A stretch of 63,666 nucleotides of DNA. Source: Bacillota bacterium (GTDB taxonomy: Bacteria; Bacillota; Limnochordia; JAAZLZ01). Location of the stretch: NCBI GenBank assembly GCA_012521755.1, contig JAAYLV010000105.1:1-63666 (forward strand), in the 5' to 3' direction. The translations under genes were made by a program, and so were the position numbers. Under the pieces are notes generated by a model. The model saw only the letters and a list, made by a program, of their open reading frames with translations. It made no database searches and was not told the origin of the DNA. Each line of letters opens with the position of its first letter. The stretch's first letter is position 1. Below are positions 1-63,666 of the stretch, piece after piece.

Positions 1-167
1 GAGAAGCCACCTCCATGGGTTTTTTTGCCATTAACTCTATTTCGAGGATCGGCTTCTCGTTCCTCTTTCTCAGAGGTCTTCCTCAGTCTCCATCCCATCT
101 TTTCCCACAAACATTTTACACAGACTCGCTAAATTGCTGTTGGGCTGAGAAAATGACAGTAAAGAGG

Positions 168-201
168 CGTCGCCCTCTGGTCCTCTGGGGGCGACGTTTT
201 T
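168..201 (+). terminator. GC-rich hairpin followed by a T5 run (intrinsic-terminator-like). It lies about 50 nt past the end of the minus-strand amidase gene and may act in both directions.
   Basis: cgtcgccc (168-175) pairs with gggcgacg (189-196) around an 11-13 nt loop, followed by ttttt (197-201). On the minus strand the trailing tract (cctctttactgtcatttt) is only T-rich. Confidence 0.4.
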
Positions 202-250
202 CTTTCCTATCGGTGATCCTCCCTTGGCCATGGAGAGGGGATGCCCGGAG

Positions 251-1087
251 CTACGACAAAGCCGCTAGGATGCCGCGGTAGATGGCAGCCGCGGCCCGCT
301 GGCGGAAGGACGGCTGGAGGACGAGGGCCTCATCGCCAGGATTGGAGAGGAAAACGAGCTCCACCCAGGCGGCGGGGATCGGAAGCTCCCGGAGCAGGGC
401 GTGGTTTGTCTCTTTCACCCCTCGATCATAGGTTTCCAGCTCCCCGACCAGCTCCCCGTGGATGCAGCGGGCAAGGCGGATTGAAGGCCAGCGGCCGTTA
501 TGGAGGACTTCCGTGCCATGTTCCTCGGGATCGTAGGAGCTGTTGTGGTGCAAGGAGACGAGGAGGAAAGGTTGGAAGGTGCGGGCTGCTTCGGTGCGCT
601 CCCGGGTAGTGCAGCTCTCCCCTTCCAGGCGGGTTAAGGGGCCAAAGCCGCCCCCAAGTTCAATCAGCCGCTGGAGCCGGCGGGCAAGGTCCATGTTCAG
701 CTGTTCCTCATTGCAGTGGCGCCCCGCAACACCACCGTCCTGCCCCCCATGACCGGGGTCGAGGAGGATTGACTTTCCCCGCAGCAGGGGGTCTTCCTGG
801 CCCAGGACCCACGTGTTGCTGGACTGGTCCCAGTAGCATCCTGCCCGAAAAAACTTGGCAAGGACCAGGAGAGGAGCGTAGGCCAAGTCCCCCTCCAGGA
901 AGATGTCACCTTCCAAGGAAAGCTCTCCGCCAGGGCCGCTGAGCAAGGGGCCGCGGTCGACGAAGGTCAGCCTGCCCCCTAGGCGGGGTACGGCCCGCTG
1001 GAGGGGAACGTAGATGCCCTCCCCATGGCGGCGCACCCCGGGATGGATGTGTCGTCCGTTGATGATCAACTCTGCACGATGAACCAT
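251..1087 (-). CDS. N-acetylmuramoyl-L-alanine amidase (Amidase_3 family) with a roughly 95-aa N-terminal non-catalytic region
   Basis: 278-aa ORF. Contains 'ILLDPGHGGQDGG', 'LVSLHHNS', 'GTEVL' and 'AAWVELVFLSNPGDEALV', typical of zinc amidase_3 cell-wall hydrolases. Confidence 0.85.
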   Translation of the reverse strand: MVHRAELIINGRHIHPGVRRHGEGIYVPLQRAVPRLGGRLTFVDRGPLLSGPGGELSLEGDIFLEGDLAYAPLLVLAKFFRAGCYWDQSSNTWVLGQEDPLLRGKSILLDPGHGGQDGGVAGRHCNEEQLNMDLARRLQRLIELGGGFGPLTRLEGESCTTRERTEAARTFQPFLLVSLHHNSSYDPEEHGTEVLHNGRWPSIRLARCIHGELVGELETYDRGVKETNHALLRELPIPAAWVELVFLSNPGDEALVLQPSFRQRAAAAIYRGILAALS

Positions 1088-1149
1088 GGACCAGCCCCCC
1101 AGACGGCAGCTTATGCTATATGATACTGCCGGGGGGAGGGAAGGGTGCC

Positions 1150-1635
1150 CTACTTCGTGTACTTATCCGCGACCTTGCTGGCCCCGAAGGAGTCGGGCTT
1201 GATGCGGGCATCGAAGCCGCTGCCCACAACCATGCCTACCACTTCCCTGATCAGGTCCTTCGTTTGGCCCTTTTCGCCCACATCCAAATGGATCTCCAGA
1301 TCTAAGTCCCCGTGGCCATTGCGGGCTAGTCGATCGGCAATGCGGCTGGCCACCCCCAAGCTGCGAGCCGTCTCGTAGTAGATCCGCTGACGAAGGCTGT
1401 GGCCGATGAACTGGTGATCACGGCAATAGTAGTACCGGGCGCCTTTCCCCAGCCGGTGGATGATGATCGCGGTGACAAAGCAGACATCGTCCCGGCTTTG
1501 GGAGTCGGTCCCGATGATCAGCTTGTACTTGTCCTCGGGATTGGACTGGATGTAGGCCAGGATATCGTCAAACATTTCATCAATGGTCATTCGACCTTTG
1601 CTGGGGCTGATAAAATACTCCATATCCCGCGTCAA
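1150..1635 (-). CDS. ykuK: YkuK/DUF458 family (RNase H-like fold) protein
   Basis: 161-aa ORF. 'YKLIIGTDSQ...VCFVTAIIIHRLGKGARYYY' and the C-terminal 'HLDVG..G.T' region match my recollection of the DUF458 family. Confidence 0.7.
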   Translation of the reverse strand: MTRDMEYFISPSKGRMTIDEMFDDILAYIQSNPEDKYKLIIGTDSQSRDDVCFVTAIIIHRLGKGARYYYCRDHQFIGHSLRQRIYYETARSLGVASRIADRLARNGHGDLDLEIHLDVGEKGQTKDLIREVVGMVVGSGFDARIKPDSFGASKVADKYTK

Positions 1636-1655
1636 CGCCTTTCAGAGGACTGCTC

Positions 1656-2549
1656 CTACATTCCTTCCCCCTCGTCCCCATTCCTGCCCGCAACATCTTG
1701 AATTTTCCCCACCCTTTGGAATTCCATCCATAGACTGAGGAATTCCTCCGGGGTGAGGCTCTCACCCCGCCGGCTAGGATCAATCCCGGCGCCAAGGAGG
1801 AACTTTTCCGTCTCTTCTTTGCTTAAAGGGTTCCACGGAGCCGCAGCTAGGGCATTGGCCAGGGTCTTGCGCCGCTGGCCAAAGGCGGCTCGAATTAACA
1901 GGGAAGGACCTTGCAGGTCCACCCCCAGGTCGTGTCGGGGAAGGAGGCGGACAACCGCTGAATCGACCTGGGGTTTGGGGTAGAAGACCTGCCTTGACAC
2001 CTTAAAGAGGATCTCGGCCCTGGCTTGCAAAGCAACGGCCACGGACAAAGCGCCGTAGGCCTTGGTGCCCGGCCGGGCAACCAGCCGCTCCGCGACTTCC
2101 CCTTGCACCATGATGACCATCATTTCCCACCCTTTCCACTCAAGGAAGCGGAAAACGATGGGGCTGGTAATGTAGTAGGGGAGATTGGCCACGACCTTGA
2201 TGGGGGATGCCTCCCCGAGGAGGGATGGGAGGTCTAGGGCCAGCACATCCCCCTCCACCACCAAGACCCGATCGGGCGGGAGTCTATCCCGGAGGACTTG
2301 GACCAAGGCGCCATCGAGCTCCACCGCAATGACCCGGGATGCCCGGCGGGCCAGCTCTTCCGTTAAGGTGCCTACCCCAGGGCCGATCTCCAACACCACA
2401 TCGTCCCCGGTGATGGCCGCCGCGTCAACAATCTTGTCACGAATGTTGCGGTCAATCAGAAAGTTTTGCCCTAGGGATTTTTTCGGCTGCAACCCGTATT
2501 TCTCCAGGACGGCCCTGGTATTCCTCCAGACTACCACATCCCCCGGCAT
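1656..2549 (-). CDS. rsmA: 16S rRNA (adenine1518/1519-N6)-dimethyltransferase RsmA/KsgA
   Basis: 'LGQNFLIDRNI' and the SAM-binding motif 'VLEIGPGVGTLTEELA'. 297 aa. Confidence 0.93.
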   Translation of the reverse strand: MPGDVVVWRNTRAVLEKYGLQPKKSLGQNFLIDRNIRDKIVDAAAITGDDVVLEIGPGVGTLTEELARRASRVIAVELDGALVQVLRDRLPPDRVLVVEGDVLALDLPSLLGEASPIKVVANLPYYITSPIVFRFLEWKGWEMMVIMVQGEVAERLVARPGTKAYGALSVAVALQARAEILFKVSRQVFYPKPQVDSAVVRLLPRHDLGVDLQGPSLLIRAAFGQRRKTLANALAAAPWNPLSKEETEKFLLGAGIDPSRRGESLTPEEFLSLWMEFQRVGKIQDVAGRNGDEGEGM

Positions 2550-2559
2550 GGGCCTCCCC

Positions 2560-3570
2560 CTACTCCAGGACGTAGACGGTCACGCGCCTGCGCCCAAAGT
2601 GAATGGCTTCCCGGTAAGTATCAAAACAAAGATCGATCCGGCGCCCTTTGATGGCGCCGCCCACATCCGCGGCCTCGGCAATCCCGTAGCCAGGGATGTA
2701 AAGCATGGTCCCCAACGGAATGACGCTGGGATCGACGGCAACAACCCCATAACCTGCCGGCACGCCCGTTGCGGTAAAGCCATCGGCCCACTTGCCGGTG
2801 CTTTCCGGCCCCGGATAGTAGGCGGTAGCTTCCATTTCGATAGCTTCCCGGTAGCGGATGGGCCCTTGGGGCGAAGCTAGGGTGCGAATGACGATTTTGG
2901 TGCCCACGGCGATGATCTTGTCTTGGGGCGGACGGACCACCCGGGTGGCGACCGTCTCCCGGCGGGCAAGGACGCCATCCTCGTAAGTTAGTCTAACCGT
3001 ATTGGCTCTGATTCCTTCCCGGCCCTCCTGCACGACCTTCCTTTTGCCTTTTTCCAGTTCCGGGTCTTTCTTCTCCCGGGAAGCATATGGAATTGGCTCT
3101 TCCTCGATGATCTCCTCTTGCTGCACCCGGGTCACCACAACCAGCGAGGACTCGGCGATGAAAACCTCCAGGTCTGGTTCGACCCGGTCCAAGGGCCCAA
3201 GCTCCACCCCCAGCCGCGCGAGGATCTCCCCCACCGGCTCCCCGGAAGTCAAGCTGGGCAGCTCCTCTCCATCGACGGCAACGACGACTTCGCTCGGTGC
3301 GAGGATCTCAACGAAGGTCTCTTTGTGCAGAGGTTCAGCGGGGGAAGGAAAGATGTCGTAGGTCTCATCCAAAGCTAAACCGGCGGCCTCTAGAGCATCG
3401 GCTACGGTGCGCCCCCTGGTGCGAAGATGGATCTCATCGGCGCCATGGTAAATGGTCACCTCTTTCAACGACCAGGGGCCCCATAGGTAAAGGCTGCCGA
3501 GCAGGGCCAACAAAAGGCCGATCCCCAGCAGGGGGAGAGCTTCTTTTTTCCTCAAGATCACCGGAAGCAT
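2560..3570 (-). CDS. yabE: YabE/RpfB-like cell-wall protein (N-terminal TM, 2x DUF348, G5, 3D/DPBB domain)
   Basis: N-terminal hydrophobic helix. G5-like 'KRKVVQEGREGIRANTVRLTYEDG'. 3D-domain 'MEATAYYPGPESTGKWADGFTATG...VAVDPSVIPLGTMLYIPGYG'. Sits next to rsmA as in Bacillus. Confidence 0.8.
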   Translation of the reverse strand: MLPVILRKKEALPLLGIGLLLALLGSLYLWGPWSLKEVTIYHGADEIHLRTRGRTVADALEAAGLALDETYDIFPSPAEPLHKETFVEILAPSEVVVAVDGEELPSLTSGEPVGEILARLGVELGPLDRVEPDLEVFIAESSLVVVTRVQQEEIIEEEPIPYASREKKDPELEKGKRKVVQEGREGIRANTVRLTYEDGVLARRETVATRVVRPPQDKIIAVGTKIVIRTLASPQGPIRYREAIEMEATAYYPGPESTGKWADGFTATGVPAGYGVVAVDPSVIPLGTMLYIPGYGIAEAADVGGAIKGRRIDLCFDTYREAIHFGRRRVTVYVLE

Positions 3571-3573
3571 AGT

Positions 3574-3768
3574 CTAATCCCCCGTCTCCAGGGGCCGCAG
3601 CTTGCTCAGCCGGGCAATGAACTCCTCCCGGTCCATGGAATCCATCTGATCGATTAGTTGAATGACCCCTTCCATCTCCGCCTCGGAGATTTGCCCTTCC
3701 TCTAAGAGCCGCTCATAGGCGGCGATGAAACGGAGCTTGACCCGCTCCATCTGGGTGAACAAGTCCAT
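3574..3768 (-). CDS. Hypothetical small acidic helical protein (64 aa), translationally coupled to dnaB
   Basis: Its ATG overlaps the dnaB stop (TAATG at 3766-3770) and GGGAGGA lies about 8 nt upstream. It ends 3 nt before the yabE-like start. I recognise no family. Confidence 0.45.
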   Translation of the reverse strand: MDLFTQMERVKLRFIAAYERLLEEGQISEAEMEGVIQLIDQMDSMDREEFIARLSKLRPLETGD

Positions 3769-5150
3769 TAGACATCCTCCCGATTAGCTTCATCGATAAA
3801 GCGGGTGTACTCAGGGATCCAGCGGAGGACCGCTTTGCCCGTTGGCCCCTTGCGCTGTTTGGCGATGATGACTTCCACTTGCCCCAAGGTTCCCTTCTCG
3901 GCCGCCTGTTCGGGGTAGTAGTAGTCATCCCGGTAGAGAAACATGACCACATCCGCGTACTCCTCGATGTTGCCGCTGTCCCGCAGGTCCGAGAGCATGG
4001 GCCGCTTGTTCTCCCGGCTCTCCACTCCCCGGTTGAGCTGGGAAAGGAGGATGATGGGCAAGTCAAGCTCCCCGGCCAAGTCCCTGATTTCCCTGACGAT
4101 GCTGCCCACCACGAGGGCCCAATTGCGCCGGTCATCGTCCGGCGGCCGGATGAGCTGAAGATAGTCGATGATCACCAGCCCCAGGTCCGGCCATTCGCTT
4201 TTCACCTTCCGGCCGATAGCTCGAATCTCTCCGACGCTCAGCCCCCGCTTGTCAACGATCTTCATGGGCAGGTCATACAGTTCGCTGAAGACGCTCTGGG
4301 TCTTGATGAAATCTTCTTCCCCGAGCTTGGTGTTGTAATCGAAGGCGGAAATGGGCCTTTCCGTTTGGTAGCGGAAAAGCTCGCTGATGACCATTCGATC
4401 GCCGATTTGCTCATCATCCATTTCCAAACTGAAAATCAACACGGGGATATTGCGCCTGGCCACATTGACCGCAAAGTTAAGGGCTAGCGCGGTCTTCCCC
4501 ATACTGGGCCTCGCCGCCAGGATGATCAGGTCCTTTTTCTTGAAGCCCGTGGTCAATACGTCAATGGACGGGAAGCGGACCGTGAGCCCATGGGAAGTCT
4601 TCCCTTCGCGCCTGGCGATGAGGTTGAGAAAACACTTGTTGAGGACGGTCAAGAGGTCTTTGGCGATCTCCCCATCGACCCCGTCCACGTTGGCCGCTTG
4701 GAAAATGAGCTCCTGGGCCTTGGCCTGGTAGGCCGGCAGGCTCTCCTCCGTCTCCAAGAGGATCATCTCTTCGATCTGGTGGGCTGCCTGGAGGATCCGC
4801 CTCTTGCCCGCCTTCTCCCGCAGGACCTCGATGCTGGGGCGCAGCTCCGCCTGGCTGATGAAAGACTGGGTCAGCCCGATGAGCAGCTCGTCGGGAGAGT
4901 CTAGTTCTTTCTCTTTGCGGAGCTTGCTGTAGACCTGGGTGTAGGAGATCTTGCCCCGAGTTTGGTAAAGCTCCCGGATGGCCCGGAAAATCTTCCGGTG
5001 GGCCGGATCGTAGAATAGGCTGTCGTCTAGAAAGTCGGCGATCTCGTCGATCTTGTCGGGATAACGAATCAGGATTCCTAAAACCCTGCGTTCTGCATCT
5101 AAGTCGCACGGGACAAAACTAACTTGTTGGTCCCTAGCTGCCACATTCAT
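3768..5150 (-). CDS. dnaB: Replicative DNA helicase DnaB (DnaC in B. subtilis nomenclature)
   Basis: Walker A 'ARPSMGKTALALN', 'IIDYLQLI' and 'PIILLSQLNR'. The start is placed at the ATG at 5150 (GGAAGGAG about 10 nt upstream); the track ORF extends to a TTG at 5177. Confidence 0.93.
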   Translation of the reverse strand: MNVAARDQQVSFVPCDLDAERRVLGILIRYPDKIDEIADFLDDSLFYDPAHRKIFRAIRELYQTRGKISYTQVYSKLRKEKELDSPDELLIGLTQSFISQAELRPSIEVLREKAGKRRILQAAHQIEEMILLETEESLPAYQAKAQELIFQAANVDGVDGEIAKDLLTVLNKCFLNLIARREGKTSHGLTVRFPSIDVLTTGFKKKDLIILAARPSMGKTALALNFAVNVARRNIPVLIFSLEMDDEQIGDRMVISELFRYQTERPISAFDYNTKLGEEDFIKTQSVFSELYDLPMKIVDKRGLSVGEIRAIGRKVKSEWPDLGLVIIDYLQLIRPPDDDRRNWALVVGSIVREIRDLAGELDLPIILLSQLNRGVESRENKRPMLSDLRDSGNIEEYADVVMFLYRDDYYYPEQAAEKGTLGQVEVIIAKQRKGPTGKAVLRWIPEYTRFIDEANREDV

Positions 5151-5901
5151 CAGGATAAAGCTCCTTCCAGCGTTCAACTAGGTTGGGCTGAACCGTCCTG
5201 TAGGCGCCGGCATTGGGACAGCCTTCGTAGCTTTCCCCAGCCGCCTTCCCCTCGCCCGCAGCCCTAGTTGGCTTCTTGCGCTTAATCATGTCGGCCATGG
5301 TGCGGATGCCATCGTTGTACCAGTTCCTGAGGATCCCCTCGAGATACTGGATGCGGGGCGTCGGCGCGCTGCGGACCATCTCGTGGATGGCCAAGGCCAC
5401 CACATCCGCGCCCATGCCCTTCTCCTCGACCCACGCGCGGAGCTTCTCATACTGAACCGGGCCGAGCAGCCCCACCTTCTTGTGGTAGATGCTGAGAACA
5501 GCCTGCAAATCGTCATTCTTGACGGGCAAAGGCTCATCATCTATAGGTTCTTCCTTGGCCGCGGCTAAACCTTCGGGAAATACCCGGAGGAATTCCTCCT
5601 CGCTTAAGGGATCGTTGACCACATGGGTGCCGTCGTCGAGGATGTCGAGGAGCCCCGCGGCGACTAGGGCCCGCAGGCCGGCATCGATCTGTTCCCTCGT
5701 CAACCCGGTATAAAACTGGAGGGTTTCCATCAAGTCCCCCTCCAATTCCTGCTCAGCCAGCCAGCGAATATTCAGCCAGAGAATCGTCGCGGTTGGACCT
5801 AACGCGGGTTGATAAAGCTCAAGTAATTCCCTTGAGACCTGAATCGGGTGAGGGGCTTGGCGACCTTCCACAAGTGTCGTCTTACTTGAGCTCGCCCTCA
5901 T
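5134..5901 (-). CDS. DnaD-domain replication initiation protein (DnaD/DnaB_2 C-terminal domain, wHTH-like N-terminus)
   Basis: 'YHKKVGLLGPVQYEKLRAWVEE...IQYLEGILRNWYNDGIRT' resembles the DnaD/DnaB_2 repeat. Its 3' end overlaps the dnaB start. Confidence 0.7.
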   Translation of the reverse strand: MRASSSKTTLVEGRQAPHPIQVSRELLELYQPALGPTATILWLNIRWLAEQELEGDLMETLQFYTGLTREQIDAGLRALVAAGLLDILDDGTHVVNDPLSEEEFLRVFPEGLAAAKEEPIDDEPLPVKNDDLQAVLSIYHKKVGLLGPVQYEKLRAWVEEKGMGADVVALAIHEMVRSAPTPRIQYLEGILRNWYNDGIRTMADMIKRKKPTRAAGEGKAAGESYEGCPNAGAYRTVQPNLVERWKELYPDECGS

Positions 5902-6179
5902 AATCAGTCCTCCTTTGACTGCCTTCTCCCTTCCATCATATCAGCTAGTCCCCCCGATCACCAGTCTTGTGGACGGCAAGGCCAGGGGGAGATGGGCCCT
6001 AAAGATCAACTTTGGCCTTCTCTTTGGGCCTTTCCGCCTTTAAAGCAATTTGTCTTCCCTGCAGGAAAACAATCAACACGAAGCCCTGGGGGCAAGCAAG
6101 GGACAATGGTCCCCTCGACCGCCCGCTGCACCCCAGCGCCGCAAGGAAGGGCATTAAAGCGAGAGCTGCCGCAGCCGAA

Positions 6180-7280
6180 TTAAGCGTCTTCTTCGTAGAA
6201 GAGGGTAGACCGGCTCTTTTCCCGGTGATGTTCGAGGGCCAGTTTAATCAAGCGATCGAGGAGCTGGGAAAAGGTAAGCCCCGATGCCTCCCACAGCTTC
6301 GGATACATGCTGATCCTAGTGAAGCCGGGGATGGTATTGATTTCGTTGACTAAGACGGACCCGTCGGGACGCACAAAAAAGTCAACCCGGGCCATGCCCA
6401 TACAATCGATAGCTTGGAAGGCCTTAACGGCCAGCTCCTTCACCTTCTCCTCCACCCCGGGGGAGAGCCGCGCGGGAATGATGAGCTGGGAATTGTCGTC
6501 GATGTATTTGGCCCGGTAATCATAGAATTGGTTGCCGGGGACGATCTCGCCGACGATGGAGGCCTCAGGGGACTCATTCCCCAAGACCGCGCACTCCACC
6601 TCCTGGCAGGGAAGGGCCGACACTTCAATCAGGATCCGGTGATGGTACTTGCCCGCCAGGGCCATGGCCCTCTCCAGCTCTCCTTTGTCCCTGACCATGC
6701 TGACCCCGACGCTGCTTCCCAGGGCCACAGGCTTGACAAAACAAGGAAAGCCGATGGACGCCGCGATCTTAGCTGCCGAGCCGTCCGGATCCTCCTCCCA
6801 TTCCTTCCGCCTGATGGTCATGTGCCTGGCGGTGGGCAATCCCGCGGCCTGGAACACCCGTTTCATGATGTCTTTATCCATTCCGACGGCCGAGCCGGTC
6901 ACCCCGGCACCGACGTAAGCCGCGCCAGCCAGCTCGAAAAGACCCTGGATTGTGCCATCTTCCCCCATGGGGCCATGGAGGATGGGTATGAAAACGTCCA
7001 CCTGGGGGCCGAACCTGCCCTCATCGAGGAGGTAAAGCCGCCCCTCCGCGGGAATGGGCAAGAGAGCAACTCTTTGGCCGTCCTCCCACCAGCGCTCATC
7101 CCAAGGCCCTCCGCCGGGAGGGCAAAGCCGCCACTGGCCGTCTTTGGCGATGCCGATGGCCATAACTTCGTAAGCCTCCCGATCCAAGTTGGCCAACACC
7201 GCGGCGGCGGACTGCAAGGATACCTCATGCTCCCCCGAGCGCCCGCCAAACAGCACTGCCACCCGCAATTTATCCGTCAA
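6180..7280 (-). CDS. ddl: D-alanine--D-alanine ligase
   Basis: 'VAVLFGGRSGEHEVSLQSA', ATP-grasp 'FVKPVALGSSVG', C-terminal 'EINTIPGFT'. Confidence 0.93.
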   Translation of the reverse strand: MTDKLRVAVLFGGRSGEHEVSLQSAAAVLANLDREAYEVMAIGIAKDGQWRLCPPGGGPWDERWWEDGQRVALLPIPAEGRLYLLDEGRFGPQVDVFIPILHGPMGEDGTIQGLFELAGAAYVGAGVTGSAVGMDKDIMKRVFQAAGLPTARHMTIRRKEWEEDPDGSAAKIAASIGFPCFVKPVALGSSVGVSMVRDKGELERAMALAGKYHHRILIEVSALPCQEVECAVLGNESPEASIVGEIVPGNQFYDYRAKYIDDNSQLIIPARLSPGVEEKVKELAVKAFQAIDCMGMARVDFFVRPDGSVLVNEINTIPGFTRISMYPKLWEASGLTFSQLLDRLIKLALEHHREKSRSTLFYEEDA

Positions 7281-7340
7281 CCCCGACTCCTCCTCGCAAT
7301 TGCCTTCTGCAGATACTATATGTTTCGTGGAAAAGATTAA

Positions 7341-8195
7341 TTAGTCCCCCGGCAGCGCGTCCTCTAGGGCCCTGGCCATGGCCTGCAGGGGGGCGGGTCG
7401 TCCACTCCAGATCTCAAGGGCCGCGGCCCCTTGATGGAGGAGCATTCCAAGTCCATCAACGGTGACGCAGCCTTGTCTGGCGGCGCCCTTTAACAGGCCC
7501 GTTAGGCGAGGCGTGTAGACGATGTCGCAAACGACCGTCTTGGCACTTAGCCACTCGTAAGGAAAAAGGCTCTCCTTTTCATCGCCCATGCCAAAGGCGG
7601 TGGCATTGACGAGGAGGGAACAGGAGCCGATGATCCGATCTAGATCGCCTGCAGTCCAACCATATCCCCGGGCGAAGACCCCAAGCCGCGCTTCGATCTC
7701 CTCGGCCAAGCGACAGGCCCGGGAGGAGTTGCGGTTGATCAAATGGATCTCCTCCACACCCGTCAAGGCCAGCTGCATGGCGATGGCCCGGGCCGACCCG
7801 CCCGCCCCCAGGATGACGACCGTCTCTCCCTGGGGCGACCACTTCCCCTCCAGGGACCGCAAAAAGCCGATGCCGTCAGTATTGTGTCCGATCAGTCGCC
7901 CGTCCTCACAGACGATGGTATTGACGGCCCCGATGAGCTCGGCTCCAGGGGAAACTTGGTCCATAAGCTTGAGGGCCTCTTCTTTGTGGGGGATGGTGAC
8001 GTTGGCGCCGCGCAGGCCCAGGGCGAGGAGGCCGGCGATGGCCCGGGGAAGGTCCCCAGGCCTTACCGGCAGGGGCACATAAGCCCAATCGAGCCCCATG
8101 GCGGCGAAGGCGGCGTTATGCATGGCTGGGGAAAGACTATGTGCGACCGGCCAGCCGATGATGCCCAGAATCTTAGTGGAAGCACTGATAACCAT
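7341..8195 (-). CDS. aroE: Shikimate dehydrogenase AroE
   Basis: 'LGIIGWPVAHSLSPAMHNAAF', 'NVTIPHKE', 'ILGAGGSARA'. The start is placed at the internal ATG at 8195 (AGGTG 6 nt upstream); the ORF is open to 8246. Confidence 0.9.
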   Translation of the reverse strand: MVISASTKILGIIGWPVAHSLSPAMHNAAFAAMGLDWAYVPLPVRPGDLPRAIAGLLALGLRGANVTIPHKEEALKLMDQVSPGAELIGAVNTIVCEDGRLIGHNTDGIGFLRSLEGKWSPQGETVVILGAGGSARAIAMQLALTGVEEIHLINRNSSRACRLAEEIEARLGVFARGYGWTAGDLDRIIGSCSLLVNATAFGMGDEKESLFPYEWLSAKTVVCDIVYTPRLTGLLKGAARQGCVTVDGLGMLLHQGAAALEIWSGRPAPLQAMARALEDALPGD

Positions 8196-8451
8196 GATCT
8201 GCACCTGCCTAAACCTTCCAGGTCTATTTCCCCAGGAAAGGATCATAATAATGGGCGAGAGGCCGGTGAGATCTTGAGGTTCGGCGCGTTTCGCTGGTTA
8301 CCGCTTGGTTGCTAACGCAAACTGGGTCAGATCGGACCAGGCTTTAAGCCTCGCCAACCACCAAGAGCCCGGTCTCTCCAACAAGAGGCCGGTGAACCCT
8401 GAAATTCCCAAGAGGCTTTCTCGCCTTTAAGGGTCGCCGGCCTCGCCACGT

Positions 8452-10446
8452 TCAGCTGCCGATGGCCCGCCGCGCGAGGGGCTCCTGCCGGGATCGTTTG
8501 CCTTTCAAGGACCCGGCCAGCAGGTGTCCCAACATTTCATCGACGCGGGAGGCCACCACCACTTCAATGCCCCGCAGGCCCGGGGGAACATCGGCTGCGT
8601 TTTCCGCGGGAATGATGACCTTTTTCAATCCTGCCTGGCGTGCACCGTAAATCTTCTCCTGGATTCCCCCCACGCCCTTCATCTTGCCCCTGATGGAGAT
8701 CTCCCCTGTGACGGCCGTATCCTGGCGGACCGGAATGCCTTCCACCGCGCTGATGATGGCCGCAACCAAGGCGGCTCCCGCAGAGGGGCCATCGATATGG
8801 GCGCCGCCGATGACGTTGATATGCATGTCGTAATCGGCCAGATCCCGACCTGTCAGGGACCGGACCAGGGATGCCGCGTTGAACACCGAGTCTTTGGTCA
8901 TGCTCCCGGCAGTCTCGTTGAAGCGGATGTTGCCTTTCCCTTCGCCTCTGGCGGGGAAAGCCACCGCCTCGATCTCCAGGACCATGCCCAAAAAGCCGCT
9001 GACCGCAAGGCCGAATACCTTGCCAATTTCCGGCTCATCGCTCCCCTTCACCTTGACGTAAGGGGACAGGCGACTGGAGCTGATTACTTCCCCGATCTCC
9101 TCCAGGCCAATAGTCCTTGTCTTGCCCTTGGACTTGAAGAGGACAAGGCCATAAGCGTCGGCCAAAAGTCCCGTCGCTTTGCGCCCTTCCACGGTGTACT
9201 GGGCGATGAGTTCGGCCACCCCGTCTTCCAGCTCGACCCCCAGCCGCTCCGCTGCTTCGCCGACGATCCGCTCGATATCCTTCGGCGTTAGGGGATCGAA
9301 GAAAATCTCCGCGCAGCGGGACCTGAGGGCCGGATTGATCTCTTCCGGCTGACAAGTTGTCGCCCCGATGAGGATGAAGTCGGCCGGCGCCCCCTTCTCG
9401 AATATGTGTTTAATGTACTTGGGCACCTGGGGATCATCGGGGTCGTAGTAGGCGGACTCAAAGCTTACCCGCTTATCCTCCAGCACTTTGAGCAGCTTGT
9501 TTTGCAGGATGAGATCCAGCTCTCCGATCTCGTCGATGAACAAGACTCCGCCATGGGCCTCCGTCACCAATCCAAGCTTGGGCTCCGGGATCCCCCCGTC
9601 GGCCATCTCCCGCCGGGCGCCTTGGTAGATAGGATCGTGCACCGACCCGAGGAGGGGATTGCTCACCTCCCGAGGATCCCAGCGCAAGGTCGCCCCGTCC
9701 ACCTCGATGAAGGGGGCATCCTCGGCGAAGGGCGTATGGGGGAGCCTCCTCGCATACTGGAGGGCAAGGCGGGCAACGGTCGTCTTGCCAACCCCAGGAG
9801 GCCCATACAAAATCACATGCTGGGGATAGGGGGAGGCCAACTTGGTCAAAAGGGCCTTGACGGCCCGCTCCTGCCCCACCACATCCTCCAGCCGCTGGGG
9901 ACGCAAAAGCTCCGACGCCGACCGGGAGAGCTGCCGCTGCTCTAATTTCTCCAGTTCCGCGTACTTCCTCAAGGTTTGGGCATTGTCCGGACTGTCTTCC
10001 TTGAGGATCTGGAGCTTAATTTCCTGGATGTACTCTTCATGGCGCTCCTGCATTTTCTCGCTGACCTTCCGCTCCAGCTTGTCCTCCACCGTCTTGCGGG
10101 CCAACAGGTCGGCGATTTCCTCTTCCACTTCGCTGAGGACGGAGGGGACCTCCTCCTCTGAGGGGACCACATCGATATTCGGGTCTTCAAAGACGAGGCG
10201 CTGCAGGGCCAAAACCCGCTCCCCCAGAGAGGATGAACGGATGAGACTCAGCGCCCCCAGCTTGCTGGCCTTAAGGACCAGCCGATCGGGTCCGTAAAGG
10301 CCCCCCAGCAAATTGAACAGGGCGCTCACTTGCCGCTGCAGCTGATCTTCCTCCGGCGATCTTTGCGGCGCCGCCGGTCGTTTTCTTCGTCCAAGTCTGC
10401 CAAATAACCCTTTCATCGATCGTATCCCCTTTTCCACCCACTCCAT
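8452..10446 (-). CDS. Lon-family ATP-dependent protease (the LonB-paralogous 'spore Lon-C' type) with a charged N-terminal region of about 190 aa
   Basis: Walker A 'GPPGVGKTT', Walker B 'VLFIDEIGE', Lon S16 protease 'IDGPSAGAALVAAIISA' plus the downstream Lys region 'GGIQEKIYGA'. Located between rplI and dnaB. Confidence 0.85.
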   Translation of the reverse strand: MEWVEKGIRSMKGLFGRLGRRKRPAAPQRSPEEDQLQRQVSALFNLLGGLYGPDRLVLKASKLGALSLIRSSSLGERVLALQRLVFEDPNIDVVPSEEEVPSVLSEVEEEIADLLARKTVEDKLERKVSEKMQERHEEYIQEIKLQILKEDSPDNAQTLRKYAELEKLEQRQLSRSASELLRPQRLEDVVGQERAVKALLTKLASPYPQHVILYGPPGVGKTTVARLALQYARRLPHTPFAEDAPFIEVDGATLRWDPREVSNPLLGSVHDPIYQGARREMADGGIPEPKLGLVTEAHGGVLFIDEIGELDLILQNKLLKVLEDKRVSFESAYYDPDDPQVPKYIKHIFEKGAPADFILIGATTCQPEEINPALRSRCAEIFFDPLTPKDIERIVGEAAERLGVELEDGVAELIAQYTVEGRKATGLLADAYGLVLFKSKGKTRTIGLEEIGEVISSSRLSPYVKVKGSDEPEIGKVFGLAVSGFLGMVLEIEAVAFPARGEGKGNIRFNETAGSMTKDSVFNAASLVRSLTGRDLADYDMHINVIGGAHIDGPSAGAALVAAIISAVEGIPVRQDTAVTGEISIRGKMKGVGGIQEKIYGARQAGLKKVIIPAENAADVPPGLRGIEVVVASRVDEMLGHLLAGSLKGKRSRQEPLARRAIGS

Positions 10447-10453
10447 GGATAGA

Positions 10454-10903
10454 TCACTTTGCCTCCTTGACCTCGACGGTGACGACGGCCGTCATGCCGG
10501 GATAAACCCTGATGGTAACCTGATGAGACCCAACGGTCTTGATGGGCTCGGCAAGCTCCACCTTCCGCTTGTCGATCTCCGTCTTGTACTGATCCTTGAT
10601 GGCCGCGGCAATATCCGCGGAGGTCACCGAGCCAAACAGCCGGCCCCCTTCACCACACTTGGCCAGGACCTCAACCTTTCCTCCATCTAACAGCTCAACT
10701 AGTTTAGCAGCCTCTTCGGCCTCCTTCTCCCGGCGCTGCTGTTCGGCGGCCTGCCTCGTTTTCACCTGACGCAGCCCGCCTTCCGTCGCCGGCACGGCCA
10801 AACCCCGGGGAATGAGATAGTTCCGGGCGTACCCATCGGCCACATTGACCACTTCACCGCTCACACCCAGGTTCTTTACATCCCGCACCAAGATAACCTG
10901 CAT
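10454..10903 (-). CDS. rplI: 50S ribosomal protein L9
   Basis: 'MQVILVRDVKNLG..GEVVNVADGYARNYLIPRGLA'. Confidence 0.95.
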   Translation of the reverse strand: MQVILVRDVKNLGVSGEVVNVADGYARNYLIPRGLAVPATEGGLRQVKTRQAAEQQRREKEAEEAAKLVELLDGGKVEVLAKCGEGGRLFGSVTSADIAAAIKDQYKTEIDKRKVELAEPIKTVGSHQVTIRVYPGMTAVVTVEVKEAK

Positions 10904-10923
10904 CGTCTCCCCTCCTAGATGCC

Positions 10924-11865
10924 CTAATTCAGCCCTTCCAGCTTGCGGATGTCAAGCCAGGTATCGATGACCCCCGTCCACACTACGAGGGTGCTCAGGG
11001 GCCACCGGGGCAGAAAGATCAAGACCAGGATGGCGACCCGCAAAAAACGGCTCAACCTGAATTCGTCGAAGAAAAACCAAAGGATGGCCAAGCCCTGGAC
11101 CATGAAGACATAAGTAAAAAAGAACTGGAGATTCGCGGCCACCGCAATCCAAAACCCTTCCGACGTGATCAAGGGCAGGCCAAGGCCCAGGATGTAGCCC
11201 CAAGCCAAATGCCAGGGAAACCGCCAGTAGCGAAAAGGCGGAAACCAAGCTATCTTGCTCCCTAACCGCCCTAGAATGGAGCGGGCCAGCCAATAGTTGA
11301 CAAAGGCGAGCAAGATGGCCGACAGCAAAAAGGTGACGGGCATGACCATCCGGGACAGGTTCATCAAGTTCTCCAGCATCGACACCGCCTCGCCCAGCTG
11401 CTCTTCCGACATGCCCATCCTGCTGTATAGGGCCGTCACTTGATCGATGGAGTGCCGGAAGGAATCCATCAATAAGTCGACGACGTTGACCTGAAAAAGG
11501 GTCTGGGAGAAGAACAAAAGCAAAGCATAGGCGGTCAGGGAGGCGGCAACGCCCAGGGCGAACACATTCTGGGGAGGCAGCTGCTCCCGCAAGGCGCCCC
11601 CAATGGAGATGCCAACGAGCCCCAAGACCAGCAGCAACACCACCATCGTCATGATGTCAATCAGCAGCCCCGCCAGGATGGCGGAAACGACCGTCACCAG
11701 GATCCCCAGGCGCAGGCCGTGGCGATAGACTAAGATGATCAAGGGAACCGGGACGATGAAGAAGATATAAGGGAAAACATAGGCTCCCAGGAACGATAAG
11801 ACGACGGTAATAGCTGCCAGCATCGCCCCTTCCGTGATGGAGCGGGTATCATATCGGCGCGGCAA
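10924..11865 (-). CDS. yybS: YybS/DUF2232 family polytopic membrane protein
   Basis: 313-aa multi-TM ORF in the conserved position between rpsR and rplI. The call rests on position and hydrophobicity rather than a sharp motif. Confidence 0.6.
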   Translation of the reverse strand: MPRRYDTRSITEGAMLAAITVVLSFLGAYVFPYIFFIVPVPLIILVYRHGLRLGILVTVVSAILAGLLIDIMTMVVLLLVLGLVGISIGGALREQLPPQNVFALGVAASLTAYALLLFFSQTLFQVNVVDLLMDSFRHSIDQVTALYSRMGMSEEQLGEAVSMLENLMNLSRMVMPVTFLLSAILLAFVNYWLARSILGRLGSKIAWFPPFRYWRFPWHLAWGYILGLGLPLITSEGFWIAVAANLQFFFTYVFMVQGLAILWFFFDEFRLSRFLRVAILVLIFLPRWPLSTLVVWTGVIDTWLDIRKLEGLN

Positions 11866-11871
11866 TGGGGT

Positions 11872-12264
11872 TCACCTCTTGTCGTTTTCCAAATAGTGAA
11901 GCAGCGCGGAAAAATCCCCGTACCACCGTTCGATCTCATGACCCTGCTCGATATTAGCCTTGATCTTGTTCTCCACCCTGGTCCCCAGCCTGGAGAAGGA
12001 ACAGCCAAGCCGTTTGGCCAGGATGTAGCTAATGAGGATCATGTTCGCCAAGGCATCGAGGATCCGATCCTCGCTGCTGCCGACGAGTGCTTTGAATAGA
12101 CTAGCGAGGCTGCCGACCAGTTCCGCCTTTAGCCATTCAATCGTCCTTAGATTGCGGGCGATGTCCAATTCCGGTTTGGACAATTCCCACCCTCTCCCCT
12201 CTAACAGTTGACCATCTCTACTTCCACGCAGCGCAAATCTTATCCTCCTTGACCACGACTGCAA
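11872..12264 (-). CDS. MazG-like family small protein (helical NTP-pyrophosphohydrolase-like fold)
   Basis: 130 aa. 'IEWLKAELVGSLASLFKAL...DALANMILISYILAKRLG..FSRL...VENKI...EIERWYGDFSALLHYLE' resembles the small MazG-like proteins I recall downstream of rpsR in Clostridia. Confidence 0.5.
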   Translation of the reverse strand: MQSWSRRIRFALRGSRDGQLLEGRGWELSKPELDIARNLRTIEWLKAELVGSLASLFKALVGSSEDRILDALANMILISYILAKRLGCSFSRLGTRVENKIKANIEQGHEIERWYGDFSALLHYLENDKR

Positions 12265-12301
12265 TTACTGCCACGGCAGCTGCGACTTTCAGACAAAGCT
12301 A

Positions 12302-12327
12302 GGAGGTAAACCCTGCGGCTTACCTCC
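12302..12327 (-). terminator. Hairpin between rpsR and the MazG-like gene (weak terminator or attenuator candidate)
   Basis: ggaggtaa (12302-12309) pairs with ttacctcc (12320-12327) around a 10-nt loop. The downstream minus-strand tract TAGCTTTGTCTG is only weakly U-rich. Confidence 0.3.
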
Positions 12328-12355
12328 CATGCCTGACCAACGTGACGTCTTGGGG

Positions 12356-12598
12356 CTACTCGACAGTGTAGGGCAGCAAAGCAACCTGCCTTGCCCGCTT
12401 GATCGCAGCGGTGAGCTGCCTTTGATGTCGGGCGCAGTTCCCCGAGATTCGCCGGGGTAGAATCTTGCCCCTTTCCGTTATGAAACGCCGCAGTCGGCCT
12501 GTGTCTTTGTAATCGACAGCGGCGATCTTATCGACGCAGAAAATACATACCTTTCTCCGGCGGCCGCGTTTTTTCGACCGTCTGTCTCGTACTGCCAA
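12356..12598 (-). CDS. rpsR: 30S ribosomal protein S18
   Basis: '[53 protein letters not shown]'. Confidence 0.95.
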
Positions 12599-12621
12599 GT
12601 CCTTCCCTCCTCTACTGACCC

Positions 12622-13008
12622 CTAGAAGGGCAGGTCATCCTCCGTCCCCAAGGAAGCCCCTTCACCGGGGATTTCTGGGCTTGCGCTCTCGCGAGGCCAA
12701 TCCAAGAATTGCACCGTGTCGGCGACGACTTCCGCGGCTTGCCTCCTCGTCCCATCTTGGGCTTCGTAGGAGCGGATCTGCAAGCGGCCGTCAACGGCCA
12801 CCAGCCGCCCTTTCCCCAGGTTGTTGGCACAAGTCTCCGCTAGTTTGCGCCAAGTGACGATGTCGATGAAGTCGGTCTCCCGTTCGCCGTGTTGATTGGG
12901 GAAAGGCCGATCCACCGCTAGCCGGAAATTGGCTACAGCAACGCCCGATTGGGTGAAACGAAGCTGCGGATCCGCCACCAGCCGGCCTACCAACACAATC
13001 CTATTCAC
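12622..13008 (-). CDS. ssb: Single-stranded DNA-binding protein
   Basis: OB-fold start '[30 protein letters not shown]' and acidic tail '...DDLPF'. Confidence 0.95.
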
Positions 13009-13031
13009 TTTGAGCCGCCCTCCTTATTGGC

Positions 13032-13328
13032 TCATTTTTCGTCAAGTCGTACCAATAAGTGGCGAATGATCTCCTCGGTGAGTTTGACTACCCGTTCCAG
13101 CTCCTGGGCTGCCGCGCTTTCGGAGCGGAAGGTCATCACCACATAGTACCCCTCGGTGTTGCCCTGGATCTCATAGGCTAAACGACGTTTGCCCCATGGA
13201 TCCACTTTGGTAATCTCGCCGCCCCCATCCGTCACCACCTGCTGCAGCCTCTGCAGGAGAGCTTCCCGCTCTTCGTCTCCTTCCAGCTTCGGATCGAGGA
13301 CAAGCATAATCTCATAGGGTCGCACCAA
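13032..13328 (-). CDS. rpsF: 30S ribosomal protein S6
   Basis: 'RPYEIMLVLDP', 'WGKRRLAYEI'. Canonical rpsF-ssb-rpsR order. Confidence 0.95.
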   Translation of the reverse strand: MVRPYEIMLVLDPKLEGDEEREALLQRLQQVVTDGGGEITKVDPWGKRRLAYEIQGNTEGYYVVMTFRSESAAAQELERVVKLTEEIIRHLLVRLDEK

Positions 13329-13504
13329 AGGTCACACCTCCTCCCCATGGACATTAGGCCCCAGCCGTAAAGCTGGAGCAGGGCTGTAGGTCAATTATAT
13401 CATCGGGGCTAGTCCTTGGCAATAAAGCCGGGCGGACCAATCATCATTGAAAGGAAGTCACCCATCCAGCACATAATATATGTAGCAACTCGACTCTAAG
13501 GAGC

Positions 13505-14149
13505 GTGGCAGACATGATCGACCGGTTGATGGTCATCCTCATCCTGGCCGCCTTCGTCGTCGGCGCCCTGCTCTATCCCCAGCTGCCGGCCAAGGTCCCC
13601 TACCACTGGAACATCCGGGGGGAGGTGGACGGCTATGCCAATCCTTTCTGGGGTGCCTTCGGACTGCCGCTCCTTGCCCTGGGCGTCTACATCCTGATGG
13701 GGCTTTTGCCCCGCATCGACCCTAAGCGGGAAAACTACCCCCGCTTTCGGGGAGCTTACCGCCTCATCCGCTCTAGCATCATCTCGTTCCTGCTCTTGAT
13801 GCAGGCCCTCATCCTCATGGTCAGCGTGGGCCGCGAGGTGAATGTCTCCCTCATCATCCAACTCGGCGTGAGTCTCCTGTTCATCCTCCTGGGAACCACC
13901 ATGCCTAAGCTGGCCTTCAACTACTTCGTCGGGATCCGGACTCCCTGGACCTTGGCCGATGAGGAGGTCTGGCGAAAGACCCACGAACTTTCGGGAAAGC
14001 TTTGGATCGGGGCGGGCTTCGGCGGGCTCCTCAGCGCGCTCTTGCCGCCGCCAGCGAACTTCATCGGTTTCATGGCGTTCCTCATCGGGGCATCCCTGGC
14101 ATCTATCGTCTATTCCTATCTTGCTTATCGGGACCGGGTCAAGTCTTGA
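13505..14149 (+). CDS. DUF1648/SdpI-family membrane protein
   Basis: 214 aa, multi-TM. N-terminal 'LPAKVPYHWNIRGEVDGYAN' (DUF1648-like) and SdpI-like 'NYFVGIRTPWTL..EEVWRKTH'. Confidence 0.7.
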   Translation: MADMIDRLMVILILAAFVVGALLYPQLPAKVPYHWNIRGEVDGYANPFWGAFGLPLLALGVYILMGLLPRIDPKRENYPRFRGAYRLIRSSIISFLLLMQALILMVSVGREVNVSLIIQLGVSLLFILLGTTMPKLAFNYFVGIRTPWTLADEEVWRKTHELSGKLWIGAGFGGLLSALLPPPANFIGFMAFLIGASLASIVYSYLAYRDRVKS

Positions 14150-15218
14150 AGCGAAACAAGACCACATCCCCATCTTGAATCTGGTAGTCCCGCCCCTCAA
14201 GGCGCAGGATCCCTTTGCCCCTGGCGGCGGAGAAGGAGCCGAGCTCAATCAAGGCGGACCAGTTGATTACTTCCGCCCGGATGAAGCCTTTCTCCATGTC
14301 GCTGTGGATCCGGCCGGCCGCGGCGGGCGCCAGGGTCCCCCGCGGGATGGCCCAGGCGCGGGTTTCCGGCCCTTTCACCGTGTAAAAAGTGATCAAGTCC
14401 GATTCCTGATAGCCAGCTTCGACTAATTGCTCCAGGGCCGACCGGGCAAGGCCAAGCTCCTTTAGGAAAGCCCGCCCCTCATCCCAAGGCAGCTCCGCAA
14501 GCTCCGCCTCCAAAGTTGCGCAGATGGGAACGGCCCGGGCTCCACGGCTTGCGGCATACTCCTTGACGGCCCTGAACGCGGGGTCCTCCTCCGGGCGCGC
14601 CGCGTATTGTTCGGCGATGTTGGCCGCATAAATCACCGGCTTGCCCGTGAGCAAATCTGTTAGGTCAACCTCTCCCGCGAAGGTGCGGGCCGGCCGGCCT
14701 CCGTAGAGATGTTCGATGAGCTGGTCGGTCAGCTCCAGCTCCGCTTTATACTTCGGATCACCCGTTTTCAGCATGCGGGCAAGCCTCTCCCGCCGCCGCT
14801 CAAGGACGCCTATATCCGCGAGGATAAGCTCCGTCTCCACAATTTCCGCGTCCCTGGCCGGGTCTAAGTTTCCTTCAGGATGGCTCACATCGGCGATGGG
14901 AAAACAGCGAAGGACGTGGATGAGGGCATCCACATCCCTGATGTGGGCGAGGAACTGATTACCCATCCCCTCCCCTTTGCTCGCGCCCCGAACCAGCCCC
15001 GCGATGTCGACAAACCGCATCATCGCCGGGGTTACCTTCTCCGGCTCGATGACTTGCGCGATGGCTTCCAGGCGGGAATCAGGGATGGCCACCTCCCCCA
15101 GGTTGGGTTCGATGGTGCAAAAAGGATAGGGGGCAACGGCAGCAGTCCCCCGGGTGAGGGCATTAAACAAAGTCGATTTTCCCGCGTTGGGCAGGCCAAT
15201 GATTCCGTAGGCAAACAC
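14139..15218 (-). CDS. ychF: Redox-regulated ribosome-binding ATPase YchF
   Basis: P-loop 'GIIGLPNAGKSTLFNALT', and a C-terminal TGS-like region 'AWAIPRGT.APAAAG.IHSD...GFIRAEV'. Confidence 0.93.
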   Translation of the reverse strand: MFAYGIIGLPNAGKSTLFNALTRGTAAVAPYPFCTIEPNLGEVAIPDSRLEAIAQVIEPEKVTPAMMRFVDIAGLVRGASKGEGMGNQFLAHIRDVDALIHVLRCFPIADVSHPEGNLDPARDAEIVETELILADIGVLERRRERLARMLKTGDPKYKAELELTDQLIEHLYGGRPARTFAGEVDLTDLLTGKPVIYAANIAEQYAARPEEDPAFRAVKEYAASRGARAVPICATLEAELAELPWDEGRAFLKELGLARSALEQLVEAGYQESDLITFYTVKGPETRAWAIPRGTLAPAAAGRIHSDMEKGFIRAEVINWSALIELGSFSAARGKGILRLEGRDYQIQDGDVVLFRFKT

Positions 15219-15424
15219 TACTTATCGGCCCCTCCCTTGACGATGGCCTTTACCGCCTTGACGAACTTCGGCCGGGGCAGCATCACAACCCGCCCGCAGC
15301 CGAGGCACCTAATCCGAAAGTCGGCCCCCGTCCGCATGATTTCCCACTCAAGGCTTCCGCAAGGATGCTCCTTGCGCATCCGGACCACATCACCGACTTC
15401 ATAATCCATGCTCCATACCCCCAA
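15218..15424 (-). CDS. DUF951 family small protein (YyzM-like)
   Basis: 68 aa. 'VGDVVRMRKEHPCGS.EWEI.R.GADFRI.C..CGR' and adjacency to ychF, as in Bacillus. Confidence 0.75.
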   Translation of the reverse strand: MGVWSMDYEVGDVVRMRKEHPCGSLEWEIMRTGADFRIRCLGCGRVVMLPRPKFVKAVKAIVKGGADK

Positions 15425-15592
15425 GTTTGCCGTGCTGCCTGTGGGTTCGACGCCAGGCCCCGGATCCCCTTTCCCCCTAACATGCCCACCGCTGGGCTAA
15501 ATTCCTACAATTGCAACCTGTTTTTACGAGGAGTTTGACTGGAGGGCGACGAATGTACTGCGGAAAGACCAACAGAAAAGGAGTCATGCTGG

Positions 15593-16534
15593 ATGAAATC
15601 ATTGAAGGAAATGTACTCGGGCTTGCATCCTCACCGACGGGCCCTGGCGGCCTGTTTGATTTTGGGCCTGGCCGCCGGCCTGCTCGGAGGTCTGCAGGGC
15701 AGGGCATCTTCCCGCAGCGATGTAGTTGTGACAGTCAACGGCGAAGACATCACCAAGGATGCTTTCTATGCGCGGCTGGAGCGGGAAAGCGGCACTGCCG
15801 TCCTGGGCCAGATGATCATGGAGACGGTCATCAAGCAAGCTGGCCAACGCGAGGGACTGGCCCCGACCGAAGAGGAGATCGCCCAGAAATTCAGCGAGTT
15901 CAAGACGAAGAACTTCCCCAACGAGGAGGCCTGGCAAAATGCTTTAGCCCAATACGGGGTGGAGGAAGAGCAGCTCATTGAGGAGCTCTACCTGGTGACC
16001 ATCCTCGAGCGGCTCTCCATGAAGGATGTGGTGGTCACCGCGGAAGATGTGGAACAATACTTTGCGGAGAACAAGGATAAGCTGGGCCAGCCGGAACAGG
16101 TCCGGGCCAGCCACATCCTCGTCGATTCGGAAGAGGCCGCCCAACAGATCCTCCTAGACCTGGCAGGCGGCGCCGACTTCGCCGCACTAGCGGCGGAGAG
16201 GTCCATTGACCCGGGCACCAAGGATCGGGGCGGGGACCTGGGCTTTTTCACCAGGACCGACATGGTCCAGGAGTTCGCCGATGCCGCCTTCGCCTTGGAG
16301 CCGAATCAGCTGAGCCAAGTAGTCAAGTCCCCCTACGGGTACCACATCATTCTGGTCACCGACCGGAAAGAAGCGGTGGCTGCGGAGTTGGAAGACGTCC
16401 GCGAGCAGATCACCGAAACCTTGCGCCGCCAGCAGGCCAAGGACATCAATGAGCTGGTCAGGGAGCTTCTAAGTGAAGCCAAGGTTAAAGCCCACTGGGA
16501 ACAGTACCGGTCTGTGGAGCGAAACAACGACTAA
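15593..16534 (+). CDS. prsA: Peptidyl-prolyl cis-trans isomerase, PrsA/SurA-like (parvulin domain), membrane- or lipid-anchored
   Basis: N-terminal hydrophobic segment. Parvulin motifs 'VRASHILV' and 'SPYGYHIILV'. AAAGGAG 9 nt upstream of the ATG. Confidence 0.85.
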   Translation: MKSLKEMYSGLHPHRRALAACLILGLAAGLLGGLQGRASSRSDVVVTVNGEDITKDAFYARLERESGTAVLGQMIMETVIKQAGQREGLAPTEEEIAQKFSEFKTKNFPNEEAWQNALAQYGVEEEQLIEELYLVTILERLSMKDVVVTAEDVEQYFAENKDKLGQPEQVRASHILVDSEEAAQQILLDLAGGADFAALAAERSIDPGTKDRGGDLGFFTRTDMVQEFADAAFALEPNQLSQVVKSPYGYHIILVTDRKEAVAAELEDVREQITETLRRQQAKDINELVRELLSEAKVKAHWEQYRSVERNND

Positions 16535-17412
16535 TTCTTGGGGGGGCCGACCAGGCCCCCTCCCTGGTCCGCACTCCAAACAAGATAGCGGCGGGGATAC
16601 CCAAATTTGATCCCTGCTTTTTCGAGGGCCGCCATAACCATGCCCCGCAGTTCCCGTTCCATCCCCCACTGCTTCATGGCGGCAGCCTTCGCCCAGATGA
16701 GAAGCTCCACCCCCGACTCCCCGAGATTGCTGACTCCCAGGAGCCTCGGCCCTTCGACCAAGTCCGGGTGGGCAAATCCGGCGAAGAGATCCTCCAGGAC
16801 CGCTACCGTCCGTTCCAGGCTTTCCTCATAAGGTATGGTCACCCTAACCAGGACCCGCATCCCCTGTCCCATATGATTAGTCACTTTGTCGATGGACCCG
16901 TTGGGGATGATGTGCAGCTCGCCGCCAAGATCCCGCAGCTTCGTGACCCGCAGGCCAACCTCTTCCACGATGCCGCTGTGTTCGGCGGCCGTGATGTAAT
17001 CGCCAACGCCAAACTGATCCTCCAGGAGAATGAAAAACCCGGTGATGACATCCCTCACCAGATTCTGCGCCCCAAAGCCAATGGCAAGTCCGCCGAGCCC
17101 GGCAGTGGCTAAGATAGTTGATGTTTCAATGCCTAGCTCCTGCAGGATCATCGTCCCGGCAATGAAGTAGATAAGATACCGGAGCATGCTTTGCACCAAA
17201 GCCCCCAGGGTCTTCGCGCGGCGAGGATCCCCCGGCGTCCCGTCTTGGATGCGCAACAGCCGTTCGATGAGATTGCTGGCGAAGCGATGGACGAGGCGGG
17301 AGCCAAGCCAGATTAACGCGATGTTGGCCAAGGTGCGGAGGATGAGGAGGAGGGTCGGTGGGGAGATGAAATCCTCGATATCTGCCCAAGCAAGTTCAAA
17401 CCAGCCCGACAT
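16531..17412 (-). CDS. Mechanosensitive ion channel family protein (MscS-like)
   Basis: N-terminal TM helices followed by 'GDYITAAEHSGIVEEVGLRVTKLRDLGGELHIIPNGSI', typical of the MscS beta domain. Confidence 0.85.
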   Translation of the reverse strand: MSGWFELAWADIEDFISPPTLLLILRTLANIALIWLGSRLVHRFASNLIERLLRIQDGTPGDPRRAKTLGALVQSMLRYLIYFIAGTMILQELGIETSTILATAGLGGLAIGFGAQNLVRDVITGFFILLEDQFGVGDYITAAEHSGIVEEVGLRVTKLRDLGGELHIIPNGSIDKVTNHMGQGMRVLVRVTIPYEESLERTVAVLEDLFAGFAHPDLVEGPRLLGVSNLGESGVELLIWAKAAAMKQWGMERELRGMVMAALEKAGIKFGYPRRYLVWSADQGGGLVGPPKN

Positions 17413-17444
17413 AAATGATCACTCCATTTCTAGTATCTGTGTAA

Positions 17445-18305
17445 TCATTCTCCAGCCGACCTCCCTTCCCTTTCCCTTCCTGGAAAACGATTGCGAGGGT
17501 AGGAGCCCAGGATCTTCAGGCTTTCGCACTTTTCCCCTACTTTTGCCAAAGCTTCCCTGGTCGGCGAACAAAGCCGGTGCCCCTGGAGGTCGACAAAGAA
17601 GACATACTCGCCAAGATACCGCCTGGTCGGCCGGGATTCGATCTTGGTGAGGTTAATCCCCCGCCCGGCAAGCTCGCCTAAAATGTGACATAAGACTCCC
17701 GGCCCATCGGTCAGGGGGGTGAAAACGATGGAGGTGAGATCGTCCCCGGTGGGGGGCGCATCGTGACTGCCGATGACCAGAAAGCGGGTGTAGTTGTCCC
17801 GGCCGTCCTGGATTTGGCCGTCGAGGATTTCCAGCCCATAAAGGTCCGCGAGGACCCGGGGCCCGACCGCGACGGCCCGTCCCTGAAAGCCCGGGAGGGT
17901 GCAGGCGGCCTTGGCCGTGCTTTCCACCGGGAGGAGGCGACAGTGGGGATAGCGGCGGCCCAGGTATTCTTGGCACTGGGCTAAGGCTTGGGAGTGGGAG
18001 ATGATGAGCTCAACGGGCCCCCCTTTGCCCGGCAGTCCCAAAAGGTAATGCTCAATGGGGATGACTACTTCCCCCTGAACCTGAACAGCCCTGCTCCTGG
18101 CAAGATAATCCATAGTCTGGACAACCGATCCCTCCAGGGAGTTTTCAACAGGCACCACCCCCGCCTGGATCTGACCACCTTCCAGGGCGGCAAAGACCGC
18201 GGGGATGGTGGGATAGGGGCAGAGGCGGCCAGGCTCATCCCCCACGACCCGCAAGGCCGCCTCGTGGCTGAAGGTCCCCGGAGGGCCAAGATAGCCAACC
18301 TTCAC
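17445..18305 (-). CDS. pheA: Prephenate dehydratase (PDT plus ACT domains)
   Basis: 'VGYLGPPGTFSHEAA', 'NYTRFLVIG', 'INLTKIESRP'. Confidence 0.92.
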   Translation of the reverse strand: MKVGYLGPPGTFSHEAALRVVGDEPGRLCPYPTIPAVFAALEGGQIQAGVVPVENSLEGSVVQTMDYLARSRAVQVQGEVVIPIEHYLLGLPGKGGPVELIISHSQALAQCQEYLGRRYPHCRLLPVESTAKAACTLPGFQGRAVAVGPRVLADLYGLEILDGQIQDGRDNYTRFLVIGSHDAPPTGDDLTSIVFTPLTDGPGVLCHILGELAGRGINLTKIESRPTRRYLGEYVFFVDLQGHRLCSPTREALAKVGEKCESLKILGSYPRNRFPGREREGRSAGE

Positions 18306-19141
18306 TGGCTCACCACCCCCCGTCCCAGGACGGGCGACATCTTGTTAACCTGATCCATCAGCTCCCGGAACTGGGCGGGGGACAGGGACTGTTCCCCATC
18401 ACAAAGGGCTTCCCCCGGACAGGGATGGACCTCCACCATGACCCCGTCGGCCCCCGCCCCCAAGGCCGCTTTGGCCAAAGGCAGCACATAGGCGCTGTCG
18501 CCGCTGGCATGGCAAGGATCGACAATGATGGGCAGATGGCTGATGGCCTTGACTACCGGCACCGCCGCCAGGTCCAGGGTGTTGCGGGTCGCCGTCTCGT
18601 AGGTGCGGATCCCCCGCTCGCACAAGATGACCGCCGGGTTGCCCGCATCCATGATGTACTCCGCAGCCAGGAGCCACTCTTCCAAAGTCGCGGCCAGGCC
18701 CCGCTTGAGGAGCACCGGTCGGTTAGTCTTGCCGGCCCTCCTGAGGAGCGCGTAGTTTTGCATGTTGCGGGATCCGATCTGGAGAATGTCCACATAGTCG
18801 CTGACCAGAGGCACATCGCTCGCTTCGATGACTTCGCTCACCACCGGCAGGCCCGTCTCTTCCCCGGCCTCGGCAAGATAGGCCAGCCCCTCCTCCCCCA
18901 GTCCCTGGAAGCTGTAAGGGCTGGTCCTGGGCTTGAAGGCCCCTCCCCTAAGGATCGTCGCCCCTGCGGCCTTCACCAGCCGGGCTGCCTCCAGGACCTG
19001 CTCCCGGCTTTCCACCGCGCAGGGCCCGGCGATGACGGTGAGCCCCGGGCCGCCGACACTTGCGCCGCGGACGGAAACGACCGTGTCTTCCCTTTTGTGT
19101 TCTCTGCTGACCAAGCGTCCAACCAACGTTTTCGCAGCCAT
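18302..19141 (-). CDS. aroF: 3-deoxy-7-phosphoheptulonate (DAHP) synthase, type I-beta (AroF/KdsA-like)
   Basis: 'VIAGPCAVESREQ', 'LRGGAFKPRTSPYSFQG', 'IVDPCHASG'. The start is placed at the ATG at 19141, downstream of the T-box terminator; the track start at 19156 is a TTG inside the A/T run. Confidence 0.9.
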   Translation of the reverse strand: MAAKTLVGRLVSREHKREDTVVSVRGASVGGPGLTVIAGPCAVESREQVLEAARLVKAAGATILRGGAFKPRTSPYSFQGLGEEGLAYLAEAGEETGLPVVSEVIEASDVPLVSDYVDILQIGSRNMQNYALLRRAGKTNRPVLLKRGLAATLEEWLLAAEYIMDAGNPAVILCERGIRTYETATRNTLDLAAVPVVKAISHLPIIVDPCHASGDSAYVLPLAKAALGAGADGVMVEVHPCPGEALCDGEQSLSPAQFRELMDQVNKMSPVLGRGVVSQ

Positions 19142-19154
19142 GTGATCCCCCCCC

Positions 19155-19432
19155 AAAAAAAAGACTTCCCGTCCACAAGGGACGGGAAGCTAACTCCCGC
19201 GGTACCACCCAATTTGGCCTAATGGCCCACCTCAAATAGGATACCTCCCGCTTTGCAGGACCGATATCCCCTTCCTTGTAACGGCGGAAGACCCGATGGG
19301 ACCTACTGCTATCCCTTCAGCCCCACAACTCCAGGGAGAACTTCGACGGACCCTCCGGTGCCGGGCTCCCACCTAGCCCCCAGCTCTCTGGGACCTTCCA
19401 AGCCCGCCTACTTTTCCCTATCATCGCTTTCA
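19155..19432 (-). promoter_or_regulatory. T-box leader riboswitch controlling aroF-pheA, with a possible Phe (UUC) specifier
   Basis: Read on the minus strand: GA motif 'AGCGATGA', 'CAGAGAG', a distal-loop-like 'AGGTGGGAG', 'CCGTTAC', the T-box sequence 'AAATTGGGTGGTACCGCGGGAG' (about 19196-19217), then the terminator 'GCTTCCCGTCCCTTGTGGACGGGAAGTC' plus T8 (19155-19190). Confidence 0.85.
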
Positions 19433-19517
19433 GCGTATAAGATTACATTACAGTTTACCAGAATCTCTCCCGAAGGCAAGGCCGAAAAAGCCCTTTTTGA
19501 GAGGGAAATTAATCTCC

Positions 19518-20363
19518 TTACTCCTTTTTTCGTCGCCTTGGCCCGTCTAGATTCCATTTATCATTCGCATATTTTTCCCGGGCCAGCCCCCTCGCCAGCT
19601 CCTCTTCCGCGGGGGTAAGGGAGCCCCGGTCAAAGTCCACCCCCAGCTCCTCCCCCAGCCCCCGCACAATGGCGGGCCAAACATTATCAAAGCGGGGAGA
19701 GTCCAAGAGCTCACCGAGGGAAATGGCCTTGGCGGCAAATAGCTCTTGACCGAGGGCCCGCTCCCTTGGGCTGTTAAAATGCAAAAGGTCAAAGAGCTCC
19801 TCCGCCTGGAGTCTGAGGGGGAAGGAGCCGTGCTGGAGCACGGCCCGCATCCTCCTCATTTGCGCGCTGCCAACCAGCTTTCGTCCCCGGGCGACGATCT
19901 CATAGGTACAGGGAGCATCAAAGCAGGCAGCCGTCTTGCCCCCTCCCCGTCGACCGGCAGGGGCCATTTCCGCGGGGACCCCCAGACTCCGCAGGCCCCG
20001 CACCAATCCCCCGGCAATCAGCCGGTAGGCTTCCGTAACCCCCCGGGGAAGCCACGGCAGGTCCTCCGGCAAAGACAAGCTGTAGGTTACCTCCTCATCG
20101 TGGAGGATGGCCCTGCCCCCCGTCGGCCGGCGGACCAGGTCCACCCCCCGGGAGCGGCAAGCAGACAGGTCGACTTCCTCCAACCGCTGGAAATAACCCA
20201 GGGAGAGGGCCGGCGGATCCCACCTGTAGATGCGCAAGGTGGGCGGTGCTTCTTTCCGCCCAACCATAGTCATGATCGCCTCATCCACGGCCATGTTCCA
20301 AGAAGCTCGAGCCGGCCCGTCGACGAGGAGGCGCCACCGGCCGCTCACGAGCTCTTCCGCCAC
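19518..20363 (-). CDS. Lipoate-protein ligase / octanoyltransferase family protein (BPL/LPL catalytic domain, LipM/LplA-like)
   Basis: '[18 protein letters not shown]', '[10 protein letters not shown]'. Lies immediately downstream of the gcv genes. Confidence 0.8.
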
Positions 20364-21811
20364 CTAAGGTCCAGCTGCCGCGCCGCCCTGGTCTCATCGA
20401 GCCGCCCAACGGGGGTCGTGTGGGGCGCCGTCTTGACCGTCTCCGGATCCCGCTTCGCCTCTTCGCAAATCTCGATCATGGCCTCCACGAATTCATCGAG
20501 GGTTTCCTTCGTCTCCGTTTCTGTAGGCTCGATCATGAGCGCCTCCTCGACGATCAAGGGGAAGTAGACCGTCGGCGCGTGGTACCCGTAGTCGAGGAGC
20601 CGCTTGGCCATATCCAAGGTCCGAACCCCATACTTCTCCTTGTAGGACTTGGCCGACAGGACAAACTCATGCTTGCAGATGCGAGGATAAGGCACGTCAA
20701 AGTAGTCCTTGAGCCGCGCGAAGAGATAGTTGGCGTTGAGGACCGCATCCTCGCTCGCCCGCCGCAGCCCCTCGGGGCCCATCATCCTGATGTATGTGTA
20801 GCCGCGGACCAGGACGGCGAAGTTGCCGTAGAATCCCTTGACCATGCCGATGGACTGGGGCAGATCATAATTCAAATAGAACTTGCCGGCCTCGTCCTTC
20901 TCCACCGTCGGCACCGGCAGGAAGGGGGCGAGGCACTCCGCAACGGCGATGGGCCCGGCCCCAGGGCCGCCGCCGCCGTGGGGGGTGGAGAAGGTTTTGT
21001 GGACATTGAAATGGACCACATCGAACCCCATATCCCCCGGGCGGGAAATGCCCATGTTCGCGTTCATGTTGGCCCCATCGTAATAGACCAGGCCGCCGGC
21101 CTCGTGGACCAGCCGGGTGATGGCGAGGATGTTCTCATCATACAACCCTAGAGTATTGGGGTTGGTGAGCATCAGCCCCGCGGTTTGGGGTCCGAGGACC
21201 TCCTTTAAAGCCGCGAGGTCCACTCCTCCCCGCTCGTCGGATTTGACTTCCACGGGGATGAAGCCGCACATGGCCGCGGTTGCGGGATTGGTCCCGTGGG
21301 CAGAGTCGGGCACGATGATCTCCCGACGGGTATCGCCCTCCCCCCGGGATTCATGATAGGCCCGAATGAGAAGGAGCCCCGTGAGCTCCCCGTGGGCGCC
21401 GGCCGCGGGGTGCAAGGTCACCCGCGGGAGCCCTGCAATTTCCGCCAGGTATTCACCCAGCTCATACATCAGCTGCAGCGCCCCTTGCACCGTATCCTCC
21501 CGCTGGTAGGGATGGAGCCGGGCAAACCCCGGGAGATTGGCCGCATCCTCATTGATCTTGGGATTGTACTTCATCGTGCAAGAGCCCAAGGGGTAAAAGC
21601 CCACATCGACCCCGTGGTTGAGGCGCGACAGCTGCACGAAGTGGCGCACCACTTCCAGCTCGCCAAGCTCCGGCAAGGGCAGGGGCTCTTTGCGCAGCGC
21701 ATCCTCACCAAAAAGCTCCTCCAGGGGCTTTTTCGGCACATCACACTCAGGCACCCGGTAGCCTACCCGGCCCGGGGAGCCCATCTCAAACAACAACGGT
21801 ACTTGGGCCAT
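20345..21811 (-). CDS. gcvPB: Glycine dehydrogenase (decarboxylating) subunit 2
   Basis: PLP-lysine region '[18 protein letters not shown]'. The start is placed at the ATG at 21811, 2 nt after the gcvPA stop, with GGGGGAGGTG upstream; the track ORF extends to 21880. Confidence 0.93.
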
Positions 21812-21813
21812 GA

Positions 21814-23151
21814 CTACACCTCCCCCAAAGCCGACACCAGGGCGTCGATCTGTTCCTTCGTGCGGGCCTCGGTAACACAAAACAGCATGCCCGCCTCAAG
21901 CTCCGGATACAGCTTCTTCAGGGGCAGCCCCCCGATAATTTTCTTCTGCAGGAGATGATCGTCAATCTCCTCAGCATCCCCAGCGCAGCTAACAGCGAAC
22001 TCCTTGAAGAATGGCCCCTTAAACATCGGGGCAAAGCCCTCCAAGGCGGTGATTTTCTCCCAGGCGTAGCGGGCCTTCCAGGCGCACTGGGATGCGATCT
22101 CCTTGAGCCCCGCCGGCCCCACCAAAGCCAGGTAGACGGTGGCCGCCAAGGCATTTAGGGCTTGGTTCGAGCAAATATTGGAAGTTGCCCGCTCCCGGCG
22201 GATATGCTGTTCCCGGGCCTGGAGGGTGAGGACAAATCCCCGGCGCCCCTTGCTGTCCACCGTGGCTCCTGCAATCCGCCCCGGCATCCTGCGAACCAAG
22301 TTCTCCCTCGCGGCAAAGAAGCCCAAGTAGGGCCCGCCGAAGCTGATTTGGTTGCCGAGGGCCTGTCCTTCGCCAACGACAATGTCCGCGCCGTAATCCG
22401 CCGGGGCCTTGAGGATCCCCAGAGAGATGGGATCGACGCAGGCCACGAGGAGGGCGCCTGCCCCGTGGACCAGATCGGCCAGAGCATCTACCGGCTCCAA
22501 GCAGCCGAAGAAGTTTGGATGCTGGACCAGGACGCCGGCAACCTCCTCATTGAGATGCTCTTTGAGGATGTCCAGGCACATGGCCCCGTCCGGGGCGGGA
22601 ATTTCCACAAGCTCCAGATCCCTGCTTCGCAGGTAGGTAGCCACCACCTGCCGGTAGACGGGATGGATGGTAGTCGGCGCCAAAACTTTCCCCCGCCTTG
22701 TTGCCCCGCAAGTCATGATAGCCGCTTCCGCAAGGGCCGTCGGCCCATCGTACATGGAGGCGTTGGCCACATCCATGCCCGTCAACAGACAGATCATCGA
22801 TTGGTATTCGTAAATAGCCTGGAGCACGCCCTGGCTGATCTCCGCCTGGTAGGGCGTGTAGGCGGTGAGAAACTCCGAGCGGCTCAAAATGTGGCCGATG
22901 GCCCGGGGAACCAGGTGATCATAGGCGCCGGCGCCGCGAAAGCACACATACTCATCGAGATTGGCGTTGCGACTGCTAAGTTCGAGGAGGTGGGGCCAGA
23001 TTTCCCCCTCCGTCATCGCCTCAGGCAGGTTCAGCTTCCCTTGGAACCGGGCCTGGGGAGGCACATCCTGAAAAAGCTGCTCCACCGCTTCCAATCCAAG
23101 GGCATCCAGCATCCCTTGCCTGTCTTGATCGGTAACCGGGGTAAAACCCAT
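21814..23151 (-). CDS. gcvPA: Glycine dehydrogenase (decarboxylating) subunit 1
   Basis: '[15 protein letters not shown]', and the order gcvT-gcvH-gcvPA-gcvPB. Confidence 0.93.
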
Positions 23152-23176
23152 TTGCTGTACACCTCCCTGGCAAGCT

Positions 23177-23554
23177 TTATCCTTCGACTAGCGCTCGGTA
23201 CCCATCGGCGCTGAGCAGCCCTTCCAACTCCTTCGGGTCCTCAACTTCAATCTCCGCGATCCAGCCCTCCCCATAAGGATCTTGGTTGATGAGCTCCGGG
23301 CTGTCCTCCAGCTTCTCATTGACCTTGACGATCTGGCCGCTTATGGGCGAGTAAATGTCCGACACCGCTTTGACCGACTCCACAACCCCCAGGGAGTCGG
23401 TGGCTTTAATGCTGTCGCCCACTGCCGGAAGCTCAACGAAGACAACGTCCCCCAATTCCTTCTGGGCAAAGTCCGTGATCCCCACCCGCGCGATGTTCCC
23501 CTCAACCCGCACCCACTCATGTTCCTCCGTGTACTTCAGTTCCGCTGGATACAT
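23177..23554 (-). CDS. gcvH: Glycine cleavage system H protein
   Basis: Lipoyl-lysine motif 'VESVKAVSDIYSPISG'. 125 aa. Confidence 0.95.
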   Translation of the reverse strand: MYPAELKYTEEHEWVRVEGNIARVGITDFAQKELGDVVFVELPAVGDSIKATDSLGVVESVKAVSDIYSPISGQIVKVNEKLEDSPELINQDPYGEGWIAEIEVEDPKELEGLLSADGYRALVEG

Positions 23555-23570
23555 GCTAAAGACCCCTTTC

Positions 23571-24671
23571 TCAGCGTTTTACCGACGGCTTAATGAAAGG
23601 CCTCTTGACTATCTGGGCCTTGCTGGGCTTGTTGCGAATCAAAACCTCAAGCTCCGTGCCGGCCCCGGCAAGGTCGGCCCGCACATAGGCCATGCCGATG
23701 GCCTCGCCCAAAGAAGGAGACATGGTCCCGGAAGTGACAACCCCTACTTCTTCTCCTCCCCGTTGGATCGGATACCCATGCCTCGGTATCCCCCGCTCGA
23801 GCATCTTAAACCCTGCCAGACGGCGGCTGACGCCCTTTTCCTTGGCAGCCGCCAGGGCTTGTTTGCCGATGAAATCCCCTTTGTCCCAGGCCACCACCCA
23901 GCCAAGACCTGCTTCCAGGGGGTTTGTCGTCTCATCGATGTCATTCCCGTAGAGAGTATATCCAGCTTCCAGCCGCAAGGTGTCCCGGGCCCCAAGGCCG
24001 GCGGGCTCAAGATCTTCTCCCCCCGCCTCCAGCAGCGCATCCCAGACTCTCTCCACATGCTCAGCGGGCATGTAGATTTCAAATCCATCCTCGCCGGTGT
24101 AGCCGGTCCGGGACAGGAGACACGAAAGGCCAGCAAACTCCCCTTCGGTATGGGTGAAATAGCCAAGGGCCCCGAGATCCACATCGGTCAAGGTGCGGCA
24201 GATCCCTTCGGCCTTCGGCCCCTGGACCGCGATCAGCCCCATCCCGTCCGATGCATCGACCAACTCCGCCCGGCCCTTGTTTACCTCTTGGAGCCACTCC
24301 CAGTCTTTCTCCCTGTTGGCCGCATTCACCACCAGGAGAAAATCCTCCCCTCGCCGGTAGACGATGATGTCATCGATGATGCCCCCATCGGGCCGACAAA
24401 AGAGGGAATACTGGGCTTTTCCCTCCGGCAAGGTCGATGCATCGTTAGTCGTTGCCTCTTGAAGCACTTCCAGGGCCCGCTCCCCGCGGACGGTGATCTC
24501 GCCCATGTGGCAAAGATCGAAGATCCCAGCCTTGGTGCGCACCGCGCGGTGCTCTTCCAAGATCCCCTGGTAGGATACCGGCATCAACCAGCCCCCAAAC
24601 TCGACGAATTTCGCCCCCAGCCCTTCATGGCGCAAGTACAGGGGGGTCTTTCTCGCGGCCATACCCGCCAC
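23571..24671 (-). CDS. gcvT: Aminomethyltransferase (glycine cleavage T protein)
   Basis: 'RKTPLYLRHEGLGAKFVEFGGWLMPVSY', 'GIFDLCHMGEI'. Confidence 0.93.
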   Translation of the reverse strand: MAGMAARKTPLYLRHEGLGAKFVEFGGWLMPVSYQGILEEHRAVRTKAGIFDLCHMGEITVRGERALEVLQEATTNDASTLPEGKAQYSLFCRPDGGIIDDIIVYRRGEDFLLVVNAANREKDWEWLQEVNKGRAELVDASDGMGLIAVQGPKAEGICRTLTDVDLGALGYFTHTEGEFAGLSCLLSRTGYTGEDGFEIYMPAEHVERVWDALLEAGGEDLEPAGLGARDTLRLEAGYTLYGNDIDETTNPLEAGLGWVVAWDKGDFIGKQALAAAKEKGVSRRLAGFKMLERGIPRHGYPIQRGGEEVGVVTSGTMSPSLGEAIGMAYVRADLAGAGTELEVLIRNKPSKAQIVKRPFIKPSVKR

Positions 24672-24869
24672 CTCCTATCAATATGCTCAAGGGTCGCCCG
24701 CCTCTCCCCTCAGTAACCGAAAGTCCCCCGCCGCTATATACTGAAGCAAGGGAGCCATCGACGAAAATTGCCGAGAGGGAGGAAAAACTATGGTGCGCCT
24801 TTTGCAGTGCCTATTAAATCCCTTGCTGGCCTGGCGCAAACGAACCATCATCATCGTCTACAAGCGGGG

Positions 24870-25793
24870 CTATCGCTGACCATAGACTGGTGTGCACCAA
24901 TGCCGGTACTTGGGCACCTCGCCTTTGACCACCCGGAAGTAGAGCTCTTGCACTTGCCGGCTGATGGGGCCGATGGCGCCATCACCTAAGGGACGGCCGT
25001 CGATTTCCACGATGGGGCTCACCTGGGCGCCGGTGCCCACGAAGAAGGCCTCATCAGCCACGTAAAGCTCCGTCCGGTCAACGACCCGCTCACACACCTT
25101 AAGGCCCAGCTCCTCCCTGGCCAGGACGATGATGGTCTCCCGGGTCACCCCTTCCAAGATGTCCGAGGTCACCGCAGGGGTAATCAGCTCCCCATCCCTG
25201 ACCAGGAATAGATTCTCCGCGCTTCCCTCGGAAACATGGCCATCCGCGGTGAGGAAGATGGCTTCATCGTAGCCGTCATCTAAGGCTTCACTCTTGGCCA
25301 GGGCCGCATTCACATAGGCCCCAACGACCTTCGCCCGCATGGGGATGCTGTTGTCCCCCAGGTGGACCCAGCTGGACACCTTCGCCCGCAGCCCCTTGCT
25401 AAGGTCCAGATACTCCCCAAAGGGGATGGCAAACAGGACGAATCCATCGGCAATGCCCGTCAGCTTCACGCCAATGACCTGGTCCTTTTTGTAGACCATG
25501 GGCCGGATGTAGCAGTCTTCCTTGAAGCCGCACCGCCTGAGGAGCTCTACCGTAAGATCCATCAGCTCCCCGAGGCAGTAGCCCGGGGACATCCGCAGGA
25601 TCCTGCAGGAGCGCTCCAAGCGCCGGTAGTGCTCTTCCATGCGGAAGATGAACAGTTCTTCTTCCTCCCGGGACCAGTAGGCCCTGATGCCTTCGAAACA
25701 GCCGGTGCCATACAGGAACCCGTGGGTCATGACACTTATCTTTGCCTCTTCGAGAGGGACGAACTCTCCTTCAAAAAATACGTATAGCTGCAA
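24870..25793 (-). CDS. ilvE: Branched-chain amino acid aminotransferase
   Basis: 'FLYGTGCFEGIRAY' and 'EGSAENLFLV' (fold-type IV PLP enzyme). The likely start is the TTG at 25793 (GGAGG 9 nt upstream). The Arg-rich extension to 25898 looks spurious. Confidence 0.88.
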   Translation of the reverse strand: MQLYVFFEGEFVPLEEAKISVMTHGFLYGTGCFEGIRAYWSREEEELFIFRMEEHYRRLERSCRILRMSPGYCLGELMDLTVELLRRCGFKEDCYIRPMVYKKDQVIGVKLTGIADGFVLFAIPFGEYLDLSKGLRAKVSSWVHLGDNSIPMRAKVVGAYVNAALAKSEALDDGYDEAIFLTADGHVSEGSAENLFLVRDGELITPAVTSDILEGVTRETIIVLAREELGLKVCERVVDRTELYVADEAFFVGTGAQVSPIVEIDGRPLGDGAIGPISRQVQELYFRVVKGEVPKYRHWCTPVYGQR

Positions 25794-25866
25794 CCGCAAG
25801 CGCCTCCTTCCCCCGCGCTTGGCAAGGGACCTTCGCCGTGTCATAATATCAGGGGGTGCGAATAAG

Positions 25867-26550
25867 TTGCTGTCTAGAGAGAATCGGTTGCTGGACATTT
25901 ACCGGCGACTGTTTGCTTGTTATGGTCCCCAAGGTTGGTGGCCGGCCGAGACACCCTTTGAAATGTGCGTCGGTGCCATCCTCACCCAGGCCACCGCTTG
26001 GCGGAATGTGGAAATTGCAGTTAGACAACTGCGGGATAACAACCTCCTTTCGCCAGGAAGCCTCATCGCCGCCGGGGAAGAGCTCATCGCCCAGCTCATC
26101 CGGCCTAGCGGCTACTACCGGCAGAAGGCGAAAAGGCTCATCGCCCTTGACCGGTACATCCTCTCCCGGGGCAGCTCCATGGACTGGCTCAAGGAGGAGG
26201 ATCCACAAAGACTCCGCCAGGAGCTTCTCGCCGTCCATGGCATCGGCCCGGAAACGGCCGATTCCATTTTGCTGTATGCAGGAGGCCATCCAGTATTTGT
26301 GGTCGACAGTTACACAGGAAGGATGCTGCTTCGCCTGGGTCTGATCCAGCCGCCCCCGGATTACCACCGGATCCAGCAAATGTTCATGGACCAGTTGCCG
26401 CGGGATCCGGCCCTCTACCAGGAATACCACGCCCTCATCGTCGCCTTGGGCAAACAGGCCTGCAATCCCAAGCCAAAGTGCGGATTATGTCCGTTGGGGG
26501 ACATTTGTCCAACCCACGCCATGCCTGAATCTACCTTTCCACGAGGTTGA
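25867..26550 (+). CDS. Endonuclease III-related HhH-GPD DNA glycosylase-fold protein with a C-terminal 4-Cys cluster
   Basis: 'HGIGPETADSILLY' (HhH-GPD) and 'CNPKPKCGLCPLGDIC'. The likely start is the TTG at 25867 after AGGGGGTG. The track ORF start at 25687 overlaps ilvE. Confidence 0.8.
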   Translation: MLSRENRLLDIYRRLFACYGPQGWWPAETPFEMCVGAILTQATAWRNVEIAVRQLRDNNLLSPGSLIAAGEELIAQLIRPSGYYRQKAKRLIALDRYILSRGSSMDWLKEEDPQRLRQELLAVHGIGPETADSILLYAGGHPVFVVDSYTGRMLLRLGLIQPPPDYHRIQQMFMDQLPRDPALYQEYHALIVALGKQACNPKPKCGLCPLGDICPTHAMPESTFPRG

Positions 26551-26580
26551 GGGAAATCCTCCTTTAAGGAGCTGATCTCT

Positions 26581-27600
26581 TTATCGCCAACGCCTGGTGA
26601 GGAGGAGAAGCAGGAGGAAGAGCCCCAAGTACCCGTACAGGGGGTAAAAGAGGGCAATCAGACGGGAGAAGCCCACCGTCGTCCAGGGGTGGGCGGCAAG
26701 ACACAAGGCCAACCCCCGCCATGGGGCCTTCAGGAAGGTTAAGCGGCCGGCCAGGGCATTGGCATTGGCCAGGGCGGTGGTCAGCATCGCGGCCCAGAGG
26801 ATGAGGGCGTAGCCTCCTTGAAAAAGGGGCCCTCCCAAGGCCGCGGCGTTGAGGAGGGGAAACTCGCCGTAAGGGTTGGCCGTCAACAGGAGGGTCAAGG
26901 TGCAGCTCTCCAAGGCTGCCCCCAGGCCAAGACCCCCCCAGAGCCCCGCCCAAGGGGCCTGCCTGCGGGGGATCTCATCGGCAAGGCTGGTCAGCACGCC
27001 GATGGCCGGGCCCGTATTGTAGGAGACATAAAGGAGGGCGGCGAGCCACCAGGGAGGGAAGGTCGCGGCGCGGATGGCCCCGCCGGCCGGGTTTGCCGCG
27101 CAAAGGCCGAGGACCGCAAGGCATCCGGCAAGGAGGGCCGGCACCAAAAGGAGGCTCGCCCCAAGGAGTCCCTGGTTGCCGCTGGCGGTGATCCCGCCCA
27201 CCAGCAGGACCATGACCCATGGGCCAAAGGGCGGGGGGAGCCCCAGCTCCTCTAGGATGCGGCCCGAGCCTGACAGCATGATGGCCAGGCCAATGAAGAG
27301 GAATCCGGTGAGCAACAGATCGTACATCCTCCCCAGCCGACGGCCGCACAGGTGGTAGAGGACCGTCTGATAGGATTTGGCCTTCATCTCCTGGGCCAGG
27401 ATCAATGTCTCCCCCCCGATGAGGGCGAACAACCCCGCGGCCAATGCGGCGCCGAGAAGCCCTTTTTCGCCGAAGACGGCAAAGAACTGGAGGATCTCCT
27501 GACCCGAGGCGAAGCCCGCGCCGATGATCGCGCCAATGTAAGTCAGGGCAACCTGCCAGATGATGCCCACCACCCCTCCCGAAGGCCAGTTGTCATTCAA
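26581..27600 (-). CDS. YkvI-family polytopic membrane protein (transporter-like)
   Basis: 'TYIGAIIGAGFASGQEILQFF' matches the YkvI family N-terminus and the rest is hydrophobic. The start is uncertain (27573-27702). The longest ORF would abut the divergent yyaC start and leave no promoter space. Confidence 0.7.
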   Translation of the reverse strand: MNDNWPSGGVVGIIWQVALTYIGAIIGAGFASGQEILQFFAVFGEKGLLGAALAAGLFALIGGETLILAQEMKAKSYQTVLYHLCGRRLGRMYDLLLTGFLFIGLAIMLSGSGRILEELGLPPPFGPWVMVLLVGGITASGNQGLLGASLLLVPALLAGCLAVLGLCAANPAGGAIRAATFPPWWLAALLYVSYNTGPAIGVLTSLADEIPRRQAPWAGLWGGLGLGAALESCTLTLLLTANPYGEFPLLNAAALGGPLFQGGYALILWAAMLTTALANANALAGRLTFLKAPWRGLALCLAAHPWTTVGFSRLIALFYPLYGYLGLFLLLLLLTRRWR

Positions 27601-27700
27601 GTCTATGCTGGAAGGCCTTGGGGGATGAGCCAATGGTATAAGTCCCCTCGCCCAGGCATATACTGTCGATGGACAACGCCTTCGGAAAGGACGGAAAGGC

Positions 27701-28396
27701 ATGACGCAACGAGGTGCTCCTGGCTCGGGGAGGCAGCGGGCCCGCGTCCACTATGCCCATCCCTTTGCCGCGGAGATGATCGCCGCGGAGGTATCCGCCC
27801 AGCTGGCCGCCTTCCCCAGGAAGGCTCCCGTCATCATTTGCATCGGCACCGACCGCTCGACGGGGGATTCGTTGGGTCCCTTGGTGGGCTCCCAGCTGAA
27901 TGCCGCCTTCAGGGGGGAGCTTCCTGTTTACGGCACATTAGATGAGCCCGTCCATGCCACCAATTTGCTGGAGCATCTGCTCCACGTGGAACAAGTCCAT
28001 CCCGATGTCCCCGTCTTGGCCGTCGATGCTTGTCTTGGGGCAACGGACAGCGTGGGGATGATCAGCGTCAAGGAAGGCCCCCTGCTGCCGGGGACCGGCG
28101 TGAACAAGGAACTGCCCCCCGTTGGGCATTTCCACATCGTCGGGGTGGTCAACGTGGCGGGGTTCATGGAGTTTTTCGTCCTACAGAACACACGTTTGTC
28201 TATGGTCATGAAAATGGCCCAGACCATATGTTCTGGGCTCAAGTTAGGTTTGCAGAATCTCCAATTGCCGTCCCCGGGGGTCCGCCCCCTCAGCGGCCCT
28301 TTAGACGCCTTTGCAGCTCAGCCAGGATCTCAGCCGGCGATCGACCGGCCCCGTTCAAAATGGGCGCCTTTGTCGAAGTGGTCTGGATCCCCATAG
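27701..28396 (+). CDS. yyaC: Spore protease YyaC (GPR/HybD-like endopeptidase family)
   Basis: 'VIICIGTDRSTGDSLGPLVG', 'VLAVDACLG'. Conserved neighbourhood with spo0J/soj. Confidence 0.88.
   Translation: MTQRGAPGSGRQRARVHYAHPFAAEMIAAEVSAQLAAFPRKAPVIICIGTDRSTGDSLGPLVGSQLNAAFRGELPVYGTLDEPVHATNLLEHLLHVEQVHPDVPVLAVDACLGATDSVGMISVKEGPLLPGTGVNKELPPVGHFHIVGVVNVAGFMEFFVLQNTRLSMVMKMAQTICSGLKLGLQNLQLPSPGVRPLSGPLDAFAAQPGSQPAIDRPRSKWAPLSKWSGSP
27978..27993. promoter_or_regulatory. parS-like palindrome inside yyaC
   Basis: TGCTCCACGTGGAACA versus the symmetric parS form TGTTCCACGTGGAACA: one mismatch, at position 3. Confidence 0.5.
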
Positions 28397-28547
28397 TGTT
28401 TTGGCTGAGGCCGCTCGTGATTACCGCATCAACCTGGTTTAGATCACCGGCCAGGTCTACCACCTGGTAGCCTTCCGCCATTAATATTTCTCCCAGGTCC
28501 CCCAGGCGATCATCGACGGCCACCACACCCTTTGGCACCGCAGTCAC
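28290..28547 (-). CDS. ykuS: YkuS/UPF0180 family small protein
   Basis: 85 aa. 'L..L...L...GY.VVDL......VDAVITSGLSQNTMGIQ....KAPIL.A.G.S..EI' resembles B. subtilis YkuS as I recall it. Confidence 0.7.
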   Translation of the reverse strand: MTAVPKGVVAVDDRLGDLGEILMAEGYQVVDLAGDLNQVDAVITSGLSQNTMGIQTTSTKAPILNGAGRSPAEILAELQRRLKGR

Positions 28548-28726
28548 CCCCCTCTAACCTCCCCCTTAGCTTGGCCAGCTCCCGGGGAATTATGCGTTTC
28601 CTTACCGGGGCGGATCAGCATCACCGCCGGGGTGCAAGGCGGGGCCTACTAGTGCCTGCTGTTCATCTCGCCGGCACGGGCGGCGCCGGCAGAGTTCTCT
28701 TAATGGAAATGCTATTGGCGATCCCA

Positions 28727-29887
28727 TCAGGGGGCATCGGCGCAATGGGCAAGGGCTGCCCGGTAGATCTCTTTCAGGGGCACGCCGGTCTTGGCTGCAA
28801 GCTCCCGGCAAGAGGCGTACTCCGGGGCCCAATTGGTTTGGCCAAATCCCCGGGCCGCCTTCAACAGGACCCGTCCGTATGGGGTCTCAACTTCCCGCAG
28901 CTCCCGGATCAGTTTATGCCGCTCCATCTCCCCCACCCGCAGGCCGATAGTTGTCGTTTGGGCAAAGATGCAATCCCGCAGGGTCTCCTCCAGGTGGAGA
29001 GGGCTGATGACGGTGAGGAGCACGCCGGGCCTGGACTTTTTCATGATCACCGGGGTAAGGTACACATCCAAGGCCCCTTTAGCCAAGAGTTCATCGATGA
29101 CGTGCTCGTAAAGCTCCGGATTCATATCATCGATGTTGGCCTCCAGGACCCGCACCCAGTCTCCCTCCCCTTGGACTTTGGTCCCGACCACCAGCCGCAA
29201 AAGGTTGGGAATCGCCAGTTCCCTGCCCCCCGCCCCGTAACCCACCTGCTGGACCTCCATCTCGGGATAGGGCCCGAAGCGGCTGGCTAGAGTGGCCAGG
29301 ATCGCGGCCCCTGTCGGGGTGACGAGCTCCCCTTCCACCCCCCGGCTGAAGATGGGGATCCCTTTGAGGAGCTCCATCGTCGCCGGCGCCGGAACAGGGA
29401 TGGTGCCGTGCTGGCAGTGAACAAAACCGCTCCCCACATGGAGGGGAGATGCTTCCAGGGTCTTTGCGCCCAACAGCCGCAGTCCCACAACGGCCCCGAC
29501 TACGTCAACGATGGAATCGACCGCCCCCACTTCGTGGAAATGGATATGGTCTAGACTCCGCCCGTGGGCCTTGGCCTCCGCCTCCCCCAATTTCTTGAAG
29601 ACGGCTTTGATCTTGGCCTTGTCCTCTCCGGGCAGGGCGCTCTCCTCGATGATGGCGACTATGTCTCGGTAGTCCCGCTCCGGCTGATCCGCGGTGACCT
29701 CCACCGTGCACTTGGTCCCGGCTAGACCCCGGCGGCGAACGGGGCTGAAGGAGAGGCGGTAGCCGTCGATAGGCACCTTGGCCAGCTCCTCATGCAAAGC
29801 CTCAGGATCGACGCCGGCATCGACGATGGCCCCGAGGAACATATCGCCGCTGACGCCGCTGAAACAATGGGCGTAAACGATGGTCAT
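28727..29887 (-). CDS. larC: Nickel-pincer cofactor biosynthesis protein LarC (nickel insertion, DUF111)
   Basis: N-terminal 'AHCFSGVSGDMFLGAIVDAGV'. The start is placed at the ATG at 29887 (GGAGGA 7 nt upstream). Confidence 0.88.
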   Translation of the reverse strand: MTIVYAHCFSGVSGDMFLGAIVDAGVDPEALHEELAKVPIDGYRLSFSPVRRRGLAGTKCTVEVTADQPERDYRDIVAIIEESALPGEDKAKIKAVFKKLGEAEAKAHGRSLDHIHFHEVGAVDSIVDVVGAVVGLRLLGAKTLEASPLHVGSGFVHCQHGTIPVPAPATMELLKGIPIFSRGVEGELVTPTGAAILATLASRFGPYPEMEVQQVGYGAGGRELAIPNLLRLVVGTKVQGEGDWVRVLEANIDDMNPELYEHVIDELLAKGALDVYLTPVIMKKSRPGVLLTVISPLHLEETLRDCIFAQTTTIGLRVGEMERHKLIRELREVETPYGRVLLKAARGFGQTNWAPEYASCRELAAKTGVPLKEIYRAALAHCADAP

Positions 29888-29891
29888 CTCT

Positions 29892-30698
29892 TCATCCTCC
29901 ATGCTCCTGCTCGCTCCCCGAACCGGCAGCGAGGCGGTTGATGATGGCCGCCATATACCCGGCGCCGAACCCGTTGTCGATGTTGACCACAGCCACCCCG
30001 GAGGCGCAGCTGTTCAGCATCGTAAGGAGGGGGGCAAGGCCGTCGAGATGGGCGCCGTAGCCGATGCTGGTGGGTACGGCGATGATGGGCTTGTCCACCA
30101 GCCCCCCAACGACGCTGGCGAGGGCCCCTTCCATGCCGGCGACGACGATGAGGACATTGGCCCCCCGCAACTCCTCCCGGCGGGAGAGCAGCCGGTGCAA
30201 ACCGGCAACCCCCACATCATAAATCCGGTCCACCTGGTGGCCCATGGCCCAGGCCGTCACCGCGGCCTCTTCGGCGACGGGCACATCCGCGGTCCCCGCG
30301 GTCAGGACCGCGATCCGTCCGGGGTACAGAGGCTTTGGCTCCTCCCCCATCAGGATGATCCTCGCCTCGGGGAAGTACCTGGCCCCCGGGAGGACCTCCC
30401 GGACGGCTTGGTAAGCCTTTTCATCGGCCCGGGTGGCCAGGACGATGGGATTGTCCACCGCCAGGCGCCGGCAGATCGACTGGACCTGGGATGGGGTTTT
30501 GCCCAGGCAGAAAACCACCTCGGGAAACCCTTTGCGGATGACCCGGTGGTGGTCGATCTTGGCAAAGCCCAGCTCTTCATAAGGAAGGAAGCGCAGCCTC
30601 TCCATGGCGGCCTCGACAGGCAACCTTCCCGCCCGCACTTCCTCCAAGAGGCTGCGTACATTAGCTTCATACATTTCTCCTGGGGGCACCTCCTCCAC
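29892..30698 (-). CDS. larB: Nickel-pincer cofactor biosynthesis protein LarB (PurE-like NaAD carboxylase/hydrolase)
   Basis: PurE-like 'IAVLTAGTADVPVAEEA', 'VVAGMEGALASVVGGLV..PIIAVPTS.GYG', preceded by the LarB-type N-terminal domain. Confidence 0.85.
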   Translation of the reverse strand: MEEVPPGEMYEANVRSLLEEVRAGRLPVEAAMERLRFLPYEELGFAKIDHHRVIRKGFPEVVFCLGKTPSQVQSICRRLAVDNPIVLATRADEKAYQAVREVLPGARYFPEARIILMGEEPKPLYPGRIAVLTAGTADVPVAEEAAVTAWAMGHQVDRIYDVGVAGLHRLLSRREELRGANVLIVVAGMEGALASVVGGLVDKPIIAVPTSIGYGAHLDGLAPLLTMLNSCASGVAVVNIDNGFGAGYMAAIINRLAAGSGSEQEHGG

Positions 30699-30709
30699 AT
30701 CCCGAGCGG

Positions 30710-31870
30710 CTACTGCCGCCCGCCCTTGGCCAGCCGCCCGTGGATGCGCCTGATTAGACCAACGAGCCCGCTCCCGCCGCCGTCCCCAACTGCTGTTTCA
30801 GCGAGCCTACCTGCCAACCGCCTTATCGCCCCCGCCGCCCGGGACCGGCCATGACTGCTGAGGACATCAACTTGGCGGCGGACCGCCCGGGGCACCGCGG
30901 GGTCCATGGGCACGTACCCTAAGTATTTCAACTCATAATCGAGAAACTCTTTTGCGGCAAACCGCATTTTGCTGGCTATGAGCTCCGCCTCCCGGCCGCT
31001 CTCCGCCATGTTGATGAGGAGGAAAAGCTCTGTCTCTCCCCCGAGCCCCCGCAAGACCTTAATTAGGGCATAGGCGTCGGTGACGGCGTGGGGCTCCGGG
31101 GTAGTAATCAAGATGGCCTGCCGGGCTGCGGTCAACAGGTCCGTCACCCGCCTTCCCAGCCCAGCCCCAGTATCTAGCAGGATGAAATCCATCACCCCAT
31201 CGAGGGGGCTTAGCTCCTCCAACAGCTGCCGGATCTGGTGCGGCCCTAGGGCAGTCAGCTCTGCGAGCCCCGCGGCTCCCGGCAGCACTTTGATTCCCCC
31301 TGGGCCGTCTACCAGCACCTCCGCGACACGCATGGTCCCGTGCACCAAGTGGGCGAGGTTGTACTTGGGCGTCAAATTGAGCAAGATGTCCACATTGGCG
31401 GTGCCCAGATCCCCATCGACGATGCAGACCTTCTTGCCCAGCTCCGCCAAGGCCACCGCGAGGTTGACAGCTAGCACCGTCTTGCCCACTCCCCCTTTGC
31501 CGCTGGTGATGGCTACGAGCCGGGACAAGGACGGGGGACCATCCTCCGGGGAAGGGGGCAGCTGCTCCAAGGCCGCGGGGTGAAGATCGGGGGTGACCAG
31601 GACCAGGCAGCGATCGGCCCCGCTTTTGCGGCTCAAGACGACTCCCGCAAAGATGACTTCATCCGACTCGGGGGGCCGCACCCGCACCTGGGTGCCGGCC
31701 GCGATCAAGGTGATGCGGCCTCCTTCCTCGGGCACGCTGACCCGCATCATCTTGTAGCCTTCCTCCAGGACCTGGCATTTATATGTTCCCCGGTACAGGG
31801 GAGAGTCTGTTTCAAGGATGACGAAAGAACCTGGAGCTAGCCTGCTGCGACCGATCCCTGCCTCTTCCAT
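30710..31870 (-). CDS. MinD/ParA-family deviant Walker-A ATPase with an extra N-terminal domain of about 110 aa and a C-terminal amphipathic tail
   Basis: 'AITSGKGGVGKTVLAVNLAVALAELGKKVCIVDGDLGTANVD'. The N-terminal beta-rich extension is unassigned. The tail 'GLVGLIRRIHGRLAKGG' is amphipathic. The gene starts 26 nt downstream of spo0J on the same strand. Confidence 0.8.
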   Translation of the reverse strand: MEEAGIGRSRLAPGSFVILETDSPLYRGTYKCQVLEEGYKMMRVSVPEEGGRITLIAAGTQVRVRPPESDEVIFAGVVLSRKSGADRCLVLVTPDLHPAALEQLPPSPEDGPPSLSRLVAITSGKGGVGKTVLAVNLAVALAELGKKVCIVDGDLGTANVDILLNLTPKYNLAHLVHGTMRVAEVLVDGPGGIKVLPGAAGLAELTALGPHQIRQLLEELSPLDGVMDFILLDTGAGLGRRVTDLLTAARQAILITTPEPHAVTDAYALIKVLRGLGGETELFLLINMAESGREAELIASKMRFAAKEFLDYELKYLGYVPMDPAVPRAVRRQVDVLSSHGRSRAAGAIRRLAGRLAETAVGDGGGSGLVGLIRRIHGRLAKGGRQ

Positions 31871-31896
31871 CGCTGTCCTCCCGCTTTAACCGTCCC

Positions 31897-32745
31897 TCAT
31901 TCGCCGAGGAGACTATTCACGATCCGGTTGATATCCTCGCTGGTGTAATACTCGATTTCGATCCTGCCCGCGGATTTGCCCCGGGGTTTGATGCGCACCC
32001 GGGTCCCCAAAGCTTCCTGGAGCATGTTTTCCACTTGGGCAAGTTGGGGACTCAGGGAACTAGGCTTTTTCGTTGTTCCACGTGGAACCTTTTTCTTGGC
32101 GAGACTCTGCACCAAACGCTCCGTCTCCCGGACCGACAGGCCCTTCTCGACCACCTGGACCGCGGCCTTGACCTGTTCTTTACCCTCCAAACTGAGGAGG
32201 ACTTTCGCGTGTCCTGCGCTCAGCTTCCCCTCCAGGACCATCTGCTGCACCTCCGCCGTGAGGGACAAGAGGCGCAGGGAATTCGCGATCGTTGGGCGCT
32301 TCTTCCCCACCATGGCGGCCAACTCCTCCTGGGTCAGGCCGGCCAGCTGCATCAGCTGCCGATAAGCGTGGGCCTCTTCGATGGGGTTGAGATCCTCCCG
32401 CTGGATATTCTCCACCAGGGCCTGGGCCATCATTTCCTCATCGCTCACATGCCGGACGATGGCCGGAATCTCCTTGAGTCCAGCCTTAGCCGAGGCCCGC
32501 CACCGCCTCTCCCCGACGATCAGCTCGTACCCTTCCCCCATCGGGCGGACGACGACCGGCTGCAGGACTCCCTGACGGCGAATCGAATCGCTCAGCTCCT
32601 CCAAACTGGCCTCATCGAAGGTCCGCCGGGGCTGGAAGGGGTTGGGGCGGATTTGGTCGAGGTTAATTTGCTGCACCTGCTCCCGGACTTGCTCCCCAGT
32701 TCCCATCAAGGCCCGCAGGCCCTTGCCTAGGGCTTGTCTACTCAT
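31897..32745 (-). CDS. spo0J: Chromosome partitioning protein ParB/Spo0J
   Basis: '[11 protein letters not shown]', '[10 protein letters not shown]', HTH '[24 protein letters not shown]' (ParB-type R-P-x-IAN). Confidence 0.93.
32074..32089. promoter_or_regulatory. parS site inside the spo0J coding sequence
   Basis: TGTTCCACGTGGAACC: 15 of 16 matches to the palindromic parS TGTTCCACGTGGAACA. B. subtilis also carries a parS within spo0J. Confidence 0.7.
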
Positions 32746-33500
32746 CCCGCCATCACCTCGTCCGCCAGCTGCCGGTAGGCTTCGGCCCCCTTGGACTTGG
32801 CATCGTACTTGAGGATGGGCAGCCCAAAACTGGGCGCCTCGCTGAGCCGGACATTCCGGGGGATGACCGCCTGATACACCTTATCCCCGAAGACTCCCCT
32901 GACTTCCTCAACCACTTGCTGGGACAAGTTCGTCCGGGCATCGTACATGGTCATCAAGACTCCCTCAATCTTCAAACCCGGATTTAGATGCTCCCGCACA
33001 AGTTCAATGGTCCGCAAGAGCTGGCTGAGCCCCTCCAGGGCGTAATACTCGCACTGGATAGGCACCAGCGCCCCATCGGCTGCCGTCAGCCCGTTGATGG
33101 TCAACAGTCCCAGGGATGGGGGCGCATCGATAAAGATGTAATCGTACTCCTCCCGCACGCCCGCGATTGCCCGCCGCAGCCGAAACTCCCGGGAAATAAC
33201 AGAGACGAGCTCCACCTCGGCGCCGGCCAGCTCGATAGTTGCGGGAGCCACCACGAGTCCCTCCACTGGGCTGGGCAGGAGGATCTCCTCCAAGGGCCGT
33301 CCCTCGATCAACACGCTGTACATGCAGTTTTCCACTTCAGCTTTGTCGATGCCCAGCCCACTGGTGGCGTTGCCCTGGGGATCTGCATCGATGAGCAGCA
33401 CCTTTTTCCCAGCATCGGCCAGGTAGGCCCCCAAATTGACCGCCGTCGTGCTCTTGCCTACTCCGCCCTTCTGGTTGACTACCACCAAGACTTTGGCCAT
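32742..33500 (-). CDS. soj: Chromosome partitioning ATPase ParA/Soj
   Basis: '[20 protein letters not shown]', '[10 protein letters not shown]'. Overlaps the spo0J start by 4 nt. Confidence 0.95.
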
Positions 33501-33504
33501 CTTC

Positions 33505-34473
33505 CTAACTCCCGTCCTTCCTCTGAGTCTCTGCCCGCCGCCCGATGCGGATGTGGATCACCACCTCATCCTGCCCTTTGGCCTCTTCCTCGATCCTCAC
33601 CGCGAGCCCCGCCCGCTCCAGCTGGGCCGTCAACTTCCGCAGGCTGTTCATGAAAGGCCGCATATCTTTGATGACGCCGATCCACCTCTGACCCTTGCCC
33701 TTCCCCTTCTGTTCCCGGGCCGCGATGAGCTGCTCCACCTTCTTGACGCTAAGGCCTTCCTTGGCGATCCGCTCGATCATCTCCAGCTGCTCTTCAGGGG
33801 ACCCTAACCGCAGGAGGGCCCGGGCATGCCTCTCGGTGATCATTTCCCGGGAAATAATCGCCTCCCGAACCTCCGGGTGGAGGCGCAATAGCCGCAGCTT
33901 GTTCGCGATGGCCGACTGGGAGCAGCCGATGCGCTTCGCCAACTCTTCTTGGGTCAAGTCAAACTCGGTGATGAGCCGCTGATAACCTTCCGCCTCTTCG
34001 AAGAAGTCCAAATCCTTGCGCTGTAAATTCTCGATCAGGGCCAGCTCCGCGGCCGCCTGCTCCGATAGGGCCTTGACCACCGCGGGGATGGACCGCCAGC
34101 CTAACCGCCGACAAGCTCGCCAGCGGCGCTCCCCGACCACCAGTTCGTAGCCGCCCTCTCTCATCCGGACCACTACCGGATGGAGGAGCCCATGCTCCGC
34201 GATGGATGCGGCCAGCTCCTCTATCTTCCCTTCATCGATCCGCTGTCGGGGTTGATACGGGCTGGGCCTAATCTCTTCAATGGGAACGGCGACGATCTCC
34301 TCCCGCCAGTGGATCTTCCCTTCCGTCCCCAAGGAAGGTGCGGCCTCCTCGCTTTCCTCCTTAACCGAACGGGACCGGAGCAGATCTGTCAGCTTCACCC
34401 CATCCACCCCTTTCCTCTCGGCCCCATCCCTGGGGCCGCTGCCGATCGGTAAGAAGTTCTTCTCCCAGGGCAA
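33505..34473 (-). CDS. noc: Nucleoid occlusion protein Noc (ParB paralogue)
   Basis: '[10 protein letters not shown]'. The HTH '[24 protein letters not shown]' carries the Noc-type Q-S-x-IANK signature. Positioned between rsmG and soj. The N-terminal start is uncertain. Confidence 0.85.
33842..33855. promoter_or_regulatory. Noc-binding-site (NBS) palindrome inside noc
   Basis: ATTTCCCGGGAAAT is an exact match to the 14-bp NBS core as I recall it from B. subtilis. It is flanked as cATTTCCCGGGAAATa. Confidence 0.65.
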
Positions 34474-34494
34474 TTCTTCCTCCCGGGAGGCGGC

Positions 34495-35217
34495 CTAGAG
34501 GGGCCTTTTCTCCGGGATGCCGGCCCGGCGCGGGTATTTCGCCGGGGTGATGCCTGTCTTCTCGATTGCGATGAGCAGCCGCTCCCCCGCATCCCTGGGC
34601 AAGACGACCCGGATAGTCTTTTCTGGTCGGCCCCCCAAGACCTCGATGGCCCGGGCCCCATCTTCCAGCTCCCTCTCCCCGTCGGGTCCCTTCAGCGCGA
34701 GGAACCGGCCGCCCACCCGGACCAAGGGCAGGCAAAACTCCGCCAGGACAGGGAGCGGGGCCACCGCCCGGGCCGTGACCAGATCGAAGCTTTCCCGCAA
34801 GGGCCCCCTGCCCGCATCCTCCGCCCGGCTCCAGACTACTTGCCAGCCCTCCGGGAAAAGGCGCGTGCATACAGCCTCGAGGAATTCGGCCTTCTTCCGG
34901 GAGGCCTCCATGAGGGTGAGGATCAGTCCCGGCTGGAAGATCTTCAACGGGATCCCCGGCAGACCCCCGCCGCTCCCCACATCCAAGAGGGTCATCCCCT
35001 CTGCCAGTTCCACCGCCAAGGCCGCGGCGAGAGAGTCGAGGATATGCTTGACGGCCACCTCCTCCGGGTCGGTGATGGCCGTCAGATTCATCCGCTGATT
35101 GGCGAGGATCAGCTCTTCCACATAGGCGATCAAGAGCCCTTCCTGATCCTCCGTCAGGGCTAGACCCCAAGGGGCCAGGCCCTCCCGCAAAATCTCCCGA
35201 AAGGCAGCTTCCTTCAA
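34495..35217 (-). CDS. rsmG: 16S rRNA (guanine527-N7)-methyltransferase RsmG (GidB)
   Basis: 'LLDVGSGGGLPGIPLKI', and the order mnmE-mnmG-rsmG. Confidence 0.93.
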   Translation of the reverse strand: MKEAAFREILREGLAPWGLALTEDQEGLLIAYVEELILANQRMNLTAITDPEEVAVKHILDSLAAALAVELAEGMTLLDVGSGGGLPGIPLKIFQPGLILTLMEASRKKAEFLEAVCTRLFPEGWQVVWSRAEDAGRGPLRESFDLVTARAVAPLPVLAEFCLPLVRVGGRFLALKGPDGERELEDGARAIEVLGGRPEKTIRVVLPRDAGERLLIAIEKTGITPAKYPRRAGIPEKRPL

Positions 35218-37049
35218 CTTTTCATTCCCCTCTCCCGGTGCAAAGCAACCATTAGTACGCTAACGTCGGCGGGGCTCACGCCCCCGATCCGGGCGGCCTG
35301 TCCGAGGGACCTGGGGCGGGCCCGGCTCAGCTTCTCCTTGGCCTCCTGGGAAAGTCCCGTAATGGCAGCGTAGTCCCAGTTTTCCGGGAGCAGCATCCCC
35401 TCCAGCCGCCGAAACCGGGCAACCGCCTTTTTCTCCTTGGCCAAGTACCCCGCGTATTTCACCTCAACCTCCACCAGGGCCGCGATCTCCGGGGGCAGGG
35501 GCCTTCCCCCCAGCTTCACGACCAATTCGTAGTCCACATCCTGGCGGCGCAGGATCTCGGCTAAGGTGGCTGGCTCCGCCAGGGGACTTGTCCCGCCGGA
35601 GGTGAGGATTTCTTGCACCTCCTGCCGAGGTGAGACGGCCATTTCTTCCAGGTGCTCCTTGGCGGCCCAAACCATCTCCCAGCGCCTTTGCATCCGCCGC
35701 AATCGCTCCCCATCAACCAGGCCGCGGCGGTGTCCGATCTCCATGAGCCGCCAATCCGCGTTATCCTGCCGGAGGGATAGGCGATACTCGACCCGGGCCG
35801 TCAGCATCCGGTAGGGTTCATCGAGCTCTTTGGTCACCAGATCATCGATCAACACCCCGATGTAAGCCTCATCTCGCCCCAGAATCAAGGGCTCTTCTCC
35901 CCTCACCCGGGCCGCTGCGTTGATGCCGGCGATGAGCCCCTGGACGGCAGCTTCTTCGTATCCCGAGGTGCCGTTGATCTGGCCGGCAAAAAAGAGCCCC
36001 TCCATGCCCTTGATCTCCAGGGTGGGTTGGAGCTGGCCCCACTCGAGGGCATCGTATTCGATGGCATACCCAAAGGCGGTGATCCGGGCATGCTCTAAGC
36101 CCGGGATGGTGGGGAGAAGCTGTTCTTGGATTTCCCGGGGCAGGCTCGTTGATACCCCGGCAAGATACACTACCGGCGTCTCCCACCCGAGGGGCTCGAT
36201 GAAGACCTGCTGGCGCCGACCGGCAAACCGGTCCATCTTGATCTCGATCGAGGGACAGTAGCGGGGACCCGCCCCGACGATGGCGCCGCTGTAAAGGGAG
36301 GCCCGCTGGAGGTTTTCCAGGACCAATGCCTCGGTGGCCGGGGTAGTGTAGGTAAGGTAGCAAGGGGCTTGCTTTTTGCGGGGAAGCTCCCCGTCGAAGG
36401 AAAACCCTTCCCGCAGGTCCTCCCCCGGCTGGATCTGCATCTTGGTGTAATCGATGGTCCGCCCATCCACCCGGGGGGATGTCCCGGTTTTCAGCCGGAT
36501 GGTCCGCAGGCCCAGCCTTTCCAGGGCGGAGGTCAGATCGGACGATCCTTCCGGGGCAAAGCGTTCATCCCCCCGGTGGATCTCCGATCGCAAATGGGTG
36601 CCCGTCGCGACGATCACGCATTTCCCCTTGTACCGGGCCCCATCTGCCGTCGCCACCGTCCACGGGGGCCCTTCATCCAGATGGACCACCTTCCCCTCGA
36701 CCACTTCCAAGTTGGCCTGGCCCCTGAGTACGCCCAGCATCCGCCGCTGATAGCCGGCCAAGTCCGCCTGGGCCCTAAGGGCCCTTACGGCAGGGCCTTT
36801 CCCCCGGTTCAACAGCCGGATCTGCATGTACTCCTGGTCGATGTTCCGGGCCATCTCGCCCCCGAGGGCGTCGAGCTCCCGGATGAGCTGCCCCTTCCCC
36901 GGCCCCCCCAGGGATGGGTTGCACGGCATCAAGGCAACATCTTCATATTTAATAGTCAACATCAAGGTGCGACACCCCAGGCGGCTTGCCGCCAGGGCCC
37001 CTTCACACCCTGCATGTCCCCCCCCTATGACGATCACATCGTAAACCAT
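35214..37049 (-). CDS. mnmG: tRNA uridine 5-carboxymethylaminomethyl modification enzyme MnmG (GidA)
   Basis: FAD motif 'YDVIVIGGGHAGCEGA'. The start is placed at the internal ATG at 37049; the ORF is open to 37076. Confidence 0.95.
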   Translation of the reverse strand: MVYDVIVIGGGHAGCEGALAASRLGCRTLMLTIKYEDVALMPCNPSLGGPGKGQLIRELDALGGEMARNIDQEYMQIRLLNRGKGPAVRALRAQADLAGYQRRMLGVLRGQANLEVVEGKVVHLDEGPPWTVATADGARYKGKCVIVATGTHLRSEIHRGDERFAPEGSSDLTSALERLGLRTIRLKTGTSPRVDGRTIDYTKMQIQPGEDLREGFSFDGELPRKKQAPCYLTYTTPATEALVLENLQRASLYSGAIVGAGPRYCPSIEIKMDRFAGRRQQVFIEPLGWETPVVYLAGVSTSLPREIQEQLLPTIPGLEHARITAFGYAIEYDALEWGQLQPTLEIKGMEGLFFAGQINGTSGYEEAAVQGLIAGINAAARVRGEEPLILGRDEAYIGVLIDDLVTKELDEPYRMLTARVEYRLSLRQDNADWRLMEIGHRRGLVDGERLRRMQRRWEMVWAAKEHLEEMAVSPRQEVQEILTSGGTSPLAEPATLAEILRRQDVDYELVVKLGGRPLPPEIAALVEVEVKYAGYLAKEKKAVARFRRLEGMLLPENWDYAAITGLSQEAKEKLSRARPRSLGQAARIGGVSPADVSVLMVALHRERGMKS

Positions 37050-37060
37050 CCAGGTCACCT

Positions 37061-38431
37061 CTACTTGCCAAGGCAAAAACGGCTAAAGATCTCATCGAGG
37101 AGGTCCCCATCGACGCTCTCCCCGGTGATCTTGCCCAGGGCCGCGAGCGCGGCCCGCAGGTCAATGCAGATTAGTTCATCGGAAAGGCCCGCGACTGCCG
37201 CCTCCCCGGCGGCCCTGACGGCCCCGAGGGCCTCCTCGAGGGCCTCGGCGTGGCGGAGGCTGGCCACCATGACCCCTTCGAGGGACTGCCCCACAGCCTC
37301 ATCATAAATGGTCTTTTTCAGCTCATCAAGGCCCCAGCCATCCTTCAGGCTCACCTTCAAGACGGGAGCTTCCGGAAGGTAGGCCTTGACATCTTCAGGA
37401 AAGGTCTTTTGGGGCAAATCCCCCTTATTGATGAGGACAATGGCCTGCCGGCCCCCAAGCTCCCCCATGAGGCGTAGGTCTCCTTCCTCAAGGGGGACGG
37501 AGCCGTCGATCACCAGCAGAATCAGATCAGCTCGGGCAGCTTGCTGCCGGGCCCGCTCCACCCCCAGCCGCTCCACTTCATCGAGCCCCTTCCGGATCCC
37601 CGCGGTATCCACCAAGCGGACGGGCACCCCGCGGATGATGACCACTTCTTCAATAACGTCCCGGGTCGTCCCCGGAATCGGGGTGACGATGGCCCGCTCT
37701 TCTCCGAGGAGGGTATTGAGCAAGGTGGACTTGCCCACATTGGGCCGGCCGAGGATGACTGTGCGGACGCCCTCCCGCAGGGCCCGTCCTCCTTTGAAGC
37801 CCGCGAGGAGCTCTTCGATGGCCATCTTGCACCTATTTATGATTTCACATGTCGCCCCCCGGTCCTCCGGCGGGATGTCTTCTTCGGGAAAATCGAGCCG
37901 GGCCTCCAGCTCCGCCAGGGCCCCTAGGAGGTCTTGCCGCAGGGCGGCCACTCGCCGGCCCAAAGCCCCCCGCAGCTGCTCCATGGCCAGCTGCAGCCCC
38001 CGGTCGCTTTGGGCCCGGATCACATCCATGACGGCCTCCGCCTGGGAAAGATCCAGCCGGCCCCTCAGGAACGCCCGCTTGGTGAACTCGCCAGGTTCCG
38101 CCAGGCGCGCCCCGCCCATCAAGACTAGTTCCAGAATCCGCCCCAGGGGCGCCATCCCCCCGTGGCAGTGGATCTCCACCACATCTTCCCGGGTGTAGCT
38201 TCGCGGCGCCCGCATCACTACGGCCAGGACCTCATCGATGGGTTGGCCCTCCCCATCTTTGATGAAGCCGTACTGCATCTCCCGGTTTCTTCCATGGGAC
38301 AGAGGTTTTTTCCCGTGAAAAATCCTTTCCACGATGGGGATGCTGTCGGGACCGCTGACCCGTACGATCCCGATGCCGCCTTCGCCGGGAGGCGTTGCTA
38401 CTGCCGCGATGGTATCCCCTACGCCCATCAT
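37061..38431 (-). CDS. mnmE: tRNA modification GTPase MnmE (TrmE)
   Basis: 'DTIAAVATPPGEGGIGIVRVSG', G1 'GRPNVGKSTLLN', C-terminal 'FCLGK'. Confidence 0.95.
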   Translation of the reverse strand: MMGVGDTIAAVATPPGEGGIGIVRVSGPDSIPIVERIFHGKKPLSHGRNREMQYGFIKDGEGQPIDEVLAVVMRAPRSYTREDVVEIHCHGGMAPLGRILELVLMGGARLAEPGEFTKRAFLRGRLDLSQAEAVMDVIRAQSDRGLQLAMEQLRGALGRRVAALRQDLLGALAELEARLDFPEEDIPPEDRGATCEIINRCKMAIEELLAGFKGGRALREGVRTVILGRPNVGKSTLLNTLLGEERAIVTPIPGTTRDVIEEVVIIRGVPVRLVDTAGIRKGLDEVERLGVERARQQAARADLILLVIDGSVPLEEGDLRLMGELGGRQAIVLINKGDLPQKTFPEDVKAYLPEAPVLKVSLKDGWGLDELKKTIYDEAVGQSLEGVMVASLRHAEALEEALGAVRAAGEAAVAGLSDELICIDLRAALAALGKITGESVDGDLLDEIFSRFCLGK

Positions 38432-38558
38432 TTTTCTCCCTTTTCCCCCTTTTTACCGGATGCAAAAAGCACGCTTCCTGGGACAGCGTGCCTCTCTACC
38501 CGATCGACAAGGGACTCGCCAGAAAACGGGTTTTTTCGTGAAAAGCTCCCCCGAAAAA

Positions 38559-39185
38559 TCACCGGGGAGCGATCACCACCCGTCGGTAAGGCTCGACCCC
38601 TTCACTGTAGGTGCTGACTCCCTCTTCCCCTTGGAGGGAAAGATGGATAATCCGCCGCTCGTGGGCGTTCATCGGCTCGAGGACTACCCGGCGTCCATTC
38701 CGCCGGGCCTTATCCGCCGACCGCAGGGCAAGGCTCCGCAAGGATTCCGCCCGGCGCTCCCGGTAGCCTTCCGCATCGACCAAGACCCGCAGCCACTCGC
38801 CGCCTTCCTTGTTGCCTACCATGCCCGCAAGATACTGGAGGGCATCGAGGGTCTGACCCCGTCGTCCAATCAAAAGGCCCAGGCCTTCGCCGCTTAAGTT
38901 CACTAGGATCGATTCATCTTCGATCCGCCAGCTGGCCTGGACGTCAACCCCCATCAGGCCTGCCGCCTCTTCCAGCCAAGAGGCCACCTTCCGGGCCTTA
39001 TCCTCAGGGGTAACCAGTCTTGTCACCCGCACCCGGGCTTGTTTTGACCCGATAATCCCGAATAATCCTTTGGCACCTTCATCGAGGATTTCGATTTCAA
39101 CCTGGGACCGATCAGCCTCCAGCTCGGCCAGGGCGGCCGCTAAAGCCTCTTCGATGGTCCTACCTGTCGCCTCCACCGTCCGCAT
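38559..39185 (-). CDS. jag: Jag/KhpB RNA-binding protein (Jag_N, KH, R3H)
   Basis: R3H region 'MNAHERRIIHLSL', KH-like 'LIGRRGQTLDALQYL'. Downstream of yidC. Confidence 0.9.
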   Translation of the reverse strand: MRTVEATGRTIEEALAAALAELEADRSQVEIEILDEGAKGLFGIIGSKQARVRVTRLVTPEDKARKVASWLEEAAGLMGVDVQASWRIEDESILVNLSGEGLGLLIGRRGQTLDALQYLAGMVGNKEGGEWLRVLVDAEGYRERRAESLRSLALRSADKARRNGRRVVLEPMNAHERRIIHLSLQGEEGVSTYSEGVEPYRRVVIAPR

Positions 39186-39828
39186 CCTTGTCCTCCTCCT
39201 TCACCCGCCCCTGTTCTCCTCTAGTGACGAGATACTGCTGGACCATGGAAAAAAGGTTGCTGATGACCCAGTACAGCACGAGGCCAGCGGGGAACCTTAT
39301 GCTGACCCAGCCGATCATGATCGGCATCACCATCATCATCGTCTTCTGTGAGGGATCGGGATTCGTTTGCATCATTTGCGCATAGGTGGTCACGGCCGAC
39401 AAAATCGGCAGTATGTAGAAAGGATCTGGCTGGCCCAACCCGCCTCTCAGCCACAGGAAAGGCTCATCGCCAAAGGGAAACTCCCGCAGAACACGAAATA
39501 AGGCCCAGAGTACAGGCAGCTGGACCAACATGGGCAAGCAGCCCCCGAAGGGGTTTATCTTGTGCTTCTTGTACAGCTCCAGGGCCCTTCGCTGGTATTC
39601 CTGGGGATTGTCCTTGTACTTTTTCTGCAAGGCCATCATTTCCGGCTGCAGTTCTTTCATGACGGCCATGCTTTTCGTCTGACTGGTGAACAGCGGATAC
39701 AACACGATTCTGATGACAATGGTTAGGAGTAAAATAGCGAGCCCGCCATTGCCCGTCAGGCTCACGAAGTATTGGAGCAGCCATTCCAGCCCTCTTGCTA
39801 AGAACTCGAAGATTTCCATCGCCTCCAT
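39160..39828 (-). CDS. yidC: Membrane protein insertase YidC/SpoIIIJ/OxaA
   Basis: 'INPFGGCLPMLVQLPVLWALF', 'AGLVLYWVISNLFSMVQQ'. Confidence 0.93.
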   Translation of the reverse strand: MEAMEIFEFLARGLEWLLQYFVSLTGNGGLAILLLTIVIRIVLYPLFTSQTKSMAVMKELQPEMMALQKKYKDNPQEYQRRALELYKKHKINPFGGCLPMLVQLPVLWALFRVLREFPFGDEPFLWLRGGLGQPDPFYILPILSAVTTYAQMMQTNPDPSQKTMMMVMPIMIGWVSIRFPAGLVLYWVISNLFSMVQQYLVTRGEQGRVKEEDKDADGGGDR

Positions 39829-39844
39829 TCCGCCTCATGCCGTC

Positions 39845-40105
39845 TCAGTCAACCGGATCGTAGCCCCCCGGATGAAATGGATGGCACCGCAAGAGTCTCA
39901 GCGCCGCTTTGCCCACCCCCCGCCAAGGCCCGTACTTCATGATGGCCTCCTGGGCGTAGGCGGAACATGTGGGATAAAAACGACAGGTCCTCGGCTTCAT
40001 GGGGGAAATCAGACGCTGATAAAGACTCAGCGTCCCCAGGAGCAGCGCCTTAAAGCCGCCCCCCATCAACCTCCAAAGACCCGTCATCCCTCTCATCATT
40101 GTCAC
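39845..40105 (-). CDS. yidD: Membrane protein insertion efficiency factor YidD
   Basis: 'LYQRLISP....[18 protein letters not shown]'. Several in-frame starts are possible (40066-40105). Overlaps the 3' end of rnpA. Confidence 0.9.
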
Positions 40106-40445
40106 CCTTTGTCAGCCCTGCCCGCGCCGTCACATCGGCCACCGCCTCCGCCAGCTCTTGGAAGCTCGCGTCTTTCGCCTCTTTCCGCACGACCAGGACT
40201 AAATCCCTTCCATCCCTTATTCCATCCCAGCGTCCCCGCAGGATCTCCTGCAGCCGGCGTCGGACTTTATTGCGCTGCACCGCCTTGCCGACCCGCCGGC
40301 CCAGGACTAGGCCCACGCGGCTTTGGCCCTGATCGTTCTTTACGTAATACAAGGTCAGGAGCCGATTGGCCTTGCGCCGACCATGGGCGAAAGCCCGACG
40401 GTAATCTGCTCCGCGGCGAAGCCGCATTTCCCTCGGCAGGCCCAC
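40050..40445 (-). CDS. rnpA: Ribonuclease P protein component
   Basis: Basic 131-aa ORF directly downstream of rpmH. '[14 protein letters not shown]', '[15 protein letters not shown]'. Confidence 0.9.
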
Positions 40446-40449
40446 GTTT

Positions 40450-40584
40450 CTACGCGCAAAGGCGCTTGCGTCCCTTTGCCCGCCGCCGCTTCAGGACCCG
40501 TCGCCCACCGGGCGTGGCCATGCGAGCTCGGAACCCGTGGGTTTTTTTCCGCTTCCTTATATTAGGCTGGAAAGTCCTTTTCAC
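40450..40584 (-). CDS. rpmH: 50S ribosomal protein L34 (not in the ORF track because it is shorter than 60 aa)
   Basis: Hand translation of the minus strand gives (GTG)[51 protein letters not shown] lies upstream. Confidence 0.93.
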
Positions 40585-40629
40585 CCAGCCCCACCCCCTT
40601 CAACGCCATTTAGCCAAAATGCCATTAAG

Positions 40630-40659
40630 ATTATAGCCCAGGGCTTCTAATCATGTCAA
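40630..40659 (-). promoter_or_regulatory. Sigma-A-type promoter candidate for rpmH-rnpA
   Basis: Minus strand: TTGACA (40659-40654), an 18-nt spacer, then TATAAT (40635-40630). Confidence 0.5.
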
Positions 40660-40763
40660 GCAATGGCATAAACCCGGCTTTTTTTACCCTTTTTCACCCC
40701 TCCTTTCCTCCCCTGGCCCCTTCCCTTGACTAGATCCGTCGATCATAGTACGATGAAAGCAGT

Positions 40764-41218
40764 TGTGGAAAATTCTGCGCCCGTCACCTTTTCCAGGTCC
40801 CTTTTCACCACTGCTGCTTTGGACTTAGAGAGTTTTCCACACAATGTGGACAACCTTGTGGATATCATCCAATCGCCCACGGGGGCGACCTTTGGCCCTG
40901 TGGATGAGAGTTATGCACAGGGCCGCTGTGACTATTTCAGCTCTTTTCCTGGGGCCGAGGCCCCCTTGGACCGCCAGGAGGGCAACAGACATGGTCGCAC
41001 ACTGTGTGGATATTCCCCCTTTCTTCCGGCCGCTGCGGGGAGCAGGTCCCTTTTTCCACGACCTGTGGAAAACCTGTGTATACTGTGGATTACCTCCGGG
41101 GTCTTCTTTCCACAGCGTCCCTCCCCGTCGACCTTACAAGTCTCGCCAGGGCCATGTGGAAGGGGTTTTTCGGCTTTTTCCATAGTTGTCCACAACAGGG
41201 GGCAACCCCTGTGGATAA
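40764..41218. promoter_or_regulatory. oriC part I: upstream DnaA-box cluster (at least 13 boxes)
   Basis: Nine-mers with 3 or fewer mismatches to TTATCCACA/TGTGGATAA at 40764, 40833, 40845, 40857, 40899, 41005, 41052, 41064, 41084, 41106, 41155 and 41186, plus a perfect TGTGGATAA at 41210-41218. Two head-to-head pairs have 3-nt spacers (40833-40853 and 41052-41072). Confidence 0.9.
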
Positions 41219-41275
41219 CTTTGTCGGGTTTTTCACAAATGAGCCTTGCTCGCCCCGCAGGAAAGTAGGGAGGTC

Positions 41276-42136
41276 ATGGGCTTTCTCGCTTCACTTTTCC
41301 GTCGATCAACCGATCCTTCCCGCCGCCCCTTGCCCAGGCGGCTAGCGGCGCGGCTGGCAGTGTATGACTCCCCGGGGGTCGCCCCCCGCCTCGTCGAAGT
41401 CCAGGGGACGAAAGTGCAAGAATTCATGGATGAGCTCGCGGCCACCACCTATTCCCTGGCCCAGGAAAAGGGCGGCCGCATTCCTTTCACCGCGCTGAAA
41501 GAGGTGGTGGAAAACCTGATCCATGCCGCCTTCCACGAGGTCACTATTACCATTTCCCCCGACGGCAACACTATTCGCATCGCCGATGGGGGCGGCGGCA
41601 TCCCCGATAAGGAAAAGGCCCTCATCCCCGGCTACTCCAGCGCCGCGGGCGAAATCAAAAGGTACATCAAAGGGGTGGGGTCGGGCCTGCCGGTGGCCCA
41701 GGAGGCCCTCCAGGCCTTGGGAGGGATCTTGGACATCGACGACAATTTGAGCGGGGGAGCAGTCGTCACCTTGTCCGTCGACCCTGTGGAAAAGTCTCCG
41801 CCGGGGCCGCAAGTTCCGGCAGGAGATGGGACAGGCCAGACAGAATATAGTACCCGCACCGTTGACGACGGCGCCGATGGGCCCTGCCTGCACCCCGCAG
41901 CTGCGGCGGCGGGGCTTTCGCGTCGACAGGAAGAAGTCCTCATTCTCCTTGCGGAACATGAAGAGATCGGGCCTTCATCGGTGGCCCGCAAAGCAGGCAT
42001 CAGCCTGAGCACCGCCTATCGGGACCTTGTCTACCTGGAAGAACTTGGTCTTGTGGAGTCTAAACCCAACGGCAAACGGGTGCTCACTCCCGCGGGAGGG
42101 GCGCTGTTGGCAGCCCTGCGGGGCACAGACCGTTGA
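41276..42136 (+). CDS. GHKL (HATPase_c-like) ATPase domain fused to a C-terminal winged-HTH. Uncharacterised gene lying between the oriC box cluster and dnaA.
   Basis: N-box-like 'EVVENLIHAAF', G1 'IADGGGGIP', G2 'IKGVGSGLPVA'. A Pro/Gly/Ala-rich linker follows. wHTH-like 'RRQEEVLILLAEHEEIGPSSVARKAGISLSTAYRDLVYLEELGLVE'. The stop lies 27 nt before the dnaA ATG. An alternative TTG start exists at 41246. Confidence 0.7.
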   Translation: MGFLASLFRRSTDPSRRPLPRRLAARLAVYDSPGVAPRLVEVQGTKVQEFMDELAATTYSLAQEKGGRIPFTALKEVVENLIHAAFHEVTITISPDGNTIRIADGGGGIPDKEKALIPGYSSAAGEIKRYIKGVGSGLPVAQEALQALGGILDIDDNLSGGAVVTLSVDPVEKSPPGPQVPAGDGTGQTEYSTRTVDDGADGPCLHPAAAAAGLSRRQEEVLILLAEHEEIGPSSVARKAGISLSTAYRDLVYLEELGLVESKPNGKRVLTPAGGALLAALRGTDR

Positions 42137-42162
42137 GCGCGCCGCCCTTAGGAGGTACTAGC

Positions 42163-43482
42163 ATGAGTGAACAGCTTGACTTAATCTGGGAAAAGACCCT
42201 CGGCCTCCTCAGGCAGGAGCTGCCCAAGCCTAGTTTTGACACCTGGCTCAAGGGCACCAAGGCCTGTTCTTTCAGCGACGGACGCCTTACCGTTGAGGTG
42301 CCCAATGAATTCGCCCGGGACTGGGTCGAGGCCCGCTACAAAGAAGATCTGCAACGGGCCCTTCAGCAGGTGGTGGGGGATAATTGGGAGATCCTGTTCG
42401 TCATCCCCCAGGCCGAAGGACCCGCCCCCGCGCCGCGAACTATCCCGGAGGCGGCCCCCGCGGCCTTGAACCCCAAGTATACCTTCGATACTTTTGTCGT
42501 CGGCAACGGCAATCGCTTTGCCCACGCCGCCTCCTTGGCCGTGGCGGAAGCTCCCGCCCGGGCCTACAACCCCCTGTTTCTGTACGGGGGCGTTGGCCTT
42601 GGCAAGACCCATTTGATGCAGGCTATCGGCCACTACGCGCAGGTCCATCATCGCCAGCTGCGGGTCGTTTACGTCTCCTCGGAGACCTTCACCAACGATC
42701 TCATCAGCGCGATCGCCCGCAAGTCGATGCAAGAGTTCCGGGGCAAATACAGGAACGCCGACATCCTCCTCATCGACGACATCCAATTCGTCGCCGGGAA
42801 AGAATCGACCCAGGAGGAGTTCTTCCATACCTTCAATTCCCTCTATGAGGCGAACAAGCAGATCGTCATCACCTCCGATCGGTCTCCCAAGGACATCCCC
42901 ACCCTCGAGGAACGGCTCCGCTCCCGCTTCGAGTGGGGCCTCACGGCCGATATTCAGCCTCCCGATGTGGAAACCCGCATCGCCATCCTGAAGCAGAAGG
43001 CGAAGGCCGATGGGATCACCATCGACGATGAAACTCTCTCTTACATTGCATCCCAAGTGGAGTCCAACATCCGGGAGCTGGAGGGCGCCTTGAATCGGGT
43101 CACGGCTTACGCCTCCCTCCAGGGGACAGCCATCACCTTGACCCTAGCCCAAGACGCCCTGAAGGACATCCTCTCCTCCCAAGAGAAGCGGCCTCCCACC
43201 ATCGCCCGCATCCAAGAAGTCGTTGCGGAGTACTACGGAGCCACCACCGCGGACTTGCAGAGCAAGAAAAGAACCAAAGCCGTCGTCTTTCCCCGGCAGG
43301 TGGCCATGTATCTTTGCCGCGAGCTCACCGACTCATCCCTCCCCCAAATCGGCGACCACTTTGGCGGCCGGGATCACAGCACGGTGATCCACGCCTGCGA
43401 TAAGATTGCCAATGACTTGACGAAAGACCCTTCCTTAGCCGCGGACGTGCAAGAACTGATCCGGATCCTAAGAAGTTCTTAA
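42163..43482 (+). CDS. dnaA: Chromosomal replication initiator protein DnaA
   Basis: 'LWEKTLGLL', Walker A 'GGVGLGKTHLMQAIG', 'LLIDDIQF', DNA-binding 'FGGRDHSTVIHA'. ATG at 42163 with AGGAGG 7 nt upstream. Confidence 0.97.
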   Translation: MSEQLDLIWEKTLGLLRQELPKPSFDTWLKGTKACSFSDGRLTVEVPNEFARDWVEARYKEDLQRALQQVVGDNWEILFVIPQAEGPAPAPRTIPEAAPAALNPKYTFDTFVVGNGNRFAHAASLAVAEAPARAYNPLFLYGGVGLGKTHLMQAIGHYAQVHHRQLRVVYVSSETFTNDLISAIARKSMQEFRGKYRNADILLIDDIQFVAGKESTQEEFFHTFNSLYEANKQIVITSDRSPKDIPTLEERLRSRFEWGLTADIQPPDVETRIAILKQKAKADGITIDDETLSYIASQVESNIRELEGALNRVTAYASLQGTAITLTLAQDALKDILSSQEKRPPTIARIQEVVAEYYGATTADLQSKKRTKAVVFPRQVAMYLCRELTDSSLPQIGDHFGGRDHSTVIHACDKIANDLTKDPSLAADVQELIRILRSS

Positions 43483-43484
43483 CT

Positions 43485-43684
43485 TGTGGATACCATGTGG
43501 AAGGGATGTGGAGGGCTCCAGGCCTGTGGACGATGTGGAATAACGTACCTAATTTTCCACACCTTTTTCGACACAAATTGCCCTTGCCAGCTATGGCCGC
43601 AATGGCCTTTTCCACAAATCCACAGCCCTTACTACTGCGACTACTGCTCTTATCTATTTATTTAGGGATGGTGATTTTTCCACA
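43485..43684. promoter_or_regulatory. oriC part II: dnaA-dnaN DnaA-box cluster with trinucleotide repeats and an AT-rich candidate unwinding element
   Basis: Boxes at 43485, 43496 and 43507 (11-nt phasing), 43525, 43534, 43553, 43608, 43616 and 43676. CTA/TTA-type triplets at 43629-43652. AT-rich 'tcttatctatttatttag' at about 43648-43665. Confidence 0.85.
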
Positions 43685-43722
43685 CTCTCCCGCAAAACCA
43701 TGATCAGAAAGGGTGCTATACC

Positions 43723-44823
43723 ATGAAGGTGATTTGCAGGCAGGACGAGTTGATGCGAGGGGTCAGCATCGTCGAACGGGCCGTCAGCACCCGGGACATC
43801 CGGCCCGCGTTGATGGGCATTCAGCTCGAGGCCGTCCCTGGAGAGCTTCGGCTCGCCGGGTGCGATTTGGAAATGAGGATAGAATATGTCATTCCCGCGG
43901 AGACTAGCCGCGAGGGGAAAGCCCTGGTGGAAGGACGCTACTTTTCCGCCATTGCCCGCCGCCTGCCCGATGGCATGGTGGAGCTGGAAGAAGATGCCGG
44001 GCTGCTCCATGTCCGGGGCGGCCGGGCGGATATGTCCCTCCATTTGATCGTGGGGGAGGAGTTTCCCGAGCCGCCGGCGGGGGATTACCTGACCAGGTTC
44101 ACTTTGGATCAGGAACTGTTGAAGACCATGATCAAGCAGACGGCTTTTGCCACCGCAGATGCCGATGAACTGCGGGTTTTCATGCGGGGGATTCTCTTTG
44201 AAGCTGGGGATGGTCACCTCCACCTGGTGGCCACCGACAGCAGCCGCCTTGCCGTCCGGCGGGCTGCCGCAGCTGATCTGCCGCCCCTGCGGGCCCTGGT
44301 GCCGGCCCGGGTGTTGCAGGAGCTGGCCAGGTTCCTCCCCTTTGATGGGGCAGATGCCCTAGAGATCGCGGTGGGGAGCAATCAAATCGCCATGCAGGGC
44401 GGGGGGGCAGCTTTTTATTCGCGCCTTTTCGAGGCGGCTTTCCCCGATTACCGGATGGTGCTGCCGAAGGAGCTCCCCACCAAAGTGGTGGTGGATCGGA
44501 AAGCTTTGGAAGAGGCCATCGACAGGGTCAGCCTGGTTGTGCGCAAGGGGCCGGCGGTGGTGGATGTTGCCCTAAAGGGGGGCGTCATCCAGCTCCTTTG
44601 TCACAGCAAAGAGGTTGGCAGGGGCTTTGATGAGCTTGCCGCAAGGCAAGAAGGTCCCGACATTGAGATTAGCTTCCAGGCCAGGCTCATCACGGAAGCC
44701 CTGAAGGCCCTCGATGATCATGACGAGGTGAGCATGGCCTTTACCTCGGAGACAGGACCGATGGTCCTCAGCATTCCGGGGAAAGATGATTACCTGTATC
44801 TGTTGATGCCTGTCCGGGGTTAG
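43723..44823 (+). CDS. dnaN: DNA polymerase III beta sliding clamp
   Basis: 366 aa. 'MKVICRQDEL...V..AVS.R', three-domain length, position after dnaA, C-terminal 'YLLMPVR'. Confidence 0.95.
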   Translation: MKVICRQDELMRGVSIVERAVSTRDIRPALMGIQLEAVPGELRLAGCDLEMRIEYVIPAETSREGKALVEGRYFSAIARRLPDGMVELEEDAGLLHVRGGRADMSLHLIVGEEFPEPPAGDYLTRFTLDQELLKTMIKQTAFATADADELRVFMRGILFEAGDGHLHLVATDSSRLAVRRAAAADLPPLRALVPARVLQELARFLPFDGADALEIAVGSNQIAMQGGGAAFYSRLFEAAFPDYRMVLPKELPTKVVVDRKALEEAIDRVSLVVRKGPAVVDVALKGGVIQLLCHSKEVGRGFDELAARQEGPDIEISFQARLITEALKALDDHDEVSMAFTSETGPMVLSIPGKDDYLYLLMPVRG

Positions 44824-44839
44824 ACGGGGGGAGATAGGC

Positions 44840-45070
44840 TTGGAGCCTGAGCAGGTCAGGATCGAGACCGAGACGATTAAAGTCCAGCAGCTCCTCAAGT
44901 GGGTCGGGGCCGCCGCGACGGGGGGCGAGGCGAAGGAAATGATCGCCAGGGGCGAGGTGGCGGTCAACGGGGAGCCGGAACTAAAGCGGGGCCGGCAGCT
45001 GCATCCCGGGGACTTGGTGCAGCTTGCCGATGGGCGATCCTTCATCCTGGTCGGACGGGGAGAGGAATGA
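44840..45070 (+). CDS. yaaA: S4-domain RNA-binding protein YaaA
   Basis: 76 aa. 'I.V.QLLKW.G.A.TGGEAK..I..GEV.VNGE.E.KRG..L..GD'. TTG start after GGGGGGAG. Conserved dnaN-yaaA-recF order. Confidence 0.85.
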   Translation: MEPEQVRIETETIKVQQLLKWVGAAATGGEAKEMIARGEVAVNGEPELKRGRQLHPGDLVQLADGRSFILVGRGEE

Positions 45071-45075
45071 CTTAA

Positions 45076-46191
45076 GTGTATATCACTGCCCTGACGGCTA
45101 GGTCCTTTCGCAACTATGACTCTTTGGCGGTCGGTTTTTCCCCCGGGGTAAACATCATCGTTGGGGCTAATGCCCAGGGAAAGACGAATCTGTTGGAAGC
45201 CGTCCATTTCCTGGCCACGGGCCGCTCCCACCGGGCGGGCCGGGATGGGGAGCTGGTCAAGTGGGGGAGGGACTTGGCCTTTCTCCGGGGCGAGGTGAGC
45301 TCCTTTGGCGGCTCCCGCTCCATCGAAGCACAAATCCCCGCCGCGGGGAGAAAGAGCATCAAGGTGGACGGGACGGAGCTTAGGCGGTTGAGCGATCTAT
45401 TCGGGATCTTCCAGATCGTCATGTTCACCCCTGATGACCTGCAGCTCATCAAAGGGTCCCCGGGTCTTCGGCGCCGCTACCTCGACATGCAGATCTGTCA
45501 GATCAGCCCCCTTTACCGCCACTACCTGCAGCGCTACAACCAGGTCCTGCGGCAAAGGAACAAGCTGCTGGAGCGAAGGGAGGCAAGGAGCCTCCCCGTG
45601 TGGGATGAACAGCTGGTCCGCTTTGGGAGCGCAGTGATCCGCTATCGGCTGAGGGCCGTTGAGGTTCTGTCCCCCTTCACCCAAAGGCACTACCGGGCCA
45701 TCGCCGGGGAGGGTGAGGAAATGAAGCTTGCCTATCAGCCTTTCTGGGCCAGGGAGGGGGAGGGCCCCCCTTGGTCGGAGGATGATATTCAAGGGCTCTT
45801 CCGGGAGGAGATAAGGCGAGTCCGGGAGGATGAGCTGCGGCGGGGCCAGACCCTCGTTGGACCCCAGCGGGATGATCTGGTCTTTGCCATCGCCGATCGT
45901 CCAGCCAAGTCTTTTGCCTCCCAGGGACAGCAGCGAAGCGGGGTTTTGGCCTGCAAGCTCGCGGAGCTGGATTACATCCAGCGGGAAAGCGGGGAGTATC
46001 CGCTCCTCCTGTTGGATGATGTGGCATCGGAGCTCGATGATGAGCGCAGGGAGCGCTTTTTTGCCGGGGTGCCCGAAGGGGTGCAGCTTTTGCTCACGAC
46101 GACAAGTCTTCGGCCATTGATGCCGATCTTAGCCCACGGTCAGGTGTTTCGCATCGCTAATGGCATCATCAGGGAAGGGAAAGGAGGGTAA
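45076..46191 (+). CDS. recF: DNA replication and repair protein RecF
   Basis: Walker A 'GANAQGKTNLLEA', 'GPQRDDL', 'SQGQQRS', Walker B 'LLLDDVASELD'. GTG start. Confidence 0.95.
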   Translation: MYITALTARSFRNYDSLAVGFSPGVNIIVGANAQGKTNLLEAVHFLATGRSHRAGRDGELVKWGRDLAFLRGEVSSFGGSRSIEAQIPAAGRKSIKVDGTELRRLSDLFGIFQIVMFTPDDLQLIKGSPGLRRRYLDMQICQISPLYRHYLQRYNQVLRQRNKLLERREARSLPVWDEQLVRFGSAVIRYRLRAVEVLSPFTQRHYRAIAGEGEEMKLAYQPFWAREGEGPPWSEDDIQGLFREEIRRVREDELRRGQTLVGPQRDDLVFAIADRPAKSFASQGQQRSGVLACKLAELDYIQRESGEYPLLLLDDVASELDDERRERFFAGVPEGVQLLLTTTSLRPLMPILAHGQVFRIANGIIREGKGG

Positions 46192-46195
46192 CAGA

Positions 46196-46474
46196 TTGTT
46201 CTTGCATTTAGGCGGCTGTGTTGTTGTCCCTTTGGAGGAGGTGGTGACCATCGTCCAAATTGGACGGGAGGCATCATCGCCCGATACGGCGGCCTTCCTC
46301 AAGGCTGCAGAAAAAGAAGGACTAGTGATGAATATTGCTCCCGATCAGGCCAGTTCCGCCACCGTGACGACCAAGGGTGTCTACCTGTCATCCATCTCGG
46401 CGGCAACTTTGAGCAAGCGCGCGAGGGACCTTGCGCCCCTGCGGGGCGGGCCCCTTGGGGCCACCGGAAGTTGA
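46196..46474 (+). CDS. remB: DUF370 protein (YaaB/RemB-like)
   Basis: 'LHLGG..VVPL.EVV.I' and conserved placement between recF and gyrB. The likely start is the TTG at 46196, just after the recF stop, with GGAGGG upstream. Confidence 0.75.
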   Translation: MFLHLGGCVVVPLEEVVTIVQIGREASSPDTAAFLKAAEKEGLVMNIAPDQASSATVTTKGVYLSSISAATLSKRARDLAPLRGGPLGATGS

Positions 46475-49417
<2,943 letters not shown>

Positions 49418-49436
49418 TAGGATCGAGGTTGGATCG

Positions 49437-51867
<2,431 letters not shown>

Positions 51868-51878
<11 letters not shown>

Positions 51879-52296
51879 AAGCAAAGGGTGTCGGACCTTC
51901 GATCACGGAGGCGATGCGGGCCTTTTTGCCTGGGGCCCCCGCCTTGAAGATGTGTTCGAACAGGCTTTTCTTGGCCTTGTCGACTACATCGTCGAAGGCC
52001 AACAGGTCCGTCCCCAAGAGGAGCGCAGTATACGCCTTGAGGCCCCCGATGGAGAGAGTCTGCTCGTTGAGTGGCTCGGCGAGGCCCTCTTCCTCATCGA
52101 TGGGGAAGGCTGGCTTCCCGGCCGGGTTAAAGTCAAGGTCGGGGAGGGATTTAGCCTCGAGGCGAAAGTGTGGGGTGAGGCAATCGACCCTGAGTGCCAC
52201 TGGATCATCAGGGACGTTAAGGCGGTGACCTACCACGGCTCAAAGCTCCTTCGCGAAGGGGATGCGTGGCAGGCTAAGGTCGTCTTGGATCTCTAG
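51868..52296 (+). CDS. Archease (RtcB activator/chaperone)
   Basis: '[16 protein letters not shown]......L.DYI', 'VKAVTYHG'. The start overlaps the gyrA stop. It sits immediately upstream of rtcB. Confidence 0.8.
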
Positions 52297-52311
52297 TTGG
52301 AGGTGGTGCCC

Positions 52312-53739
52312 ATGGTTTGGGATTTAGAAAAGCTCGATGAATATCGCTGGCAGATACCCCGGGGTTATAAACCGGGGATGCTTGTCCCCGGCCTCATTTT
52401 CATCGATGGGGAGGAGCTGGCCAACCTCAAAGAGGAGGGCCAGGCCCTCGAGCAGGTGGCCAATGCCGCCTGCCTCCCGGGGATCGTCGGCTTCGCCTAT
52501 GCCATGCCCGACATCCACACCGGCTACGGTCTTCCCATCGGCGGGGTGGTGGCGACAAAACTCCCCGATGGGCTGATTACCCCTGGGGGCGTTGGCTACG
52601 ACATTAATTGCGGCGTCCGTCTCCTGGCCACTCCGTGGCGGGAGGAGGACTTGGAGGATAAATGGTCGGATTTGGCCGATGAGCTTTACCGGGCCATTCC
52701 CAGCGGATTGGGGGATAAGGGCGGTCTTAAGATCGCCCAGGGGGATCTGGACCGGGTCCTTTGCCAAGGGGCGGCCTGGGCGGTGGAGCAGGGCATGGGC
52801 AGTCAGGAAGACTTATCGATGAGCGAAGAGGAAGGGGAGATGGCCGGCGCCGACCCTGACGCGGTCAGCCAAAGGGCCAAGAAGCGGGGCCAAGGACAGC
52901 TGGGGACCTTGGGTTCGGGGAACCACTTCGTCGAGGTGCAGGTGGTGGACCGGATCTACCGGGAAGAAGAAGCCAGGGTCATGGGGCTTTCCCAGGGGCA
53001 GGTGGTCGTCATGATTCATTCGGGATCCCGGGGCCTGGGCCATCAAGTCTGCAGCGACTACACCCGCCGGATGGTGGAGGCCATGGGCCGGTACGGCATC
53101 AAGCTGCCAGATCGGCAGCTGGCGGGGGCGCCCTTGAGCAGCCCCGAGGGGAAGCGGTATTTCGGCGCGATGGTGGCCGCGGCCAATTATGCCTGGGCCA
53201 ACCGGCAAGTCCTCACCCACCGGGTCCGGGAGGCCCTGCGCCAGGTGATGGGCCATGGGGAGATCCGGGTAGTCTGGGATGTGGCCCATAACATCGCCAA
53301 GATCGAAGAGCATATAGTAGGTGGAGAGGAGCTCAAGCTTTGCGTGCACCGCAAAGGAGCGACCAGGGCCCTTCCCGGTGGCCATAGCCTCCTCCCGGAG
53401 GTATATCGGGGAATGGGCCAGCCGGTCCTGGTCCCCGGGGATATGGGGAGCGGCTCTTATGTCCTGGTTGGCAATCGAGGCGAAGGCTTTGCCTCGGCCT
53501 GTCACGGCGCCGGACGGCGCCTTAGCCGGGGAGAGGCGAAAAGGCTTCTGCAGCGGGATGAGGTTTTCGCGGAGCTGGCCGAAGCCGGAGTTGAGCTTCG
53601 GGCCGCCAGCCGCCAGGTGGTGCTGGAAGAAGCCCCAACGGCCTACAAGGATGTGGATGAGGTGGTCCGCATCTCGGAAGGTGCAGGCCTTACGCGGCAG
53701 GTCCTGCGTCTTGCCCCGCGGTGCGTTATCAAAGGATGA
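52312..53739 (+). CDS. rtcB: RNA 3'-phosphate ligase RtcB
   Basis: 'MPDIHTGYGLPIGGV', 'GYDINCGVR', 'LGSGNHFVEVQ', 'HSGSRGLGHQ', 'AHN'. ATG at 52312 after GGAGGTGG. Confidence 0.93.
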   Translation: MVWDLEKLDEYRWQIPRGYKPGMLVPGLIFIDGEELANLKEEGQALEQVANAACLPGIVGFAYAMPDIHTGYGLPIGGVVATKLPDGLITPGGVGYDINCGVRLLATPWREEDLEDKWSDLADELYRAIPSGLGDKGGLKIAQGDLDRVLCQGAAWAVEQGMGSQEDLSMSEEEGEMAGADPDAVSQRAKKRGQGQLGTLGSGNHFVEVQVVDRIYREEEARVMGLSQGQVVVMIHSGSRGLGHQVCSDYTRRMVEAMGRYGIKLPDRQLAGAPLSSPEGKRYFGAMVAAANYAWANRQVLTHRVREALRQVMGHGEIRVVWDVAHNIAKIEEHIVGGEELKLCVHRKGATRALPGGHSLLPEVYRGMGQPVLVPGDMGSGSYVLVGNRGEGFASACHGAGRRLSRGEAKRLLQRDEVFAELAEAGVELRAASRQVVLEEAPTAYKDVDEVVRISEGAGLTRQVLRLAPRCVIKG

Positions 53740-53743
53740 AGGG

Positions 53744-54145
53744 ATGGGGATGAGGATGAAAGAGGAGCTTGCCAGGAAGATCGGGGAGCTGGCCGAGGCC
53801 CTGCGGCAGACCGATGAGTACAAGCGCTTGGCTGCTACCCGGGAAGAGGTGGAAAAGCGGGAGGCCGCCAAGCTGATGCTCGAAGACATCCAGCGCAAGC
53901 AGGCGGCCCTGCAAAAAGCCGCCGCGGAGGGCAAGGACGTGAAGGAACTGGAAGAATCCTTTCGCCAGAGCGTCACCGTTGCCAATTACAACCCTTACGT
54001 CAGGGAGCTCATGGAGGCGGAGCTCGTCTTCGCCGACCTTTTCTTCCGGGTAGAGGCTGCCTTGGCCCAAGCCCTCGCCAAGGATCCGCCCCCGGCCAAA
54101 TCAAGTCGGCTGTGGGTGCCGGGCCGCGGGTCATCTGACTCCTAG
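53744..54145 (+). CDS. YlbF/YmcA-family (YheA-like, DUF963) helical regulator-like protein
   Basis: 'L...I.....Y.RL...REEVEKREAAKLMLEDIQRKQAALQ' and 'NPYVRELMEAE..F..L' fit the family pattern as I recall it. Only the 3' part of the 53321 track ORF, after the rtcB stop, is taken as real. Confidence 0.6.
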   Translation: MGMRMKEELARKIGELAEALRQTDEYKRLAATREEVEKREAAKLMLEDIQRKQAALQKAAAEGKDVKELEESFRQSVTVANYNPYVRELMEAELVFADLFFRVEAALAQALAKDPPPAKSSRLWVPGRGSSDS

Positions 54146-54397
54146 AAAAATGAGGAGGACGCCGAAGAGGACGATGATATAGCGGTCCCAGTCCACCTGT
54201 CCAGCCAGGGCCACCAGGCCCAGGCTGCTGACCAAAAGCAGGATCGTTGGGCCGATCATCCCTAGGATCGCATTGATGCGCAGGGCCGCGTCGACCCGGC
54301 GGTAATGGAGCATGAGCAGGGCAGCGCCGATTTCAATCCCTCCCGCGATGATCCGCAGGAGGGCCATCCCGGAAACCAGCTTCGTCTCCATCCCCAT
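54131..54397 (-). CDS. Small three-TM membrane protein (possibly DUF2619/YqhV-like)
   Basis: 88 aa with three hydrophobic segments. The family assignment is from memory only. Confidence 0.45.
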   Translation of the reverse strand: MGMETKLVSGMALLRIIAGGIEIGAALLMLHYRRVDAALRINAILGMIGPTILLLVSSLGLVALAGQVDWDRYIIVLFGVLLIFLGVR

Positions 54398-54527
54398 CCC
54401 CCTTTCCCTAATGGGTATGACCTGTTGGTGGGAAAGATGCCGCAGAAATTTTATTTTCGCCGGCAGGAACTTGACAGATTGTGTTGAATACCCAGTGAAG
54501 CTTCTAATTGAGAGGAGTTGAGCTGAG

Positions 54528-55880
54528 ATGAGTCAGAGCAAGATCCTATTAGCCGAGCAGGAGATCCCAAGGCAGTGGTACAACATCCAGGCGGATATGA
54601 CCAACCTTCCGCCGCCGCCCCTCCATCCGGGCACGAAAAGGCCGGCAGCCGCCGAAGACTTCGCCCCTTTGTTTCCTCCGGCCCTGATCGAACAAGAGAT
54701 GAGCACAGAGCGCTGGATCGACATACCCGAGGAGGTATTGGCGATCTACCGTCTGTGGAGGCCATCGCCCCTATTTCGGGCCCACCGGTTGGAGAAGGCC
54801 CTCGGCACCCCGGCTCGCATCTACTACAAGTATGAAGGGGTAAGCCCGGCGGGGAGCCACAAGCCCAACACCGCGGTCCCTCAAGCCTATTACAACAAGC
54901 AGGCGGGGGTAAAGCGGCTGTCGACGGAGACGGGCGCGGGGCAGTGGGGAAGCGCGCTGAGTCTGGCATGCAGCTTCTTTGGCCTGGAGTGCACCGTGTA
55001 CATGGTGAAGGTGAGCTTCCAGCAAAAGCCCTACCGGCGCTCCCTCATGGAGACCTGGGGGGCGGAAGTGATCCCAAGTCCCTCCGACCGGACGGAGGCG
55101 GGCCGGAAGGTCTTAGCCAAGGACCCCGACTCTCCCGGGAGCCTGGGAATTGCCATCAGCGAAGCCGTGGAGGATGCGGTCCTCAGGGAGGATACGCGGT
55201 ATTCATTGGGCAGCGTCCTCAACCACGTCATGCTCCACCAAACCATCATCGGCCTTGAGGCGAAAAAGCAGCTCGCCCTGGTTGACGACTATCCGGACGT
55301 GGTGATCGGCTGCTGCGGCGGCGGGAGCAACTTCAGCGGACTGGCCTTTCCTTTCCTCGCGGATAAGTTCGCGGGCCGGAAGGTCCGGGCGGTGGCCGTT
55401 GAGCCGGCTGCTTGTCCTTCCCTGACCAAGGGGACCTTGGCTTATGATTTTGGCGACACGGTGGGCCTCACGCCGCTGTTGATGATGTACACCTTAGGCC
55501 ATTCCTTCGTGCCGCCGACGATCCATGCCGGAGGTCTGCGCTATCACGGCGCATCGCCCCTCGTCAGCCAGCTCTACCGGGATGGCCTGATTGAAGCGGC
55601 CGCCTATCCCCAAGGGGACGTGTTTGCCAGCGCCGTGCTTTTTGCCCGTACCGAAGGGATCCTGCCGGCCCCCGAGTCGGCCCATGCCATCCATGGCGCC
55701 ATTGAAGAGGCCAAGGAGTGCGCCAAAACGGGCGAGCCGCGGACGATCCTGTTTTGCCTGAGCGGCCACGGCCACTTCGATCTGGCATCTTATGATGCTT
55801 ACCTCAGCGGCAAGCTGGAGAATGCCTACTATGCGGAGGAGGAAAGCAAACGGGCCTTGGCGGAACTACCGGAAGTATGA
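54528..55880 (+). CDS. trpB2: TrpB-like PLP-dependent enzyme (tryptophan synthase beta, type 2 / TrpB2)
   Basis: '[12 protein letters not shown]', '[19 protein letters not shown]' (PLP lysine), '[13 protein letters not shown]', 'GCCGGGSNF'. No other trp genes are nearby. Confidence 0.88.
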
Positions 55881-55885
55881 GACGA

Positions 55886-55911
55886 AGGCGGGTTAACCCC
55901 CGCCTTTTTTT
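55886..55911 (+). terminator. Rho-independent terminator after trpB2
   Basis: aggcggg-ttaac-ccccgcc followed by T7. Confidence 0.8.
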
Positions 55912-55989
55912 GATCCGCGGCCATCGCGGCGAAAGGATTCCCCGCCCCTTGCCGAAAAATCTAGTAGGACGCGAATTGGGAGGCCTGTC

Positions 55990-57021
55990 ATGGGACGCGT
56001 TTTCCAAGAGAGGCTGACTCGCTTCAGCGAGCTGCCGAAGGTCCCTGCTTTCATCCTCGTCCTGCTCCTCCTGGTGGGGAGCTGGACGGCGAGCTATTAC
56101 ACCGGGGGCACCAAGCATGCATACCCCCACTTGTTTTATGTGCCGATCCTTTTGGGAGCTTATTTCTTCCGCGTGCCCGGCGCTTGGCTGACCGCGGCCG
56201 CCGCGGGGATCTTGGCGGGGCCCTTGATGCCTTTGGATGTCGACGCCGGCATCGCCCAGCCCTTGGGGTTGTGGCTGTTTCGGATGGGCTTTTTTCTGCT
56301 CATCGGCCTTCTCACCGCGGTGCTTTTTTCCCAGCTCGACCGGCGCCTTGCCGAGGTCAACGAGCTGATGGAGGCCCTCGCCCAGCACCACGTGCGCACC
56401 TTGATGGTCCTTGCCCAATTGCATGAGCTGCGGGATACGAGCACCCAGGGCCATTCCCAGCGGGTGGCGATCAATGCCCTGCGCATCGGACAGCGACTGG
56501 GGCTGAAGGGGGAGGATCTCCACAACCTCTATTGGGCGGGCCTGCTCCACGACTTGGGCAAAATCCTGGTCCCCGACGGCATCCTGCTCAAGGAAGGCCC
56601 CCTTACGGAAAGCGAGTTCCTTGAGATCCAGAAGCATCCGGCCTTTGGGGCCGAGACCCTAGAGGGCATCTCCGATGGGTTTCAGGCGGTGGCCGAGGGC
56701 ATTAGGTCCCACCATGAGCGATGGGACGGCCACGGTTATCCTAAAGGGGTCAAGGGCAAGGATATTCCCCTTGCCGGCCGCATCATCGCCGTGGCCGACG
56801 TCTTCGAGGCTTTGACCAACGATCGGGCTTATCGAGTGGCTCTGCCGGTGGAGCTAGCCTTAGCTTACATCCAGCGGGAAGTGGGCCTGCAGTTCGATCC
56901 CGAGGTGGTCCAGGCTTTCCTCGAGCTTCACCGGGCCGGCCAGATAAGCATTTCCCTCCATCCTGGAGACATCTTTCAGTCCCTGGGCGAGATCGGTCGC
57001 CACTTTCCCGGCCGGCGATGA
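55990..57021 (+). CDS. Membrane-anchored HD-GYP domain protein (putative c-di-GMP phosphodiesterase)
   Basis: About 115 aa of N-terminal hydrophobic helices, then 'HSQRVA', 'LLHDLGK', 'HHERWDGHGYPKG'. Confidence 0.88.
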   Translation: MGRVFQERLTRFSELPKVPAFILVLLLLVGSWTASYYTGGTKHAYPHLFYVPILLGAYFFRVPGAWLTAAAAGILAGPLMPLDVDAGIAQPLGLWLFRMGFFLLIGLLTAVLFSQLDRRLAEVNELMEALAQHHVRTLMVLAQLHELRDTSTQGHSQRVAINALRIGQRLGLKGEDLHNLYWAGLLHDLGKILVPDGILLKEGPLTESEFLEIQKHPAFGAETLEGISDGFQAVAEGIRSHHERWDGHGYPKGVKGKDIPLAGRIIAVADVFEALTNDRAYRVALPVELALAYIQREVGLQFDPEVVQAFLELHRAGQISISLHPGDIFQSLGEIGRHFPGRR

Positions 57022-57126
57022 CCAAGTCTGGCGGCGGAGCAAATCTTCCTTGATGGAAAGACCGGGGTCCCGCCATAAGTGAAAGGGAGGCCTGTTGCAA
57101 GGCCAGGAGGGGCGGGCCTTGGCCGA

Positions 57127-57155
57127 TTGTGGATATTTTTCAGGTATGTTATACT
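57127..57155 (+). promoter_or_regulatory. Promoter candidate for glyA (extended -10)
   Basis: TTGTGG (57127-57132), a 17-nt spacer ending in TGt, then TATACT (57150-57155). Confidence 0.4.
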
Positions 57156-57208
57156 ATGGATGCAATAACAAAGGGGGGGCCTTTTTTCCTCTAGAGAGAG
57201 GGGAGCGA

Positions 57209-58453
57209 TTGCAGTTGTATGACGTCGTTCGACAGGTGGATCCGGAAGTTGCTGAGGCGCTGGATGGGGAGCTGCGCCGTCAGCGGGAGAAGATCGAACT
57301 GATCGCTTCGGAGAACTTTGTCAGTCGCGCGGTGTTGGAGGCCCAAGGCTCAGTATTGACCAACAAGTATGCGGAGGGGTATCCCGGCCGGCGCTATTAT
57401 GGCGGCTGCGAGTATGTGGATATCCCCGAGTCCCTGGCCATCAAGAGGGCCAAGGAGCTCTTCGGGGCAGAACATGCCAACGTCCAGCCCCACTCGGGAG
57501 CCCAGGCCAACATGGGCGTGTACTTTGCGGTCCTCAGGCCCGGGGATACGGTGATGGGCATGAATTTGTCCCATGGGGGCCATCTGACCCACGGCAGCCC
57601 GGTGAACTTTTCCGGCGTCTGGTTCAATTTCGTCCATTACGGCGTGAGCAAAGAGACGGAAATGCTCGATTACGATGAAATCCTGCGATTGGCCAAAGAA
57701 CACCGTCCCAAGCTCCTCGTTGCCGGGGGCAGCGCTTATCCCCGGGTGATCGATTTTGCCCGCCTGCGGGAAATCTGTGATGAGGTTGGCTGCATGTTGA
57801 TGGTGGACATGGCCCACATCGCGGGGCTGGTGGCGGTGGGACTCCATCCTTCCCCCGTTCCCTACGCGGAGTTTGTGACCACAACTACCCACAAGACCCT
57901 CCGGGGGCCCCGGGGCGGGATGATTTTGTGCAAGGAGGAGTATGGGAAGGACATCGATAAGGCCATCTTCCCCGGGATCCAAGGCGGTCCCTTGATGCAC
58001 GTGATTGCGGCCAAGGCCGTTGCCTTGAAAGAAGCCCAAAGCCCAGAGTTTAGGACATATCAAGAGCAAATCGTCAAGAATGCCAAGGCATTGGCCGGGG
58101 GTCTCCTTAAGCAGGGCTTCCGCTTGGTCTCGGGCGGCACCGACAACCACTTGATGTTGGTTGACACAAAAGTTAAAGGTCTAACAGGCAGAGAAGCCGA
58201 AAGTCTACTCGATGAAGTGGGCATCACGGTCAACAAGAATACGATTCCCTTCGACCAGGAGAGTCCTTTCGTTACCAGCGGGATCCGGCTGGGGACGCCG
58301 GCGGTGACGACCCGGGGGATGGGGGAGGGGGAGATGATGGAAATCGCTTCGATCATCGGCGACGTCCTCTCCAATCCTCAGGATGAAAAGGTCCACGCGG
58401 CGGCGAAGGAGAAGGTGGCTGACCTTTGTCAAAGGTTTCCCCTGTATGCTTAA
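57209..58453 (+). CDS. glyA: Serine hydroxymethyltransferase
   Basis: 'IELIASENF', '[12 protein letters not shown]', PLP lysine '[12 protein letters not shown]'. The likely start is a TTG at 57209 or 57215 after GAGGGGAG. The track ORF's upstream 38 aa look spurious. Confidence 0.93.
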
Positions 58454-58467
58454 GGGTCCCCAGGGGG

Positions 58468-58487
58468 CCCAGGCCGAGGGGCCTGGG
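58468..58487 (+). terminator. Hairpin after glyA (weak terminator candidate)
   Basis: cccaggcc-gagg-ggcctggg. The downstream tract (tccgttcgagttt) is only weakly T-rich. Confidence 0.3.
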
Positions 58488-58649
58488 TCCGTTCGAGTTT
58501 GCTCCAGTTGGCACAAATTATGGTAAACTAGAATGGAGCAGCAGGATTCAGGGAGTGTAATGCGAAGGTTGATCTGGGGATTCTAATACCTGAGGGCGCT
58601 AGCAGGGGATTTTATTTGGACAAAATCCTATCGGAAGGAGGAACAGCTA

Positions 58650-59231
58650 GTGGCAAGAATGCTTGAAGTCCGCTGGCACGGCCGCGGTGGACAAGGGGCG
58701 AAAACAGCGGCCCTTCTGTTCGCCGAGGCGGCGGCAGCGGCGGGTAAACGCGTCCAAGCCTTTCCTGAGTACGGCCCCGAGCGAATGGGGGCTCCGGTAA
58801 CGTCCTACAACCGCGTCAGCGATGAGGAGATTACTCTTCACAGTGGGGTGACAAGCCCCGATTTCGTTGTCGTCCTCGATGCGACTCTGATCGACACCGG
58901 CAAGGTGACGGAGGGGATTCCCGAGGACGGGGTCATCGTCATCAACACGCCCCAATCCCCCGAGGAGATGAGGCAGCAGCTGGGGCTCGGCGAGGATTCC
59001 AAGGTTAAGGTGTTCACCGTCGATGCAGACACCATCTCCAAGGAGACCATCGGCCGCGTCATTCCCAACACCCCAATGCTGGGGGCCTTGATCAAGGCGA
59101 CGGGAGTGCTGGACCTGGAGGATCTCCTTGAGGATACAAAACGCAAGCTGGAGCAGAAGTTCCGCAACCGGCCTGAGATCATCCAGGGCAACCTGGAGGC
59201 CATTCGGCGCGCCTACCAGGAGGTGAAGTAG
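58650..59231 (+). CDS. porC: 2-oxoacid (pyruvate-type):ferredoxin oxidoreductase, gamma subunit
   Basis: 'RWHGRGGQGAKTAA.LFA' and the gamma-delta-alpha-beta gene order. Confidence 0.88.
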   Translation: MARMLEVRWHGRGGQGAKTAALLFAEAAAAAGKRVQAFPEYGPERMGAPVTSYNRVSDEEITLHSGVTSPDFVVVLDATLIDTGKVTEGIPEDGVIVINTPQSPEEMRQQLGLGEDSKVKVFTVDADTISKETIGRVIPNTPMLGALIKATGVLDLEDLLEDTKRKLEQKFRNRPEIIQGNLEAIRRAYQEVK

Positions 59232-59233
59232 TA

Positions 59234-59554
59234 ATGGCAGTTAAAGAAAAGCCTGTGGCCCAGGAAGTGCAAAAGCCCGGGTGGAAGAGCATCCCCATCG
59301 GGGGCTTAATTTTGCGCGGAGGCACTGCCGCCGAATTCCACACCGGCGACTGGCGGACCGAGAAGCCAATTTGGGACGGGGAGAAGTGCACCAACTGCTA
59401 TCTTTGCTGGGTGTACTGCCCTGATACGTCCATCTTGCTGGAAGACGGCAAGGTAGTGGGAGTCGATTACGACCATTGCAAGGGCTGCGGCATTTGCGCC
59501 GCGGTGTGTCCGCCGAAGGTGCGGGCCATCGAGATGGTCCCCGATAGAGACTAA
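59234..59554 (+). CDS. porD: 2-oxoacid:ferredoxin oxidoreductase, delta subunit (2x[4Fe-4S] ferredoxin-like)
   Basis: 'CTNCYLCWVYCP' and 'CKGCGICAAVCP'. Confidence 0.9.
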   Translation: MAVKEKPVAQEVQKPGWKSIPIGGLILRGGTAAEFHTGDWRTEKPIWDGEKCTNCYLCWVYCPDTSILLEDGKVVGVDYDHCKGCGICAAVCPPKVRAIEMVPDRD

Positions 59555-59577
59555 GCATGTGAAGGAGGGAACGATAC

Positions 59578-60786
59578 ATGGGCAACTCTGCCCTCGCCAA
59601 CGAGGCAGTTAAGAGCGTAGCCTTGACCGGAAATGAGGCAGTAGCCACGGCCATGCGGCAAATCCATCCGGATGTGGTGGCTGCCTATCCGATCACTCCC
59701 CAGACGGAGATAGTCCAGATTTTCTCGACCTTTGTGGCCGATGGCCTGGTGCAGACGGAATTCGTGCCGGTGGAAAGCGAGCATTCCGCCATGAGCGCCA
59801 CCGTCGGGGCATCTGCGGCCGGCGCCCGGGCCATGACGGCAACTTCCGCTAATGGCTTGGCCCTCATGTGGGAAGTATTGTATATCGCCGCGGGATTGCG
59901 GCTGCCCATCGTGATGCCGGTGGTGAACCGGGCCCTCAGCGCCCCCATCAATATCCACTGCGATCACAGCGATACCATGGGCGCCCGGGATTCGGGCTGG
60001 ATCCAGCTCTACTCGGAAAATGCCCAGGAGGCTTATGATAATCTGATTCAGGCGGTGAGGATCGCCGAGCATCCTGAGGTGAACCTCCCGGTGATGGTGA
60101 TGATGGACGGGTTCATCATCAGCCACGGGATGGAGAACGTCTTTCTCCTCTCCGATGAAGAGGTAAGGAAGTTCGTGGGCGAGCGCAAACCCCACTACAC
60201 CTTGCTGGATGCAGAGAACCCCATCACCGTGGGTCCCTTGGATCTGCAGGACTTCTACTTCGAGCACCGCAGGCAGCAGGCGGAGGCCATGTTCAACGCG
60301 GACAAGGTGGTCCAGGAAGTGGCTGATGAGTTCGCGAAGCTCTCCGGCCGCCAGTACGAGTTTTTCGAAGCCTACAAGCTCGATGATGCGGAGATGGCCA
60401 TCGTGGTCATCGGCTCCACGGCGGGGACGGCGAAGTATGTGGTGAATGAACTGCGGGCCAAGGGAGTCAAGGCGGGCCTGCTTAAGATGCGCATGTTCCG
60501 TCCCTTCCCGGCGGCGCGCCTTCGCGAGGCTTTGGCGGATATCCCCGCAGTGGCGGTGATGGACCGGGCGGACAGCCTGGCAGCCTGTGGAGGGCCCCTC
60601 TTTGGGGATCTTCGGGCAGCCCTCTATAGCGCCAGCAAGCGTCCTTTGATGAACAACTACATCTACGGTCTTGGGGGACGGGACGTGACCCTCGATCACA
60701 TCCGGACCGTCTATCAGGATCTGGAGGAGATGCTGCGGACCGGCGAAGTTAAGAGGGAAATCAACTACCTAGGTGTGCGGGAGTAA
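59578..60786 (+). CDS. porA: 2-oxoacid:ferredoxin oxidoreductase, alpha subunit
   Basis: 'LTGNEAVA.AMRQI.PDVVAAYPITPQTEI', 'ESEHSAMSA'. Confidence 0.9.
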   Translation: MGNSALANEAVKSVALTGNEAVATAMRQIHPDVVAAYPITPQTEIVQIFSTFVADGLVQTEFVPVESEHSAMSATVGASAAGARAMTATSANGLALMWEVLYIAAGLRLPIVMPVVNRALSAPINIHCDHSDTMGARDSGWIQLYSENAQEAYDNLIQAVRIAEHPEVNLPVMVMMDGFIISHGMENVFLLSDEEVRKFVGERKPHYTLLDAENPITVGPLDLQDFYFEHRRQQAEAMFNADKVVQEVADEFAKLSGRQYEFFEAYKLDDAEMAIVVIGSTAGTAKYVVNELRAKGVKAGLLKMRMFRPFPAARLREALADIPAVAVMDRADSLAACGGPLFGDLRAALYSASKRPLMNNYIYGLGGRDVTLDHIRTVYQDLEEMLRTGEVKREINYLGVRE

Positions 60787-60805
60787 ATCCCGGGAGGTGA
60801 ATTGA

Positions 60806-61744
60806 GTGGCCACTTTGAAAGAAATGGCAAGCAAAGAGGAACTGTTCACCGGCGGGCATCGCGCCTGTGCGGGGTGCGCCTTCCCCATTGCCGCGAAACT
60901 GGCCTTGAAGGCGGCGAACAACCCGGTGGTAGTGGCTTGCGCGACTGGCTGCATGGAAGTTGCCACGACCATTTATCCATATACCGCGTGGAAGTCTTCC
61001 TTCATCCACAGCGCCTTTGAGAACGCTGCGGCGACCATCAGCGGCGTTGAGGCGGCCTGGCAGGCCCTTACCCGCAAGGGCAAGCTCGATCAGAAATTCG
61101 ACCTGATCGCCTTTGGCGGCGATGGGGGAACGTACGACATCGGCTTTCAGGCCCTGTCGGGGGCGATGGAGCGGGGCCACAACATTCTCTACATCTGCTA
61201 TGACAACGGCGCCTACATGAATACTGGCGTCCAGCGCTCCAGCGCGACTCCCTTTGGCACCCACACGACAACATCGCCGGCCGGCCGGGTGCAACAAGGG
61301 AAGAGGCAGCTGCGCAAGGATCTGACCCAGATCATCGCGGCCCACGGAGTGCCCTATGTTGCCCAAACAACCACCGGCCATTGGAGCGACTACGTCAAGA
61401 AGGTAGAAAAGGCCTTGGCCGTTGATGGACCGGCCTTCATCAACGTGCTTGCTCCCTGTCGGCTGGGCTGGGGCTATCCGCCGGAAGACACCGTCAAGAT
61501 CGCCCAAGAAGCGGTTCAGTGCTGCTTCTGGCCTGCTTATGAAGTGGAGAATGGCGTCTGGCGGATCACCGTCAAGGTGCGGGAGAAGACCCCGGTGGCC
61601 GACTGGTTGAAAAAGCAAGCCCGGTTCCGCCATCTCTTCCGGCCAGGCAATGAAGGGCTCCTGGAAGAGATCCAGGCGGAAGTCGATCGCAAGTGGGCTG
61701 AATTGCTCAAGCGCACTGAGGAGAGCGCCGAGCTGTCCGCTTAA
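60806..61744 (+). CDS. porB: 2-oxoacid:ferredoxin oxidoreductase, beta subunit (TPP-binding)
   Basis: 'GHRACAGCA', 'AFGGDGGTYDIGFQALSGA', 'ICYDNGAYMNTG'. Confidence 0.9.
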   Translation: MATLKEMASKEELFTGGHRACAGCAFPIAAKLALKAANNPVVVACATGCMEVATTIYPYTAWKSSFIHSAFENAAATISGVEAAWQALTRKGKLDQKFDLIAFGGDGGTYDIGFQALSGAMERGHNILYICYDNGAYMNTGVQRSSATPFGTHTTTSPAGRVQQGKRQLRKDLTQIIAAHGVPYVAQTTTGHWSDYVKKVEKALAVDGPAFINVLAPCRLGWGYPPEDTVKIAQEAVQCCFWPAYEVENGVWRITVKVREKTPVADWLKKQARFRHLFRPGNEGLLEEIQAEVDRKWAELLKRTEESAELSA

Positions 61745-61773
61745 GAAGACTATCGACAGGAGGTGGCTCGCTG

Positions 61774-62739
61774 TTGCGTGATAGTTGGCATAAGTACATG
61801 AGCTTAGGCTATGTGCACACGGTGGCCTTCCCTAATGGGGCGAAAGGAGAGGGTCCAATCAAGGATCAGGTGGCCCAGCTCTTGGCCGATGATGCCTACC
61901 GGGCCGTTGAGGTTTCCTGGGTGAAAGACCCGGCGGAGCGGGAAAAGCTGGCTGGATTCTTGGCCGAGGCTGATGTGGATGTGGTCTTCTTGACCTCCTT
62001 CCCGATGACGGCCCACGGGGTCTACTTTTGCGACCTGTCGGAGGAGGGGCGTCAGGCTGCCGTGGAACTTGGCAAGAAGCTGATCGATGAGGCTTACCTT
62101 TACGGGGCCAGGATGATGCTGGTGGGGAGCGGTCCCTATCCGGGACCGGAAAAGCGCGATCAGGGCCTAAAGCAGCTGGCCAAGTCTCTTGGGGAGCTTT
62201 GCAGCTATGCCCGCAGCAAGGCTAAGGACCACGTCCTGACCATCACCCTGGAGCATTTTGACCGGGATGTGGACAAGAAGTTCCTCCTCGGCCCCACGGT
62301 GGAGACGGCGGAGTTCATCCGGGAGCTTCGCAAGGAGCATGACAATCTTGGCGTCACCCTGGATCAAAGCCATCTGTACCAGCTTGGGGAGGATGCGGAG
62401 GAAAGCGCCCGACTGCTTGGGGACCTCATCGTCCACGCCCATTTTGCCAATTGCGTCGTTAAGGATCAGTCTCATCCCTTGTACGGGGACAAGCACACGC
62501 CCTTCAATATCCCCGGGGGAGAGGTCGGTCCGGAGCAGATCGCAAGCTTCCTAGAGGCCCTAGCGAAATCCGGGTACTTGTCCCGCCCCCAGCCCACCAG
62601 GCGGCCGGTGGTGAGCCTGGAGGTCAATGTCATGTCGGGCGAAGGATCGCCAGAAGAGATCATCCAGGCAACCAAGGAAGCTTTCCTGAAAGGTTGGGAG
62701 CTGGCGGAGTTGGGTATTGCTCCTCGGTTCGAAGTGTAA
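61774..62739 (+). CDS. Sugar phosphate isomerase/epimerase-fold protein (xylose isomerase-like TIM barrel)
   Basis: 321 aa. 'ITLEHFDRD', 'LGVTLDQSHL' and 'HAHFANC' are typical of AP-endonuclease-2/xylose-isomerase-like barrels. TTG start after AGGAGGTGG. Confidence 0.65.
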   Translation: MRDSWHKYMSLGYVHTVAFPNGAKGEGPIKDQVAQLLADDAYRAVEVSWVKDPAEREKLAGFLAEADVDVVFLTSFPMTAHGVYFCDLSEEGRQAAVELGKKLIDEAYLYGARMMLVGSGPYPGPEKRDQGLKQLAKSLGELCSYARSKAKDHVLTITLEHFDRDVDKKFLLGPTVETAEFIRELRKEHDNLGVTLDQSHLYQLGEDAEESARLLGDLIVHAHFANCVVKDQSHPLYGDKHTPFNIPGGEVGPEQIASFLEALAKSGYLSRPQPTRRPVVSLEVNVMSGEGSPEEIIQATKEAFLKGWELAELGIAPRFEV

Positions 62740-62754
62740 TAGAATAGTTGCCAC

Positions 62755-62975
62755 AAGCGGCGATGCAGGGGCCATTAGGGCCGGAGGCCCTCCCACAGAG
62801 AGCCGGGGGATGGTGGAACCCGGTGGAGGGAGCGGTCCTATCCACCCCGAAGGCTGGCGGCGATGAGCCGTCCCGGTTCACACCCGTTATCGTGTCCAAA
62901 GGTGGCTGCACGGCAGCAACCGGGGTGGCAACGCGGGATGATTGTCCCGTCCCCGAAGAGGGGACGGGACTTTTC
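62755..62975 (+). promoter_or_regulatory. T-box leader riboswitch controlling serS
   Basis: 'GGCGATG', 'CAGAGAG', distal 'GATGGTGGAA', 'CCGTTATC', the T-box sequence 'AACCGGGGTGGCAACGCGGGA' (62918-62938), and the terminator gtcccgtcccc-gaag-aggggacgggac plus TTTT (62944-62974). The Ser codons AGC and UCC lie on the descending strand of stem I. Confidence 0.85.
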
Positions 62976-63016
62976 TATCTCCCGATGGAAACAATAGGGT
63001 TGGAGGAGGTTCCGTT

Positions 63017-63666
63017 ATGCTTGACTTAAGGCTGATTCGCAAGGACCCGGACTTGGTCCGCAAATCCCTTCGCAACCGGGGGGAGGATACCGCACCTTTG
63101 GATGAGGTGCTGACCCTTGATGAGGAGCATCGCAAGCTCCTCGCGGAGGTGGAAGAGCTTCGCGCCCAGCGAAACAAGGCATCCCAGGAGATCGCCGCAT
63201 ACAAACGACAGGGACAGGATCCTGGCGAGCTCATGGAGCAAATGCGGGAGGTCTCCGACCGGATCAAAGAACTGGAAGGGGAGATCCGGGAGCTTAGCGA
63301 TCGCATCAATGGACTGCTGCTCAGGATGCCCAACATTCCCCACTCTTCGGTCCCCATCGGCCCCACCGAGGCGGAGAATGTGGAAGTCAGGCGCTGGGGC
63401 GAGCCCCGCCAGTTTGATTTCGAACCAAAGCCCCACTGGGATTTGGGCGCTGAGCTTGGGATTTTGGATTTTGAACGGGCTGGGAAGGTGACGGGAGCGC
63501 GCTTTGTCTTCTTGAAGGGCCTCGGCGCTCGGCTGGAGCGGGCCGTGATCAATTTCATGCTGGATCTGCACACCAAAGAGCACGGCTACACCGAAATCTT
63601 TCCGCCTTTCCTGGCCAACGAGGCCAGCATGATTGGCACAGGCCAGCTGCCCAAGTTCGGCGAGGA
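63017..63666 (+). CDS. serS: Seryl-tRNA synthetase (5' part; runs off the window)
   Basis: Hand translation gives [22 protein letters not shown]...[12 protein letters not shown]...[10 protein letters not shown]...GARF.FLKG.GARLERA.INFMLD.H...GY.E. GGAGGAGG lies upstream. Absent from the track because no stop codon falls in the window. Confidence 0.93.

Follow-up and report, generated by a model that had tools for sequence, protein, structure and literature searches.

A conserved gene encoding a predicted ATP-binding, DNA-binding protein directly precedes dnaA in a Bacillota genome and in related loci of several phyla

Does the reading frame that lies between rpmH and dnaA in this Limnochordia genome encode a real protein and, if so, is its position immediately in front of the replication initiator gene accidental, or could the protein be a regulator of chromosome replication? 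In order to answer these questions, we analysed a window of 63,666 nucleotides (the whole of the stretch studied, contig JAAYLV010000105.1), for which the original prediction had proposed an uncharacterized fusion of a GHKL ATPase and a winged helix-turn-helix (wHTH) lodged inside the origin. The features that we identified are collected in Table 1, where the gene under study is referred to as X.

Table 1. Features of the rpmH-dnaN region, in window coordinates
Position	Strand	Feature	Details
40450..40584	-	rpmH (ribosomal protein L34)	Divergent upstream neighbour; 44-aa product
40630..40659	-	Promoter-like site for rpmH	TTGACA-18-TATAAT; 12 of 12 matches, a consensus match only
40726..40754	+	Candidate promoter of the X-dnaA transcript	TTGACT-17-TACGAT; role inferred
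40764..41218		DnaA-box cluster I	11 boxes with <=1 mismatch to TTATCCACA
40833..40865		Triple DnaA-box module	TTTTCCACA-CAA-TGTGGACAA-CCT-TGTGGATAT
41268..41273	+	Shine-Dalgarno sequence of X	GGGAGG
41276..42136	+	X, GHKL-wHTH gene	286 aa, including the stop codon; ATG start, TGA at 42134-42136
41342..41791	+	Predicted Bergerat-fold (GHKL) ATP-binding domain, res 23-172	Invariant: N-box E76/E79/N80/H83/A84, G1 D104xG106xG108, lid P118-G119, G2 G133-V-G-S-G-L138, T165
41792..41893	+	Predicted disordered, low-complexity linker, res 173-206	
41894..42133	+	Predicted wHTH, res 207-286	Invariant: R217, Q218, G232, P233, A247, R249; recognition helix S-L-S-T-A-Y-R-D-L
42137..42162	+	Spacer between X and dnaA, 26 nt	Contains the dnaA Shine-Dalgarno sequence AGGAGG (42150-42155)
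42163..43482	+	dnaA	Pfam DnaA_N, Bac_DnaA and Bac_DnaA_C
43483..43722		dnaA-dnaN spacer	DnaA-box cluster II (four boxes with <=1 mismatch, 43485-43684) plus AT-rich TTATCTATTTATTTA; likely unwinding region
43723..44823	+	dnaN	

We first asked whether X is a genuine gene. Many long spurious reading frames overlap this region of 60% GC. The N-terminus, M-x-x-F/L, matches that of the homologues, which supports the ATG start over the upstream TTG at 41246, and the Shine-Dalgarno sequence is invariant in the close relatives. Homologues number in the thousands, with E-values down to 1e-179, and dN/dS is 0.11-0.13 against relatives of 88-93% identity, so that a chance open frame or a decaying remnant is refuted. 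The first 22 codons showed very high nucleotide conservation in close relatives, although the RNA fold there was no better than that of shuffled sequences (z = 0.24). A DnaA box inside the gene (41785-41793) is attributed to chance, as boxes within X coding regions are rare and scattered, with no conserved position.

In order to define the domains of the protein, we combined profile searches, an alignment of 30 sequences from several phyla and an AF2 model (mean pLDDT 82). The motifs named in the original prediction are present: EVVENLIHAAF (res 76-86), DGGGGIP (res 104-110) and GVGSGL (res 133-138). Pfam assigns HATPase_c (PF02518) to residues 72-169 (E 8e-11; 42.7 bits against a cutoff of 26.4), the N, G1 and G2 motif residues are invariant in the alignment, and the model predicts an alpha/beta sandwich with pLDDT mostly 87-96 over residues 23-172. 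The linker is modelled with pLDDT 41-61, varies in length and sequence, exceeds 150 aa in some members, and has the highest dN of any region (0.13-0.17). The C-terminal region matches HTH_IclR (30.3 bits against 22) and TrmB (27.0 against 25.6) at residues 212-269, and is predicted to form an H-H-H-beta-beta-H arrangement with pLDDT 89-97 (helices 216-227, 233-240 and 244-256; strands 260-262 and 268-270); most of its recognition helix is invariant. The N-terminal extensions of long family members contain no Pfam domain and are probably miscalled starts or low-complexity sequence.

The location of the gene was examined next. The whole window holds 25 DnaA boxes, against 6.1 expected, and the GC skew changes sign at about 42-44 kb. 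In 33 non-redundant related loci, the rpmH-X spacer holds 7.2 boxes per kb, compared with 0.2-0.4 per kb in the coding regions, and related loci hold 6.9 per kb in the dnaA-dnaN spacer; in our window the latter spacer also contains more degenerate TGTGGA cores. X may be said to lie inside the origin, as originally proposed, only in the sense of a bipartite oriC like that of B. subtilis. The distance from its stop codon to the dnaA ATG is 26 nt rather than the 27 nt first given, and no terminator-like site was found between 40553 and 43800. The candidate promoter is the only plus-strand promoter-like site between rpmH and dnaN, and its -35 hexamer and most of its -10 region are invariant in the three close relatives.

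This arrangement is not peculiar to one genome. About 389 representatives (50%-identity clusters) match the family profile at E<=1e-30, and the named members are MAGs labelled Limnochordia, other Bacillota, Armatimonadota and Actinomycetota. In 83 of 83 related loci with at least 250 nt of downstream sequence, dnaA follows X on the same strand, and is itself followed by dnaN; one apparent exception was resolved by its gene calls. The same order was found in every gene-call context examined, namely Limnochordia, Actinobacteria, Armatimonadota, Bacillota and Clostridia MAGs, and a divergent 472-aa member. The median gap in 82 related loci is 30 nt, with 69 of 82 gaps <=50 nt, and no DnaA box occurs in it. 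By tblastn, rpmH lies divergently upstream in 72 of 73 loci with enough upstream sequence; however, the link is to dnaA rather than to rpmH, as in one related locus the X-dnaA pair sits next to unrelated genes and in another a further gene separates it from rpmH. Mean pairwise identity is 48.6% for X and 53.2% for DnaA, and the pairwise identities correlate (r = 0.73). In contrast, the four closest DnaA-bearing Bacillota loci checked lack the gene and have rpmH and dnaA separated only by noncoding DnaA boxes, so it is not universally required. The tblastn searches found no copies in plasmids or phages, searches against PADLOC and PHROGs gave only generic domain hits, and our literature searches found no paper describing the gene.

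We also looked for a DNA site that the protein might recognize. K-mer (7-10 nt) and inverted-dyad enrichment over 33 non-redundant rpmH-X spacers and 27 dnaA-dnaN spacers, with and without masking of DnaA boxes, returned only DnaA boxes, their variants and promoter-like words. A head-to-head and tandem triple-box module (TTTTCCACA-NN-TGTGGAAAG-NNN-TGTGGATAA), equivalent to that in Table 1 but with a 2-nt first spacer, occurs in 17 of the 33 loci at a fixed distance of 250-345 nt from the start of the X alignment, and resembled a 20-bp palindromic operator. However, a comparable module occurs in an X-less control origin and, although there are only four controls, we attribute it to DnaA and not to X. 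The motif TT[AT]TCAACA is likewise enriched, but it replaces canonical boxes in some lineages and also occurs in X-less controls, and is a DnaA-box variant.

Comparison with known proteins places the ATP-binding domain closer to the catalytic (CA) domains of KinB/NtrB-type histidine kinases (PDB 3d36, 4biw and 3dge) than to SpoIIAB/RsbW, the other resemblance suggested at the outset. The closest sequence and fold relatives are KinB (3d36, E 1.5e-7), followed by CpxA, HK853, PhoQ, BCK and PDK, Foldseek gives a probability of 1.0 to CpxA, HK853, PhoQ and PDK, and the N, G1, F-like (PGFSTA versus PFFTTK) and G2 (GxGxGL) boxes are shared. As originally noted, however, there is no DHp/His or receiver domain: no HisKA-type or receiver hit appears at E<=1, no conserved His precedes H83, and residues 23-64 are predicted as a beta-hairpin plus one helix that belong to the sandwich. 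There is also no sensor or transmembrane part, and no response regulator is encoded nearby, the neighbours being rpmH/rnpA and dnaA/dnaN in all contexts. SpoIIAB and RsbW share a minimal stand-alone GHKL domain of about 150 aa with a Glu four residues before the Mg-binding Asn, and their nucleotide state controls partner choice, but X scores 16.1 bits against a cutoff of 135 for TIGR01925, has no PF13581 hit at E<=1, lacks STAS or sigma-factor neighbours in any locus examined and carries a DNA-binding domain. Among the GHL ATPases (MutL, GyrB, Hsp90 and MORC), MutL TIGR00585 gives 21.9 bits against 180 and PF13589 gives 17.3 against 25, and the disordered linker directly follows the GHKL domain, without a transducer (S5-like) domain or its lysine.

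The top Foldseek hit is DIP2311 of Corynebacterium diphtheriae (PDB 3lmm), whose alignment spans both the GHKL-like domain and the C-terminal wHTH (284 columns, E 4.7e-8), so the order of a Bergerat domain followed by a wHTH is shared. Nevertheless, identity is only 19% and the rmsd is 14 A, so the domain orientation differs; X is shorter (286 against 477-556 residues), has no extra N-terminal domain, and has no AlbA_2 or PF13749 hit at E<=1 of the kind expected of a COG2865-type (AlbA_2 + HATPase_c_4 + wHTH) protein, the group to which DIP2311 probably belongs. The wHTH itself is most similar to those of the Csa3/CasR CARF-wHTH regulators (TIGR01884, E 3.4e-7; PADLOC CasR, E 2.2e-8), which share the logic of a nucleotide-ligand sensor fused to a wHTH, although their sensor is CARF, their context is CRISPR loci and the scores are far below family cutoffs (29.8 bits against 60.2). 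No homology to the DnaA/oriC regulators Soj, YabA, SirA, DnaD, Hda, DiaA/HobA, SeqA or CtrA/MtrA/Spo0A appeared in the Pfam hits, the best 25 of 43 NCBIfam hits or the best 60 PDB hits. As a functional analogy we propose Soj/ParA of Bacillus subtilis (PMC5295017), a small ATP-switch protein whose nucleotide-dependent dimerization and DNA binding appear to tune DnaA activity at oriC, although its fold is unrelated (a deviant Walker-type P-loop) and it is encoded in the soj-spo0J (parAB) operon. The response regulators CtrA, MtrA, HP1021 and Spo0A likewise seem to gate initiation from within or next to DnaA-box regions, but there the ATP-binding module would sit on a separate kinase and signal by phosphotransfer to a receiver, while in X it is fused directly to the wHTH. 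The GHKL ATPase HtpG (Hsp90), reported to interact with DnaA in E. coli (PMC4595432), is a precedent for a Bergerat-fold ATPase contacting DnaA; however, it is a large three-domain chaperone, unrelated beyond the fold, that is not encoded at the origin and has no wHTH.

Taken together, it seems somewhat more likely than not that X is the first cistron of a conserved X-dnaA(-dnaN) transcription unit and encodes a one-component, nucleotide-gated DNA-binding protein. In this model, the gene is transcribed from the DnaA-box-laden promoter region that drives dnaA, so that the protein is made in step with DnaA; ATP, or the ATP/ADP state, in the GHKL pocket controls its self-association or conformation; that state determines whether the two wHTH domains of a dimer engage DNA in the origin/dnaA-promoter region; and binding there modulates dnaA-operon transcription and/or DnaA assembly at the bipartite oriC, coupling initiation to cellular energy state. 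The regulatory role is an inference from gene neighbourhood and domain content, in the absence of biochemical or expression data, and co-transcription is inferred only from spacing and the absence of signals, whereas the ATP gating, DNA target and effect on initiation are likewise inferred, no site specific to X-bearing origins having been found. In addition, isolated histidine-kinase CA domains bind ATP but do not appear to dimerize on it as GHL ATPases do, and ATP-driven dimerization is therefore only an analogy.

Other interpretations are possible but appear less likely. The protein might be a DNA-tethered GHKL kinase or partner-switching factor, working like SpoIIAB/RsbW or PDK/BCK, that binds and/or phosphorylates a protein on Ser/Thr/Tyr, most obviously DnaA, with the wHTH serving only to localize the enzyme to the origin. 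The kinase relatives described above, the invariant Glu of E76-x-x-x-N80, the minimal size of the domain, source annotations reading ‘anti-sigma regulatory factor (Ser/Thr kinase)’ in some cases and a conserved surface formed by the invariant R26, Y30, D31 and P37 of the first hairpin, outside the canonical ATP-binding motifs, are in favour of this view, but the failure to match the SpoIIAB family, the lack of any conserved partner gene nearby or identified phospho-acceptor, and the apparent lack of precedent for phosphorylation of DnaA by a GHKL kinase make it unlikely. Somewhat more doubtful is an architectural or segregation factor, an ATP-operated clamp or bridge of the MutL/MORC/Soj type that loops or pairs the two box clusters or anchors the origin. 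The N-box resembles MutL (xxxVKELVENSLDA versus ALKEVVENLIHA), weak MutL N-terminal hits cover residues 70-115 (E 7e-5 and 2.6e-4 in two searches), the gene sits between two box clusters and the linker is flexible; against this, besides the missing transducer domain and MutL membership, the G2/F-box region is histidine-kinase-like and no repeated non-DnaA motif was found in either cluster.

It is similarly improbable that X is an ordinary transcription factor for an unrelated regulon, riding in the dnaA operon to obtain growth-rate or cell-cycle-coupled expression. Such one-component wHTH regulators seem to be very common and no operator was found in the neighbourhood of X, but a purely passive passenger would not be expected to keep this exact position across phyla, to stay with dnaA when rpmH linkage is lost or to be nearly as conserved as DnaA.

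A bolder possibility, less likely than not but more likely than these alternatives, is that a large part of the Terrabacteria (Armatimonadota, deep-branching Actinomycetota, Limnochordia and other uncultured Bacillota) uses a previously unrecognized, vertically inherited, ATP-dependent partner of DnaA, made from the same mRNA, that acts directly on the initiator or on orisome assembly, for example by phosphorylating or sequestering DnaA or by ATP-gated occupation of DnaA-box DNA; it would then be a new class of replication-initiation control.

Control of DnaA is understood mainly in E. coli, B. subtilis and Caulobacter, and most phyla have no identified DnaA regulators. The family described here, of about 260-290 aa, is small and soluble-looking, about as conserved as DnaA, and carries an intact nucleotide pocket and an almost invariant DNA-reading helix. 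Its fixed position on the 5′ side of dnaA in every informative locus examined, together with these features, makes it a concrete, testable candidate for the missing regulator in largely uncultured lineages, which include abundant soil Armatimonadota and anaerobic-digester Limnochordia. It would also be a rare case of a histidine-kinase catalytic domain used without a phosphorelay, as a direct nucleotide sensor on a transcription-factor scaffold.

In order to establish whether the gene preceding dnaA (X), which encodes a GHKL ATP-binding domain joined to a winged helix-turn-helix (wHTH), had been correctly described, we first examined its reading frame and surroundings. The ORF is real; it encodes 286 aa, is preceded by a GGGAGG Shine–Dalgarno sequence, and its N-terminus, MGFL..., matches the M-x-x-F/L start of the homologues. 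The original prediction gave the distance to the dnaA ATG as 27 nt, but the spacer is 26 nt and contains only the dnaA ribosome-binding site. A consensus scan found no terminator-like site from 40553 to 43800, and only one + strand promoter-like site between rpmH and dnaN, lying upstream of the DnaA boxes. The whole window holds 25 DnaA boxes (≤1 mismatch) against 6.1 expected from shuffles, and the GC skew changes sign at about 42-44 kb. The gene order is jag-yidC-yidD-rnpA-rpmH, then, divergently, X-dnaA-dnaN-S4-recF-remA-like-gyrB-gyrA, and X therefore lies between the two box clusters of a B. subtilis-like bipartite origin. The dnaA-dnaN spacer has a run of TGTGGA cores and two TTTTCCACA boxes, followed by a trinucleotide-periodic stretch (TACTACTGCGACTACTGC) and an AT-rich TTATCTATTTATTTA; this looks like a box/DnaA-trio/DUE unwinding module, and we infer that the spacer is the more likely unwinding site.

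Positions of the features in and around the dnaA region (window coordinates, unless a related locus is named)
Feature	Position	Strand	Remarks
T-box leader	19175-19433	-	Rfam RF00230, 125 bits; the only Rfam match in the window at gathering threshold
Sigma-70 consensus upstream of rpmH	40630-40659	-	Perfect match, TTGACA-18-TATAAT
Promoter-like site	40726-40754	+	
DnaA boxes, upstream cluster	40764-41218		Eleven boxes (≤1 mismatch)
Triple DnaA-box module	40833-40865		The window's version
Segment identical in two relatives	41259-41341		17 nt before the start codon and first 22 codons of X
X	41276-42136	+	ATG at 41276, TGA at 42134-42136
dnaA start codon	42163		ATG
dnaA-dnaN spacer	43483-43722		
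DnaA boxes, downstream cluster	43485-43684		Four boxes (≤1 mismatch)
RemA-like gene	46160-46474		After recF
gyrB	46553-49417	+	954-aa product interrupted by an intein (Pfam Intein_splicing, res 528-816)
Archease and RtcB RNA-ligase gene pair	51823-53739	+	Directly downstream of gyrA
Genes flanking X-dnaA in L018	L018 1-4000		Aminotransferase and D-Ala-D-Ala ligase (Ddl), upstream
PEBP-family gene in L091	L091 2929-3438		Between rpmH and X

Pfam placed HATPase_c at res 72-169 (42.7 bits, cutoff 26.4) and the wHTH models HTH_IclR and TrmB at res 212-269, both above cutoff, whereas no HisKA, receiver or PF13581 hit appeared even at E≤1. NCBIfam has no family for the protein, and gave only partial, sub-threshold hits to histidine-kinase C-termini, the MutL N-terminus, SpoIIAB and the Csa3 wHTH. 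An AlphaFold2 model built on a 30-sequence alignment, with a mean pLDDT of 82, predicts a six-stranded, three-helix alpha/beta sandwich over res 23-172, so that the N-terminal hairpin and helix belong to the Bergerat fold, followed by a disordered linker at about res 173-206 and a wHTH at 207-283. A Foldseek search of the PDB with this model returned as its top hit 3lmm (DIP2311), a structural-genomics protein whose GHKL-like domain and C-terminal wHTH both align (284 columns, 19% identity), with many histidine-kinase CA domains and PDK following. By sequence, the best solved relatives are the KinB, YycG and HK853 CA domains, at E about 1e-7.

Across members from several phyla, the invariant residues are E76, E79, N80, H83 and A84 in the N-box, D104/G106/G108 in G1, P118-G119, G133-V-G-S-G-L138 in G2, and T165; in the wHTH, R217, Q218, G232, P233, A247 and R249 are invariant, within a nearly invariant S-L-S-T-A-Y-R-D-L recognition helix. 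The nucleotide pocket and the DNA-reading head are thus both under strict constraint. No conserved His precedes the N-box.

The family is large, with at least 2217 clusters at 90% identity matching at E≤1e-20, and about 389 representatives at 50% identity, among 1.84 billion representatives, matching at E≤1e-30. All named members come from MAGs labelled Limnochordia, Bacillota, Clostridia, Armatimonadota, Actinomycetota or Ca. Oleimmundimicrobium, and carry only generic names such as ‘ATP-binding protein’, ‘histidine kinase’ or ‘anti-sigma regulatory factor’. Of the family members of 370-490 aa (P0087, P0129, P0130, P0142, P0205 and P0217), some have very long linkers between the ATPase and wHTH domains, so that the profile matches in two stretches, and others have N-terminal extensions with no Pfam domain. 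No copy exists in the plasmid or phage collections searched.

The gene-call contexts of six diverse members all read rpmH, then, divergently, X-dnaA-dnaN. In order to examine this linkage more widely, we scanned metagenomes with the alignment, which confirmed 496 relatives among the first 600 pattern matches; the best 80 loci were kept, and the window's DnaA, DnaN, RpmH and RnpA were compared by tblastn with all loci (numbered with the prefix L). In the tblastn results, dnaA starts immediately downstream on the same strand in 82 of the 83 loci with at least 250 nt of downstream sequence; the single exception, L010, is a tblastn truncation resolved by its gene calls, so the true figure is 83 of 83. 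The median spacer is 30 nt, and 69 of 82 spacers are ≤50 nt. We found rpmH divergently upstream in 72 of 73 loci with enough upstream sequence; in the one locus without it (L018), X-dnaA has unrelated neighbours, and in L091 a further gene is inserted between rpmH and X. The linkage is therefore to dnaA. In 35 non-redundant loci, DnaA boxes are dense upstream of X (7.2 per kb) and between dnaA and dnaN (6.9 per kb), but are absent from the X-dnaA spacer and at background level in the coding regions. Further along, many X-bearing loci (for example, L005, L007, L009 and L010) encode DciA right after recF, where the window instead has the RemA-like gene and no dciA in this stretch, while the gyrB intein is shared with the Limnochordia relative L004.

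The four closest DnaA proteins outside this clade, with about 60% identity, come from three Firmicutes MAGs and from the cultured Anoxybacter fermentans, and in all four rpmH and dnaA are separated only by a box-rich spacer. This agrees with the arrangement that the original prediction described for almost all Firmicutes, and shows that the gene is specific to certain clades.

Across 27 non-redundant pairs, the mean identity is 48.6% for X and 53.2% for DnaA, and the pairwise identities correlate (r = 0.73), which is consistent with co-inheritance and with constraint nearly as strong as that on the initiator itself. Against relatives of 88-93% identity, dN/dS is 0.11-0.13, dN being highest in the linker and lowest in the wHTH. 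The segment spanning the start of the gene is 100% identical in the related loci L001 and L011 (dS = 0, against about 0.37-0.5 in the other regions of the gene); the encoded tail is variable across the family. The predicted RNA structure is no better than that of shuffles, although a local hairpin pairs the Shine–Dalgarno sequence with codons 2-4.

We also looked for a DNA site specific to X, but k-mer and dyad enrichment returned only DnaA boxes. A striking triple-box module, TTTTCCACA-NN-TGTGGAAAG-NNN-TGTGGATAA (forward box, 2-3 nt, reverse box, 3 nt, reverse box), is conserved across phyla, lying 250-345 nt upstream of the start of the X alignment in 17 of 33 non-redundant loci (L005, L013-L015, L019, L042 and others); however, a similar module occurs in the X-less origin L092. 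A TT[AT]TCAACA variant behaves as a lineage-specific DnaA box and also occurs in the controls. In the rpmH-X spacers of some lineages (L048, L086, L088 and L090), the canonical TCCACA box core is almost absent and TTTTCAACA / TTATCAACA takes its place in the same arrangements, suggesting a shifted DnaA-box specificity. It cannot be excluded that an X operator, if there is one, overlaps DnaA boxes.

At domain level, the protein belongs to HATPase_c and to the wHTH superfamily. Defining features of the sensor histidine kinases were looked for and not found, and the same was the case when those of SpoIIAB/RsbW, of the GHL ATPases (a transducer domain and a family profile above cutoff) and of the COG2865-type proteins were sought. 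We found no homology to any known DnaA regulator among the profile and structure-database hits examined, and full-text literature searches found no description of a gene of this kind at dnaA, the only tangential precedent being a reported HtpG-DnaA interaction (PMC4595432).

The gene thus encodes an intact Bergerat nucleotide site fused to a wHTH, in operon-like juxtaposition with dnaA and downstream of the DnaA-box cluster that flanks dnaA promoters in related Bacillota. From this we infer that X is co-transcribed with dnaA from a DnaA-controlled promoter, that its nucleotide state gates self-association or conformation, and hence DNA binding by paired wHTH domains, and that its target is the dnaA promoter or oriC region, which would tie dnaA expression or orisome assembly to energy status. 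We consider this reading somewhat more likely than not. Among the alternatives, a DNA-tethered GHKL kinase or partner-switch acting on DnaA seems unlikely, although less so than an ATP-operated architectural clamp, and it is doubtful that X is merely a passenger regulator of another regulon; a chance ORF is excluded.

The original observation, of a GHKL-wHTH fusion gene lodged immediately upstream of dnaA, is confirmed, and its interpretation as a possible regulator of initiation or of dnaA expression is supported as far as sequence analysis can take it. The proposed mechanism would follow the logic of Soj/ParA acting on DnaA, and of oriC-binding response regulators such as CtrA, MtrA and Spo0A, but would be compressed into one polypeptide without a phosphorelay. 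X would be a nucleotide-gated one-component regulator, a known kind of protein; the gene founds an uncharacterised, widespread family that is locked to dnaA and is a candidate origin regulator, and it is possible, though less likely than not, that it represents a new class of direct DnaA control.
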